A stretch of DNA of 40,864 nucleotides. Source: a virus (taxonomy: Duplodnaviria > Heunggongvirae > Uroviricota > Caudoviricetes). The notes beneath the pieces are model-generated. The model was given only the letters and a program-made list of their open reading frames with translations. It was not told the DNA's origin and did no database searches. The position numbers and the translations under genes are program-made. This document shows positions 1 through 40,864 of the stretch, in pieces (the stretch's first letter is position 1; each line of letters opens with the position of its first letter). The DNA is taken from IMG/VR virus record IMGVR_UViG_2565956716_000008. The stretch is one strand, 5' to 3'.

Positions 1-573
1 ATGTTTTGCGAAGAAAAAGTAGCTCAAATGGCTGCATACCTACTTCTTAAGAGAGGTGGGCGCATGGCATATCTGAAATTGATGAAGCTGCTCTATCTGT
101 CTAACCGCCAGTCGATTTTGAAGCATGGCAGGATGATCGGCGAAGATAGCCTTTACTCTATGAAATTTGGACCAGTCATGTCGAATACGCTGAACTTGAT
201 TCGCGGTAAGGCTGAAGGCATTGGTGACTACTGGTACAACTTGATAGAGACGAATGGGCATAATGTATCGTTGCGTTCAGATCCGAGGGAAATGGATGCA
301 GACGAGGTCTTTGATGAATTGAGTCGTGCAGATATCCGGATTTTAGATGAAATCTATTCTCGGTATGGGCATATGAACCGATTTGATCTCGCAAATATGA
401 CGCATTTAGAAAGCGTTTGTCCAGAGTGGCACGATCCTGGCAATTCTCGTAAGCCTATAGACCTGAAAGAAATGCTGATCAGTGAGGGTAAAAGCGAGGA
501 TGAGGCTAATCGCATAATTGGCAAAATGGAAGAATCTCAGAAACTTAAGGAATTTTCTTTGCAATTATCATGA
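1..573 (+). CDS. Panacea-domain (DUF4065/SocA-like) protein, putative antitoxin; N-terminus may be cut by the window edge
   Basis: 190-aa ORF with KLMKLLYL...GPV core typical of DUF4065; stop overlaps next start (ATGA at 570); AT-rich relative to prophage. Confidence 0.5.
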   Translation: MFCEEKVAQMAAYLLLKRGGRMAYLKLMKLLYLSNRQSILKHGRMIGEDSLYSMKFGPVMSNTLNLIRGKAEGIGDYWYNLIETNGHNVSLRSDPREMDADEVFDELSRADIRILDEIYSRYGHMNRFDLANMTHLESVCPEWHDPGNSRKPIDLKEMLISEGKSEDEANRIIGKMEESQKLKEFSLQLS

Positions 574-989
574 CGGATTATCAGCCATACAGGAAAGGAA
601 CTGTGCTTGCCCCAACTGGACCATGCAATCATCTTCATGTGATTTGTAATGATCCTGTTTATTACCCCGTTAACGATTGTTATTGTGTTTTAGTTGTTAA
701 TATTTCTAGTATCAAGGATGGTGTCCCCCACGATCCGTCTTGCGTCTTGAATTCTGGTGATCATCGCTTTATCAAGCATCCAAGTTATGTTGTTTACGCT
801 GAAGCTATAATTTGGCGAGTGGATAACATGGTTAGAAAGCAGCGATCGGGTGAGATTTCTGTTCATGATGATATGCCAGAAGCTACATTCAATAGAATTC
901 TGGACGGTTTTGATATCTCTGATGAAGTTACGCCAAAGAACCTTAAATTTAAAAATAAATATTGCGTATCATCTATTGATGATGAGTAA
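570..989 (+). CDS. hypothetical 139-aa protein translationally coupled to the Panacea-domain gene; candidate toxin partner
   Basis: ORF start overlaps upstream stop by 4 nt; AT-rich; no family recognised. Confidence 0.4.
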   Translation: MTDYQPYRKGTVLAPTGPCNHLHVICNDPVYYPVNDCYCVLVVNISSIKDGVPHDPSCVLNSGDHRFIKHPSYVVYAEAIIWRVDNMVRKQRSGEISVHDDMPEATFNRILDGFDISDEVTPKNLKFKNKYCVSSIDDE

Positions 990-1028
990 ACAACAGGAAT
1001 TGTTTCGGTATAACTTCTGGAGTTTTCT

Positions 1029-1202
1029 ATGGAAGATCAAAAAGCAACCAAGCCACAGGTTAAGTTCGACACAATGAAAGCATTCGCAGGTATGGGTGCT
1101 GCTGTTGAAGTTCTGATGAAGGCTGCTCCTAATGCGTTCACTCACGCTACTGTCTCTGGTAAAGAGCAGCAGGGTAAGCTTCGTCGTCGCAAAGCAGCAT
1201 GA
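1029..1202 (+). CDS. small hypothetical protein (57 aa), below ORF-track cutoff
   Basis: ATG at 1029 preceded by GGAG about 8 nt upstream; ends just before a strong terminator. Confidence 0.3.
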   Translation: MEDQKATKPQVKFDTMKAFAGMGAAVEVLMKAAPNAFTHATVSGKEQQGKLRRRKAA

Positions 1203-1221
1203 TCATAGCTGGTGCTTTTTG

Positions 1222-1248
1222 AAAACCCGCCTTTAGGCGGGTTTTTTC
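1222..1248. terminator. bidirectional rho-independent terminator
   Basis: aaaacccgcc-ttta-ggcgggtttttt hairpin flanked by A-run and T-run, between convergent genes. Confidence 0.6.
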
Positions 1249-1249
1249 T

Positions 1250-1531
1250 TTAGTGATGTTCTTTGCCCTTCTGTTTGCCTGTTCTGACCTGTTCCCACTC
1301 GATACGTCCTTCTTCTCGTCTTTTGTCTATGTATTCCGCAAGATCCTGAATATTGATGCAACGTTTTGCTTTTTGTGATGTGCCGATGCGATATGTTGGA
1401 ACGGGCAACTTACAAGCGTTTGCTTTTGCTTCTGCCGTGGCTGGACTCATGCCAAAGTACTTTTGGCTAACTGCTGAGAGTTCAATGTTAGGGGTATTGA
1501 ATTCAGCCATCAGTAAAAACAAGGTGTTCAT
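1250..1531 (-). CDS. PrtN/AlpA-like small DNA-binding protein (possible excisionase or activator)
   Basis: MNTLFLLMAEF...YFGMSP...LPVPTYRIG...QDLAEYID resembles PrtN family; GGAGAA RBS before internal ATG at 1531 (track ORF extends to 1558). Confidence 0.45.
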   Translation of the reverse strand: MNTLFLLMAEFNTPNIELSAVSQKYFGMSPATAEAKANACKLPVPTYRIGTSQKAKRCINIQDLAEYIDKRREEGRIEWEQVRTGKQKGKEHH

Positions 1532-1567
1532 AATTTTCTCCATCAAAACCGGCTGCACCCGGGAAAA

Positions 1568-2143
1568 TCATAATTCTGTGCTGGTGGCAGGAATTAATTT
1601 CTGCCAGATAGCGGAAACATATTTTGCCTGATGACGGGCATCAGCCAGGGCGTTGTGCCGTTCGCCATCGAAAGGCATGTCCATTTTGGGGTCGAATCCG
1701 ATGGAACGCCCAAGCGTAACGATCGTGCGTACATCGTGGTCATTCCAGTACGCCCACGGGCAGATTTGTCCTGCTCGCTCATAAGCTCCACGTAAAATTA
1801 CGTTGTCGAAGGTGGCCCCGTTACCCCAGACTTTTAAATATTTCGTATTGTCTGCGTGCCGGTTAATGAAATGGTTTAGTTCTGAGAGAGCATCGCTGAT
1901 CGACAAAGTATCATCAATACAGATTGCAGCTCGCGCTTCAGGGCTTTGTTTCAACCACCACAGGATGGTATCGCCGTCAGGTGTAGCTCCTTGCTTCATA
2001 GCACTGTCCAGGCTGACAACCGCATAGAATTCTTGTCCGATGTCTCCGGTTTCTGGAGTGAAGAACACCGCGCCAATGGAAACGATCGGTGCATCCTTAT
2101 TTTTCCCCATCGTCTCAAGGTCGATCATTAAGTTGTTCATCAC
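1568..2143 (-). CDS. DEDDh-type 3'-5' exonuclease
   Basis: IDLET motif, GNGATFDNVIL motif and C-terminal H...D motif (HNALADARH); start overlaps upstream stop. Confidence 0.6.
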   Translation of the reverse strand: MMNNLMIDLETMGKNKDAPIVSIGAVFFTPETGDIGQEFYAVVSLDSAMKQGATPDGDTILWWLKQSPEARAAICIDDTLSISDALSELNHFINRHADNTKYLKVWGNGATFDNVILRGAYERAGQICPWAYWNDHDVRTIVTLGRSIGFDPKMDMPFDGERHNALADARHQAKYVSAIWQKLIPATSTEL

Positions 2144-2892
2144 TTCACCTCCTGCGGCGGTTCCGGTAGCGGCATCCAGTGAGTTGCTTGCTCAATACCA
2201 TTACCCGGCTTAATCGTTGCATCTCCGCGCCGAAAGGTGCTTCCGGTATAGCGTGCGGAGCATATTAGCGGTTCAACCAGAGAGCTATCGAAATTCACCG
2301 AAATAAGCACGTTCTGGCCCTTTTCAGGCATTCGATCACTACAGCTTATCCAACTATCCGGAGTTCCCGGAGAGTTGCCATTTACATCGAAGTTTGGCTC
2401 TGCGTCCTGAACCAGGAGGATGTAACCATTCTTGGCCGTATCAAGTTCTAACGCCTCGGTGACGGTGCCGAAATAGCGATTACCTAAATCAGCATCACAA
2501 GTGCTAACATCAATGGAAACTTCCATGCCTTCGATTAATTCTGGCAAGTTGTAAGTTTGGTTTACAGGTTGGCCTCCCTGAAGCATGGCGGCGCGGTGAC
2601 ACCAGATAATCCAGCCAAGCGCCATATCCCATGCCATGTATTCTCTATCACCATTTTTTGCCCTGCGGCGATCTACAGATTCCCCGAAACGCTTCTCCAT
2701 AAATAATTCATAGGCTGCCCGTTCATCCGATACTGCTGCCAGCGATGCCAGTGCAATTTTAAATGCGGTAAGTATGTTGTTAACCTGACCTATTTCGAAT
2801 GCTATTTCACTACATACAAACGATTTATCGTCTATTATCGACTCAATTCCGGTAATCGTGTTCTGTAACCATTCTTTGGTAATAGTATTCAT
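2140..2892 (-). CDS. DUF551-domain phage protein
   Basis: C-terminal WISCSDRMPE...THWMPLPEPP signature; AAGGTGA RBS. Confidence 0.5.
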   Translation of the reverse strand: MNTITKEWLQNTITGIESIIDDKSFVCSEIAFEIGQVNNILTAFKIALASLAAVSDERAAYELFMEKRFGESVDRRRAKNGDREYMAWDMALGWIIWCHRAAMLQGGQPVNQTYNLPELIEGMEVSIDVSTCDADLGNRYFGTVTEALELDTAKNGYILLVQDAEPNFDVNGNSPGTPDSWISCSDRMPEKGQNVLISVNFDSSLVEPLICSARYTGSTFRRGDATIKPGNGIEQATHWMPLPEPPQEVK

Positions 2893-2894
2893 AA

Positions 2895-3086
2895 CTATTT
2901 CACCTTAATCTCAACATTTCGCAGCTTTAGCTCTACTGGCAGGTCTGACTTTCCGGTTAATGCTAATGCGAGATTTTCTGGAGTAATGAGAGCAGTTATT
3001 GTTTTCCCCCTCGCCAGACGAATAATCATTCGTATCTCGCGATCGTCACATGCTCCCGGTCGAACAATTGATATTTGTCCGATCAT
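2895..3086 (-). CDS. hypothetical small protein (63 aa)
   Basis: ATG at 3086 with AAGGAGA RBS; track ORF extends upstream to 3116. Confidence 0.3.
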   Translation of the reverse strand: MIGQISIVRPGACDDREIRMIIRLARGKTITALITPENLALALTGKSDLPVELKLRNVEIKVK

Positions 3087-3087
3087 C

Positions 3088-3669
3088 TCACTCTCCTTTG
3101 ATGCGAATGCCAGCAAGCCAGTTTCTTATGCCGATATATTCAGCGTTCCTGAAACCGCTTTTTACATATATAAATGGCAAGCGAAGATTGTGACCATTGG
3201 CTGCCAGGTAGTCTTTACAACCCTGTTCGGTGAAACAGCAGGTAACGAATTCATCAATATCTTTCACAGCAACGCGCCGCCATTTTTCTGGTGGTTCCCG
3301 AAAGTTTTCATGAAGTAGTTCGAGACGACGACTTTGGAGTTTATTGGCTTCATTGCCATCTTCATCAACCCAGACAATCCGGTCATAGTCATAATCAGCA
3401 TCAACAACAATTTCGCGCTTTTGATACACACAAAACATAGGGTCTGACGTTATTCGATTATCCTGTGTTCGAATATTTTCACCGATGATGCCAAACGAAT
3501 CTGGCGTAGGTTTTGTCTGTAACTCTTCGATACGTTCAGCCAGCGCCGCGCACTTGGCCTCAGCTTCAGCAAATTTACGCACCAAGTACTCAGCGTTTGT
3601 TTCGTTCACTTTCAGATCTCGCGGTACACATTTCCCGCGAAGAAACCCTTCCATTTCGAAAACATTCAT
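3088..3669 (-). CDS. hypothetical phage early protein
   Basis: 193-aa ORF; start ATG overlaps stop of upstream HD gene (ATGA). Confidence 0.35.
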   Translation of the reverse strand: MNVFEMEGFLRGKCVPRDLKVNETNAEYLVRKFAEAEAKCAALAERIEELQTKPTPDSFGIIGENIRTQDNRITSDPMFCVYQKREIVVDADYDYDRIVWVDEDGNEANKLQSRRLELLHENFREPPEKWRRVAVKDIDEFVTCCFTEQGCKDYLAANGHNLRLPFIYVKSGFRNAEYIGIRNWLAGIRIKGE

Positions 3670-4202
3670 GCGCATTTGCGTAACCCCGATAACTCGTTAA
3701 AACGTTCCATAAACATCCAGTAGGCATGGCCTGGTGACAGTGGAATAACTTTGAACATCTCTGTCGCCGGGATACCTTCCAGTACAGGCCAGAAAGAACC
3801 ATCATCAAGCCCGAGATCGCGGCGTTCGGTTGCCAGCATAATGAGATCGGCATATTTCACTGGCGTGCTCATAACAGGAGGTAACCCGTATTTCTCACGG
3901 ATTACGGCGTCTATTTTTTCTTCCATCCGTTTATAGTCAGGAAGAAGGCGTTTCAGTGGTGCGGGGATGTCCTGGCAATATGCTTCTGTTGCATCATGCA
4001 TTAACGCTTCAAAAGCAAATTCCTGCGGTACCAGCTGGCTGCAAAGCACCGCATGTTGGGCGACGCTGTAGAAGTGTGAAAGATGCCCTGCAAAGCGACA
4101 GATATTTGAAAGGGAAACCGCGATATCGTTAATCACGATGTCGTCTTTATTTATCTTGTCATAATAAAAATGCTTTCCGGAAAAAGTTTTAATAAATGAC
4201 AT
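3666..4202 (-). CDS. HD-domain phosphohydrolase (YfdR-like)
   Basis: H...HD metal-binding motifs (RFAGH, ALMHDATEAY); ATG at 4202 with GGAG RBS; track ORF 5' extension rejected. Confidence 0.6.
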   Translation of the reverse strand: MSFIKTFSGKHFYYDKINKDDIVINDIAVSLSNICRFAGHLSHFYSVAQHAVLCSQLVPQEFAFEALMHDATEAYCQDIPAPLKRLLPDYKRMEEKIDAVIREKYGLPPVMSTPVKYADLIMLATERRDLGLDDGSFWPVLEGIPATEMFKVIPLSPGHAYWMFMERFNELSGLRKCA

Positions 4203-4330
4203 TTTGTTCTCCACGTTATTTGCGCTGCACCGCACTGAATTTTGGTAAAAAGAAGCCCTTACCATCCGGCGATTATTGAGTAAATTACGCTTCCATAAAT
4301 GCCCCCGCAGGGGCATTTTCAGTAATGAAA

Positions 4331-5155
4331 TCAGGCGGTGAAAGTACCAATAAAGGTTTCTACTTTGCTGTCTTTGAATTTCTCAACAAGCAGATCACGA
4401 AATTCGTTAGCCATATCTTCCTGCACCGCTTCCAGCTGAATAATGCGCAGAACCAGTACAGGACGATCGCCAGTGATAATGCTGAGGCGTAATTTAAACG
4501 GACGTTCTTTCAGGCCTTCAAACGGAACGCATTTAAATTCAAATGCCACTGGCATAATGTCTTTGGTCTTCGCTTCGACAGACTCCATCAGGGAGCGTTT
4601 GCCGCTGAAGTCATTATCTTCAAAATCAGCGGTCTGGTTTGCTTCAATCGTGATTTTACGGACTGCCGCAGCCGCTTTTGTTGCCTGAATGGCGTCACCA
4701 TTCGCATCAAAGCCCACAAGGTAGTCGGCCCAGTCTTCAATCCATTCTGCCAGTGACTTCTGGGAGTTACGCTCGCCGTTAACAGACAACAGAGCAGAGA
4801 ACGGTGCTGTCTTTTTCAGTTTGAGAGTGGCGGTGTTATCTGCGTGACCTGGTTCATCAATAGTACCCAGGTTAAGCACACTAACGGCACGCATATTATC
4901 AGCATCGATAAAGCAGCGGGTGCCTTCATCTGCAAGATCTTTAGAATAACGGGTAAAATCATCGATGCTGGCAGTGGAAAGCGCGCCACGGAAACGGAAG
5001 CGATTTAAATTAAATTTTTCCAGATCATGAATGCGGAAATTCTCAGGCAATGCCACAGCATCGGCACCAATCTTACTGATAATTTCATTAACACCCTGAG
5101 CAGAAATAAGAGCATGGATTTGATTAATTGCGGTTGCGTCTAAGTTCTGAGACAT
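4331..5155 (-). CDS. YfdQ-like (DUF2303) phage protein
   Basis: 274-aa ORF matching size and position of YfdQ in the CPS-53-type yfdP-Q-R gene order; recognised by eye only. Confidence 0.5.
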
Positions 5156-5219
5156 AATAAGTCCTCACTATATAAAGATATTCAGTGATGAGATAAATAA
5201 TCAGTTTATTAATAACGTA

Positions 5220-5582
5220 TTAATGACCTGCTGCGCGGAGTTTTCCGTCAGGTTCACCGGCAAGAGTCAGTAATTGTCCCTGGTCTTCCTGCAGAATAGT
5301 CAGGCGACCACCGCGATTGACATACATCGGCGTTTCGGTGGTGTCTTCTTCGGAAATTTTCCCGCGGTTAGTCGGGCGAACATATGAGAGTTTGTGTTTG
5401 ATTTTCACACGGTTCTCATCAAATGGTTCGATTTCCAGGTTGAGTGAGACCTTACCTTTGGTTTTCGTGTTCATCACACCTGAAGCGACTTCACTGAGAA
5501 CTGCGCCGATTTTGGTTTCAAATACGCCGCCGTCCAGCTCCCCGATAAATGCCTGCACATCAGTACTGCGTTCGCTAGCCAT
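5220..5582 (-). CDS. hypothetical phage protein (YfdP-like by size and position)
   Basis: ATG at 5582 with AGGAG RBS 7 nt upstream; long 5' extension of track ORF crosses a structured non-coding region. Confidence 0.4.
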   Translation of the reverse strand: MASERSTDVQAFIGELDGGVFETKIGAVLSEVASGVMNTKTKGKVSLNLEIEPFDENRVKIKHKLSYVRPTNRGKISEEDTTETPMYVNRGGRLTILQEDQGQLLTLAGEPDGKLRAAGH

Positions 5583-5719
5583 TTTGCTGCTCCTCATCAT
5601 ATCGACCCTGCAAGGTCGGTTGGTTTCTCCACAAAACAGAGAAGAACACCTGCGGTGGCAGCCGCCCGGATGGATTGGGTTATGAGCCCGTCGTCCGGTG
5701 ATGCTCTTCTCTGTTTTGT

Positions 5720-5765
5720 AAAAAGAGCGGTACCAGCCGGAAGCAAGTGTACAAACTGGTACCGC
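5720..5765 (-). terminator. candidate intrinsic terminator in early-left operon leader
   Basis: gcggtaccag / ctggtaccgc 10-bp stem followed on minus strand by tcttttt. Confidence 0.35.
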
Positions 5766-6019
5766 GAGGACTACACACAGCATAAAGTTGTGGTGCCGGG
5801 TGCCTCCCGGTGCCTGGCGAAGGTTGCACACCAGGCGGGTGGGTATCCACAGAAGGTCGACTGTCAGCCTCAACCTTAACCCGCGTGCGCTGAGCCGCAT
5901 TCACCACAACGCTAAGGATTCTCTCTGGTTGAAAATACTTAGCTGTTATGTGCCTGTCTTTTCACCACTTCAGGCTCGGTGGTATCCTTTTAAGCCCGTA
6001 TACATAAAAGGAAAATCAA

Positions 6020-6265
6020 ATGACTTTTGATGAAAAAGAACTTGATAATGCAATTAATAAAATCATCGTAACGTCGCTCTTTTCCTGTCTCAGCGACACT
6101 CAGCAGAAACAGTTCTACGAATCGGCTTTCAACATGATCGAGCGTTGTTGTTTCTGCGATGCCGACGAGTTACCTGAAAAAATCAGGAAACAGTTGGCTG
6201 ATGCTCTTCGAGTGCGACTTTCTGACCAATTTTCTGAAATGTGCTCTCCGAATTTGGACAAATAG
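6020..6265 (+). CDS. hypothetical protein (81 aa) in AT-rich immunity-region insert
   Basis: AAGGA RBS 8 nt before ATG; overlaps 3' end of convergent ORF 6183..6458. Confidence 0.3.
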   Translation: MTFDEKELDNAINKIIVTSLFSCLSDTQQKQFYESAFNMIERCCFCDADELPEKIRKQLADALRVRLSDQFSEMCSPNLDK

Positions 6266-6458
6266 AAAAAGGCCATTTCCATTCAGGGTCTGATGGAAAT
6301 ACTTCAGCCTGTTCCAAAGCACGGCGTAAAGAGAATACAACTCCAGCCATAATCTGATGTTTCCCATTGGTCCAGCTATCGCCGCTCTGATCTACAGGAG
6401 CGGCTATGTCGTATGACCAAACGACTTCACCACTATTGTTTAAAATCTGGACTTTCAT
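6183..6458 (-). CDS. hypothetical protein (91 aa), first ORF downstream of PL
   Basis: GGAGG upstream of ATG; convergent 83-bp overlap with 6020..6265. Confidence 0.3.
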   Translation of the reverse strand: MKVQILNNSGEVVWSYDIAAPVDQSGDSWTNGKHQIMAGVVFSLRRALEQAEVFPSDPEWKWPFSICPNSESTFQKIGQKVALEEHQPTVS

Positions 6459-6577
6459 TTTGTTCTTTAACCTCCAGATACGGGCGTTTAATGGCCCCGC
6501 CGAACAGCTCTTTTCCGCAATAGCTGCAATGTCTTTCGCGCATCAGCCTGCGCATTCACCACAACTCTAAAAACAAA

Positions 6578-6628
6578 TGTAGGATATCCAACATGTGAGT
6601 GTCAAGAGTTTATGTTGGTTATCCTACA
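6578..6628. promoter_or_regulatory. OL-like operator pair with leftward promoter (PL)
   Basis: tgtaggatatccaaca (6578-6593) and tgttggttatcctaca (6613-6628); minus-strand TTGACA at 6600-6605 between them. Confidence 0.5.
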
Positions 6629-6643
6629 TAAAAAGATAGGCTC

Positions 6644-6670
6644 ATAAAAAAACCGGGGATACCCCGGTTT
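6644..6670 (-). terminator. rho-independent terminator after repressor gene
   Basis: ccggggtatccccgg hairpin followed by 7 T on minus strand. Confidence 0.6.
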
Positions 6671-6691
6671 TGCGATAGTGAGGAAGATGTG

Positions 6692-7345
6692 TCAAAAATC
6701 CATTATTACTTGTTTGACAAGACCAACTATTCTGCAGTTCTCACCGCATTCAATAGTTTTATAGTTAGGATTTAGTGGGACGAGATACCTGTTCGGCCAG
6801 TCCTCAACAAATTTTTTGAGTGTCGCTTCTTGCCCACCATTGATATGGGCAACAACGATTTTTCCGTTAATACACTCTGTATCAATAATATCTGGCTCTA
6901 CGATAACGATAGAACCTTCTGGTATCGATGGTGAGCCGAGGGGATTGGTCATTGAATCACCACGGACCCGTAGTGCAAATGCCATTTCTGATACAAGGGC
7001 GGTAGTATAAACCCACTCTTCAGCATCTTCTTTCCTGACACCAGGCTCCGTCATTGTCCATGAACCCGCCTGAACCCACGAGATGAGGGGGACTTTTTTA
7101 ACTGCGAATATTTCAGGTTTTAGATTTATCTTTGGTTCAGGCGAGCCTTTTCCGCTAACAAGCCACAGAGGATCGCATTTAAGTGCGTTGGCTAGGGCTT
7201 GAAGGTTGGCTCCATTTGGTTGGTAGTCGTCCTTTTCCCATCCAGTAACCGTGACACGGTTCACACCAGTCAAATCAGCCAGTGCTTGTTGTGTCAGGTT
7301 CAGTTCTTTTCGCCTTTGGCGAATACGATCACTCATGTTCATCAT
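6692..7345 (-). CDS. cI-like repressor (HTH plus S24 LexA-type peptidase domain)
   Basis: N-terminal HTH (LTQQALADLTGVNRVTV), AG cleavage site, GDSM serine and C-terminal lysine; divergent from Cro-like gene. Confidence 0.8.
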   Translation of the reverse strand: MMNMSDRIRQRRKELNLTQQALADLTGVNRVTVTGWEKDDYQPNGANLQALANALKCDPLWLVSGKGSPEPKINLKPEIFAVKKVPLISWVQAGSWTMTEPGVRKEDAEEWVYTTALVSEMAFALRVRGDSMTNPLGSPSIPEGSIVIVEPDIIDTECINGKIVVAHINGGQEATLKKFVEDWPNRYLVPLNPNYKTIECGENCRIVGLVKQVIMDF

Positions 7346-7409
7346 GTAGGCAATCCTACCACATGCCCATGTAGGATTCTTGACATTGGTATGTTGGATA
7401 TCCTACATT
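7344..7409. promoter_or_regulatory. OR-like operators with rightward promoter (PR)
   Basis: three TGTAGG/CCTACA-type palindromes (7344-7361, 7371-7386, 7392-7407); TTGACA 7380-7385, 18-nt spacer, TACATT. Confidence 0.5.
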
Positions 7410-7440
7410 TCTGCTTAACGTAATTTAACGGGAGACAGAA

Positions 7441-7638
7441 ATGTGGAAATCCGACGTGATTAATTATTTCGGCGGAGTTTGTAAAACCGCCGAAGCCCTA
7501 GGTATTAAGCATCCGTCTGTTTCAGAGTGGCCTGAGATTATTCCTGAAGGCCGAGCGTACCAGTTAGAAAAAATTACTAACGGGAAACTGAAAGTTGACG
7601 TGTCTTTATATCAAAAGACTAACAGTGCTGCGGCATAA
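7441..7638 (+). CDS. Cro-like small DNA-binding protein
   Basis: 65 aa, divergent from repressor, GGAG RBS, Cro/YdaS-like sequence character. Confidence 0.55.
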   Translation: MWKSDVINYFGGVCKTAEALGIKHPSVSEWPEIIPEGRAYQLEKITNGKLKVDVSLYQKTNSAAA

Positions 7639-7665
7639 AAACACCACAGAAATGAGGAATTAACC

Positions 7666-8250
7666 GTGGGTAAAGAACCTGAATGGAAAGTTGATAAACA
7701 ACCAGCATGGCTGGTGGCAGCAATACGAAGAACGATTGCTGATTTACCTCATGGCTATGAGGAAGCAGCAGAAATTCTTGGTTTGTATAAATCTGATGAT
7801 ATCACCCCAGCAAAAGATCAATTGCATAACAGACTGCGTAGCGGTGGGGATCAAATTTTTCCACTTGAGTGGGCCATGGTTTTACAGGATGCCAGTGGTA
7901 CCAGGCATGTAACAGATGCAATAGCCCGTCGTAGTAATGGGGTGTTTGTGCCGCTGGTGGTCATTGATGACATTGACAATGGTGACATTAATCAGCGGCT
8001 GATGGAGTCAATAGAATGGATTGGCAAGCATTCCCAGTACTTACGCAAGGCAACTGCTGATGGAGTTATTGACCAAGCTGAGCGTGAGCAAATCGAAGAG
8101 AACAGCTACCAAGTAATGGCGAAGTGGCAGGAGCATTTAACACTGTTATTTCGTGTTTTTTGTGCGCCGGAAAAGAGTAACGCCCGCGAGTGTGCAGCTC
8201 CGGGCGTCGTGGCGTCGATTGCTTCTGGTTGTGGAGAAACTAACGCATGA
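7666..8250 (+). CDS. phage regulatory protein, CII/YdaT-like (tentative)
   Basis: position after cro; weak similarity by eye. Confidence 0.35.
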
Positions 8251-8585
8251 ACAGTTTAACAACACACTACCGTCGCTCGCAACTGATTGCGCTTCCTGTA
8301 CCGGGTGGAAAAGCGAAGGTGGAGTATTGCTATGCAGTGAATGTACCAGGTGACAGGGAAATTGTAACCCACAGCTTTGCAGAGTGGGCTGTGGGGGATT
8401 TCAACCGGCAGAAGGAGACAGTCCTTTGCGACAAGTTAACCGCTGGTTCAAAGATCACTACGGAGTGCCCGTCAGAGTCATTCGTTGGGAACCGGAAACA
8501 CAACGGGTTATCTACCTCCGCGAAGGCTATGAGCATGAGTGCTTCAGTCCGCTCGAACAGTTTCGTCGTAAATTCAGGGAAATAG
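8247..8585 (+). CDS. hypothetical protein; reading frame ambiguous downstream of a G5 run at 8393-8397
   Basis: ATG coupled to upstream stop with GGAG RBS; overlapping alternative frame 8384..8605 also looks coding. Confidence 0.3.
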
Positions 8586-8594
8586 AGGTCGGTC

Positions 8595-9536
8595 ATGAGC
8601 ACTAAATTAACCGGCTATGTATGGGATGGTTGCGCAGCGTCAGGCATGAAATTATCCAGCGTGGCAATTATGGCCCGCCTGGCTGATTTCAGTAATGACG
8701 AAGGTGTGTGCTGGCCATCAATTGAAACCATTGCCCGCCAGATTGGCGCGGGGATGAGTACCGTCAGAACGGCTATCGCACGGCTGGAAGCAGAAGGCTG
8801 GTTAACGCGTAAGGCGCGTCGCCAGGGTAACCGCAATGCGTCGAATGTTTATCAGCTTAACGTTGCGAAGCTTCAGGCAGCGGCATTTTCTCAACTGTCA
8901 GATTCTGACCCGTCAAAATCTGACGCATCAAAATCTGACCCGTCAAAATTTGATGCGTCGAAATCTGGCAAAAAAGCGGGTTTTCACCCGTCAGAATCTG
9001 GCGGGGATCCGTCAGTAAAATCAAAACATGATCCGTCAGATAAAAAACCTTCTCGTCCGGACGCTTCGCAACCGGACACGCAGACGGCTGAACAGGATTT
9101 TTTAACTCGCCATCCTGATGCGGTTGTATTCAGCCCTAAAAAACGCCAGTGGGGGACGCAGGATGATTTGACCTGCGCACAGTGGCTCTGGAAAAAAATC
9201 ATCGCCCTGTACGAGCAGGCTGCCGAATGTGACGGCGAGGTGGTTCGTCCCAAAGAACCGAACTGGACAGCCTGGGCAAACGAAATTCGCCTGATGTGTG
9301 TGCAGGATGGTCGTACTCACAAACAAATCTGCGAGATGTACAGCCGCGTCAGCCGCGATCCGTTCTGGTGCCGTAACGTGCTCAGCCCGTCGAAGCTGCG
9401 GGAAAAATGGGATGAGCTTTCCCTGCGCTTATCGCCGTCCGTCAGCACATACACAGAAAAACGTGAAGATCCGTACTTCAAATCCAGTTACGACAACGTG
9501 GACTACAGCCAGATCCCGGCAGGATTCAGGGGGTGA
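8595..9536 (+). CDS. replication initiator (HTH, O-like) with internal iterons
   Basis: N-terminal winged-helix region; central SDPSKSDASKSDPSKFDASKSG linker encoded by tandem DNA repeats. Confidence 0.6.
   Translation: MSTKLTGYVWDGCAASGMKLSSVAIMARLADFSNDEGVCWPSIETIARQIGAGMSTVRTAIARLEAEGWLTRKARRQGNRNASNVYQLNVAKLQAAAFSQLSDSDPSKSDASKSDPSKFDASKSGKKAGFHPSESGGDPSVKSKHDPSDKKPSRPDASQPDTQTAEQDFLTRHPDAVVFSPKKRQWGTQDDLTCAQWLWKKIIALYEQAAECDGEVVRPKEPNWTAWANEIRLMCVQDGRTHKQICEMYSRVSRDPFWCRNVLSPSKLREKWDELSLRLSPSVSTYTEKREDPYFKSSYDNVDYSQIPAGFRG
8895..9045 (+). repeat. iteron array (candidate replication origin) inside initiator gene
   Basis: 6-8 copies of about 15-bp unit CCGTCAAAATCTGA at 15-bp period followed by A-rich stretch. 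Confidence 0.55.
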
Positions 9537-9538
9537 TC

Positions 9539-10027
9539 ATGAGTCTTTTGAATGAAGTTCAGAAATTCATTGAAGCCCATCCGGGGTGTACTTCCGGAGA
9601 CATTGCGGATGCTTTTGCAGGTTACTCACGGCAGCGCGTTCTGCAGTCAGCAAGCAAGTTACGTCAGAGTGGGCGTGTGGCTCACCGTTGTGAAGGAGAT
9701 ACACGCAGACATTTCTCGCGCCTGACTGAGAGAGCGCAGGAGCCGGAACCACAACCAGTTCGTGAAACCAGACCTGTGCGCAAGTTCTATGTCGGCACTA
9801 ACGACCCCCGGGTGATTTTGTGCCTGACCCGCCAGGCTGAAGAACTGGAGTCGAGGGGCTTATACCGTCGTGCTGCAACGGTGTGGATGGCGGCATTCCG
9901 TGAAAGCCACTCCCAGCCAGAACGAAACAATTTTCTGGCGCGTCGTGAACGGTGTTTACGGAAAAGCAGTAAGCGGGCTGCATCAGGTGAAGAGTGGTAT
10001 CTCTCAGGGAATTACGTGGGGGCTTAA
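9539..10027 (+). CDS. PerC-like transcriptional regulator (tentative)
   Basis: AEELESRGLYRRAATVWMAAF motif resembles PerC family; AGGGGG RBS. Confidence 0.4.
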   Translation: MSLLNEVQKFIEAHPGCTSGDIADAFAGYSRQRVLQSASKLRQSGRVAHRCEGDTRRHFSRLTERAQEPEPQPVRETRPVRKFYVGTNDPRVILCLTRQAEELESRGLYRRAATVWMAAFRESHSQPERNNFLARRERCLRKSSKRAASGEEWYLSGNYVGA

Positions 10028-10680
10028 TGAGTAATAAATATTGCCAGGCGCTGGCGGAACTGCGGAACAAACCAGCCCATGAACTGAAGGAAGTGGGCGA
10101 TCAGTGGCGCACGCCGGACAACATTTTCTGGGGAATTAACACCCTGTTTGGCCCGTTTGTTCTGGATCTGTTCACTGACGGTGATAACGCCAAATGTGCT
10201 GCGTATTACACGGCGGAAGACAACGCGCTGGCGCATGACTGGTCAGAACGCCTTGCGGAGCTTAAAGGTGCTGCCTTTGGTAATCCCCCATACAGCCGCG
10301 CCAGTCAGCATGAGGGGCAATACATCACCGGCATGCGTTACATCATGAAGCATGCCAGTGCCATGCGTGATAAAGGCGGGCGCTATGTTTTCCTGATCAA
10401 AGCTGCCACCAGCGAAGTGTGGTGGCCGGAAGATGCAGATCATATTGCTTTTATTCGCGGGCGTATTGGTTTTGAACTGCCTGCCTGGTTTATCCCGAAG
10501 GATGAGAAGCAGGTGCCGACAGGCGCTTTCTTCGCTGGTGCTATTGCTGTTTTCGACAAGACCTGGAAGGGACCGGCAATCAGCTACATCGGGCGCGATG
10601 AACTTGAGGCATGTGGTGAGGCCTTTCTGGCGCAGGTTCGCCAGCAGGCAGAAAAACTGGTCAGGGAGATGGCGGCATGA
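10027..10680 (+). CDS. phage Dam-like DNA N6-adenine methyltransferase
   Basis: FGNPPYS catalytic motif; start ATG overlaps upstream stop (TAATG); track ORF 5' extension rejected. Confidence 0.65.
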   Translation: MSNKYCQALAELRNKPAHELKEVGDQWRTPDNIFWGINTLFGPFVLDLFTDGDNAKCAAYYTAEDNALAHDWSERLAELKGAAFGNPPYSRASQHEGQYITGMRYIMKHASAMRDKGGRYVFLIKAATSEVWWPEDADHIAFIRGRIGFELPAWFIPKDEKQVPTGAFFAGAIAVFDKTWKGPAISYIGRDELEACGEAFLAQVRQQAEKLVREMAA

Positions 10681-11003
10681 CGACGTTAACTCAATGCCAG
10701 CAGCAGGTGCTGGATATGCTGATTTCTTATCAGAAAGAACGTGGCTTCCCGCCAACCAATCAGGAGGTGGCAACCATGCTGGGATACCGTTCAGTGAATG
10801 CAGCGGTGGAGCATCTTCGCGCACTGGAGAAAAAAGGCGTCATCACGATAAAGCGTGGCGTGGCCCGGGGCATCACGCTTCATACCGCGGTGAAGGACGA
10901 CGACAGCGAGGCGGTCGGGATTATCCGCGCACTGCTTGCCGGTGAGGCAAACGCCAGGCTGCGTGCAGCCCACTGGTTACATGAGAGGGGCCTGAAAGTA
11001 TGA
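10677..11003 (+). CDS. LexA-like DNA-binding-domain protein (no peptidase domain)
   Basis: N-terminal LexA-type winged helix pattern (LTQCQQQVLDMLISYQKERGFPPTNQEVATMLGYRS). Confidence 0.45.
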   Translation: MTTLTQCQQQVLDMLISYQKERGFPPTNQEVATMLGYRSVNAAVEHLRALEKKGVITIKRGVARGITLHTAVKDDDSEAVGIIRALLAGEANARLRAAHWLHERGLKV

Positions 11004-11389
11004 AGCTAATACTGCCTTTTCCGCCCAGCGTGAACACGTACTGGCGACACCCCAACAAAGGGGCGCTTGCAGGTAAGAGCCTGATAAGCGCGGCGGGGCG
11101 AAAATTCCAGAGCGCAGCGTGTGCAGCCATCATTGAGCAGTTACGTCGTTTGCCGAAACCAACGTCGGCACCAGCTTCAGTGGAGATCGTGTTGTTTCCT
11201 CCGGATAACCGGCTTCGCGATCTGGACAACTATAACAAGGCGCTGTTTGACGCCCTGACCCACGCGGGTGTGTGGGTGGACGACAGCCAGGTGAAAAGAA
11301 TGCTGGTGGAGTGGGGGCCGGTTATCCCGGAAGGGAAGGTCGAAATCACTATCAGTAAGTACGAGAAAACGGCGGGTGCAGCCGCCTGA
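11000..11389 (+). CDS. rusA: RusA Holliday-junction resolvase
   Basis: RusA signature including DLDNYNKALFDALTHAGVWVDDSQV; 129 aa. Confidence 0.8.
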   Translation: MKLILPFPPSVNTYWRHPNKGALAGKSLISAAGRKFQSAACAAIIEQLRRLPKPTSAPASVEIVLFPPDNRLRDLDNYNKALFDALTHAGVWVDDSQVKRMLVEWGPVIPEGKVEITISKYEKTAGAAA

Positions 11390-11408
11390 TTAAGAGGAGA
11401 AACGAAGT

Positions 11409-12218
11409 ATGAATAATCTGATGGTTATTGATGGTATTGAAGTTCGTCGTGATGCTTATGGGCGTTACAGCCTGAACGATCTGCATCGCGCAGCAGTAGC
11501 ATCTGGTGCAAATGCCAGAACCAAGGAGCCAGGAAAGTTTCTTTCCAGCCAACAAACTGTTGAGCTTGTTCATGAATTAACCAACACCCAGAATTTGGGT
11601 GTTGACCCGGTGAGTGTGATTCATGGGGGAAATGAACGGGGAACGTATGTCTGTAAGGAACTGGTGTATGCCTATGCAATGTGGATCAGCCCGTCATTCC
11701 ATCTGAAGGTGATCCGTACTTTCGATATGGTAACCAGCGCACCGGAAAAATTATCCGGACAGGCTGCTGACAAGATGCAGGCTGGCGTGATTCTGCTGGA
11801 CTTTATGCGCCGGGAGTTAAATCTGTCTAACTCATCTGTGCTTGGGGCCTGTCAGAAACTCCAGGAGGCTGTTGGCTTACCGAATCTGGCACCGCGCTAT
11901 GCCATTGATGCACCTGCTGACGCGCCTGATGGCTCAAGCCGCCCCACGCTGTCGCTGAGTGCACTGCTGAAGCAGTATGGTATCCGCCTGACGGCTAATC
12001 AGGCATATCACCAGATGGTGAAGCTGGGGATCGTCGAGCAGCGCGAACGATACAGCCGTACCGGGATTAACAACATCAAAAAATTCTGGTCGCTGACGGC
12101 GAAAGGCTGCATGTTCGGCAAGAACATCACCAGTCCCGCAAATCCGCGTGAGACGCAGCCGCATTTCTTCGAATCCCGATTCCCTGAGCTGTTAAAGCTG
12201 CTCGATACCGTTCATTGA
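11409..12218 (+). CDS. KilA-N domain protein (putative antirepressor)
   Basis: N-terminal KilA-N pattern (GTYVCKELVYAYAMWISPSFHLKV). Confidence 0.6.
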   Translation: MNNLMVIDGIEVRRDAYGRYSLNDLHRAAVASGANARTKEPGKFLSSQQTVELVHELTNTQNLGVDPVSVIHGGNERGTYVCKELVYAYAMWISPSFHLKVIRTFDMVTSAPEKLSGQAADKMQAGVILLDFMRRELNLSNSSVLGACQKLQEAVGLPNLAPRYAIDAPADAPDGSSRPTLSLSALLKQYGIRLTANQAYHQMVKLGIVEQRERYSRTGINNIKKFWSLTAKGCMFGKNITSPANPRETQPHFFESRFPELLKLLDTVH

Positions 12219-12219
12219 G

Positions 12220-13215
12220 GTGACCGTGAGAGCACTACTGACCCCTGAAATAGCCCCGCGTATGGGGATTGTATTGTTCAGACCAGGTTCAGAGCTGATG
12301 CCCCTGTTTATGCAGGGGCGTGTCCTGCTGGAGCCTGAGCCGGAACGTTATTCATCTTTCGCCAGTGGTGCCGTTCCGGCGGCATCACAACCGCTGGCGG
12401 ATGATCCTGCCGTTAGGGCCGTGTTCCGCAATGAGGCAGTGATCCGTCGTGCTGGTGGCGTGGAATGTCTTGAAAGCTGGTTACTTCGTGAAAAAGGCTG
12501 CCAGTGGCCTCATTCCGACTGGCACAGCGAGAACATGACCACAATGCGACACGCGCCGGGCGCGATCCGTCTGTGCTGGCACTGCGATAACCAGCTGCGC
12601 GATCAGTTCACGGAACGGCTGGAATCAATGGCAACGGATAACTGTGCCCGCTGGGTGTTGTCTGTAGTCCGTCGGGATCTCGGTTTTGATGATAACCATG
12701 CCGTGACAATGCCGGAACTGTGCTGGTGGCTGATTCGTAATGACCTGGCGGATGCCTTACCGGAAAGTGCAGCCCGTAAGGCACTGAGATTACCGAAGCC
12801 TGTTGTGCCGTCTGTCACCCGGGAAAGTGACCTTGTGCCTTCGGTTCCTGCCACCAGCATCATCCAGGATAAGGCGAAAAAGGTGCTGGCGCTGAAAGTG
12901 GATCCGGAGTCGCCGGAGTCTTTTATGTTACGCCCAAAACGCCGCCGCTGGGTTAATGAAAAGTACACGCGCTGGGTTAAGACACAGCCGTGTGCATGTT
13001 GTGGAAAGCCTGCTGATGATCCCCACCACCTGATAGGCCACGGTCAGGGTGGAATGGGTACAAAAGCGCATGACCTCTTTGTGTTGCCTTTGTGCAGAAA
13101 GCATCACGACGAGCTGCATGCGGATACCGTGGCATTTGAAGAGAAGTATGGCTCTCAGCTGGAGCTGATATTTCGTTTTATCGATCGTGCGCTGGCAATT
13201 GGCGTATTGGCGTAA
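12220..13215 (+). CDS. DUF968-domain phage protein
   Basis: C-terminal CACCGKPADDPHHLIGHGQGGMGTKAHD...PLCRKHHDELH motif; GTG start. Confidence 0.5.
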   Translation: MTVRALLTPEIAPRMGIVLFRPGSELMPLFMQGRVLLEPEPERYSSFASGAVPAASQPLADDPAVRAVFRNEAVIRRAGGVECLESWLLREKGCQWPHSDWHSENMTTMRHAPGAIRLCWHCDNQLRDQFTERLESMATDNCARWVLSVVRRDLGFDDNHAVTMPELCWWLIRNDLADALPESAARKALRLPKPVVPSVTRESDLVPSVPATSIIQDKAKKVLALKVDPESPESFMLRPKRRRWVNEKYTRWVKTQPCACCGKPADDPHHLIGHGQGGMGTKAHDLFVLPLCRKHHDELHADTVAFEEKYGSQLELIFRFIDRALAIGVLA

Positions 13216-13228
13216 GTGGAGAACGAGC

Positions 13229-13981
13229 ATGAACCTTGAAGCCTTACCAAAATATTACTCCCCAAAATCTCCAAAATTGAGCGATGACGCACCGGCGACA
13301 GGCTCAGGTGGTTTAACGATTACGGATGTGATGGCTGCGCAGGGGATGGTGCAGTCGAAAGCACCGCTTGGGTTTGCCTTATTCCTGGCAAAAGTTGGTG
13401 TTCAGGATCCTCAATTTGCGATTGAAGGTCTGCTCAATTACGCGATGGCACTGGATAAGCCGACATTGAACAAATTGAGTGAAGAAACCCGGTTACAGAT
13501 CATCCCTTACCTTGTGAATTTTGCCTTTGCTGATTATTCCAGGTCTGCGGCAAGTAAGGCTCGCTGTGAGCATTGTGCTGGTACTGGATTTCATAATGTA
13601 TTGCGCGAAGTGGTGAAACACTCCAGAAGCGGGGAATCTGTTATCAAGGAAGAGTGGGTGAAGGAACTATGTCAGCATTGTCATGGTAAGGGAGAAGTCA
13701 GCACAGCGTGCAGAGGGTGTAAGGGTAAAGGTATTGTCCTGGATGAAAAAAGGACCCGGCTTCATGGCACGCCTGTTTATAAGATTTGTGGGCGTTGCAA
13801 TGGAAACCGGTTTAGCCGTTTACCAACCACACTGGCGCGGCATCATGTCCAGAAGCTGGTACCAGACCTGACGGATTATCAGTGGTACAAAGGATATGCA
13901 GATGTCATTGATAAACTGGTTACAAAGTGCTGGCAGGAAGAAGCATATGCAGAGATACAATTGAGAAAGGTGACAAGATAA
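13229..13981 (+). CDS. Q-like late-gene regulator with DnaJ-type CxxCxGxG zinc-finger repeats (tentative antiterminator)
   Basis: position between early genes and lysis cassette, followed by short terminated leader; four CxxCxGxG repeats; GGAG RBS. Confidence 0.45.
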   Translation: MNLEALPKYYSPKSPKLSDDAPATGSGGLTITDVMAAQGMVQSKAPLGFALFLAKVGVQDPQFAIEGLLNYAMALDKPTLNKLSEETRLQIIPYLVNFAFADYSRSAASKARCEHCAGTGFHNVLREVVKHSRSGESVIKEEWVKELCQHCHGKGEVSTACRGCKGKGIVLDEKRTRLHGTPVYKICGRCNGNRFSRLPTTLARHHVQKLVPDLTDYQWYKGYADVIDKLVTKCWQEEAYAEIQLRKVTR

Positions 13982-14087
13982 ATGGTTTTCGCCGAAGATG
14001 ACGACATGATGCTTGCATTTTTCAAAAAATATGGATAAGATTTTCCCAACGATGGGCTTTGTATGTCTACCGTTGATAAGATTTAGG

Positions 14088-14112
14088 AACCCGCCACTGA
14101 GCGGGTTTTTTG
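14088..14112 (+). terminator. rho-independent terminator (tR'-like) downstream of Q-like gene
   Basis: aacccgc-cactga-gcgggtt followed by T-run. Confidence 0.6.
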
Positions 14113-14233
14113 TACCTGTAAACTTGGTGCAGTACAGTAAACACGCTGGTGGTCGTGAATACTGACTTTTTATCTTGCTGGATTTTTAGACAAGGGTTAT
14201 TGGTATGTCATGTTAACCAGAAGGGAAAAAGAC

Positions 14234-14437
14234 ATGCTAAAACAGCAAGATATGACAGAAACCGCCGCCGCAGTCCTTCATTTCTTACCTGCTGACAAGT
14301 GGGTAACGCCACGCATGATGACGAGAACTACCGGAGTAAGCGAAGCCCGGTGCCAGTTAATACTGACTCAGTTAGTTCTGGCGGGTCTGGCGAAGGATAA
14401 CGGCGGGTACGGGAATAAATTCAGACGCTGCCAGTAA
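14234..14437 (+). CDS. hypothetical small protein
   Basis: AAGGGA RBS before ATG at 14234 (track ORF starts 14210). Confidence 0.3.
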   Translation: MLKQQDMTETAAAVLHFLPADKWVTPRMMTRTTGVSEARCQLILTQLVLAGLAKDNGGYGNKFRRCQ

Positions 14438-14587
14438 TGGCGGTTTCCTGCTGTGAAAATGGGCGGCTGGTGGGTGTTGGTAGCACCTGCCAGCCATTCG
14501 CTCATGCTTACTGGTCACAAGCGAACCACGGCCCACTGCTTTAGCGCAAAAGCAGAGTGAGCCTACCAGAGTTACGCTTACTGATCC

Positions 14588-15640
14588 ATGAAAAATACTG
14601 TAAAAATAAACAGTGTTGATTTAATCAACGCTGATTGCCTGCATTTTATTCAGTCCCTGCCTGATGATTCCATTGACCTGATTGTTACCGATCCGCCTTA
14701 CTTCAAGGTGAAACCTAACGGTTGGGACAATCAGTGGAAAGGGGACGAAGATTACCTTAAGTGGCTGGACCACTGTCTGGCCCAGTTCTGGCGGGTGTTG
14801 AAACCTGCCGGAAGCCTTTACCTGTTCTGTGGGCATCGCCTGGCATCTGATATTGAGATCATGATGCGTGAACGTTTCAACGTGCTTAACCATATCATCT
14901 GGGCGAAGCCGTCCGGACGTTGGAATGGGTGTAATAAAGAAAGTCTGCGCGCATATTTTCCTGCCACAGAGCGCGTTCTGTTTGCTGAACATTACCAGGG
15001 GCCATATCGCGGCAAAAGTGACGGCTATGCGGCAAAAGAAAGGGAACTCAAACAGCACATAATGGCACCGCTGATATCGTATTTCAGGGATGCTCGTGCC
15101 GAACTGGGTATAACGGCAAAACAAATTGCCGAAGCCACAGGTAAGAAAAATATGGTTTCCCACTGGTTTGGTGCCAGTCAGTGGCAGTTGCCGAATGAGG
15201 CTGACTATCGGAAGTTACAGGCACTGTTTTCCCGTATAGCGGCAGAGAAGTTTCAGGAACAACAACTGGAACAACCACACCACCAGCTGGTGGCATCTTA
15301 TGATTCACTGAATCGCAAATATTCTGAATTGCTGGATGAGTTTAAATCTCTCCGGCGCTATTTCTCCGTATCAGTCTCCGTGCCTTATACCGATGTCTGG
15401 ACGCATAAGCCCGTTCAGTTCTACCCGGGTAAACATCCGTGCGAGAAACCGGCGGATATGCTCCGGCAAATAATCAATGCCAGTAGTCGACCTGGTGATC
15501 TGGTTGCTGATTTCTTTATGGGATCCGGTTCCACAATAAAAGCAGCAATGGCGCTGGGGCGTCGGGCGTTAGGTGTTGAACTTGAGTCAGAGCGGTTTAA
15601 TCAGACGGTGAAAGAGGTAAGTGAACTGGTGGGGAAATAA
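14588..15640 (+). CDS. DNA methyltransferase, DPPY-motif N6/N4 class
   Basis: VTDPPY motif near N-terminus and FxGSGST AdoMet-binding motif near C-terminus. Confidence 0.7.
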   Translation: MKNTVKINSVDLINADCLHFIQSLPDDSIDLIVTDPPYFKVKPNGWDNQWKGDEDYLKWLDHCLAQFWRVLKPAGSLYLFCGHRLASDIEIMMRERFNVLNHIIWAKPSGRWNGCNKESLRAYFPATERVLFAEHYQGPYRGKSDGYAAKERELKQHIMAPLISYFRDARAELGITAKQIAEATGKKNMVSHWFGASQWQLPNEADYRKLQALFSRIAAEKFQEQQLEQPHHQLVASYDSLNRKYSELLDEFKSLRRYFSVSVSVPYTDVWTHKPVQFYPGKHPCEKPADMLRQIINASSRPGDLVADFFMGSGSTIKAAMALGRRALGVELESERFNQTVKEVSELVGK

Positions 15641-15644
15641 TTCT

Positions 15645-15670
15645 GGTGGCCACGTTGCGTGGCCTTTTTA
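15645..15670 (+). terminator. candidate rho-independent terminator
   Basis: ggccacg-ttg-cgtggcc hairpin followed by ttttta. Confidence 0.5.
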
Positions 15671-15716
15671 TTTCCAACACAGCACCCGCAAATATCGCGA
15701 GGTGAGAGATGACGAA

Positions 15717-16052
15717 ATGCCTCATAACCCAAATACCTGGCCGGACTGGCTGGAGTTGTTTCAGAGCTGGTGGCGTGGAGACACACCGCTGGGTGCAGTG
15801 ATTATGTCGATCGTTATGGCTGGTTTGCGCATCGCCTATTTTGGCGGTGGTGGTGGCTGGAAGCGAAAAACGCTCGAGATTTTGCTATGTGGCGCTCTGA
15901 CGCTGACCTTTGCATCCGCTCTTGAATATGTCGGATGGCCTAAATCGCTTTCTGTTGCCATTGGTGGTGGCGTGGGGCTGATCGGTGTCGATGCTATTCG
16001 TGGGGCTGCAATGCGAGTAATCGGTAACAAATTTGGTAGCTCGAAGGAGTAA
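15717..16052 (+). CDS. holin (lambda S-like, three predicted TM segments)
   Basis: 111 aa, three hydrophobic segments, charged C-terminus, directly upstream of endolysin. Confidence 0.55.
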   Translation: MPHNPNTWPDWLELFQSWWRGDTPLGAVIMSIVMAGLRIAYFGGGGGWKRKTLEILLCGALTLTFASALEYVGWPKSLSVAIGGGVGLIGVDAIRGAAMRVIGNKFGSSKE

Positions 16053-16055
16053 TTT

Positions 16056-16532
16056 ATGCAGGCACTAAATTCCCAGCGTAAAGCTTTCCTGGATATGGTG
16101 GCATGGTCAGAAGGAACGGATAACGGGCGACAACCGACACGTAACCACGGTTATGATGTTATTGTTGGTGGCGAACTGTTCACTGATTACTCCGATCACC
16201 CTCGCAAACTTGTCACGCTAAACCCCAAACTCAAATCAACAGCTGCCGGACGTTACCAGCTTCTTTCACGCTGGTGGGATGCTTACCGTAAACAGCTTGG
16301 CCTGAAAGATTTTTCTCCAGAAAGCCAGGACGCTGTAGCTCTGCAGCAGATTAAAGAGCGTGGTGCTTTACCGATGATTGACCGCGGCAGTATTCGTCAG
16401 GCAATCGACCGTTGCAGCAATATCTGGGCGTCGTTACCTGGTGCAGGTTACGGTCAGTATGAACATAAAATCGGTGACCTGATTGCCCGATTTAAAAAAG
16501 CTGGTGGGGTAGTAAATGAAGCTGAGATATAA
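16056..16532 (+). CDS. endolysin, lambda R-type transglycosylase
   Basis: near-identical by eye to lambda R sequence character (NQRKAFLDM..WSEGTDNGRQ..HGYDVIVGG). Confidence 0.85.
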   Translation: MQALNSQRKAFLDMVAWSEGTDNGRQPTRNHGYDVIVGGELFTDYSDHPRKLVTLNPKLKSTAAGRYQLLSRWWDAYRKQLGLKDFSPESQDAVALQQIKERGALPMIDRGSIRQAIDRCSNIWASLPGAGYGQYEHKIGDLIARFKKAGGVVNEAEI

Positions 16533-16908
16533 GCTGGTTATTGTTGCCTTCGTTGTTAGCGTCATTGGTTCCTTCATCTGGTCTACCGGGCATTACTACA
16601 GCAAATATCAGCACGAAAAGGAGCGTGCTGATGAGGCTGTACGAAATGCTGAATCAGCAACTGCCATTACCCGTAACGTTCTGCAATCACTGCAAATCAT
16701 CAATACAGTTATAGAGGCTAACCAGCATGCAAAACAGCAGATCGCACTGGAGTCACAGAGAACCCAGGAAGATATCAAAGTGGCTGTTGCGGATGATGAT
16801 TGTGCTTCACGTCATGTGCCTGCTGCCGCTGCTGACCGGTTGCGGAAGTACGCGAACAGTTTACGTACCGATTCCGGCGGTACCGTTGCCAGCAAGCCTG
16901 ACTACTGA
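16516..16908 (+). CDS. Rz-like i-spanin
   Basis: N-terminal TM helix then coiled-coil-like region; follows endolysin. Confidence 0.5.
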   Translation: MKLRYKLVIVAFVVSVIGSFIWSTGHYYSKYQHEKERADEAVRNAESATAITRNVLQSLQIINTVIEANQHAKQQIALESQRTQEDIKVAVADDDCASRHVPAAAADRLRKYANSLRTDSGGTVASKPDY

Positions 16909-17065
16909 AACTCCCCAGCCAGTCATTCCCGAGCCGCTGACCTATGGGGCCAGTCTGGATCTGAATGTGAGCCTGCTTTCGGCGTTGGGACAATGCAATA
17001 TTGACAAAGCGGGGATTCGAAATATCGAGATGCGCCGTAACGCTTTGCTGGCAGCAGGCAAATAG
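16793..17065 (+). CDS. Rz1-like o-spanin lipoprotein (overlapped, +1 frame)
   Basis: signal peptide with LLTGC lipobox, proline-rich mature region; starts inside Rz in +1 frame. Confidence 0.45.
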   Translation: MMIVLHVMCLLPLLTGCGSTRTVYVPIPAVPLPASLTTETPQPVIPEPLTYGASLDLNVSLLSALGQCNIDKAGIRNIEMRRNALLAAGK

Positions 17066-17091
17066 TCCGGACAAAGAACAGGAATATATTT

Positions 17092-17442
17092 ATGCCCCCC
17101 CGAACTCCAAAAGCCTGCCGCGTTCGCGGCTGCCGTAATACCACGACAGACCCGTCAGGCTACTGCGAAAGCCACAAAAGCGAAGGCTGGAAGCAATACA
17201 AGTCAGGACAATCCCGTCATCAGCGCGGTTATGGTTCTAAGTGGGATGTTATCCGCGCGCGTGTCCTGAAGCGTGACAAAGGTTTATGTCAGTTATGTCT
17301 GCGTGCTGGTGTGGTACGTGAGGCGAAGACCGTTGACCACATCATCCCTAAAGCGCGTGGCGGCACTGATGCCGACAGTAATCTACAGAGCCTGTGTTGG
17401 CCGTGTCATAAGGCGAAGACGGCCCGTGAATGGCTGAAGTAA
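17092..17442 (+). CDS. HNH endonuclease (terminase-associated)
   Basis: CxxC...HxxxxH...CxxCH pattern; immediately upstream of terminase small subunit. Confidence 0.75.
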   Translation: MPPRTPKACRVRGCRNTTTDPSGYCESHKSEGWKQYKSGQSRHQRGYGSKWDVIRARVLKRDKGLCQLCLRAGVVREAKTVDHIIPKARGGTDADSNLQSLCWPCHKAKTAREWLK

Positions 17443-17567
17443 GAACCAGCTCCCACTGCCAGAGGGGAGGGGCGGGTCAAATCCCTGTGACCTGACGTCT
17501 TCCGGACTGCCCGCCCCATCGTTTTTTTATACCCGCGAAAAATGAAATTTAACCAGGAGTGCCGCAT

Positions 17568-18062
17568 ATGGCTGGAACGGCGGGGCGTTCCGGGCGTCGC
17601 CCCAAGCCAACGGCGCGCAAGGCGCTGGCCGGAAACCCCGGCAAGCGAGCCCTGAATAAAGATGAACCTGTTTTTACGCCCATCAAAGGTGTTGAGCCAC
17701 CGGAGTGGTTCGCAGAAGAAAATCTCCCTCTCGCCACGATCATGTGGCAACTGACAACCAAAGAACTCTGCGGTCAGGGCCTGTTGTGCGTGACTGACCT
17801 CGCGGTGCTTGAGCGGTGGTGCGTGGCCTATGAGTTCTGGCGACGTGCCGTGAAAAATATTGCCATACAGGGCAACACCATCACCGGTGCAATGGGCGGC
17901 AGGGTCAAAAATCCGGAGCTGACCGCCAAAAAAGAACAGGAGTCCGAGATGAGCAGCACGGGGGCAATGCTCGGACTCGACCCCAGCAGCCGCCAGCGTC
18001 TGATTGGCCTGGCGGGGCAGAAGAAAGCCACTAACCCGTTTCTGAAAATTATCGAATCATGA
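17568..18062 (+). CDS. terminase small subunit
   Basis: AGGAG RBS 8 nt before ATG 17568; precedes and overlaps large terminase. Confidence 0.7.
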
Positions 18063-19792
18063 GCCGGAAATCTTACCCCAACGTAAATGCTGCAAATCAG
18101 TATGCCCGGGATGTCGTGCGCGGAAAGATTGTGGCCTGCCAGTTTGTGATTCAGGCCTGCCAGCGCCATCTTGATGACCTGATGGCGGAAAAAAGTAAGT
18201 CGTTTCGTTACCGCTTCGACAAGGACCTGGCTGAACGGGCCGCCAAATTTATTCAGCTGTTGCCGCATACCAAGGGTGAGTGGGCATTCAAACGGATGCC
18301 CATCACGCTGGAGCCGTGGCAGCTATTTGTGATCTGCTGTGCGTTTGGCTGGGTCAATAAAGGCACCCGATTGCGCCGCTTCCGGGAGGTGTATACCGAA
18401 ATTCCCCGTAAGAACGGCAAATCGGCAATCTCTGCCGGTGTTGCCCTGTATTGTTTTGCCTGTGATAACGAGTTTGGCGCGGAAGTGTATTCCGGTGCCA
18501 CGACAGAGAAACAGGCGTGGGAAGTCTTTCGCCCGGCGCGACTGATGTGTAAACGCACACCCATGCTGACGGAAGCGTTCGGGATTGAGGTTAACGCCTC
18601 AAACATGAACCGTCCGGAGGATGGCGCGCGGTTTGAACCGCTGATCGGCAACCCCGGTGATGGTTCATCACCCCACTGTGCCGTGGTTGATGAATATCAC
18701 GAGCATGCCACCGATGCGCTTTATACCACAATGCTTACCGGGATGGGGGCGCGACGTCAGCCACTGATGTGGGCCATCACCACCGCCGGGTACAACATTG
18801 AGGGGCCGTGCTACGACAAGCGGCGGGAAGTCATCGAGATGCTCAACGGCTCGGTGCCTAACGATGAACTGTTCGGGATCATCTATACCGTTGACGAAGG
18901 TGACGACTGGACCAACCCACAGGTGCTGGAAAAAGCCAACCCGAATATCGGGGTGTCGGTTTACCGTGAGTTTTTGTTAAGTCAGCAACAGCGTGCGAAA
19001 AATAACGCCCGTCTGGCAAACGTCTTTAAAACAAAACACCTCAATATCTGGGTGTCGGCGCGTTCGGCGTATTTCAACCTGGTGAGCTGGCAGAGCTGCG
19101 AGGATAAATCACTGACCCTTGAGCAGTTCGAGGGGCAGCCGTGCATTCTGGCCTTTGACCTGGCGCGTAAGCTGGATATGAACAGCATGGCGCGACTTTA
19201 TACCCGCGAGATTGACGGTAAAACGCATTACTACAGTGTGGCCCCGCGTTTCTGGGTACCGTATGACACGGTGTACAGCGTCGAGAAAAATGAAGATCGA
19301 CGGACAGCCGAACGCTTTCAGAAATGGGTGGAAATGGGCGTTCTGACCGTTACCGATGGTGCGGAGGTGGATTATCGCTACATCCTCGAGGAGGCCAAAG
19401 CGGCGAACAAAATCAGCCCGGTCAGTGAGTCACCCATCGACCCCTTCGGGGCGACCGGGTTGTCACATGACCTTGCTGATGAAGACCTGAACCCCATCAC
19501 TATCATTCAGAACTACACCAACATGTCCGACCCGATGAAAGAGCTGGAAGCGGCAATTGAATCGGGGCGCTTTCATCATGATGGCAATCCCATCATGACC
19601 TGGTGTATCGGTAACGTGGTCGGCAAAACCATTCCGGGTAACGATGATGTGGTGAAGCCCGTCAAAGAGCAGGCGGAAAACAAAATCGATGGTGCAGTTG
19701 CGCTGATTATGGCGGTTGGCAGAGCCATGCTGTACGAGAAAGAAGACACGCTGTCTGACCACATTGAGTCCTATGGGATCCGCTCGCTTTAA
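18059..19792 (+). CDS. terminase large subunit
   Basis: 577 aa; ATPase and nuclease regions typical of HK97-type TerL; start overlaps terS stop. Confidence 0.85.
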
Positions 19793-19803
19793 CTGAGGTA
19801 ATT

Positions 19804-19986
19804 ATGATCATGCTGATTCTCGCGCCTCTGGTGGGCGTGCTGGGGGCGCTTTTGCTGGCGTATGGTGCCTGGCTGATTTATCCCCCGGCGGGGTTTGTTG
19901 TTGCCGGGGCGTTGTGCCTGTTCTGGTCGTGGCTGGTGGCGCGATATCTCGACCGTACACAGTCGTCTGTCGGCGGAGGTAAATAG
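19804..19986 (+). CDS. small membrane protein (two TM), hypothetical
   Basis: 60-aa hydrophobic ORF between terL and portal. Confidence 0.3.
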
Positions 19987-21227
19987 TGTTCTTTTCGGGA
20001 TTATTTCAACGAAAAAGTGACGCACCGGTGACCACGCCAGCAGAGCTGGCGGATGCTATCGGGTTGTCCTACGACACCTATACCGGAAAGCAGATCAGCA
20101 GCCAGCGGGCCATGCGACTGACGGCGGTTTTTTCCTGTGTCAGGGTGCTGGCGGAGTCGGTCGGGATGTTGCCCTGCAACCTGTATCACCTGAACGGCAG
20201 CCTGAAGCAGAGAGCCACTGGTGAACGTCTGCATAAGCTGATCTCCACGCATCCCAATGGCTATATGACGCCGCAGGAGTTCTGGGAGCTGGTGGTCACC
20301 TGTCTGTGCCTGCGGGGAAACTTTTACGCCTACAAAGTGAAAGCATTTGGCGAAGTGGCTGAACTGCTGCCCGTCGATCCCGGCTGTGTGGTACCGAAGC
20401 TTAACAGTAGCTGGGAGCCGGTCTATCAGGTCACATTCCCGGATGGCTCCACGGATGTACTGAGCCAGGAGGATATCTGGCATGTGCGCACGCTGACGCT
20501 GGACGGACTGGTGGGGCTGAATCCCATCGCCTATGCCCGCGAGGCAATATCGCTGGCGGCAGCGACCGAAGAGCACGGGGCCAGACTGTTCAGCAATGGC
20601 GCGGTGACGTCGGGTGTGTTGCGTACAGAGCAGACGCTGTCAGATCAGGCTTATGAGCGCCTGAAGAAAGATTTTGAGGAGCGTCACACCGGGCTTGGCA
20701 ATGCTCACCGCCCGATGATCCTTGAGATGGGGCTGGACTGGAAGTCGATGGCGCTGAACGCCGAGGACAGCCAGTTCCTGGAAACCCGCAAGTTTCAGCT
20801 TGAAGAAATCTGTCGTCTGTTCCGGGTGCCATTGCACATGGTGCAGAACACCGATCGCGCCACCTTCAACAATATCGAAGAGCTGGGGCTGGGATTTATC
20901 AACTATTCACTGGTGCCGTATCTGACCCGCATTGAGCAGCGGATCAACACCGGACTGGTACGAAAAAGTAAGCAGGGCGTTTATTACGCCAAATTTAACG
21001 CCGGGGCGTTACTGCGCGGGGATATGAAGTCCCGTTTTGAAGCCTACGCCACCGGTATCAACTGGGGAATTTACTCTCCCAATGACTGCCGCGACCTGGA
21101 AGATATGAATCCGCGTCCCGGTGGGGATGTCTATCTCACACCGATGAATATGACCACGAAACCCTCCGATGGCAGTAAAGCCGGTAAGCAGAAGGATAAC
21201 GCCAATGCAGACGAAACAACGTCTTGA
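19986..21227 (+). CDS. portal protein (HK97 family)
   Basis: 413 aa, position and sequence character. Confidence 0.8.
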   Translation: MFFSGLFQRKSDAPVTTPAELADAIGLSYDTYTGKQISSQRAMRLTAVFSCVRVLAESVGMLPCNLYHLNGSLKQRATGERLHKLISTHPNGYMTPQEFWELVVTCLCLRGNFYAYKVKAFGEVAELLPVDPGCVVPKLNSSWEPVYQVTFPDGSTDVLSQEDIWHVRTLTLDGLVGLNPIAYAREAISLAAATEEHGARLFSNGAVTSGVLRTEQTLSDQAYERLKKDFEERHTGLGNAHRPMILEMGLDWKSMALNAEDSQFLETRKFQLEEICRLFRVPLHMVQNTDRATFNNIEELGLGFINYSLVPYLTRIEQRINTGLVRKSKQGVYYAKFNAGALLRGDMKSRFEAYATGINWGIYSPNDCRDLEDMNPRPGGDVYLTPMNMTTKPSDGSKAGKQKDNANADETTS

Positions 21228-21855
21228 TGTACCGCTGAGTCTGAAATCTGTCAGTGACTCCGGTGAGTTTGAAGGGTATGGCTCCGTCTTTGGTGTAAAG
21301 GACAGCCACGATGATGTGGTGATGTCCGGGGCATTTGCTGCTTCCCTGCGGGCGTGGAGTGACAGAAAAGCGTTACCTGCGCTGCTCTGGCAGCACCGCA
21401 TGGATGAGCCTATCGGTGTTTACACCGAAATGAAGGAAGACGATGTCGGGCTTTACGTCAGGGGGCGATTGCTCATTGATGATGATCCCCTCGCAAAACG
21501 CGCACATGCACACATGAAGGCCGGTTCGTTAACCGGCCTTTCTATTGGGTACGTCCTGAAAGACTGGGAATATGACCGGAGCAAAGAAGCCTTTCTGCTG
21601 AAAGAAATCGACCTCTGGGAAGTCAGTCTGGTGACGTTCCCGTCTAACGACGAAGCGCGGATCAGCGACGTCAAGAACGCACTGGCCCGCGGGGAAATCC
21701 CCGAACAGAAAAAAATCGAAAGAGTCCTGCGTGATGTCGGACTCTCCCGTTCCCAGGCCAAAGCATTCATGGCCGGGGGCTATGGCGCACTGTCCCTGCG
21801 CGACGCTGAGGATGTGGGCTCTGCACTGAATGCACTGAAAAATCTGAACTTCTAA
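21205..21855 (+). CDS. prohead protease (HK97 family)
   Basis: FEGYGSVFGVKDSHDDVVMSGAF motif; between portal and capsid. Confidence 0.7.
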   Translation: MQTKQRLDVPLSLKSVSDSGEFEGYGSVFGVKDSHDDVVMSGAFAASLRAWSDRKALPALLWQHRMDEPIGVYTEMKEDDVGLYVRGRLLIDDDPLAKRAHAHMKAGSLTGLSIGYVLKDWEYDRSKEAFLLKEIDLWEVSLVTFPSNDEARISDVKNALARGEIPEQKKIERVLRDVGLSRSQAKAFMAGGYGALSLRDAEDVGSALNALKNLNF

Positions 21856-21869
21856 TCAGGAGAAATACG

Positions 21870-23075
21870 ATGGCGGTTGATATTAAAGATGTCGAACAGG
21901 TCGCGCAGGAGCTGCAGCAGAAGTTTGACGACTTCAAAGCAAAGAACGACAAGCGCGTGGATGCGATTGAGCAGGAAAAAGGCAAGCTTGCCGGGCAGGT
22001 GGAAACCCTGAACGGGAAACTCAGCGAGCTGGAAAATCTCAAAAGCGACCTTGAAAAAGAGCTGCTTGAGCTGAAACGTCCGGCTGGTGGAGCGCAAAAT
22101 AAACTGGCCACCGAGCATAAAGAGGCGTTTGTGGGCTTCCTGCGTAAAGGCCGTGAAGACGGTCTGCGCGATCTGGAGCGTAAGGCATTGCAGGTGGGTA
22201 CCGATGAAGACGGTGGCTACGCCGTGCCGGAAGAACTGGATCGCAACATTCTTAACCTGCTGAAAGATGAAGTGGTGATGCGTCAGGAAGCCACGGTGAT
22301 CACCGTTGGCGGTTCCGACTACAAAAAACTGGTGAATCTGGGCGGTACGGCTTCCGGATGGGTGGGGGAAACGGATACGCGATCCCAGACTGCCACCTCC
22401 AGACTGGAGCTGATTGAACCTCTCATGGGGGAAATCTACGGCAACCCGCAGGCTACCCAGAAAATGCTGGACGATGCCTTCTTCAACGTAGAGGCCTGGA
22501 TCAACAGCGAGCTGGCAACCGAATTTGCCGAACAGGAAGAAATTGCCTTTACCTCAGGCGATGGCACCAAGAAGCCGAAAGGGTTCCTGGCGTATGAATC
22601 CACCGATGAAACCGACAAGGTCCGGGCGTTCGGCAAACTTCAGCATATTGTATCCGGCGAAGCGACCGCGGTGACCGCAGACGCCATTATCAAACTGATT
22701 TACACGCTGCGTAAGGCACACCGCACTGGCGCGAAGTTCATGATGAACAACAACAGCCTGTTTGCCATCCGTCTGCTGAAAGACACCGAGGGTAACTATC
22801 TGTGGCGTCCGGGGCTGGAACTGGGGCAGCCGTCCTCTCTGGCGGGTTACGGTATCGCTGAAAACGAACAGATGCCGGATATCGCCGCTGATGCGAAAGC
22901 CATTGCATTTGGTAACTTCAAACGGGGTTACACCATCGTTGACCGTATCGGCACCCGCATTCTGCGTGACCCGTACACCAATAAACCGTTTGTCGGTTTT
23001 TATACCACCAAGCGCACCGGCGGGATGCTGGTCGATTCGCAGGCCATCAAACTGCTGAAGATTGCAGCGGCGTAA
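21870..23075 (+). CDS. major capsid protein (HK97 fold) with N-terminal coiled-coil delta domain
   Basis: 401 aa; charged coiled-coil N-terminus then capsid domain; GC-rich hairpin after stop. Confidence 0.8.
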   Translation: MAVDIKDVEQVAQELQQKFDDFKAKNDKRVDAIEQEKGKLAGQVETLNGKLSELENLKSDLEKELLELKRPAGGAQNKLATEHKEAFVGFLRKGREDGLRDLERKALQVGTDEDGGYAVPEELDRNILNLLKDEVVMRQEATVITVGGSDYKKLVNLGGTASGWVGETDTRSQTATSRLELIEPLMGEIYGNPQATQKMLDDAFFNVEAWINSELATEFAEQEEIAFTSGDGTKKPKGFLAYESTDETDKVRAFGKLQHIVSGEATAVTADAIIKLIYTLRKAHRTGAKFMMNNNSLFAIRLLKDTEGNYLWRPGLELGQPSSLAGYGIAENEQMPDIAADAKAIAFGNFKRGYTIVDRIGTRILRDPYTNKPFVGFYTTKRTGGMLVDSQAIKLLKIAAA

Positions 23076-23124
23076 TCACTCAGGGGCGCGGAACCGCGCC
23101 CCCTGTTCTGACGGGTGAAGAATC

Positions 23125-23325
23125 ATGATCCTGAAACAAGATCTGAAATGGTCACCGGACGGTATGCGTGTTGAGGTCATTCGGGCCGGTGAGTATGACG
23201 ACGGGGCGCTTCCTGCCCGGGTGCAGGAGATTGCACTTCAGGCCGGGTTAGCAGAGCGCGGAATCAGTGCAAAAAGCAGTAAAGCGGCAAAAGAGAAAAA
23301 AGCCACGACCAGTAAAGAGGGCTGA
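23125..23325 (+). CDS. hypothetical small head protein
   Basis: 66-aa ORF in head module. Confidence 0.3.
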   Translation: MILKQDLKWSPDGMRVEVIRAGEYDDGALPARVQEIALQAGLAERGISAKSSKAAKEKKATTSKEG

Positions 23326-23327
23326 GT

Positions 23328-23651
23328 ATGCTTCTGACAATGGAAGAGATTAAAGCCCAACTCCGGCTGGATGAGGATTTCGATACTGATGACCGCCATC
23401 TGCAACTGCTGGCATGTGCGGCACAAAAGCGGACGGAAACGTATCTGAACCGGAAGCTCTATGCACCGGATGAAACCATTCCGGACAGCGATCCGGACGG
23501 GCTGCACCTGCCGGATGATATTCGTCTGGGGATGCTGATGCTTATCAGCCATTTTTACGAAAACCGCTCGTCGGTTACGGAAGTGGAGAAACTCGACATG
23601 CCGCAGAGTTTTGGCTGGCTTGTCGGCCCGTACAGGTACTTTCCGCAATGA
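23328..23651 (+). CDS. head-tail connector (gp6-like)
   Basis: size and position; EEIKAQLRLDED N-terminus typical. Confidence 0.5.
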   Translation: MLLTMEEIKAQLRLDEDFDTDDRHLQLLACAAQKRTETYLNRKLYAPDETIPDSDPDGLHLPDDIRLGMLMLISHFYENRSSVTEVEKLDMPQSFGWLVGPYRYFPQ

Positions 23652-24058
23652 AAATTCGTCAGGCGCAGACCAGCGCAACCTACATTCTGCCGGACCCCGG
23701 TGAACTGAATAAACGCGTCCTGATCCGCCTGCGGGTGGATATGCCCGCGGATAACTTTGGCGTGGAGCCTCAATACCCGGTTACGTTCCGGACATGGGCG
23801 AAGGTTATCCAGACCAGTGCCACCACCTGGCAGGAAACCGCGCAGACCGGGGACGCCATCACCCATTACATCACCATTCGCTACCGCCGGGGGATCACCG
23901 CTGATTATGAGGTGGTCTGCGGTGACAGTGTGTACCGGGTGAAACGTCAGCGCGATCTGAACGGGGCGCGGCGCTTTCTGCTGCTGGAGTGTACGGAGCT
24001 GGGCGAATGTAGGCAGAGTCACGGAGGCAACAATGACGACTTCCTTTTTGCACGTTGA
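23648..24058 (+). CDS. head-tail adaptor / head closure protein
   Basis: position and size. Confidence 0.45.
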   Translation: MKIRQAQTSATYILPDPGELNKRVLIRLRVDMPADNFGVEPQYPVTFRTWAKVIQTSATTWQETAQTGDAITHYITIRYRRGITADYEVVCGDSVYRVKRQRDLNGARRFLLLECTELGECRQSHGGNNDDFLFAR

Positions 24059-24539
24059 TTTTCAGCAGCCCGCGGAGATGCGCTTTAACCGCGCCCGTGT
24101 CCGGCGGGCGTTTGTCACGATTGGTCAGCGTCATATGCGTGATGCCCGTCGGCTGGTGATGCGCCGTGCGCGGTCGGCACCGGGTGAAAACCCCGGTTAT
24201 CAGACCGGACGCCTGGCTCGTTCGATTGGTTACATGGTACCCAGAGCCAGTAAACATCGCCCTGGTTTTATGGCACGTATAGCCCCTAACCAGCGTAATG
24301 GAGAGGGAAACCGCCGTATCACCGGTGATTTTTATCCGGCTTTTTTGTTCTATGGCGTGAGGCGAGGGGCAAAGCGTCGTCGCAGCCATCATCGTGGTGC
24401 ATCCGGTGGCAGCGGCTGGCGACTGGCTCCACGTAATAACTTCATGGTGGAAACGCTTGAAAAGAACCGCAGCTGGACACGCTATTTTCTGGCGCGGGAA
24501 TTGCGTAAATCACTGAAGCCGGAGCGACGACACAGATGA
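24033..24539 (+). CDS. HK97 gp10-like tail component
   Basis: position, basic composition. Confidence 0.4.
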   Translation: MTTSFLHVDFQQPAEMRFNRARVRRAFVTIGQRHMRDARRLVMRRARSAPGENPGYQTGRLARSIGYMVPRASKHRPGFMARIAPNQRNGEGNRRITGDFYPAFLFYGVRRGAKRRRSHHRGASGGSGWRLAPRNNFMVETLEKNRSWTRYFLARELRKSLKPERRHR

Positions 24540-25096
24540 AACTGACGCCTGTTATTGCTGCACTGCGTGCCCGTTGTCCGTATTTTGAAAACCGGGTTGC
24601 AGGCGCGGCCCAGTTCAAAAATCTGCCGGAGGTCGGAAAGCTGAAACTCCCGGCGGCATATGTTGTACCGGGTGATGATTCTCCGGGAGAAAACAAAAGC
24701 CAGACCGACTACTGGCAGGAGCTGAAAGAGGGCTTCTCCGTGGTTGTCATACTGAGTAACGGGCGTGATGAGCGCGGTCAGTTTGCTTCGTATGATGTGG
24801 TGGACGATGTCCGGCAGATGCTCTTTAAGGCCCTGCTGGGCTGGAACCCGGAAGCGTGCGGTAACCCGATTAACTATGACGGCGGCACGCTGCTGGATCT
24901 GAATCGTCATGAGCTGATTTATCAGTTCGATTTTTCGATCATCAGCGAGCTGACTGAAGACGATACCCGCCAGCAGGATGACCTGAACAGTCTGGATGAA
25001 CTGCGAACGCTGGCGATTGATGTTGATTATCTCGATCCCGGTAACGGGCCTGACGGCGATATCGAACATCACACCGAAATAACCCTTCCTTCCTGA
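24536..25096 (+). CDS. tail completion/terminator protein (Mu-like)
   Basis: position upstream of sheath. Confidence 0.4.
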   Translation: MKLTPVIAALRARCPYFENRVAGAAQFKNLPEVGKLKLPAAYVVPGDDSPGENKSQTDYWQELKEGFSVVVILSNGRDERGQFASYDVVDDVRQMLFKALLGWNPEACGNPINYDGGTLLDLNRHELIYQFDFSIISELTEDDTRQQDDLNSLDELRTLAIDVDYLDPGNGPDGDIEHHTEITLPS

Positions 25097-25104
25097 GAAT
25101 CTTC

Positions 25105-25275
25105 ATGTTTGTGAAACCTGTTAAAGGGCGGTCAGTGCCTGACCCTGCCCGCGGTGACCTTTTGCCCGCCGAAGGGCGAAATGTTGACGAGAACAACTAC
25201 TGGCTGCGCCGTGAAGCAGCGGGTGATATCCGGCGCGTGAATAAAAAGGTGAACACCGATGACGATAAGCTTTAA
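25105..25275 (+). CDS. DUF2635-like small protein upstream of tail sheath (below ORF-track cutoff)
   Basis: 56-aa ORF MFVKPVKGRSVPDP...YWLRR; overlaps sheath start. Confidence 0.35.
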   Translation: MFVKPVKGRSVPDPARGDLLPAEGRNVDENNYWLRREAAGDIRRVNKKVNTDDDKL

Positions 25276-26755
25276 CACCATTCCGTCGAATACGCTGGTT
25301 CCGCTGTTTTATGCGGAAATGGATAACCAGGCGGCGAATACTGCACAGGACAGCGGAGCATCGCTGCTGATTGGTCATGCCAATAACGGTGCAGAGATTG
25401 TTGCCAACAGTCTGGTGCTGATGCCGTCGGCAGACTATGCACGCCAGATTTGTGGTGCGGGAAGTCAGCTGGCGCGTATGGTCGAGGCTTATCGCCAGAC
25501 CGACCCGTTTGGTGAACTGTATGTAATTGCCGTTCCTGAATCCACAGGCGCGGCGGCAACAGTTACGCTGACGGTGACCGGGGCAGCAACCGAAACCGGC
25601 ACGGTGAATGTTTATGTGGGACGTACCCGCGTGCAGGCACCGGTGACCAACGGCGATAACGTCGCGACGATTGCCAGCAGTATAAAAGATGCCATCAATG
25701 CCGTTCCGGCCCTGCCGTTTACGGCCTCATCTTCGGCTGGTGTGGTTACATTGACCGCTCGCCATAAGGGGCTTTGCGGGAATGAAATTCCTGTCAGCCT
25801 CAATTACTACGGCTTTGGTGGGGGCGAAGTGCTGCCAGCGGGCGTACAGATTGCCGTGGCGACGGGTACCGCCGGAACGGGTGCTCCGGTTCTCACCGGC
25901 GCGGTGGCTGCAATGGCGGATGAGCCGTTTGATTATATCGGCCTGCCGTTCAACGACACGGCCTCCGTTAACACGCTGGTGACCGAGATGAACGATACCA
26001 GCGGTCGCTGGAGCTATGCGCGTCAGCTGTATGGTCATGTGTATACGGCAAAGATCGGCACGCTGTCAGAACTGGTGAACGCAGGTGACCAGTTTAACCA
26101 GCAGCACATTACCCTGGCGGGATACGAAAAAGAGACCCAGACGCCTGCCGACGAGCTGGCGGCAAGCCGTACCGCCCGCGCAGCGGTGTTTATTCGCAAC
26201 GATCCGGCACGTCCCACGCAGACCGGTGAGCTGGTGGGTATGCTGCCTGCGCCGAAGGGGAAACGGTTCACGATGACCGAACAACAGACCCTGCTGTCTC
26301 ATGGCGTGGCAACGGCGTATGTCGAAAGCGGGGTGCTGCGCATTCAGCGTGATGTCACCACGTACAGGAAAAACGCTTACGGTGTTGCGGATAACAGCTA
26401 CCTCGACAGCGAGACGCTGCATACCAGCGCGTATGTGCTGCGCAAACTGAAATCCGTCATTACCAGTAAGTACGGGCGTCACAAGCTTGCCAGCGACGGT
26501 ACCCGCTTTGGTCCCGGTCAGGCGATTGTCACACCGGCGGTGATCAAAGGGGAACTGCTGGCAACCTACCGTCAGCTTGAGCGTGCGGGGATCGTGGAAA
26601 ACTACGAACTGTTTAAGCAGTACCTGGTTGTGGAGCGTGATGCCAGCGATCCGAACCGCCTGAACACGCTGTTCCCGCCTGACTATGTTAACCAGTTGCG
26701 TGTCTTTGCCGTGGTTAACCAGTTCCGTCTTCAGTATTCAGAGGAGTCTGCATAA
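25259..26755 (+). CDS. contractile tail sheath protein
   Basis: 498 aa, Mu/P2-type sheath character. Confidence 0.75.
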   Translation: MTISFNTIPSNTLVPLFYAEMDNQAANTAQDSGASLLIGHANNGAEIVANSLVLMPSADYARQICGAGSQLARMVEAYRQTDPFGELYVIAVPESTGAAATVTLTVTGAATETGTVNVYVGRTRVQAPVTNGDNVATIASSIKDAINAVPALPFTASSSAGVVTLTARHKGLCGNEIPVSLNYYGFGGGEVLPAGVQIAVATGTAGTGAPVLTGAVAAMADEPFDYIGLPFNDTASVNTLVTEMNDTSGRWSYARQLYGHVYTAKIGTLSELVNAGDQFNQQHITLAGYEKETQTPADELAASRTARAAVFIRNDPARPTQTGELVGMLPAPKGKRFTMTEQQTLLSHGVATAYVESGVLRIQRDVTTYRKNAYGVADNSYLDSETLHTSAYVLRKLKSVITSKYGRHKLASDGTRFGPGQAIVTPAVIKGELLATYRQLERAGIVENYELFKQYLVVERDASDPNRLNTLFPPDYVNQLRVFAVVNQFRLQYSEESA

Positions 26756-27111
26756 TGGCCCGTATCGGGGGAACCTGTTATTTCAAAATTGACGGTCAGC
26801 AGCTATCGCTGACCGGCGGCATTGAGGTGCCCATGAACAGGACGGTCAATGATGACATCATCGGCCTGGACGGTTCAGTGGACCGCAAGGAAACTCACCG
26901 TGCGCCTTATGTCAAAGGGACCTTCAAGGTGCCGAAGAATTTTCCGGTGAGCAAAATCACCTCGTCTGATGAGATGACCATCACTGCCGAGCTGGCGAAC
27001 GGTCAGGTCTATGTATTGTCGTCCGCCTGGCTGCACGGCGAAGCGAACCATAATGCCGAAGAAGGCACGGTTGATCTTGAGTTCCACGGTGAAGAAGGGG
27101 ATTACCAGTAA
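26755..27111 (+). CDS. tail tube protein
   Basis: 118 aa directly after sheath. Confidence 0.6.
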   Translation: MARIGGTCYFKIDGQQLSLTGGIEVPMNRTVNDDIIGLDGSVDRKETHRAPYVKGTFKVPKNFPVSKITSSDEMTITAELANGQVYVLSSAWLHGEANHNAEEGTVDLEFHGEEGDYQ

Positions 27112-27380
27112 TGAAAGAGCTTGAGTTAAAGAAACCGATTATCGCTCATGGTGAGACACTCTCCGTACTGGAGTTTGATGAACCCACCGGGAAGGATGTC
27201 CGCGAGCTGGGGTATCCCTACCAGATGAATCAGGATGAGTCAGTCAGACTTCTGGCGCATGTGGTGTCGAAATACATTGTGCGGCTGGCGAAAGTGCCGC
27301 AAAGCTCTGTCGACCAGATGTCTCCGGCAGACCTGAATGCAGCGGCGTGGCTTGTGGCTGGTTTTTTCCTCCAGGCCTGA
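27111..27380 (+). CDS. tail assembly chaperone (short form)
   Basis: between tube and tape measure; ends just after TTTTTTC slippery site. Confidence 0.5.
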   Translation: MKELELKKPIIAHGETLSVLEFDEPTGKDVRELGYPYQMNQDESVRLLAHVVSKYIVRLAKVPQSSVDQMSPADLNAAAWLVAGFFLQA

Positions 27381-27535
27381 CGGCTGAATACCTCACTGAT
27401 CGCTTCTTTGACTGCGCCAGCTACTGGCGCATTAATCCTTTCGAATTGCTGAATATGCCGATCAGTGAAATTCCCTTGCTGGTCAGTCAGGCAAACAGGA
27501 TAGAGCAGGAGAAACGCACACATGGCGGAATTTGA
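27347..27535 (+). CDS. -1 frame extension of tail assembly chaperone (frameshift product)
   Basis: -1 frame open from slippery heptamer T TTT TTC (27362-27368) and overlapping tape-measure start. Confidence 0.4.
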   Translation: MACGWFFPPGLTAEYLTDRFFDCASYWRINPFELLNMPISEIPLLVSQANRIEQEKRTHGGI

Positions 27536-29354
27536 GCTTAAGGCGTTGATCACCGGTGTCGACAGGCTTTCTCCCGCGCTGTCGAAAATGCAAAAGAAAA
27601 TCCGGGGATTTAAACGCCAGGCGGAAGAAGCGTCACAGGGTGGGCTGGCGCTTGGTGGCGGACTGGCAGCGGGTCTGACGCTTTCCCTGAAATCTTATGC
27701 CGATCAGGAAAACGCCGCCACCGGGCTGAAAGTCGCCATGATGGATGCGAACGGCGAGGTCGGAAAGAGCTTTCAGGACATCAATAAACTGGCTATTGGC
27801 CTGGGTAACCAGCTACCAGGTACAACGGCTGATTTCCAGAACATGATGCAGATGCTGGTGCGTCAGGGGATCCCGGCAGAAAATATTCTTGGCGGTGTGG
27901 GTAAAGCGACAGCTTATCTTGCGGTACAACTGAAAAAAACACCGGAAGCGGCTGCTGAGTTTGCTGCAAAGATGCAGGATGCTACCGGAACGGCGTCAGA
28001 AGACATGATGGGGCTGTTCGACACTATCCAGAAGGCGTTTTATCTGGGTGTTGACGATACCAACATGTTGTCCTTCTTCACTAAAACCAGCTCTGTTCTG
28101 AAGATGGTGAACAAGGACGGTCTTCAGGCTGCACAGAGCCTTGCCCCCATCAGCGTCATGATGGATCAGATGGGGATGAACGGGGAGTCGGCAGGTAACG
28201 CCCTGCGAAAAGTTATCCAGTCCGGATTAAGCGTTAAGAAAATCAGGGACGTCAATAAAATCATGGCCCGCCAGAAACTCGGGGTACAGCTCGATTTTAC
28301 TGACGGCAAAGGAAGTTTTGGCGGTCTTGATAACATGTTCAGGCAACTGGCAAAGCTGCGAAAACTGACCGACGTTAAGCGAACAGGTGTACTTAAGGCA
28401 ATATTTGGTGATGATGCCGAAACCCTTCAGGTGGTCAATGCACTAATCGATAAAGGAAAGGATGGCTACGATCAGATCCAGCAGAAGATGAATAAACAGG
28501 CCAGCCTGAATAAACGTGTTCAGGCCCAGCTTGGTACGCTGTCCAACCTGTGGGAGGCAATGACGGGGACCGCAACTAACGGCCTTGCGGCTATTGGCGG
28601 CGCATTTTCTGGTGACGCCAAAAATATCACGCAATGGCTGGGGGAGTTAGGGGAAAAATTCACGAAGTTTGCGGATGAAAATCCCCGGGTTATTCGCGGC
28701 GTCGTCGGGCTTGCTGCCGGTCTTGCGATTCTGAAACTGGGATTGATGGGCGTTGGCGGTGCCATCAGTATTGTCAGCAGGATTATGTCGATGACGCCGA
28801 TTGGCATGATTGCGACGGCGATTGCTCTGGCTGCGGGATTAATTATCACTAACTGGGATGTTGTCGGACCTTATTTCAAGAAGCTCTGGGAAACCATTGG
28901 TCCTTATTTTGAGGCAGGTTGGGAACTTCTGAAGAAGGTTTTTGCCTGGTCGCCGCTGGGGATGGTGATCAATAACTGGGGACCGGTTGTTAAGTGGTTT
29001 CAGGATATGTGGGACAAGCTGAAGCCAATTATTGAGTGGTTTACCGACAGTTCCGGTGACACGGTCGATGCCATTAACTCTGCGCAGTGGGGCGCGGGTG
29101 CTTATGATGCTTATGGGACGGGAATACCGGCGCGGGGATACACACCTTATCCGGCGGTGGATCCGGCTCAGTCAAACAACGCCTCCGATGCCACAGGCTC
29201 GAATCCCTTCATGATTAACAAAGCTTCTGTGCCAAAAGTTGATGGTGAGATCAAGGTCTCTTTTGTGAATTCGCCTCCGGGTATGCGGGTTATGGAAACG
29301 CGATCCAGCGGTTTTGATGTCAGCCATGATGTTGGCTATACGCGGTTCAGGTAG
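27522..29354 (+). CDS. tail tape measure protein
   Basis: 610 aa, helical/Gly-rich segments, position. Confidence 0.75.
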   Translation: MAEFELKALITGVDRLSPALSKMQKKIRGFKRQAEEASQGGLALGGGLAAGLTLSLKSYADQENAATGLKVAMMDANGEVGKSFQDINKLAIGLGNQLPGTTADFQNMMQMLVRQGIPAENILGGVGKATAYLAVQLKKTPEAAAEFAAKMQDATGTASEDMMGLFDTIQKAFYLGVDDTNMLSFFTKTSSVLKMVNKDGLQAAQSLAPISVMMDQMGMNGESAGNALRKVIQSGLSVKKIRDVNKIMARQKLGVQLDFTDGKGSFGGLDNMFRQLAKLRKLTDVKRTGVLKAIFGDDAETLQVVNALIDKGKDGYDQIQQKMNKQASLNKRVQAQLGTLSNLWEAMTGTATNGLAAIGGAFSGDAKNITQWLGELGEKFTKFADENPRVIRGVVGLAAGLAILKLGLMGVGGAISIVSRIMSMTPIGMIATAIALAAGLIITNWDVVGPYFKKLWETIGPYFEAGWELLKKVFAWSPLGMVINNWGPVVKWFQDMWDKLKPIIEWFTDSSGDTVDAINSAQWGAGAYDAYGTGIPARGYTPYPAVDPAQSNNASDATGSNPFMINKASVPKVDGEIKVSFVNSPPGMRVMETRSSGFDVSHDVGYTRFR

Positions 29355-29453
29355 TGTACAAAATGATTAATGTGTTTTTGTCTGGCATAATTTGGGTTTT
29401 CAGCTTTAAGTAGTTAATATAATCATTCCTTACAAATGATTGAAGGGATGATT

Positions 29454-29948
29454 ATGCGTATCTTTGTTTTTTTTATATCTGCACTTTTATCTTTTAACTT
29501 GGCTGCGGAAGAGTGTAAGTTCAGCTTTAATGAGTCAGAATTAATCTCTTCTATAGGTATTGCACCAGTTAAGCAAGAGATAATAAAGGATGAAGGAATA
29601 ACTAAGCGGCAATATGAATTCAGAAGAGAATTATCTTCTGAAGAAATGCTTAGTGATGACGCTGATGAAAAATATGAGCCGCAGTTTTATATATCTGTTT
29701 ATAATCCATCATGCCCACAAAAGGTTATTGTTTGGTTTTTCAAAGACAATAAAAACACAATGGATTTAAGTAATGAGGTCCTTGCTGGTAGAGCGTTCAA
29801 GTATTTAACTGGTGTTAATGAAAGTATTTTTGAAAATAAAATGAAAAAGTTTTTAAAGGTACAGTCATTTGAATCTTTTGATGAAAGGACAGATTCTAAA
29901 TTTATAAAGAGTGGTAATATTTATTCCATTGATGTTCAACTCAGATAG
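29454..29948 (+). CDS. secreted small protein of unknown function (tail-region moron)
   Basis: AT-rich; signal peptide MRIFVFFISALLSFNLAA then EE; own TATAAT (29418-29423) and terminator; two Cys. Confidence 0.5.
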   Translation: MRIFVFFISALLSFNLAAEECKFSFNESELISSIGIAPVKQEIIKDEGITKRQYEFRRELSSEEMLSDDADEKYEPQFYISVYNPSCPQKVIVWFFKDNKNTMDLSNEVLAGRAFKYLTGVNESIFENKMKKFLKVQSFESFDERTDSKFIKSGNIYSIDVQLR

Positions 29949-29967
29949 TAATTAAAAATATTAGGTT

Positions 29968-30023
29968 CCCGCCACATCTTCTGCGATGTAAATAACTGAC
30001 AAAGCAGATTTGGCGGGTTTTTT
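29968..30023 (+). terminator. rho-independent terminator after moron
   Basis: cccgccacatct ... agatttggcggg stem followed by tttttt. Confidence 0.5.
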
Positions 30024-30038
30024 GTATCCGGAGTTTAT

Positions 30039-31367
30039 ATGACGTGGAAAGACAGGCTTCAGGATGCGTCATTTCGCGGCGTACCGTTTAAGGTTGAAGA
30101 AGAAAGTGCGGGAACCGGTCGCCGTGTGGAAACACACGAATATCCGAACCGCGACAAGCCCTATACCGAAGATCTGGGAAAAGTCACTTTCCGCCCGTCC
30201 ATCACAGCTTATGTGGTGGGAGATGACTGCTTTGACCAGCGCGATCGCCTGATTGAAGCGCTGAATAAACCCGGTCCCGGCACGCTTGTCCACCCGACAT
30301 ATGGTGAGCTGAAAGTCTGTGTTGACGGGGAAGTTCGGGTCAGCACATCGAAAAGTGAAGGGCGTATTGTCCGCTTTGACCTGAAGTTTGTCGAAGCAGG
30401 AGAACTCTCTTACCCCACATCAGGTGCGGCGACGGCGCAGACGCTGATGTCATCCTGTTCTGCACTGGATGACTGCATCAGTGACAGCTTCAGCGGTTTC
30501 AGTATCGATGGTGTGGCGGATTTTGTGCAGAACGACGTTATCGGTAATGCCAGCATAATGCTGGGGTATGTTTCTGATGCGATGAAAGTGGTGGATTCTG
30601 CCGTATCGGATGCCGCCAGGCTGTTGCAGGGGGATATCTCGGTACTTCTGCCGCCGCCATCGTCAGGCAAAAATTTCGTTGAGCAGGTGCAGAAAATGTG
30701 GCGTACCGGGAAACGCCTTTATGGTAACGCCAGCGACCTGGTCACCATGATCAAAACGCTTTCCGGTGTCAGCCTCGGCAGCGATCTGCAACCGCGCGGC
30801 GTCTGGAAAACGGACAGTAAAACCACCGCCACGGCGACGCAGCAGCGTAACGTGGTTGCCAGCACCCTTCGTACGACCGCAATCAGCGAAGCGGCGTATG
30901 CCGTCACCCGATTGCCTGCGCCAACAACTTCCGCGGTGATGCAGAATTCCGCAGTGGGGCAGGCAACAACACCTGCGCAGAGCACTGGCTGGCCTTCCGT
31001 CACGCATCCGGCACTGAACAATGCACCGGCGGTGAAAAACACAGTTGACCTGCCGACGTGGGAAGAACTGACTGACATTCGCGACACACTGAATACGGCA
31101 ATTGATAAGGAGTTGTCCCGTACAACCAGTGATGCGCTGTTTCTGGCGCTGCGCCGGGTGAAAGCAGATCTGAATGCGGATATCAACACGCGCCTTGAAC
31201 AGTCTGCACGGATCATTCAGCGCACACCGGATGAGGTTTTACCCGCGCTGGTGCTGGCGGCGACCTGGTTTGATAACGCGGCGCGTGACGCGGACATTAT
31301 CCGGCGTAATGCCATTACGCATCCCGGCTTTGTGCCGGTGATCCCTCTGAAGGTGCCAGTGCAATGA
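30039..31367 (+). CDS. DNA circularisation protein (Mu gp43-like)
   Basis: N-terminal WKDRLQDASFRGVPF...HEYPNRD...EDLG signature. Confidence 0.6.
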   Translation: MTWKDRLQDASFRGVPFKVEEESAGTGRRVETHEYPNRDKPYTEDLGKVTFRPSITAYVVGDDCFDQRDRLIEALNKPGPGTLVHPTYGELKVCVDGEVRVSTSKSEGRIVRFDLKFVEAGELSYPTSGAATAQTLMSSCSALDDCISDSFSGFSIDGVADFVQNDVIGNASIMLGYVSDAMKVVDSAVSDAARLLQGDISVLLPPPSSGKNFVEQVQKMWRTGKRLYGNASDLVTMIKTLSGVSLGSDLQPRGVWKTDSKTTATATQQRNVVASTLRTTAISEAAYAVTRLPAPTTSAVMQNSAVGQATTPAQSTGWPSVTHPALNNAPAVKNTVDLPTWEELTDIRDTLNTAIDKELSRTTSDALFLALRRVKADLNADINTRLEQSARIIQRTPDEVLPALVLAATWFDNAARDADIIRRNAITHPGFVPVIPLKVPVQ

Positions 31368-32443
31368 ACGATAACGTCACGCTACGGGTAAATGGCCGGG
31401 AGTGGAATGGCTGGACATCGGTGCGCATCGGTGCCGGTGTTGAACGACTGGCGCGGGATTTCAGTGTGGAGATCACCCGCCAGTGGCCGGGAGATGAGGG
31501 TATCACCACGCTTCAGCCGCGCATTAAAAACGGTTCAAAAGTGGAAGTGCTGATTGGTGATGAGCTGGTGATCACCGGCTGGGTGGAGGCGACGCCCGTT
31601 CGTTACGATGCCCGTTCGGTCAGCACTGGTATTGCCGGACGCAGTCTAACCGCTGATCTGATTGACTGTGCAGCCGAACCGACACAGTTTAACGGACGAT
31701 CGCTGGTACAGATTGCGCAGGCGCTTGCTGCGCCCTTCGGCATTGAGGTGGTGAACAACGGTGCGCCGTCGGGTGTTATTCCTGACGTCCAGCCTGATCA
31801 CGGTGAAACGGTGATTGAGGTAATCAACAAAATACTCGGTCAGCAGCAGGCACTGGCTTACGACGACCCGCACGGCAGGCTGGTGATTGGCGGTATTGGC
31901 TCAACGCGGGCACATACCGCGCTGGTACTTGGGGAAAACATCCTTTCCTGTGATACGGAGAAGAGTATCCGGGAGCGGTTTTCAGTTTACCAGGTGGCGG
32001 GGCAGCGTGCCGGAAACGACGATGATTTCGGTGAGGCCACCACCACCGCGCTGCGGGCCCGCACAGAGGACGCATTTATTGCCCGTTACCGTCCGATGTA
32101 TATCAGGCAGACAGGGCAGGCCACGGGGGCAGGCTGTATTGCGCGTGCTGACTTTGAAGCCCGACAACGGGCGGCGCGGACGGATGAAACCACCTATGTG
32201 GTGCAGGGCTGGCGACAGGGTAACGGTACGCTGTGGCAGCCCAACCAGCGGGTGATTGTCTTTGATCCGGTCTGTGGTTTCGACAATACCGAACTGCTTG
32301 TTTCGGAAGTCACGTTTACTCAGGACCAGAACGGCACCCTGACGGAAATCCGTGTCGGCCCGCCTGATGCTTATCTGCCTGAACCCGAAGATCCCGGCGC
32401 GCGGAAAAAGAAAAAAGCCAGAGTACAGGAGGACCCGTTCTGA
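31364..32443 (+). CDS. baseplate hub protein (Mu gp44-like)
   Basis: position and size. Confidence 0.55.
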   Translation: MNDNVTLRVNGREWNGWTSVRIGAGVERLARDFSVEITRQWPGDEGITTLQPRIKNGSKVEVLIGDELVITGWVEATPVRYDARSVSTGIAGRSLTADLIDCAAEPTQFNGRSLVQIAQALAAPFGIEVVNNGAPSGVIPDVQPDHGETVIEVINKILGQQQALAYDDPHGRLVIGGIGSTRAHTALVLGENILSCDTEKSIRERFSVYQVAGQRAGNDDDFGEATTTALRARTEDAFIARYRPMYIRQTGQATGAGCIARADFEARQRAARTDETTYVVQGWRQGNGTLWQPNQRVIVFDPVCGFDNTELLVSEVTFTQDQNGTLTEIRVGPPDAYLPEPEDPGARKKKKARVQEDPF

Positions 32444-32991
32444 TGAGGGCGATTGAAACCATACAGCGACAACTCCTCGGGCTGATTGGGCGGGCCGTGG
32501 TGAAAAGCATCAGTGCCGCAACGAAATGTCAGACCGTGGATGTGTCCCTGATTGCCGGTGAACCCAAAGCCGGGGTTGAACATCTTGAACCTTACGGTTT
32601 TACCGCAAGGGCAAACAGCGGTGCGGAAGCGGTGGTGTTGTTTCCGGATGGCGACCGTTCTCATGCGGTGGTTGTTACGGTGTCGGATCGGCGTTACCGC
32701 CTGAAAGGGCTGCAGACGGGTGAGGTGGCTGTCTATGACGATCAGGGGCAGTCCGTGACGCTGACCCGGGAGGGGATCGTGGTGGACGGTGCAGGTAAAA
32801 CGATCACGTTTCGCAATTCACCTAAAGCACGTTTTGAAATGGACCTGGAAGTGACAGGACAGGTGAAAGACCTGTGCGACTCCAGCGGTACCACCATGTC
32901 AGCGATGCGGCTTGCCTATAACGGGCATCGTCACAGAGAGAACGGTCAGGGCAGTAACACCGACAAACCTGATAAAGCGATGGAGGCATGA
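32443..32991 (+). CDS. baseplate spike/assembly protein V-like
   Basis: position and size. Confidence 0.5.
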   Translation: MRAIETIQRQLLGLIGRAVVKSISAATKCQTVDVSLIAGEPKAGVEHLEPYGFTARANSGAEAVVLFPDGDRSHAVVVTVSDRRYRLKGLQTGEVAVYDDQGQSVTLTREGIVVDGAGKTITFRNSPKARFEMDLEVTGQVKDLCDSSGTTMSAMRLAYNGHRHRENGQGSNTDKPDKAMEA

Positions 32992-33416
32992 TGGAACTGT
33001 GGCTGACGGTGAACGGTAAACGCACCTGCGCCAGCGCACCGCTGGATCCGCTGACCCGCGCCGTGGTGATTTCCCTGTTTACCTGGCGGCGGGCGGAGCC
33101 TGATGACAACGCCGACGTCCCGATGGGATGGTGGGGGGATACCTGGCCTGCGGTACAGAATGACCGTTACGGCTCCCGACTGTGGCTGCTTCAGCGCAGC
33201 AAACTGACCAATCAGCTGGTGCAGACGGTAAGGGGGTATATCCGCGAATGCCTGCAATGGATGATTGATGATGGCGTGGTGTCCCGTATTGATCTGGATA
33301 TCCGCCGCACCGGGATTAATGAACTGGGTAACAGTATCACTCTCTGGCGTCGTGACGGACCGGTAATGATTTCTTTTGATGATCTGTGGAGTGCGATAAC
33401 GCATGGCGGACAGTGA
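32988..33416 (+). CDS. baseplate protein (Mu gp46-like)
   Basis: position and size. Confidence 0.5.
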   Translation: MMELWLTVNGKRTCASAPLDPLTRAVVISLFTWRRAEPDDNADVPMGWWGDTWPAVQNDRYGSRLWLLQRSKLTNQLVQTVRGYIRECLQWMIDDGVVSRIDLDIRRTGINELGNSITLWRRDGPVMISFDDLWSAITHGGQ

Positions 33417-34461
33417 ATTTCAGCGCCCGACGCTGGCAGAAAATATCAGTATGCTCCGTAACGATTTATTCGCCAGGCTGGACGTCAGCGACACGCTCCG
33501 GCGCATGGATGAAGACGTGCGGGCAAAGGTGTATGCGGCGGCGCTGCATACGGTTTACGGTTACATCGATTATCTGGCAATGAACATGCTGCCTGATCTG
33601 TGCGATGAGTCCTGGCTGGCGCGACATGCTGCGATGAAACGGTGTCCGCGCAAGGGGGCCACGGCTGCCAGCGGGTATATGCGCTGGGAAGGTGTCAGCG
33701 ATGGCCTGAAGGTGACCGCCGGGAGTGTTATTCAGCGCGATGACCTGGTTCAGTACACGGCAACTGCCGATGCAATCAGCACTGGTGGTGTCCTGCGTGT
33801 GCCGATCACTTGCTCAACTACAGGCGCGGTCGGTAACGCTGACGACGGTACGGCATTAATCCTGGTCACGCCGGTGAATGGTCTGCCGTCTTCTGGTGTG
33901 GCTGACACCCTGACAGGCGGATTTGATACTGAAGAGCTGGAAACGTGGCGCGCCCGCGTCATTGAGCGGTATTACTGGACGCCTCAGGGCGGGGCTGACG
34001 GGGACTATGTCGTCTGGGCTAAAGAAGTGCCCGGCATTACCCGCGCATGGACATACCGACACTGGATGGGAACGGGGACTGTCGGTGTGATGATTGCCAG
34101 CAGTGACCTGATTAATCCCATTCCGGAAGAGTCAACGGAAACGGCGGCAAGACAACATATCGAGCCACTGGCCCCGGTGGCAGGCTCTGATTTGTATGTA
34201 TTCAGGCCGGTGGCGCATAAAGTGGATTTTCATATCCGCGTGACGCCGGACACACCGGAAATACGGGCTGCCATCACCGCCGAGTTGCGTTCGTTCCTGC
34301 TGCGTGATGGTTATCCGCAGGGAGAACTGAAGGTGTCACGTATCAGTGAAGCGATTTCCGGTGCGAACGGGGAATACAGCCATCAGTTGCTTGCCCCGGC
34401 GGACAATATCTCCATTGCAAAAAATGAGCTGGCGGTTCTGGGGACGATTTCATGGACGTGA
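33403..34461 (+). CDS. baseplate J-like protein
   Basis: 352 aa, position. Confidence 0.7.
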
Positions 34462-35036
34462 CAAACGATGATTATATCCGTCTGTTGTCGGCACTGTTGC
34501 CGCCCGGTCCGGCGTGGTCAGTCAGCGATCCGGCGATTGCCGGTGCGGCACCGTCATTAACCCGCGTTCATCAGCGTGCGGATGCCCTGATGCGGGAGCT
34601 GGATCCGCGCACCACCACTGAACTGATAAACCGCTGGGAGCGTCTGTGCGGTCTGCCGGATGAATGTATTCCCGCAGGGACACAGACCCTTCGCCAGCGT
34701 CAGCAACGGCTGGATGCGAAGGTTAATCTGGCGGGCGGCATCAATGAGGATTTTTATCTTGCACAGCTTGCTGCCCTGGGCAGACCAGACGCCACTATCA
34801 CGCGATACGATAAAAGCACGTTCACCTGCTCATCGGCCTGTACTGACGCAGTGAATGCGCCGGAATGGCGGTATTACTGGCAGGTCAACATGCCAGCCGC
34901 CACCAACACCACCTGGATGACATGTGGCGATCCCTGTGATTCCGCACTGCGTATCTGGGGCGACACCGTTGTCGAGTGCGTGCTTAACAAACTCTGCCCT
35001 TCGCATACCTACGTAATTTTTAAATATCCGGAGTAA
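34452..35036 (+). CDS. tail protein I-like (DUF2313, YmfQ-like)
   Basis: position before tail fibre. Confidence 0.5.
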
Positions 35037-35039
35037 TCC

Positions 35040-35765
35040 ATGCATCGTATAGACACGAAAACCGCGCAGAAGGATAAGTTCGGCGCGGGTAAGAACGGTT
35101 TTACCCGTGGTAACCCCCAGACCGGCACACCTGCCACCGATCTGGATGATGACTACTTTGACATGTTGCAGGAGGAGCTTTGCAGCGTTGTGGAGGCATC
35201 CGGTGCCAGCCTGGAGAAGGGGCGGCACGACCAGCTGCTTACCGCGCTTCGTGCGCTGCTGTTAAGCCGCAAGAATCCGTTTGGTGATATCAAATCGGAT
35301 GGCACGGTGAAAACGGCTCTCGAAAACCTTGGTTTGGGAGAAGGCTCAGCATTACCTGTTGGGGTGCCTGTTCCGTGGCCTTCAGCCACTCCGCCAACAG
35401 GCTGGCTGAAATGCAATGGTGCGGCTTTTTCTGCTGAAGAATACCCGGAACTGGCAAAGGCTTACCCGACAAATAAATTGCCTGATTTACGCGGTGAATT
35501 TATTCGTGGATGGGATGATGGGCGCGGGGTGGATTCCTCTCGTGGTTTGTTGACATCTCAAGACCATTTATTTGCTTCTCATGGGCACTGGTTTGACAAG
35601 TACTATGCGCTAACAGGTTTTGATCCAACGGGAGGTCGGTTCGTAGTTACGGCTGATGCTTTCGGGGAACTTATTACGGCAAATTCAATTTCTACGGTAT
35701 CGGTTGGTGGTTCTGAAACCCGACCGCGCAACGTCGCATTTAACTATATCGTGAGGGCAGCCTGA
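35040..35765 (+). CDS. tail fibre protein, constant N-terminus plus current variable C-terminus
   Basis: conserved N-terminus [22 protein letters not shown]; recombination site inside at 35317-35342. Confidence 0.7.
35317..35342. other. Hin/Gin-type inversion site (within tail fibre gene)
   Basis: CTCTCGAAAACC TT GGTTTGGGAGAA matches hix/gix-type consensus. Confidence 0.55.
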
Positions 35766-36367
35766 TGAATAAAGCCGTATTAAATAGCGAACTCATTACT
35801 ACAAAGGCAGGAAACATTACCGTTTATAATTTTGATGCTGAGACGAAGGAATATCTTTCCACATCAACCGAATATCTTGTTGTGGGTGTCGGTATTCCGG
35901 CGCATTCCTGTTTAGATGCTCCTGGTATATATAAGGCTGGTTATACTATCTGCCGTTCAGCAGATTTAAAATCATGGGAATATATGCCAGACCATCGCGG
36001 TGAAATCGTTTTTAGCACCGAAACAGGGGAATCAAAAGAAATCACAGCTCCGGGTGATTACCCTGATAATACAACCACTATCGCCCCGTTAACGCCATAC
36101 GATAAATGGGATGGTGAGAAATGGGTGACGGATACCGAGGCACAGCACGGCGCAGCAGTAGATGCAGCAGAAGCACAGCGCCAGTCGCTGATTGATACTG
36201 CAATGGCTTCCATTAGTCTGATTCAGCTGAAATTACAGGCCGGACGGAAGCTGACGCAGGCAGAAACCAACCGAATTAACACGGTGCTGGATTACATTGA
36301 CGCGGTGACGGCAACAGATACCAGCACCGCGCCGGATGTCATCTGGCCTGAACTGCCGGAGGCGTAG
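35765..36367 (+). CDS. tail fibre assembly protein (active orientation)
   Basis: 200 aa, Tfa-type C-terminus. Confidence 0.65.
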   Translation: MNKAVLNSELITTKAGNITVYNFDAETKEYLSTSTEYLVVGVGIPAHSCLDAPGIYKAGYTICRSADLKSWEYMPDHRGEIVFSTETGESKEITAPGDYPDNTTTIAPLTPYDKWDGEKWVTDTEAQHGAAVDAAEAQRQSLIDTAMASISLIQLKLQAGRKLTQAETNRINTVLDYIDAVTATDTSTAPDVIWPELPEA

Positions 36368-36791
36368 GCCATTCAATATCTGGCGCACTGGAGGTATCGA
36401 CCAGCTCCAGTGCGTCCAGATAATCCAGCCACAAATTATATTGTGCCAGTTCCTCACCTTTCAGACGACCAATAGCGGCTTTACCGGGCCATTGCTTACT
36501 GTTCATGTATTCGTTGGCCTGGTTAATTAGTAGCTGTCTTTCTGATTCAGTAATTTCAATAAGTTCTTCATGCGTGGGTGGAGGAATATCTGCCCACGCA
36601 GGCAGCCCATCATCTCCGGCAATACGGATTTTTCCTTGTGGCGGTTCAGCCATAAACTCACTGATAATATTTTGATTTACTTCCTTAGCGTCTGATAAAT
36701 CCCATCCCTCTGATTTATATTTATCAATCATATCCACAGGGAAAAAAGCATTATGCCTTGCGCTATAAACATATTCGTTCATATAAATCAC
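36339..36791 (-). CDS. tail fibre assembly protein (alternative orientation)
   Basis: 150 aa, convergent with other Tfa, similar C-terminal motif. Confidence 0.65.
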   Translation of the reverse strand: MIYMNEYVYSARHNAFFPVDMIDKYKSEGWDLSDAKEVNQNIISEFMAEPPQGKIRIAGDDGLPAWADIPPPTHEELIEITESERQLLINQANEYMNSKQWPGKAAIGRLKGEELAQYNLWLDYLDALELVDTSSAPDIEWPTPPAVQAR

Positions 36792-36802
36792 CCTGAATAA
36801 AA

Positions 36803-37171
36803 TTACTCACCAACAGCCCACCAACTGTAATTCATCGATACCGTGTCGCTGGTTGATGACGTTCTGTAAGCAGAATTAAAGCCGGTTAACGTTGGGCCTT
36901 CTGCAGTCATCACGAACCCTCGCCCAGCGCCTAAAGGCGCACCGCCATCACCAGAATGAGTAAGCATGGCGCAGTCCGCTTTTTTGGGGAAAGGGATGCT
37001 GAATGTAATTCTCATTGTTTGCGTCGATAATGTCGGCGTAACCGCACCACGACCATATTGCAGGATTTTCCCGTTGGGTAATTTCATCCATCCATCACCA
37101 CTGGCAAAAGAGGCCATGTCCGGTATCTGATTTTCCCCTGTCCCCACATCCCGTTTTGCCGCTTCTCCCAA
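36803..37171 (-). CDS. alternative tail fibre C-terminal segment (promoterless, fused on inversion)
   Basis: open frame runs into inversion site; in-frame with fibre constant part after inversion. Confidence 0.5.
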   Translation of the reverse strand: MGEAAKRDVGTGENQIPDMASFASGDGWMKLPNGKILQYGRGAVTPTLSTQTMRITFSIPFPKKADCAMLTHSGDGGAPLGAGRGFVMTAEGPTLTGFNSAYRTSSTSDTVSMNYSWWAVGE

Positions 37172-37188
37172 ACCAACCTTTCAAATAT
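37163..37188. other. Hin/Gin-type inversion site (distal)
   Basis: TTCTCCCAAACC AA CCTTTCAAATAT; reverse complement shares 14 nt with proximal site. Confidence 0.5.
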
Positions 37189-37247
37189 TTTTCTGAATCA
37201 GGTGATATTTCGCCTCTTCTCCTGTTTTTACAACAGGAGAAGCACTC

Positions 37248-37811
37248 ATGATTTACGGGTATGTTCGTGTATCAACAAATCATCAGGATACAGAGTTGCA
37301 ACGTCTTGCACTTGAGTCAGCTGGCTGTGAGCGAATTTATGAAGAATATGCCAGTGGCAGAACAGCTAATCGCCCTGTGTTAAAGGAATTAATTACGGTG
37401 ATGAAAAGTGGAGATGAGTTGATTGTCTGGAAGTTAGATCGGATAGGGAGAAATGTGCTGCATGCGCTATTGATGTTTCAAAATCTGCACGAAAAAGGTG
37501 TTAATTTTCGGAGTATTACAGATGGCGTAGACCTGAAAACAGCAAGTGGTCGCTATAATTTCCGTAATATTCTTTCTGCTGCGCAGTATGAATCTGATTT
37601 GAATAGCGAGCGAACTTTAGCTGGTTTGGCTATTGCCAGATCCAAAGGCCGGATTGGTGGGCGTAGACCGAAGTTTAGCGACGAGCAGTGGCAACAGATG
37701 GGAGCGCTCATAGCGGCAGGGAAATCACGGCGTTATGTTGCACGTATCTATAACGTTGGGCTATCAACCCTATATAAACGATTTCCTGTTACTGGCATTC
37801 AAACGAAATAA
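37248..37811 (+). CDS. pin: Pin/Gin/Hin-family serine DNA invertase
   Basis: N-terminal YVRVSTNHQ catalytic serine motif, C-terminal HTH; adjacent to invertible segment. Confidence 0.85.
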   Translation: MIYGYVRVSTNHQDTELQRLALESAGCERIYEEYASGRTANRPVLKELITVMKSGDELIVWKLDRIGRNVLHALLMFQNLHEKGVNFRSITDGVDLKTASGRYNFRNILSAAQYESDLNSERTLAGLAIARSKGRIGGRRPKFSDEQWQQMGALIAAGKSRRYVARIYNVGLSTLYKRFPVTGIQTK

Positions 37812-37954
37812 TTTAAAAGCAATTTAAAGAGTTATTTGTCTAATGTTGGAAGCCGCAGCCACGTCGTATGCAAGAACGTGCTGCGGCTGGCTGGCGAACT
37901 TTCGATAGTGCGAGTATTGAATGATTTCCAGCCGTTACCGATTTTACGTGTTAA

Positions 37955-38203
37955 TTAGTGAACAAACCACTCGTCAGCAGATTCCCAGGTATCTTTCAGA
38001 GTCTCCTGAACAAAAGTTTTTGCAGAATCCTTATCTGCGGTGCGTGTAACAGAAAGGCCATCGTTGCTGGTGGCTTTTACGATCACCTCTACATCGTCAT
38101 AACGTTTACTGATGCGTCGGGTTAATTCTTCCTTTAACGCATCCACAGCACCGGTTGGCATTTTAGTCATTTTTTCTTTGGCTATGCAGATTTCAATACG
38201 CAT
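37955..38203 (-). CDS. DinI-like SOS-response protein
   Basis: 82 aa, MRIE...[10 protein letters not shown] DinI signature; LexA boxes in promoter. Confidence 0.7.
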
Positions 38204-38216
38204 AAAAGTCCCTCTA

Positions 38217-40864: not shown

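What the first reader, a model, noticed from the sequence alone, without database searches (positions are those of the whole stretch)
27111..27535. Programmed -1 frameshift in the tail assembly chaperone
The chaperone ORF ends at 27380 just after the slippery heptamer T TTT TTC (27362-27368). The -1 frame is open from there to 27535 and overlaps the tape-measure start. This reproduces the conserved G/GT-type frameshift found upstream of tape-measure genes and supports the tail-module annotation.
Basis: partly seen in the sequence, partly recalled or inferred. Interest (0 to 1): 0.35.

Follow-up and report, generated by a model that had tools for sequence, protein, structure and literature searches.

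The report
Tail chaperone -1 frameshift, P2 E/E+E' type

Summary
Observation confirmed. The 89-aa chaperone ORF (27111-27380; Pfam PF10109, E=2e-15) contains T_TTT_TTC at 27362-27368 in the X_XXY_YYZ phase. The -1 frame is open to 27535 and overlaps the tape-measure ATG (27522) by 14 nt. The predicted fusion is 141 aa.

Comparative evidence is strong. In 28 distinct loci analysed in detail (window, 20 genome loci, 7 phages; chaperone identity down to about 35%), the codons are always NNT TTT TT[C/T/G]. This holds even where only 5-12% of third codon positions in the gene are T. A 50-64-codon -1 extension always ends at the tape-measure start.

The extension is conserved as protein: pairwise differences at -1-frame codon positions 1/2/3 are 484/286/1183. 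It usually has no start codon of its own. A profile of the fusions matches P2 E+E' over both parts (hhalign 96%, E=4e-9), with the slip site at the same GF[F/L] motif.

This is therefore a member of the experimentally proven P2 E/E+E' class, sitting in an otherwise Mu-like tail module; Mu itself uses -2. No downstream stimulatory structure is conserved, so low efficiency is expected. GenBank, RefSeq and PHROGs do not annotate the fusion.

Interest is low. One unexplained side observation is a sequence-constrained 8-bp hairpin 44 nt downstream.

The parts
26755..27111 (+). Tail tube gene (118 aa), immediately upstream. Its stop overlaps the chaperone ATG by 1 nt.
   Evidence: Pfam PF10618 Tail_tube, E=2.4e-33. 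Annotated as tail tube protein Mup40/M in phage 689R6.
27111..27380 (+). Tail assembly chaperone ORF in frame 0 (89 aa), the counterpart of P2 gpE and lambda gpG.
   Evidence: Pfam PF10109 Phage_TAC_7, E=2.4e-15, 56.7 bits against a cut-off of 25. phrog_166 'tail protein', E=4e-23. The C-terminal F85 F86 are nearly invariant in 45 family representatives.
27362..27368 (+). Slippery heptamer T_TTT_TTC (codons ggT TTT TTC = Gly-Phe-Phe), the site of the tandem tRNA-Phe -1 slip.
   Evidence: Phase checked. NNT TTT TT[C/T/G] is invariant in 28 loci and in P2, although the residue before it varies (G/S/R/N/P/D) and T-ending codons fall to 5-12% of third positions in the high-GC hosts. The 11 nt GGTTTTTTCCT are invariant in 12 loci while flanking synonymous sites vary.
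27368..27535 (+). Extension in the -1 frame (55 codons plus stop), the counterpart of P2 E' and lambda T. It is reachable only from the chaperone ORF.
   Evidence: Open frame. The motif FDxAxYWRxNPxExLxxP......QAxRI is conserved across lineages. Pairwise differences at -1-frame codon positions 1/2/3 are 484/286/1183. In 14 of 22 loci no ATG/GTG/TTG exists in this frame from where it opens to 15 codons past the slip, and no start has a Shine-Dalgarno sequence (SD, ribosome-binding site). tblastn with the fusion gives two pieces in two frames in 23 of 30 phage records. phrog_32181, E=4e-41.
27507..27511 (+). AGGAG Shine-Dalgarno sequence for the tape-measure gene, 10 nt before its ATG and embedded in the end of the -1 extension.
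   Evidence: Read from the sequence. CAGGAGAA is conserved in close relatives. Third-position diversity dips locally at 27487-27511.
27522..29354 (+). Tape-measure protein gene (610 aa). Its start overlaps the end of the -1 extension by 14 nt.
   Evidence: Pfam PF10145 PhageMin_Tail, E=1.3e-26. In all relatives the -1 ORF ends within -1 to +25 nt of the tape-measure start, apart from one locus where the start call was uncertain.
27413..27431 (+). Hairpin of 8 bp, TGCGCCAG-CTA-CTGGCGCA, inside the -1 extension. It is constrained at the sequence level in the enterobacterial clade; its role is unknown and its link to the frameshift is unproven.
   Evidence: Lowest third-position diversity of about 1190 sliding windows (0.19 against gene means of 0.40-0.57). 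Variation is confined to the loop. Predicted in the minimum-free-energy folds. Absent in distant lineages. No Rfam hit.

Best explanation
Ribosomes translating the 89-aa tail assembly chaperone reach GGU UUU UUC. With tRNA-Phe on UUU in the P site and on UUC in the A site, a minority slip one base back onto U UUU UU. They then continue in the -1 frame from 27368 and stop at 27533-27535. This yields a 141-aa fusion: residues 1-86 of the chaperone plus a 55-residue E'/T-like domain. Most ribosomes instead stop at 27378-27380 and make the 89-aa protein. By analogy with lambda gpG/gpGT and P2 gpE/gpE+E', the shared N-terminal domain coats the tape-measure protein, and the rare C-terminal domain recruits the tail tube protein. 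The fixed ratio of the two products then drives tube and sheath polymerisation to the length set by the tape measure, and neither protein ends up in the virion. What is shown here: the sequence architecture, its phase, its conservation at the nucleotide level, the protein-level conservation of the -1 ORF, and homology to P2 E+E'. What is inferred: that the slip is ribosomal, its efficiency (probably a few percent, because no stimulator is conserved), and the assembly role.
For: The phase and the open frame are confirmed. Such an arrangement is rare: 2 of 35 in-phase heptamers in the window have a long -1 extension. In the genome scan, 22 of 23 loci at 38-100% identity keep an in-phase TTTTTT[C/T] and a 50-61-codon -1 ORF ending at the tape-measure start; the only exception is a pseudogene. 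Seven further phages show the same (SfIV, ST64B, phiP27, BgVeeders33, DVM-2008, PG1, PBb002). The codons are always NNT TTT TTN, even in Derxia (GC3, the G+C share of third codon positions, 92%; T-ending codons 5%) and in Pseudomonas and Burkholderia phages (GC3 84-89%). The preceding residue varies while its third base stays T, which is the signature of X_XXY_YYZ rather than of a mere T run. The T-only region shows three-base periodicity in the -1 frame. The T ORF usually has no start codon. hhalign of the fusion profile against P2 E+E' gives 96% probability, E=3.7e-9, over 122 columns spanning both parts, with GF[F/L] aligned. P2 is annotated with a -1 shift at T_TTT_TTG, giving 91-aa and 142-aa products, with the tape-measure gene overlapping by 8 nt (PMC3091744, citing Christie 2002 and Xu 2004). 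In E. coli, U_UU.Y ranks second among -1-prone tetramers (PMC4066793).
Against: There is no direct evidence of the fusion protein, and no measurement of efficiency. No downstream stimulatory structure and no upstream SD-like element is conserved: z is about 0 for the 45 nt after the heptamer in 21 of 23 loci. This fits P2 but leaves the efficiency unknown. One relative, Paraburkholderia phage IPK (an UNVERIFIED record), has GGC TTC TTC and no obvious slip site, so the heptamer is not universal. The T part alone does not reach Pfam PF06528.
Confidence: 0.93

Rival explanations
1. The shift arises from transcriptional slippage. RNA polymerase stutters on the T6 run and makes a fraction of mRNAs with one U fewer or two more, so the fusion is read by standard translation.
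For: The site is a homopolymer run: T6 here, and T7 in SfIV, ST64B, phiP27 and L098. UUUUUUU is noted as prone to transcriptional slippage (PMC4066793). Assemblies show indel noise at this run (P0001-P0006).
Against: Efficient slippage in bacteria generally needs runs of about 8-9 or more (established knowledge), whereas most lineages keep exactly T6. What is conserved is the in-phase NNT TTT TTN arrangement: the preceding codon's third base is always T while the last base may be C, T or G. That pattern fits tandem tRNA re-pairing and is not needed for polymerase stuttering. The homologous P2 site is documented as a translational frameshift (PMC3091744).
Confidence: 0.04
2. The -1 ORF is an independent small gene (62 aa, starting at GTG 27347), as annotated in phage 689R6 and grouped as phrog_32181. 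It would be translated from its own start.
For: A GTG exists at 27347. One GenBank record and several RefSeq or NCBI entries call it a separate hypothetical protein.
Against: No SD precedes the GTG. In 14 of 22 related loci there is no ATG/GTG/TTG anywhere in the frame before the conserved domain, and the starts that do occur are not conserved in type. In several relatives the frame opens only 7-12 codons before the slip site. Conservation of the heptamer would be left unexplained.
Confidence: 0.02
3. The arrangement is a coincidence. The heptamer is only the by-product of a conserved Gly-Phe-Phe motif, and 27381-27521 is a non-coding spacer.
For: FF is nearly invariant at the protein level in the family, so some T richness is expected there.
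Against: Only 2 of the 16 synonymous spellings of G-F-F are slippery, yet every lineage uses one of them, against strong GC3 bias. The supposed spacer evolves with -1-frame codon periodicity and has a conserved amino-acid motif homologous to P2 E'.
Confidence: 0.01

Closest known systems
Bacteriophage P2 gpE / gpE+E' (FETUD tail operon; -1 frameshift at T_TTT_TTG; Christie et al. 2002, Xu et al. 2004)
   Same: Both belong to contractile-tail phages. The gene sits between the tube gene and the tape-measure gene. Product sizes are almost the same (91/142 aa in P2, 89/141 aa here). The slip heptamer is NNT TTT TTN at the homologous GF[F/L] motif near the C-terminus. The extension ends in an overlap with the tape-measure start (8 nt in P2, 14 nt here). 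Neither has a downstream hairpin. Profile homology covers both the E and E' parts (hhalign 96%, E=3.7e-9; PMC3091744).
   Different: The last base of the heptamer is C here, so the A-site codon is Phe UUC rather than Leu UUG. Pairwise sequence identity is only about 21%. The E' part does not reach the Pfam PF06528 threshold. The surrounding sheath, tube, tape-measure and baseplate genes are Mu-like, not P2-like.
Bacteriophage lambda gpG / gpGT (-1 frameshift at G_GGA_AAG; Levin et al. 1993; Xu et al. 2013, 2014)
   Same: The genomic position (major tail gene, then chaperone, then tape measure) and the logic are the same: an abundant short product and a rare extended product made from one start. 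It is the presumed mechanistic model for the roles of the two products (PMC5009743).
   Different: Lambda has a non-contractile tail and a different slippery heptamer and tRNAs (Gly/Lys). No sequence similarity was detected here, and the lambda proteins belong to other Pfam families.
Bacteriophage Mu gp41 (chaperone upstream of tape measure gp42; -2 frameshift)
   Same: The neighbouring genes are homologous: sheath L/Mup39, tube M/Mup40, tape measure Mup42, DNA circulation Mup43. A T-like peptide lies downstream in another frame.
   Different: Mu shifts by -2 (equivalent to +1), not -1 (PMC2628397, PMC5009743; frames seen). Mu gp41 is 144 aa and has no GFF/T6 site. hhalign of the fusion profile against the Mu fusion gives only 5% probability, E=0.008, confined to the T part.

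Membership tests
Conserved G/GT-type tail-chaperone frameshift (Xu, Hendrix and Duda 2004) | The gene pair lies between the major tail or tube gene and the tape-measure gene. | tested here: met
   Tube 26755-27111 (PF10618), chaperone 27111-27380 (PF10109), tape measure 27522-29354 (PF10145).
Conserved G/GT-type tail-chaperone frameshift (Xu, Hendrix and Duda 2004) | A second ORF overlaps the 3' end of the first in another frame, has no start of its own, and ends near the tape-measure start. | tested here: met
   The -1 frame is open 27239-27535. No conserved start and no SD. The end overlaps the tape-measure ATG here and in relatives.
Conserved G/GT-type tail-chaperone frameshift (Xu, Hendrix and Duda 2004) | A slippery sequence lies in the correct phase within the overlap and is conserved among relatives. 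| tested here: met
   T_TTT_TTC in phase. NNT TTT TTN in 28 of 28 intact loci analysed, and in P2.
Conserved G/GT-type tail-chaperone frameshift (Xu, Hendrix and Duda 2004) | Both the short and the frameshifted product are made, at a low fixed ratio, and both are needed for tail assembly. | not testable with these tools
   This needs proteomics, a reporter assay or genetics. Only indirect evidence is available: purifying selection on the -1 ORF.
P2 gpE / gpE+E' family (Pfam PF10109 Phage_TAC_7 for the E-like part) | The N-terminal domain matches the family profile above the curated threshold. | tested here: met
   PF10109 at 56.7 bits against a cut-off of 25, E=2.4e-15. All 15 fusion sequences match.
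P2 gpE / gpE+E' family | Homology to P2 E+E' covers both domains, with the shift site at the equivalent position. | tested here: met
   hhalign 96.1%, E=3.7e-9, 122 aligned columns. GFF aligns with GFL and YWRINPFEL with FHWPPSEL.
Pfam PF06528 Phage_P2_GpE (the E' part) | The C-terminal extension matches the PF06528 profile. | tested here: not met
   No hit for the window's T peptide or fusion at E<=0.01. Only 1 of 15 relatives matches, at E=0.064. The relation to E' is therefore remote, seen at profile-profile level only.
Mu gp41-type (-2) chaperone frameshift | The shift is into the +1/-2 frame, with homology to Mu gp41. | tested here: not met
   The +1 frame closes at 27385. hhalign against the Mu gp41 fusion gives 4.9% probability.

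The most novel reading that the evidence does not exclude
The clade-specific, sequence-invariant 8-bp hairpin at 27413-27431 may be a functional element. It lies in the stretch translated only by the frameshifted minority of ribosomes, 32 nt after the chaperone stop. One possibility is an mRNA 3'-end stabiliser or processing site that sets the ratio between the abundant sheath/tube/chaperone message and the scarce tape-measure/baseplate message. Another is a distant modulator of frameshift efficiency. Either would be a regulatory layer not described for P2/Mu-type tail operons.
Probability: 0.15. Interest if true: 0.4.

Novelty: new member of a known kind. Interest (0 to 1): 0.15.

Why it matters
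The main value is for annotation. The module occurs in 918 of 5426 complete E. coli genomes. In those, and in the reference records of SfV, SfII, SfI, SfIV, ST64B and phiP27, only the 89-aa product is annotated. The 141-nt stretch after it is left blank, or is called a separate hypothetical protein (phrog_32181, 'unknown function'). Recognising it as the E' part of a frameshift fusion removes a spurious orphan family and restores an essential tail gene product. It also shows that a Mu-like tail module can carry the P2-type (-1, T6N) chaperone cassette rather than the Mu-type (-2) one, a small example of mosaicism within the tail operon. It does not change the understanding of frameshifting or of tail assembly.

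Tried and rejected
(1) A tube-protein scan of viral contigs returned 80 loci that were all 100% identical in the tube protein, so they were useless for divergence.
(2) Alignments A2 and A3 of distant chaperones were too diverse for the locus finder. A closer alignment, A4, worked.
(3) A protein search with the T peptide found only 10 close hits, because such short ORFs are rarely called.
(4) The apparent full-length 'fusion' proteins in the database (P0001-P0006) are indel or assembly artefacts, not annotated fusions.
(5) Downstream stimulatory RNA structure: only a weak 4-bp hairpin 5 nt after the heptamer. The 45-nt segment has z=-0.26, and nothing is conserved across lineages. A long-range stem (27392-27402 with 27459-27468; z=-3.8 for 132 nt) is not supported by covariation in L087 and L090.
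(6) No upstream SD-like stimulator is conserved (read).
(7) There are no Rfam hits.
(8) No solved structure is found by sequence. The AlphaFold model of the chaperone had pLDDT 64, so no fold search was run.
(9) The SfV genome paper and Christie 2002 are not held, so I could not check whether Xu et al. 2004 already list SfV, ST64B or phiP27.
(10) The frameshift mutation in an ST64B tail gene reported in the literature is a different, non-programmed defect in another gene.

Full report
**Identity of the window.** The region is 99-99.6% identical in DNA to Escherichia phage vB_EcoM-689R6 and to the Shigella serotype-converting phages SfII, SfV and SfI. It is 100% identical over 27100-27560 to a prophage in E. 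coli F9792. The plus-strand genes around the finding form a contractile-tail module:
- sheath, 25259-26755 (PF04984, PF17482, PF17481);
- tube, 26755-27111 (PF10618);
- an 89-aa ORF, 27111-27380 (PF10109, 'Phage tail assembly chaperone proteins, E, or 41 or 14'; E=2.4e-15);
- tape measure, 27522-29354 (PF10145);
- a DNA-circulation protein, 30039-31367 (PF07157).

Depositors label the neighbours as Mu L, M and Mup42 homologues.

**Checking the observation.** The ORF ends ...GCT GGT TTT TTC CTC CAG GCC TGA. TTTTTTC occupies 27362-27368, and 27362 is a third codon position, so the phase is X_XXY_YYZ. The -1 frame is open from 27239 to the stop at 27533-27535. The +1 frame closes at 27385. The tape-measure ATG at 27522 lies in the chaperone's own frame and overlaps the -1 ORF by 14 nt. 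Reading 27111..27368 and then 27368..27535 gives a 141-aa protein.

**Chance.** In a crude set of 51 long ORFs (100 codons or more) in the window there are 35 in-phase X_XXY_YYZ heptamers in 12,057 codon positions. Their -1 extensions are mostly under 20 codons, and only two reach 55 codons or more. None lies in the last 10 codons of its gene.

**Comparative test of the slip site.** A scan of one genome per species returned 23 loci with 38-100% chaperone identity. They range from Shigella, Edwardsiella, Citrobacter, Pantoea and Erwinia to Methylotenera, Derxia and Sutterella. Twenty-two of them have an in-phase TTTTTT[C/T] at the equivalent position, followed by 50-61 open -1 codons that end at, or a few bases into, the next long ORF, the tape measure. 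The single exception is a truncated pseudogene in the symbiont Serratia symbiotica. Seven more phages behave the same way: SfIV, ST64B and phiP27 (T_TTT_TTT), Burkholderia BgVeeders33 and Pseudomonas DVM-2008 (T_TTT_TTC), and Stutzerimonas PG1 and Bordetella PBb002 (T_TTT_TTG).

**Codon evidence.** The spelling is always NNT TTT TTN, even where the gene's third positions are 84-92% G+C and only 5-12% T. The residue before the Phe pair varies (G, S, R, N, P, D) while its third base stays T. That pattern is what tandem tRNA re-pairing requires. Neither the conserved FF protein motif nor a simple homopolymer requirement would produce it.

**Is the -1 ORF coding?** Across 11-12 enterobacterial loci, the part of the extension that lies beyond the frame-0 stop shows pairwise differences of 484, 286 and 1183 at -1-frame codon positions 1, 2 and 3. 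This is the same pattern as in the chaperone itself, 200, 130 and 734. Its translation keeps the motif F-D-x-A-x-[YF]-W-[RK]-x-x-P-x-E-x-L...Q-A-x-R-I in all lineages. In 14 of 22 distinct loci the frame holds no ATG, GTG or TTG from the point where it opens to 15 codons past the slip, and none of the starts that do occur has a Shine-Dalgarno sequence. The domain can therefore only be reached from the chaperone's start.

**Relation to known systems.**
- *P2.* A profile of 15 predicted fusions aligns with P2 gpE+E' over 122 columns spanning both halves (hhalign probability 96%, E=3.7e-9). GFF aligns with P2's GFL, and YWRINPFEL with FHWPPSEL. P2 is annotated with a -1 shift at GGT TTT TTG, products of 91 and 142 aa, and an 8-nt overlap with the tape-measure gene T. 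The literature describes this as an established programmed frameshift with no downstream hairpin (PMC3091744, citing Christie 2002 and Xu 2004).
- *Mu.* Mu gp41 uses a -2 shift (PMC2628397, PMC5009743). It aligns only marginally with the fusion profile (5% probability).
- *Conclusion.* The window carries a P2-type chaperone cassette inside a Mu-like tail module.
- *Pfam E' family.* The T part alone does not reach PF06528, so membership at that level fails and the relation is remote.

**Mechanism.** tRNA-Phe occupies UUU in the P site and UUC in the A site, and both can re-pair with UUU one base upstream. In E. coli, U_UU.Y is the second most shift-prone tetramer class (PMC4066793). I found no conserved stimulator. 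The 45 nt after the heptamer fold no better than shuffles in 21 of 23 loci, P2 included. The position of the frame-0 stop varies from 3 to about 21 codons after the heptamer, and no SD-like element is conserved upstream. A low efficiency of a few percent is therefore the expectation, as in lambda (about 1 in 30) and two- to three-fold higher in P2 (PMC5009743). This value is inferred, not measured. The assembly role is taken from the lambda model (PMC5009743): the shared domain binds the tape measure, and the rare extension recruits the tube protein.

**Rival explanations.**
- Transcriptional slippage on T6 is unlikely, given the run length and the phase-specific conservation. It cannot be excluded as a minor contributor.
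- Independent initiation at GTG 27347, as annotated in phage 689R6, is contradicted.
- Coincidence is contradicted.

**Annotation status.** None of the phage records examined joins the two ORFs: SfV, SfII, 689R6, SfIV, ST64B, phiP27, BgVeeders33, DVM-2008, PG1 and PBb002. RefSeq (PGAP) annotates only the 89-aa protein in E. coli, where the module is present in 918 of 5426 complete genomes. PHROGs holds the T ORF as a separate family of unknown function. I could not obtain Xu et al. 2004 or the SfV genome paper to see whether these phages were already listed there.

**Side observations.**
- *A constrained hairpin.* An 8-bp hairpin, TGCGCCAG-CTA-CTGGCGCA (27413-27431), lies 44 nt beyond the heptamer. 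Its 8-codon windows have the lowest third-position diversity of about 1190 windows across 3.6 kb of the module, 0.19 against gene means of 0.40-0.57. The slip-site region ranks close behind (0.22), level with one tape-measure window. All four synonymous stem positions are invariant, and variation is confined to the loop. The hairpin is lost in more distant lineages, so no covariation test is possible and it is not required for the frameshift architecture. Its role is unexplained.
- *A cargo gene.* An AT-rich ORF (30-32% G+C; 29436-29948) sits between the tape-measure and DNA-circulation genes. Among phage records it is shared only with phage SKA5.
- *Other items* are listed under 'noticed in passing'.

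**Verdict.** The feature is an ordinary, unannotated member of the P2 E/E+E' class of tail-chaperone frameshifts. Interest is low.

Noticed in passing
window 27413-27431 (+): An 8-bp GC-rich hairpin, TGCGCCAG-CTA-CTGGCGCA, lies inside the -1 extension, 44 nt after the slip site. It has the lowest synonymous-site diversity in 3.6 kb of the tail module across 11 enterobacterial loci. The stem is invariant and only the loop varies. It is absent in distant lineages. It is too far from the heptamer to be a classical frameshift stimulator, and its function is unknown.
   Followed up: partly
window 29436-29948 (+): An AT-rich ORF of 170 aa (30-32% G+C against 50-55% in the flanks) with a hydrophobic N-terminus is inserted between the tape-measure and DNA-circulation genes. 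It has no Pfam hit and matches phrog_8976 (unknown function). Among 50,697 phage records only Escherichia phage SKA5 has it. It is probably a moron or cargo gene.
   Followed up: partly
window 27527: The window and E. coli F9792 have G where SfV, SfII, SfI and 689R6 have T. The change is synonymous in tape-measure codon 2 (GCT to GCG), but it removes the T-frame TGA. The fusion is therefore 141 aa here and 139 aa in those phages.
   Followed up: yes
L111 (Paraburkholderia phage IPK, PV588664.1), about 1440-1700: This chaperone homologue spells GFF as GGC TTC TTC, with no slippery run. The T-like ORF in the -1 frame opens only 3 codons before the chaperone stop. Either another shift site is used (possibly G_GGC next to the stop) or this UNVERIFIED record contains a sequence error.
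   Followed up: partly
proteins P0141, P0146, P0156, P0157, P0182, P0212, P0217: Some distant family representatives (174-221 aa) are tandem duplications of the chaperone domain. Both copies end in an FF-containing motif (GFFLG and similar). Their DNA context and frameshift status were not examined.
   Followed up: no
proteins P0001-P0006: Singleton database proteins of 107-139 aa look like in-frame chaperone-T fusions. They differ from the window by local frame hops around the T run and elsewhere, so they are most likely homopolymer or assembly indels rather than natural fused genes.
   Followed up: partly
L101 (Serratia symbiotica JAMDYG010000001.1): The chaperone homologue is interrupted by an early stop and has no slip site or extension. 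It looks like a decaying prophage in a reduced symbiont genome.
   Followed up: no
window 24033-24539 (+), codon 103: Another in-phase T_TTT_TTG heptamer lies in a 168-aa ORF upstream of the sheath gene, followed by 29 open -1 codons. It is internal to the gene and was not examined further. It is probably a chance occurrence.
   Followed up: no
L116 (phage Mu NC_000929) 3900-4140: In Mu, the T-like peptide (…GPEWALSLPLSRFFRHCQQAKTL…) lies in the +1/-2 frame after gp41. This agrees with the published -2 shift, but the RefSeq record annotates only gp41.
   Followed up: partly

Follow-up and report, generated by a model that had tools for sequence, protein, structure and literature searches.

Tail fibres are the elements by which a phage meets its host, and the locus examined here raises the question of whether two alternative fibre ends, encoded side by side on opposite strands, constitute an invertible DNA switch, and of which enzyme would turn it. 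The window, that is, the whole stretch of 40,864 nucleotides of viral DNA that was analysed, holds this locus at positions 35317-37188. On the sequence evidence, a DNA switch of the invertible tail-fibre type at these positions is real and probably active, and we place the probability of the whole reading, a gene-fusion switch of the Mu-G/e14-P type in an apparently complete Escherichia coli prophage integrated at dusA, at about 0.88. The kind of switch is ordinary and already well understood, and the locus is a further example of it. The elements of the switch are the following.

35040..35765, plus strand: tail-fibre gene as it now stands, 241 aa, composed of a constant part Sc (35040-35330) and a variable part Sv (35331-35765) with a collar-type receptor-binding domain.
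35317..35342, plus strand: left crossover site, CTCTCGAAAACC-TT-GGTTTGGGAGAA, the core TT (35329-35330) being bases 2-3 of codon Leu97.
35765..36367, plus strand: chaperone U for Sv, 200 aa, TfaE-like, now in the expressed orientation (Caudo_TAP, E=2.9e-31; phrog_105, tail fibre assembly).
36339..36782, minus strand: alternative chaperone U', 147 aa from ATG 36782, silent now (Caudo_TAP, E=2e-31; phrog_188).
36803..37174, minus strand: silent alternative fibre C-terminus S'v with a gp53-like C-terminal domain (Gp53-like_C, PF21882, E=7.5e-13).
37163..37188, plus strand: right crossover site, TTCTCCCAAACC-AA-CCTTTCAAATAT, core AA at 37175-37176.
37248..37811, plus strand: serine DNA invertase, 187 aa, catalytic Ser9, outside the invertible segment (Pfam Resolvase and HTH_7).

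The host element is integrated at dusA and is an apparently complete prophage of approximately 39 kb, whose head is HK97-like and whose contractile tail is Mu-like. Its ORFs are colinear with a full set of head, tail and lysis genes, and the tail and baseplate genes are of the Mu type, with homologues of gp44-48. The sequenced phage SKA5 (OR670062.1) is an excised form of this prophage family. No specific description of a switch in dusA prophages was found in the literature, where one report on dusA (PMC11577772) concerns Pseudomonas.

The two crossover sites lie exactly where the first-pass annotation had placed a pair of inverted Hin/Gin-type sites. Each is 26 bp long and consists of 12-bp half-sites around a common 2-bp core, and the pair stands in inverted orientation. 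The reverse complement of the right site reads ATATTTGAAAGG-TT-GGTTTGGGAGAA, and with both sites read in the same orientation their core dinucleotide is TT, as had also been claimed; such identity of the cores is what inversion requires. The inner half of the right site is the same as that of the left site and its outer half is degenerate. The 14-mer TTGGTTTGGGAGAA, common to both sites, occurs in exactly two copies on opposite strands of the 40.9-kb window, in which no further copy was found at two mismatches (shuffle mean 0.32). The longest inverted repeat between 34900 and 38000 is the site pair itself (20 nt, 90% complementary, 1818 nt apart), and the left site is the sole match to the 26-bp Hin-family site pattern, for which 100 shuffles gave 0 matches; other site matches at three mismatches are at chance level. 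A multi-inversion shufflon with extra or quasi sites was also considered and rejected, as half-site and full-site pattern searches gave two sites only.

Comparison with related loci places these sites in a known lineage. The left site is identical at 26/26 positions to pixL of the K-12 element e14 and is the same in six related loci, while the right site is identical to e14 pixR in its inner half and core and matches it at 6/12 positions in the outer half. Homology among E. coli genomes stops exactly at 37162/37163, the edge of the right site, and the core AAACCAACCTTTT of that site is kept in the closest relatives of the invertase. Distal partner sites were sought in 14 related loci; Morganella L012 alone gave an exact inverted match, about 1.85 kb off, and invertibility is therefore not extended to the whole clade.

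What the segment between the sites encodes can be deciphered from both of its orientations. In the current one, the fibre gene matches Pfam Collar (PF07484, E=1.8e-15) and the PHROG tail fibre and tail collar fibre families, and the relatives of the collar-type tip by sequence among solved structures are the T4 gp37 tip (2xgf) and gp12. The chaperone gene U that follows shares 87% nucleotide identity with K-12 tfaE, and U and U' overlap tail-to-tail by 29 bp. Inversion in silico yields an open fibre frame of 220 aa, which bears out the proposal that a flip joins the fibre N-terminus in frame to the alternative C-terminus. The constant part had been put at about 96 aa ending in ENLGLGE and this is approximately right, since the crossover falls within codon 97 and the 241-aa and 220-aa fibres have residues 1-101 in common, with ENLGLGE at the end of the common part. 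The constant N-terminus is in this manner fused in frame to either variable C-terminus, each of which is followed by its own Caudo_TAP chaperone in a tail-to-tail arrangement, as in the Mu G-segment type. The alternative chaperone, given earlier as 36339..36791, does turn to the expressed orientation, but its start is most likely the ATG at 36782 rather than the GTG at 36791, giving 147 aa, and relatives are annotated at 444 nt. S'v lacks its own start codon outside the segment, and an in-frame TGA at 37181-37183 closes its frame just past the site. One tip falls in the family Collar and the other in the unrelated Gp53-like_C, and these two receptor-binding domains would be expected to confer different host ranges.

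The invertase is a full-length small serine recombinase with a resolvase catalytic domain bearing the nucleophilic serine and a C-terminal helix-turn-helix (Resolvase, E=3.3e-36; HTH_7, E=7.3e-12; phrog_125 DNA invertase, E=1e-72), and its catalytic set Y5/R7/S9/D64/R65/R68 aligns with Gin and PinE. Against solved structures the best match is Gin (3uj3, E=1e-56), with gamma-delta resolvase far behind (1e-21). The gene is located just outside the segment, the centre of the right site being 72 bp upstream of its ATG, and the same layout of right site and then invertase is seen in pinE and in the clade of this invertase. The protein is 100% identical to WP_000639149.1 of other genomes and to the invertase of phage SKA5, and is conserved at 100% in hundreds of genomes. 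The switch had been described as driven by Pin, and of this the adjacent intact serine invertase stands but its identity as PinE does not: the two share 56% over 180 aa by BLASTP and 54% in alignment, as measured against the 64-81% that members of the clade share with the window invertase. In 13 clade members the helix-E motif is GRYNFRNILSAAQYESDLNSERT without exception, where PinE has GRFFFHVMGALAEMERELIVERT. By these comparisons the invertase belongs to a separate, uncharacterised sister clade within the Hin/Gin/Cin/Pin family, not to PinE; the members come from E. coli dusA prophages, phages SKA5 and mEpX1, Kluyvera, Trabulsiella, Morganella, Erwinia, Citrobacter, Shimwellia and Apirhabdus. 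In NCBIfam, a family-level name was found for no part of the switch.

By analogy with the Hin/Gin family, dimers of the invertase, presumably the one encoded in cis, would bind the two 26-bp sites at 35317-35342 and 37163-37188, cut both at the central TT/AA, turn half of the complex by 180 degrees and religate, leaving the approximately 1.84 kb between the sites inverted. The promoter and the first 97 fibre codons would stay in place throughout. The present orientation would then give the constant part with the collar-type tip followed by the TfaE-like chaperone, and the flipped orientation the constant part with the gp53-like tip in frame followed by a TfaP-like chaperone, and the virions released by a lysogen population would bear one or the other receptor-binding tip.

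The finding of one orientation only had been named in the first-pass annotation as the argument against such a switch; both orientations occur in an otherwise identical prophage. E. coli M8 and RSHH22/SK6988 carry the same prophage, which shares with the window an invertase of 100% identity and both sites at 26/26 positions. Their flanks are 100% and 99.98% identical, and between these the segment of 1827 bp, itself 100% identical, lies inverted, its breakpoints falling within the 15-bp repeat. The cassette pair of these sibling genomes differs from that of the window. The window's own pair occurs in e14-type elements at approximately 95% identity, in either orientation, next to pinE; of 5426 complete E. 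coli genomes, only APEC37 and CT02 join the exact pair to the window invertase, both in the orientation of the window, and the flipped state of this combination was not found in that set. From the shared orientation of the window, APEC37 and CT02, together with the degeneracy of the right site in its outer half and the weak evidence for an enhancer, it could be argued that the locus is a frozen relic whose sites and gene are kept through recent descent only, flipping having ended in the source strain. We consider this the least probable of the alternatives, a very slight chance indeed, given that near-identical genomes with the very sites and invertase of the window differ by a flip and that collar- and gp53-type cassettes are both common beside the invertase: 17 records of genomes with the window invertase run into a collar-type cassette, and about 20 among the records listed run into a gp53-type one.

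A segment that does flip may nevertheless be flipped mainly in trans, by PinE, by PinQ/R-like or by other prophage invertases, the adjacent invertase being weak, tightly repressed or redundant. PinE and PinQ have both been found experimentally to invert the e14 P segment at the repeat TTGGTTTGGGAGAAGG, which is the same in the window (PMC12529663), and the full agreement of the left site with pixL points in the same direction. Between the sister strains ES7 and ES8 an e14-type segment is cleanly flipped despite an adjacent pinE cut to 41 codons, so that the flip there must have been made in trans by another invertase, and the maker of the flip between M8 and RSHH22 could also be another invertase in trans. 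Moreover, the Shine-Dalgarno sequence of the window invertase is buried in a hairpin of -17 kcal/mol, and a strong promoter is lacking. On the other hand, this invertase is full length with all catalytic residues and is invariant in the hundreds of genomes mentioned above, and the architecture near the site, including the outer half-site, is kept with the enzyme across genera, which favours a working pair in cis. Flipping mainly in trans is consequently regarded as possible but rather unlikely, and flipping in cis and in trans are compatible, not exclusive.

A further alternative concerns the beneficiary of the switch rather than its operator. Inversion of the e14 P segment is reported to give rise to the chimeric protein StfE2, which blocks adsorption of T2 (PMC12529663), and the segment in the window is homologous to that P segment and has the same repeat; one orientation might accordingly serve the lysogen, not the virion, through a protein derived from the fibre that keeps other phages from adsorbing. 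This is judged very unlikely for the window. The start codon of StfE2 in e14 is outside the segment on the invertase side, whereas no in-frame ATG is found outside the site in the window, and expression of a late tail gene is not expected in a lysogen. A chimeric reading frame of the StfE2 type entering from the invertase side was rejected, its frame being shut by the TGA noted above. As the prophage looks complete, a role in the virion is the simpler reading.

The control of the invertase may involve two more elements, both predicted.

37216..37242, plus strand: palindrome and predicted RNA hairpin, CTTCTCCTGTT-TTTAC-AACAGGAGAAG, 27 nt.
37266..37337, plus strand: candidate recombinational enhancer, whose position is homologous to that of the enhancer annotated in P1 cin (gene nt 19-90).

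In the predicted fold, the hairpin buries the invertase Shine-Dalgarno AGGAG (37235-37239) with a free energy of -17.3 kcal/mol (z = -4.0; 0/200 shuffles as good). It is kept in six loci of the subclade of about 80% identity, with one compensatory change of C:G to T:A, and the outer hexamers of the palindrome, TTCTCC/GGAGAA, are those of the crossover half-site. The hairpin may be functional, and could allow translational limitation or autoregulation via the invertase itself. A search of the stretch from the right site to the ATG gave no sigma-70 promoter for the invertase with a score of 9/12 or more; a hand-picked candidate, TTCAAA-N18-GATATT, reached just 8/12 and was rejected. No convincing intrinsic terminator was found between U and the invertase.

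The candidate enhancer has two Fis-like 15-mers, 37270-37284 and 37318-37332, placed 48 bp apart. The genes cin, gin and pinE have 15-mers in common at nt 23-37 and 71-85, and those of the window agree with cin at 13/15 and 11/15 positions, the second being without the G at -7. Among 13 clade members synonymous divergence is lowest at codons 5-14, a dip that could equally reflect translation-initiation constraints, and nothing clear is seen at the expected second Fis site. The residues of Hin that contact Fis and the enhancer are K47, R48, K51, Q151, R154 and L155 (PMC3798978); at these positions the window invertase has K46, E47, T50, Q, A and L, so that 3/6 are kept, with E47, T50 and the alanine at Hin-154 as the changes, in a pattern that varies within the clade. 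It also has Asn at Hin F105 and Arg at H107, in a helix E that is resolvase-like and invariant in the clade. The substitution H107Y is reported to relax enhancer control in Hin (PMC3798978), as are changes at F105 (PMC4513852). Dependence of the window switch on Fis may be expected from its family. Taken together, helix E, the loss of 3/6 contacts, the degenerate second Fis site and the palindrome over the ribosome-binding site hint that control in this clade departs from the Fis/enhancer paradigm, a proposition that we hold to be doubtful. This change of the clade at the Hin residues mediating Fis/enhancer control is the sole part of the locus that a specialist might not predict.

In practical terms, hundreds of E. 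coli genomes carry a pair of short fibre ORFs, an "orphan" gp53-like ORF and a "recombinase family protein" that can be read as one working unit, and assemblies that differ here alone as products of a programmed flip, not of misassembly. A common and apparently inducible family of dusA prophages can show two receptor-binding tips from one lysogen, and the crossover site delimits the fibre-tip cassettes that are exchanged with P2-like and lambdoid phages.

With reference to known systems, the match to the e14 and Mu G-segment paradigm asserted at first reading holds, and the pixL and pixR agreement described above is part of it. The P segment of K-12 e14 (ymfQ-stfP-tfaP-tfaE-stfE-pinE) has the gene order of the window from the YmfQ baseplate gene to the invertase, the same tail-to-tail chaperones with a 29-bp overlap and a silent fibre end. 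Its left site, the inner half and core of its right site and the repeat TTGGTTTGGGAGAAG are identical to those of the window, its nucleotide identity reaches 96% in the constant fibre part and 87% in tfaE, and its segment of 1.8 kb compares with approximately 1.84 kb. Unlike e14, the window has an invertase just 54-56% identical to PinE and a right outer half-site matching at 6/12; its S'v/U' cassette differs from that of K-12, which lies in the opposite orientation, and its host element is a full-length dusA prophage as against a decayed icd-linked one. The StfE-type start codon that e14 has outside the segment is absent from the window. SKA5 and the dusA prophages of E. coli APEC37, CT02, M8, RSHH22 and H10407 belong to the window's own prophage family, with a 100% identical invertase, the two sites of the window, the dusA-linked integrase and the DinI module, and in this family the segment cassettes vary by strain (86-97% identity or replaced), as does the orientation.

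The Mu G segment with Gin and the P1 C segment with Cin share with the window a constant Sc that is joined to one of two variable ends, Sv or Sv', and a chaperone for each of these, U or U', as well as a serine invertase gene just outside the segment and 26-bp sites with a 2-bp core. Their segments measure 3 or 4.2 kb, against 1.8 kb in the window, where the fibre is short (220-241 aa) and the invertase 51-53% identical to Gin and Cin; in P1, cin stands on the other side of the segment relative to its site, and the Fis enhancer that is proven for Gin and Cin is a candidate in the window. Hin/hix of Salmonella has the recombinase family and the 26-bp site design in common with the window, and the outer half of hixR, the invertase-proximal site, is degenerate, as in the right site of the window. 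The proven enhancers of Hin and P1 Cin are at the 5' end of the recombinase gene, with the candidate element of the window at the homologous position. Hin, however, flips a promoter, whereas the switch in the window swaps coding ends, and the Hin regulatory residues R48, K51, F105, H107 and R154 are replaced in the window invertase. The common pixL site and the trans flipping in ES7/ES8 hint that the window invertase might be interchangeable with Gin, Cin, Pin and Hin.

Both crossover sites of the tail-fibre region were found by sequence reading exactly at the positions claimed for them in the first-pass annotation, whose observation of an invertible switch is confirmed and whose interpretation is supported, with qualifications on the enzyme, trans action, the enhancer and host ranges.

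Features of the invertible segment and the adjoining invertase
35040-35765: fibre gene, 241 aa, C-terminal part a Phage Tail Collar domain
35317-35342: left crossover site, CTCTCGAAAACC-TT-GGTTTGGGAGAA
35765-36367: first chaperone, 200 aa, Caudo_TAP
36339-36782, strand opposite the fibre gene: second chaperone, silent, Caudo_TAP
36803-37174, strand opposite the fibre gene: start-less silent fibre end, Gp53-like_C domain
37163-37188: right crossover site, TTCTCCCAAACC-AA-CCTTTCAAATAT
37248-37811: serine recombinase (invertase), 187 aa, outside the segment, Resolvase and HTH_7 domains

The site pair is the longest inverted repeat of the region; the 14-mer common to both sites occurs once on each strand of the window, and a tolerance of up to two mismatches brings up no third copy; a degenerate 26-bp Hin-family pattern matched the left site alone (0 matches in shuffles). 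Since searches for further half-sites gave only chance-level matches, a shufflon was rejected in favour of a simple two-site switch.

Flipping the segment in silico between the two core dinucleotides yields an open fibre of 220 aa, in which residues 1-101 are unchanged and the remainder is the gp53-like end. From the invertase side the silent cassette is unreadable, because an in-frame TGA at 37181-37183 closes the frame. At this position (locus 5352 in E. coli APEC37), APEC37 has lost the TGA through a single G-to-C in the right site's outer half (ATATTTCAAAGG), and PGAP therefore carries the silent gp53-like ORF on to an ATG overlapping the invertase start codon. The sequence relatives of the fibre C-terminal part are the T4 gp37 tip and gp12, and solved structures hold no relative, by sequence, of the Gp53-like_C domain; from these two unrelated tip domains we infer two host ranges. 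The chaperone genes overlap tail-to-tail by 29 bp (36339-36367), as do tfaP and tfaE in e14 of K-12, and an 18-nt inverted repeat mid-segment (36286-36303 / 36412-36429) is accounted for by their homologous C-termini, LDYIDAV and LDYLDAL.

From about 0.58 in the baseplate genes, GC content falls to 0.40-0.50 at the variable fibre part and beyond, and homology to P2-like phages starts at the left site, so that the fibre tips are read as cassettes that can be exchanged, with the site as their boundary. The window's cassette pair also occurs in e14-type elements (about 95% identity), directly joined to the constant part and turned either way. In the collar-type tip (35530-35711), megablast matches nothing in APEC37 to a 180-bp stretch, the APEC37 fibre gene being annotated as a truncated pseudogene; the tip cassette is locally mosaic here.

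The strongest evidence of flipping is drawn from genome comparison, that of E. coli M8 with RSHH22 and SK6988, all of which have the prophage integrated at dusA and share the accessions of the flanking proteins. The flanks align at 100% and 99.98% nucleotide identity while the internal 1827 bp are inverted at 100% identity, the alignment overlap being confined to a 15-bp repeat; in these strains both sites are 26/26 as in the window and the invertase is 100% identical to its own. Between the sister strains E. coli ES8 and ES7, an e14-type segment with the window's cassette pair (locus 2918-4789) is cleanly flipped; the adjacent pinE is cut to 41 codons in both (remnant 4844-4966), and that flip must therefore have been made in trans. 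For this reason the M8/RSHH22 flip is not taken as proof that the cis-encoded invertase acted, and trans-acting invertases may contribute to flipping. What is left of pinE is precisely the 5' segment in which Cin has its enhancer, and ES7/ES8 suggest a recombinase supplied in trans with the cis enhancer retained. Experimentally, the e14 P segment was inverted by both PinE and PinQ at the repeat TTGGTTTGGGAGAAGG (PMC12529663), the first 15 bases of which are also in the window.

The window amounts to a nearly entire prophage (about 39 kb), which ends in a Panacea-domain gene at attL and an integrase adjoining dusA and pspG. The colinear APEC37 prophage encodes terminase, portal, HK97-type protease and capsid, sheath, tube, tape measure and Mu gp44-48-type baseplate genes. 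Among sequenced phages, Escherichia phage SKA5 is an excised form of this prophage family; its invertase, annotated as "DNA invertase", matches that of the window exactly, and its integrase adjoins a short 5' fragment of dusA, as expected of attP. The dusA-specific integration module, made up of a DinI-like gene plus a tyrosine integrase, lies between invertase and dusA (37955-38203 and 38265-39362, minus strand; 39451-40488, plus strand). At the attL end, the Panacea/SocA antitoxin-domain gene (1-573) is overlapped by a 139-aa ORF (570-989) for which Pfam gave no match, and the two possibly form a toxin-antitoxin or defence pair. An N6/N4 DNA methylase gene (14588-15640, 350 aa) directly upstream of the holin lies in a stretch (14075-17090) unmatched in the APEC37 prophage and is hence a strain-specific moron; another stretch missing from APEC37 holds, in the early region, an Rv2179c-like 3'-5' exoribonuclease domain protein (1568-2143, minus strand; E=1e-75).

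The invertase gene lies 72 bp from the right-site centre and its product has the full set of catalytic residues. The description "Pin-driven" holds insofar as the enzyme is a Pin relative; PinE itself is ruled out by 56% identity (Cin about 53%, Gin 51%). It groups with enzymes of 64-81% identity from Kluyvera, Trabulsiella, Pseudocitrobacter, Shimwellia, Apirhabdus, Morganella, Erwinia and Citrobacter, and with that of phage mEpX1 (74%).

Immediately upstream of the invertase ATG, a 27-nt palindrome (37216-37242; -17.3 kcal/mol, z = -4.0) buries the Shine-Dalgarno sequence; the six closest clade members retain it, one of its base pairs showing a compensatory change. Weaker hairpins of this kind lie ahead of pinE, cin and the mEpX1 invertase gene, and the palindrome is presumably a device holding invertase translation low. 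Its outer hexamers, TTCTCC/GGAGAA, are also those of the crossover half-site.

With regard to the enhancer, that of Cin is annotated at cin nt 19-90 (P1 record), and cin, gin and pinE have two common Fis-like 15-mers (nt 23-37 and 71-85, 48 bp apart), of which the window's gene keeps 13/15 and 11/15 positions, the second without the G at -7. Across the clade, synonymous sites diverge least at codons 5-14 (0.30 vs about 0.6 elsewhere), the second site showing no distinct minimum, and the Fis-enhancer of this switch is an unconfirmed candidate on which inversion may or may not depend.

Overall, the switch belongs to a very well-known kind, and at least one phage record already annotates it accordingly; its sole mildly unexpected part is the divergent invertase clade together with a possible departure from Fis/enhancer control. 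Three of the six Hin residues reported for Fis/enhancer activation (K47, R48, K51, Q151, R154 and L155; PMC3798978) are kept in the window's invertase, and the helix-E stretch TASGRYNFRNILSAAQYESDLNSERT is invariant in all 13 aligned genomic clade members (the window and 12 loci), where the classical enzymes have GRFFFHVMGALAEMERELIVERT.
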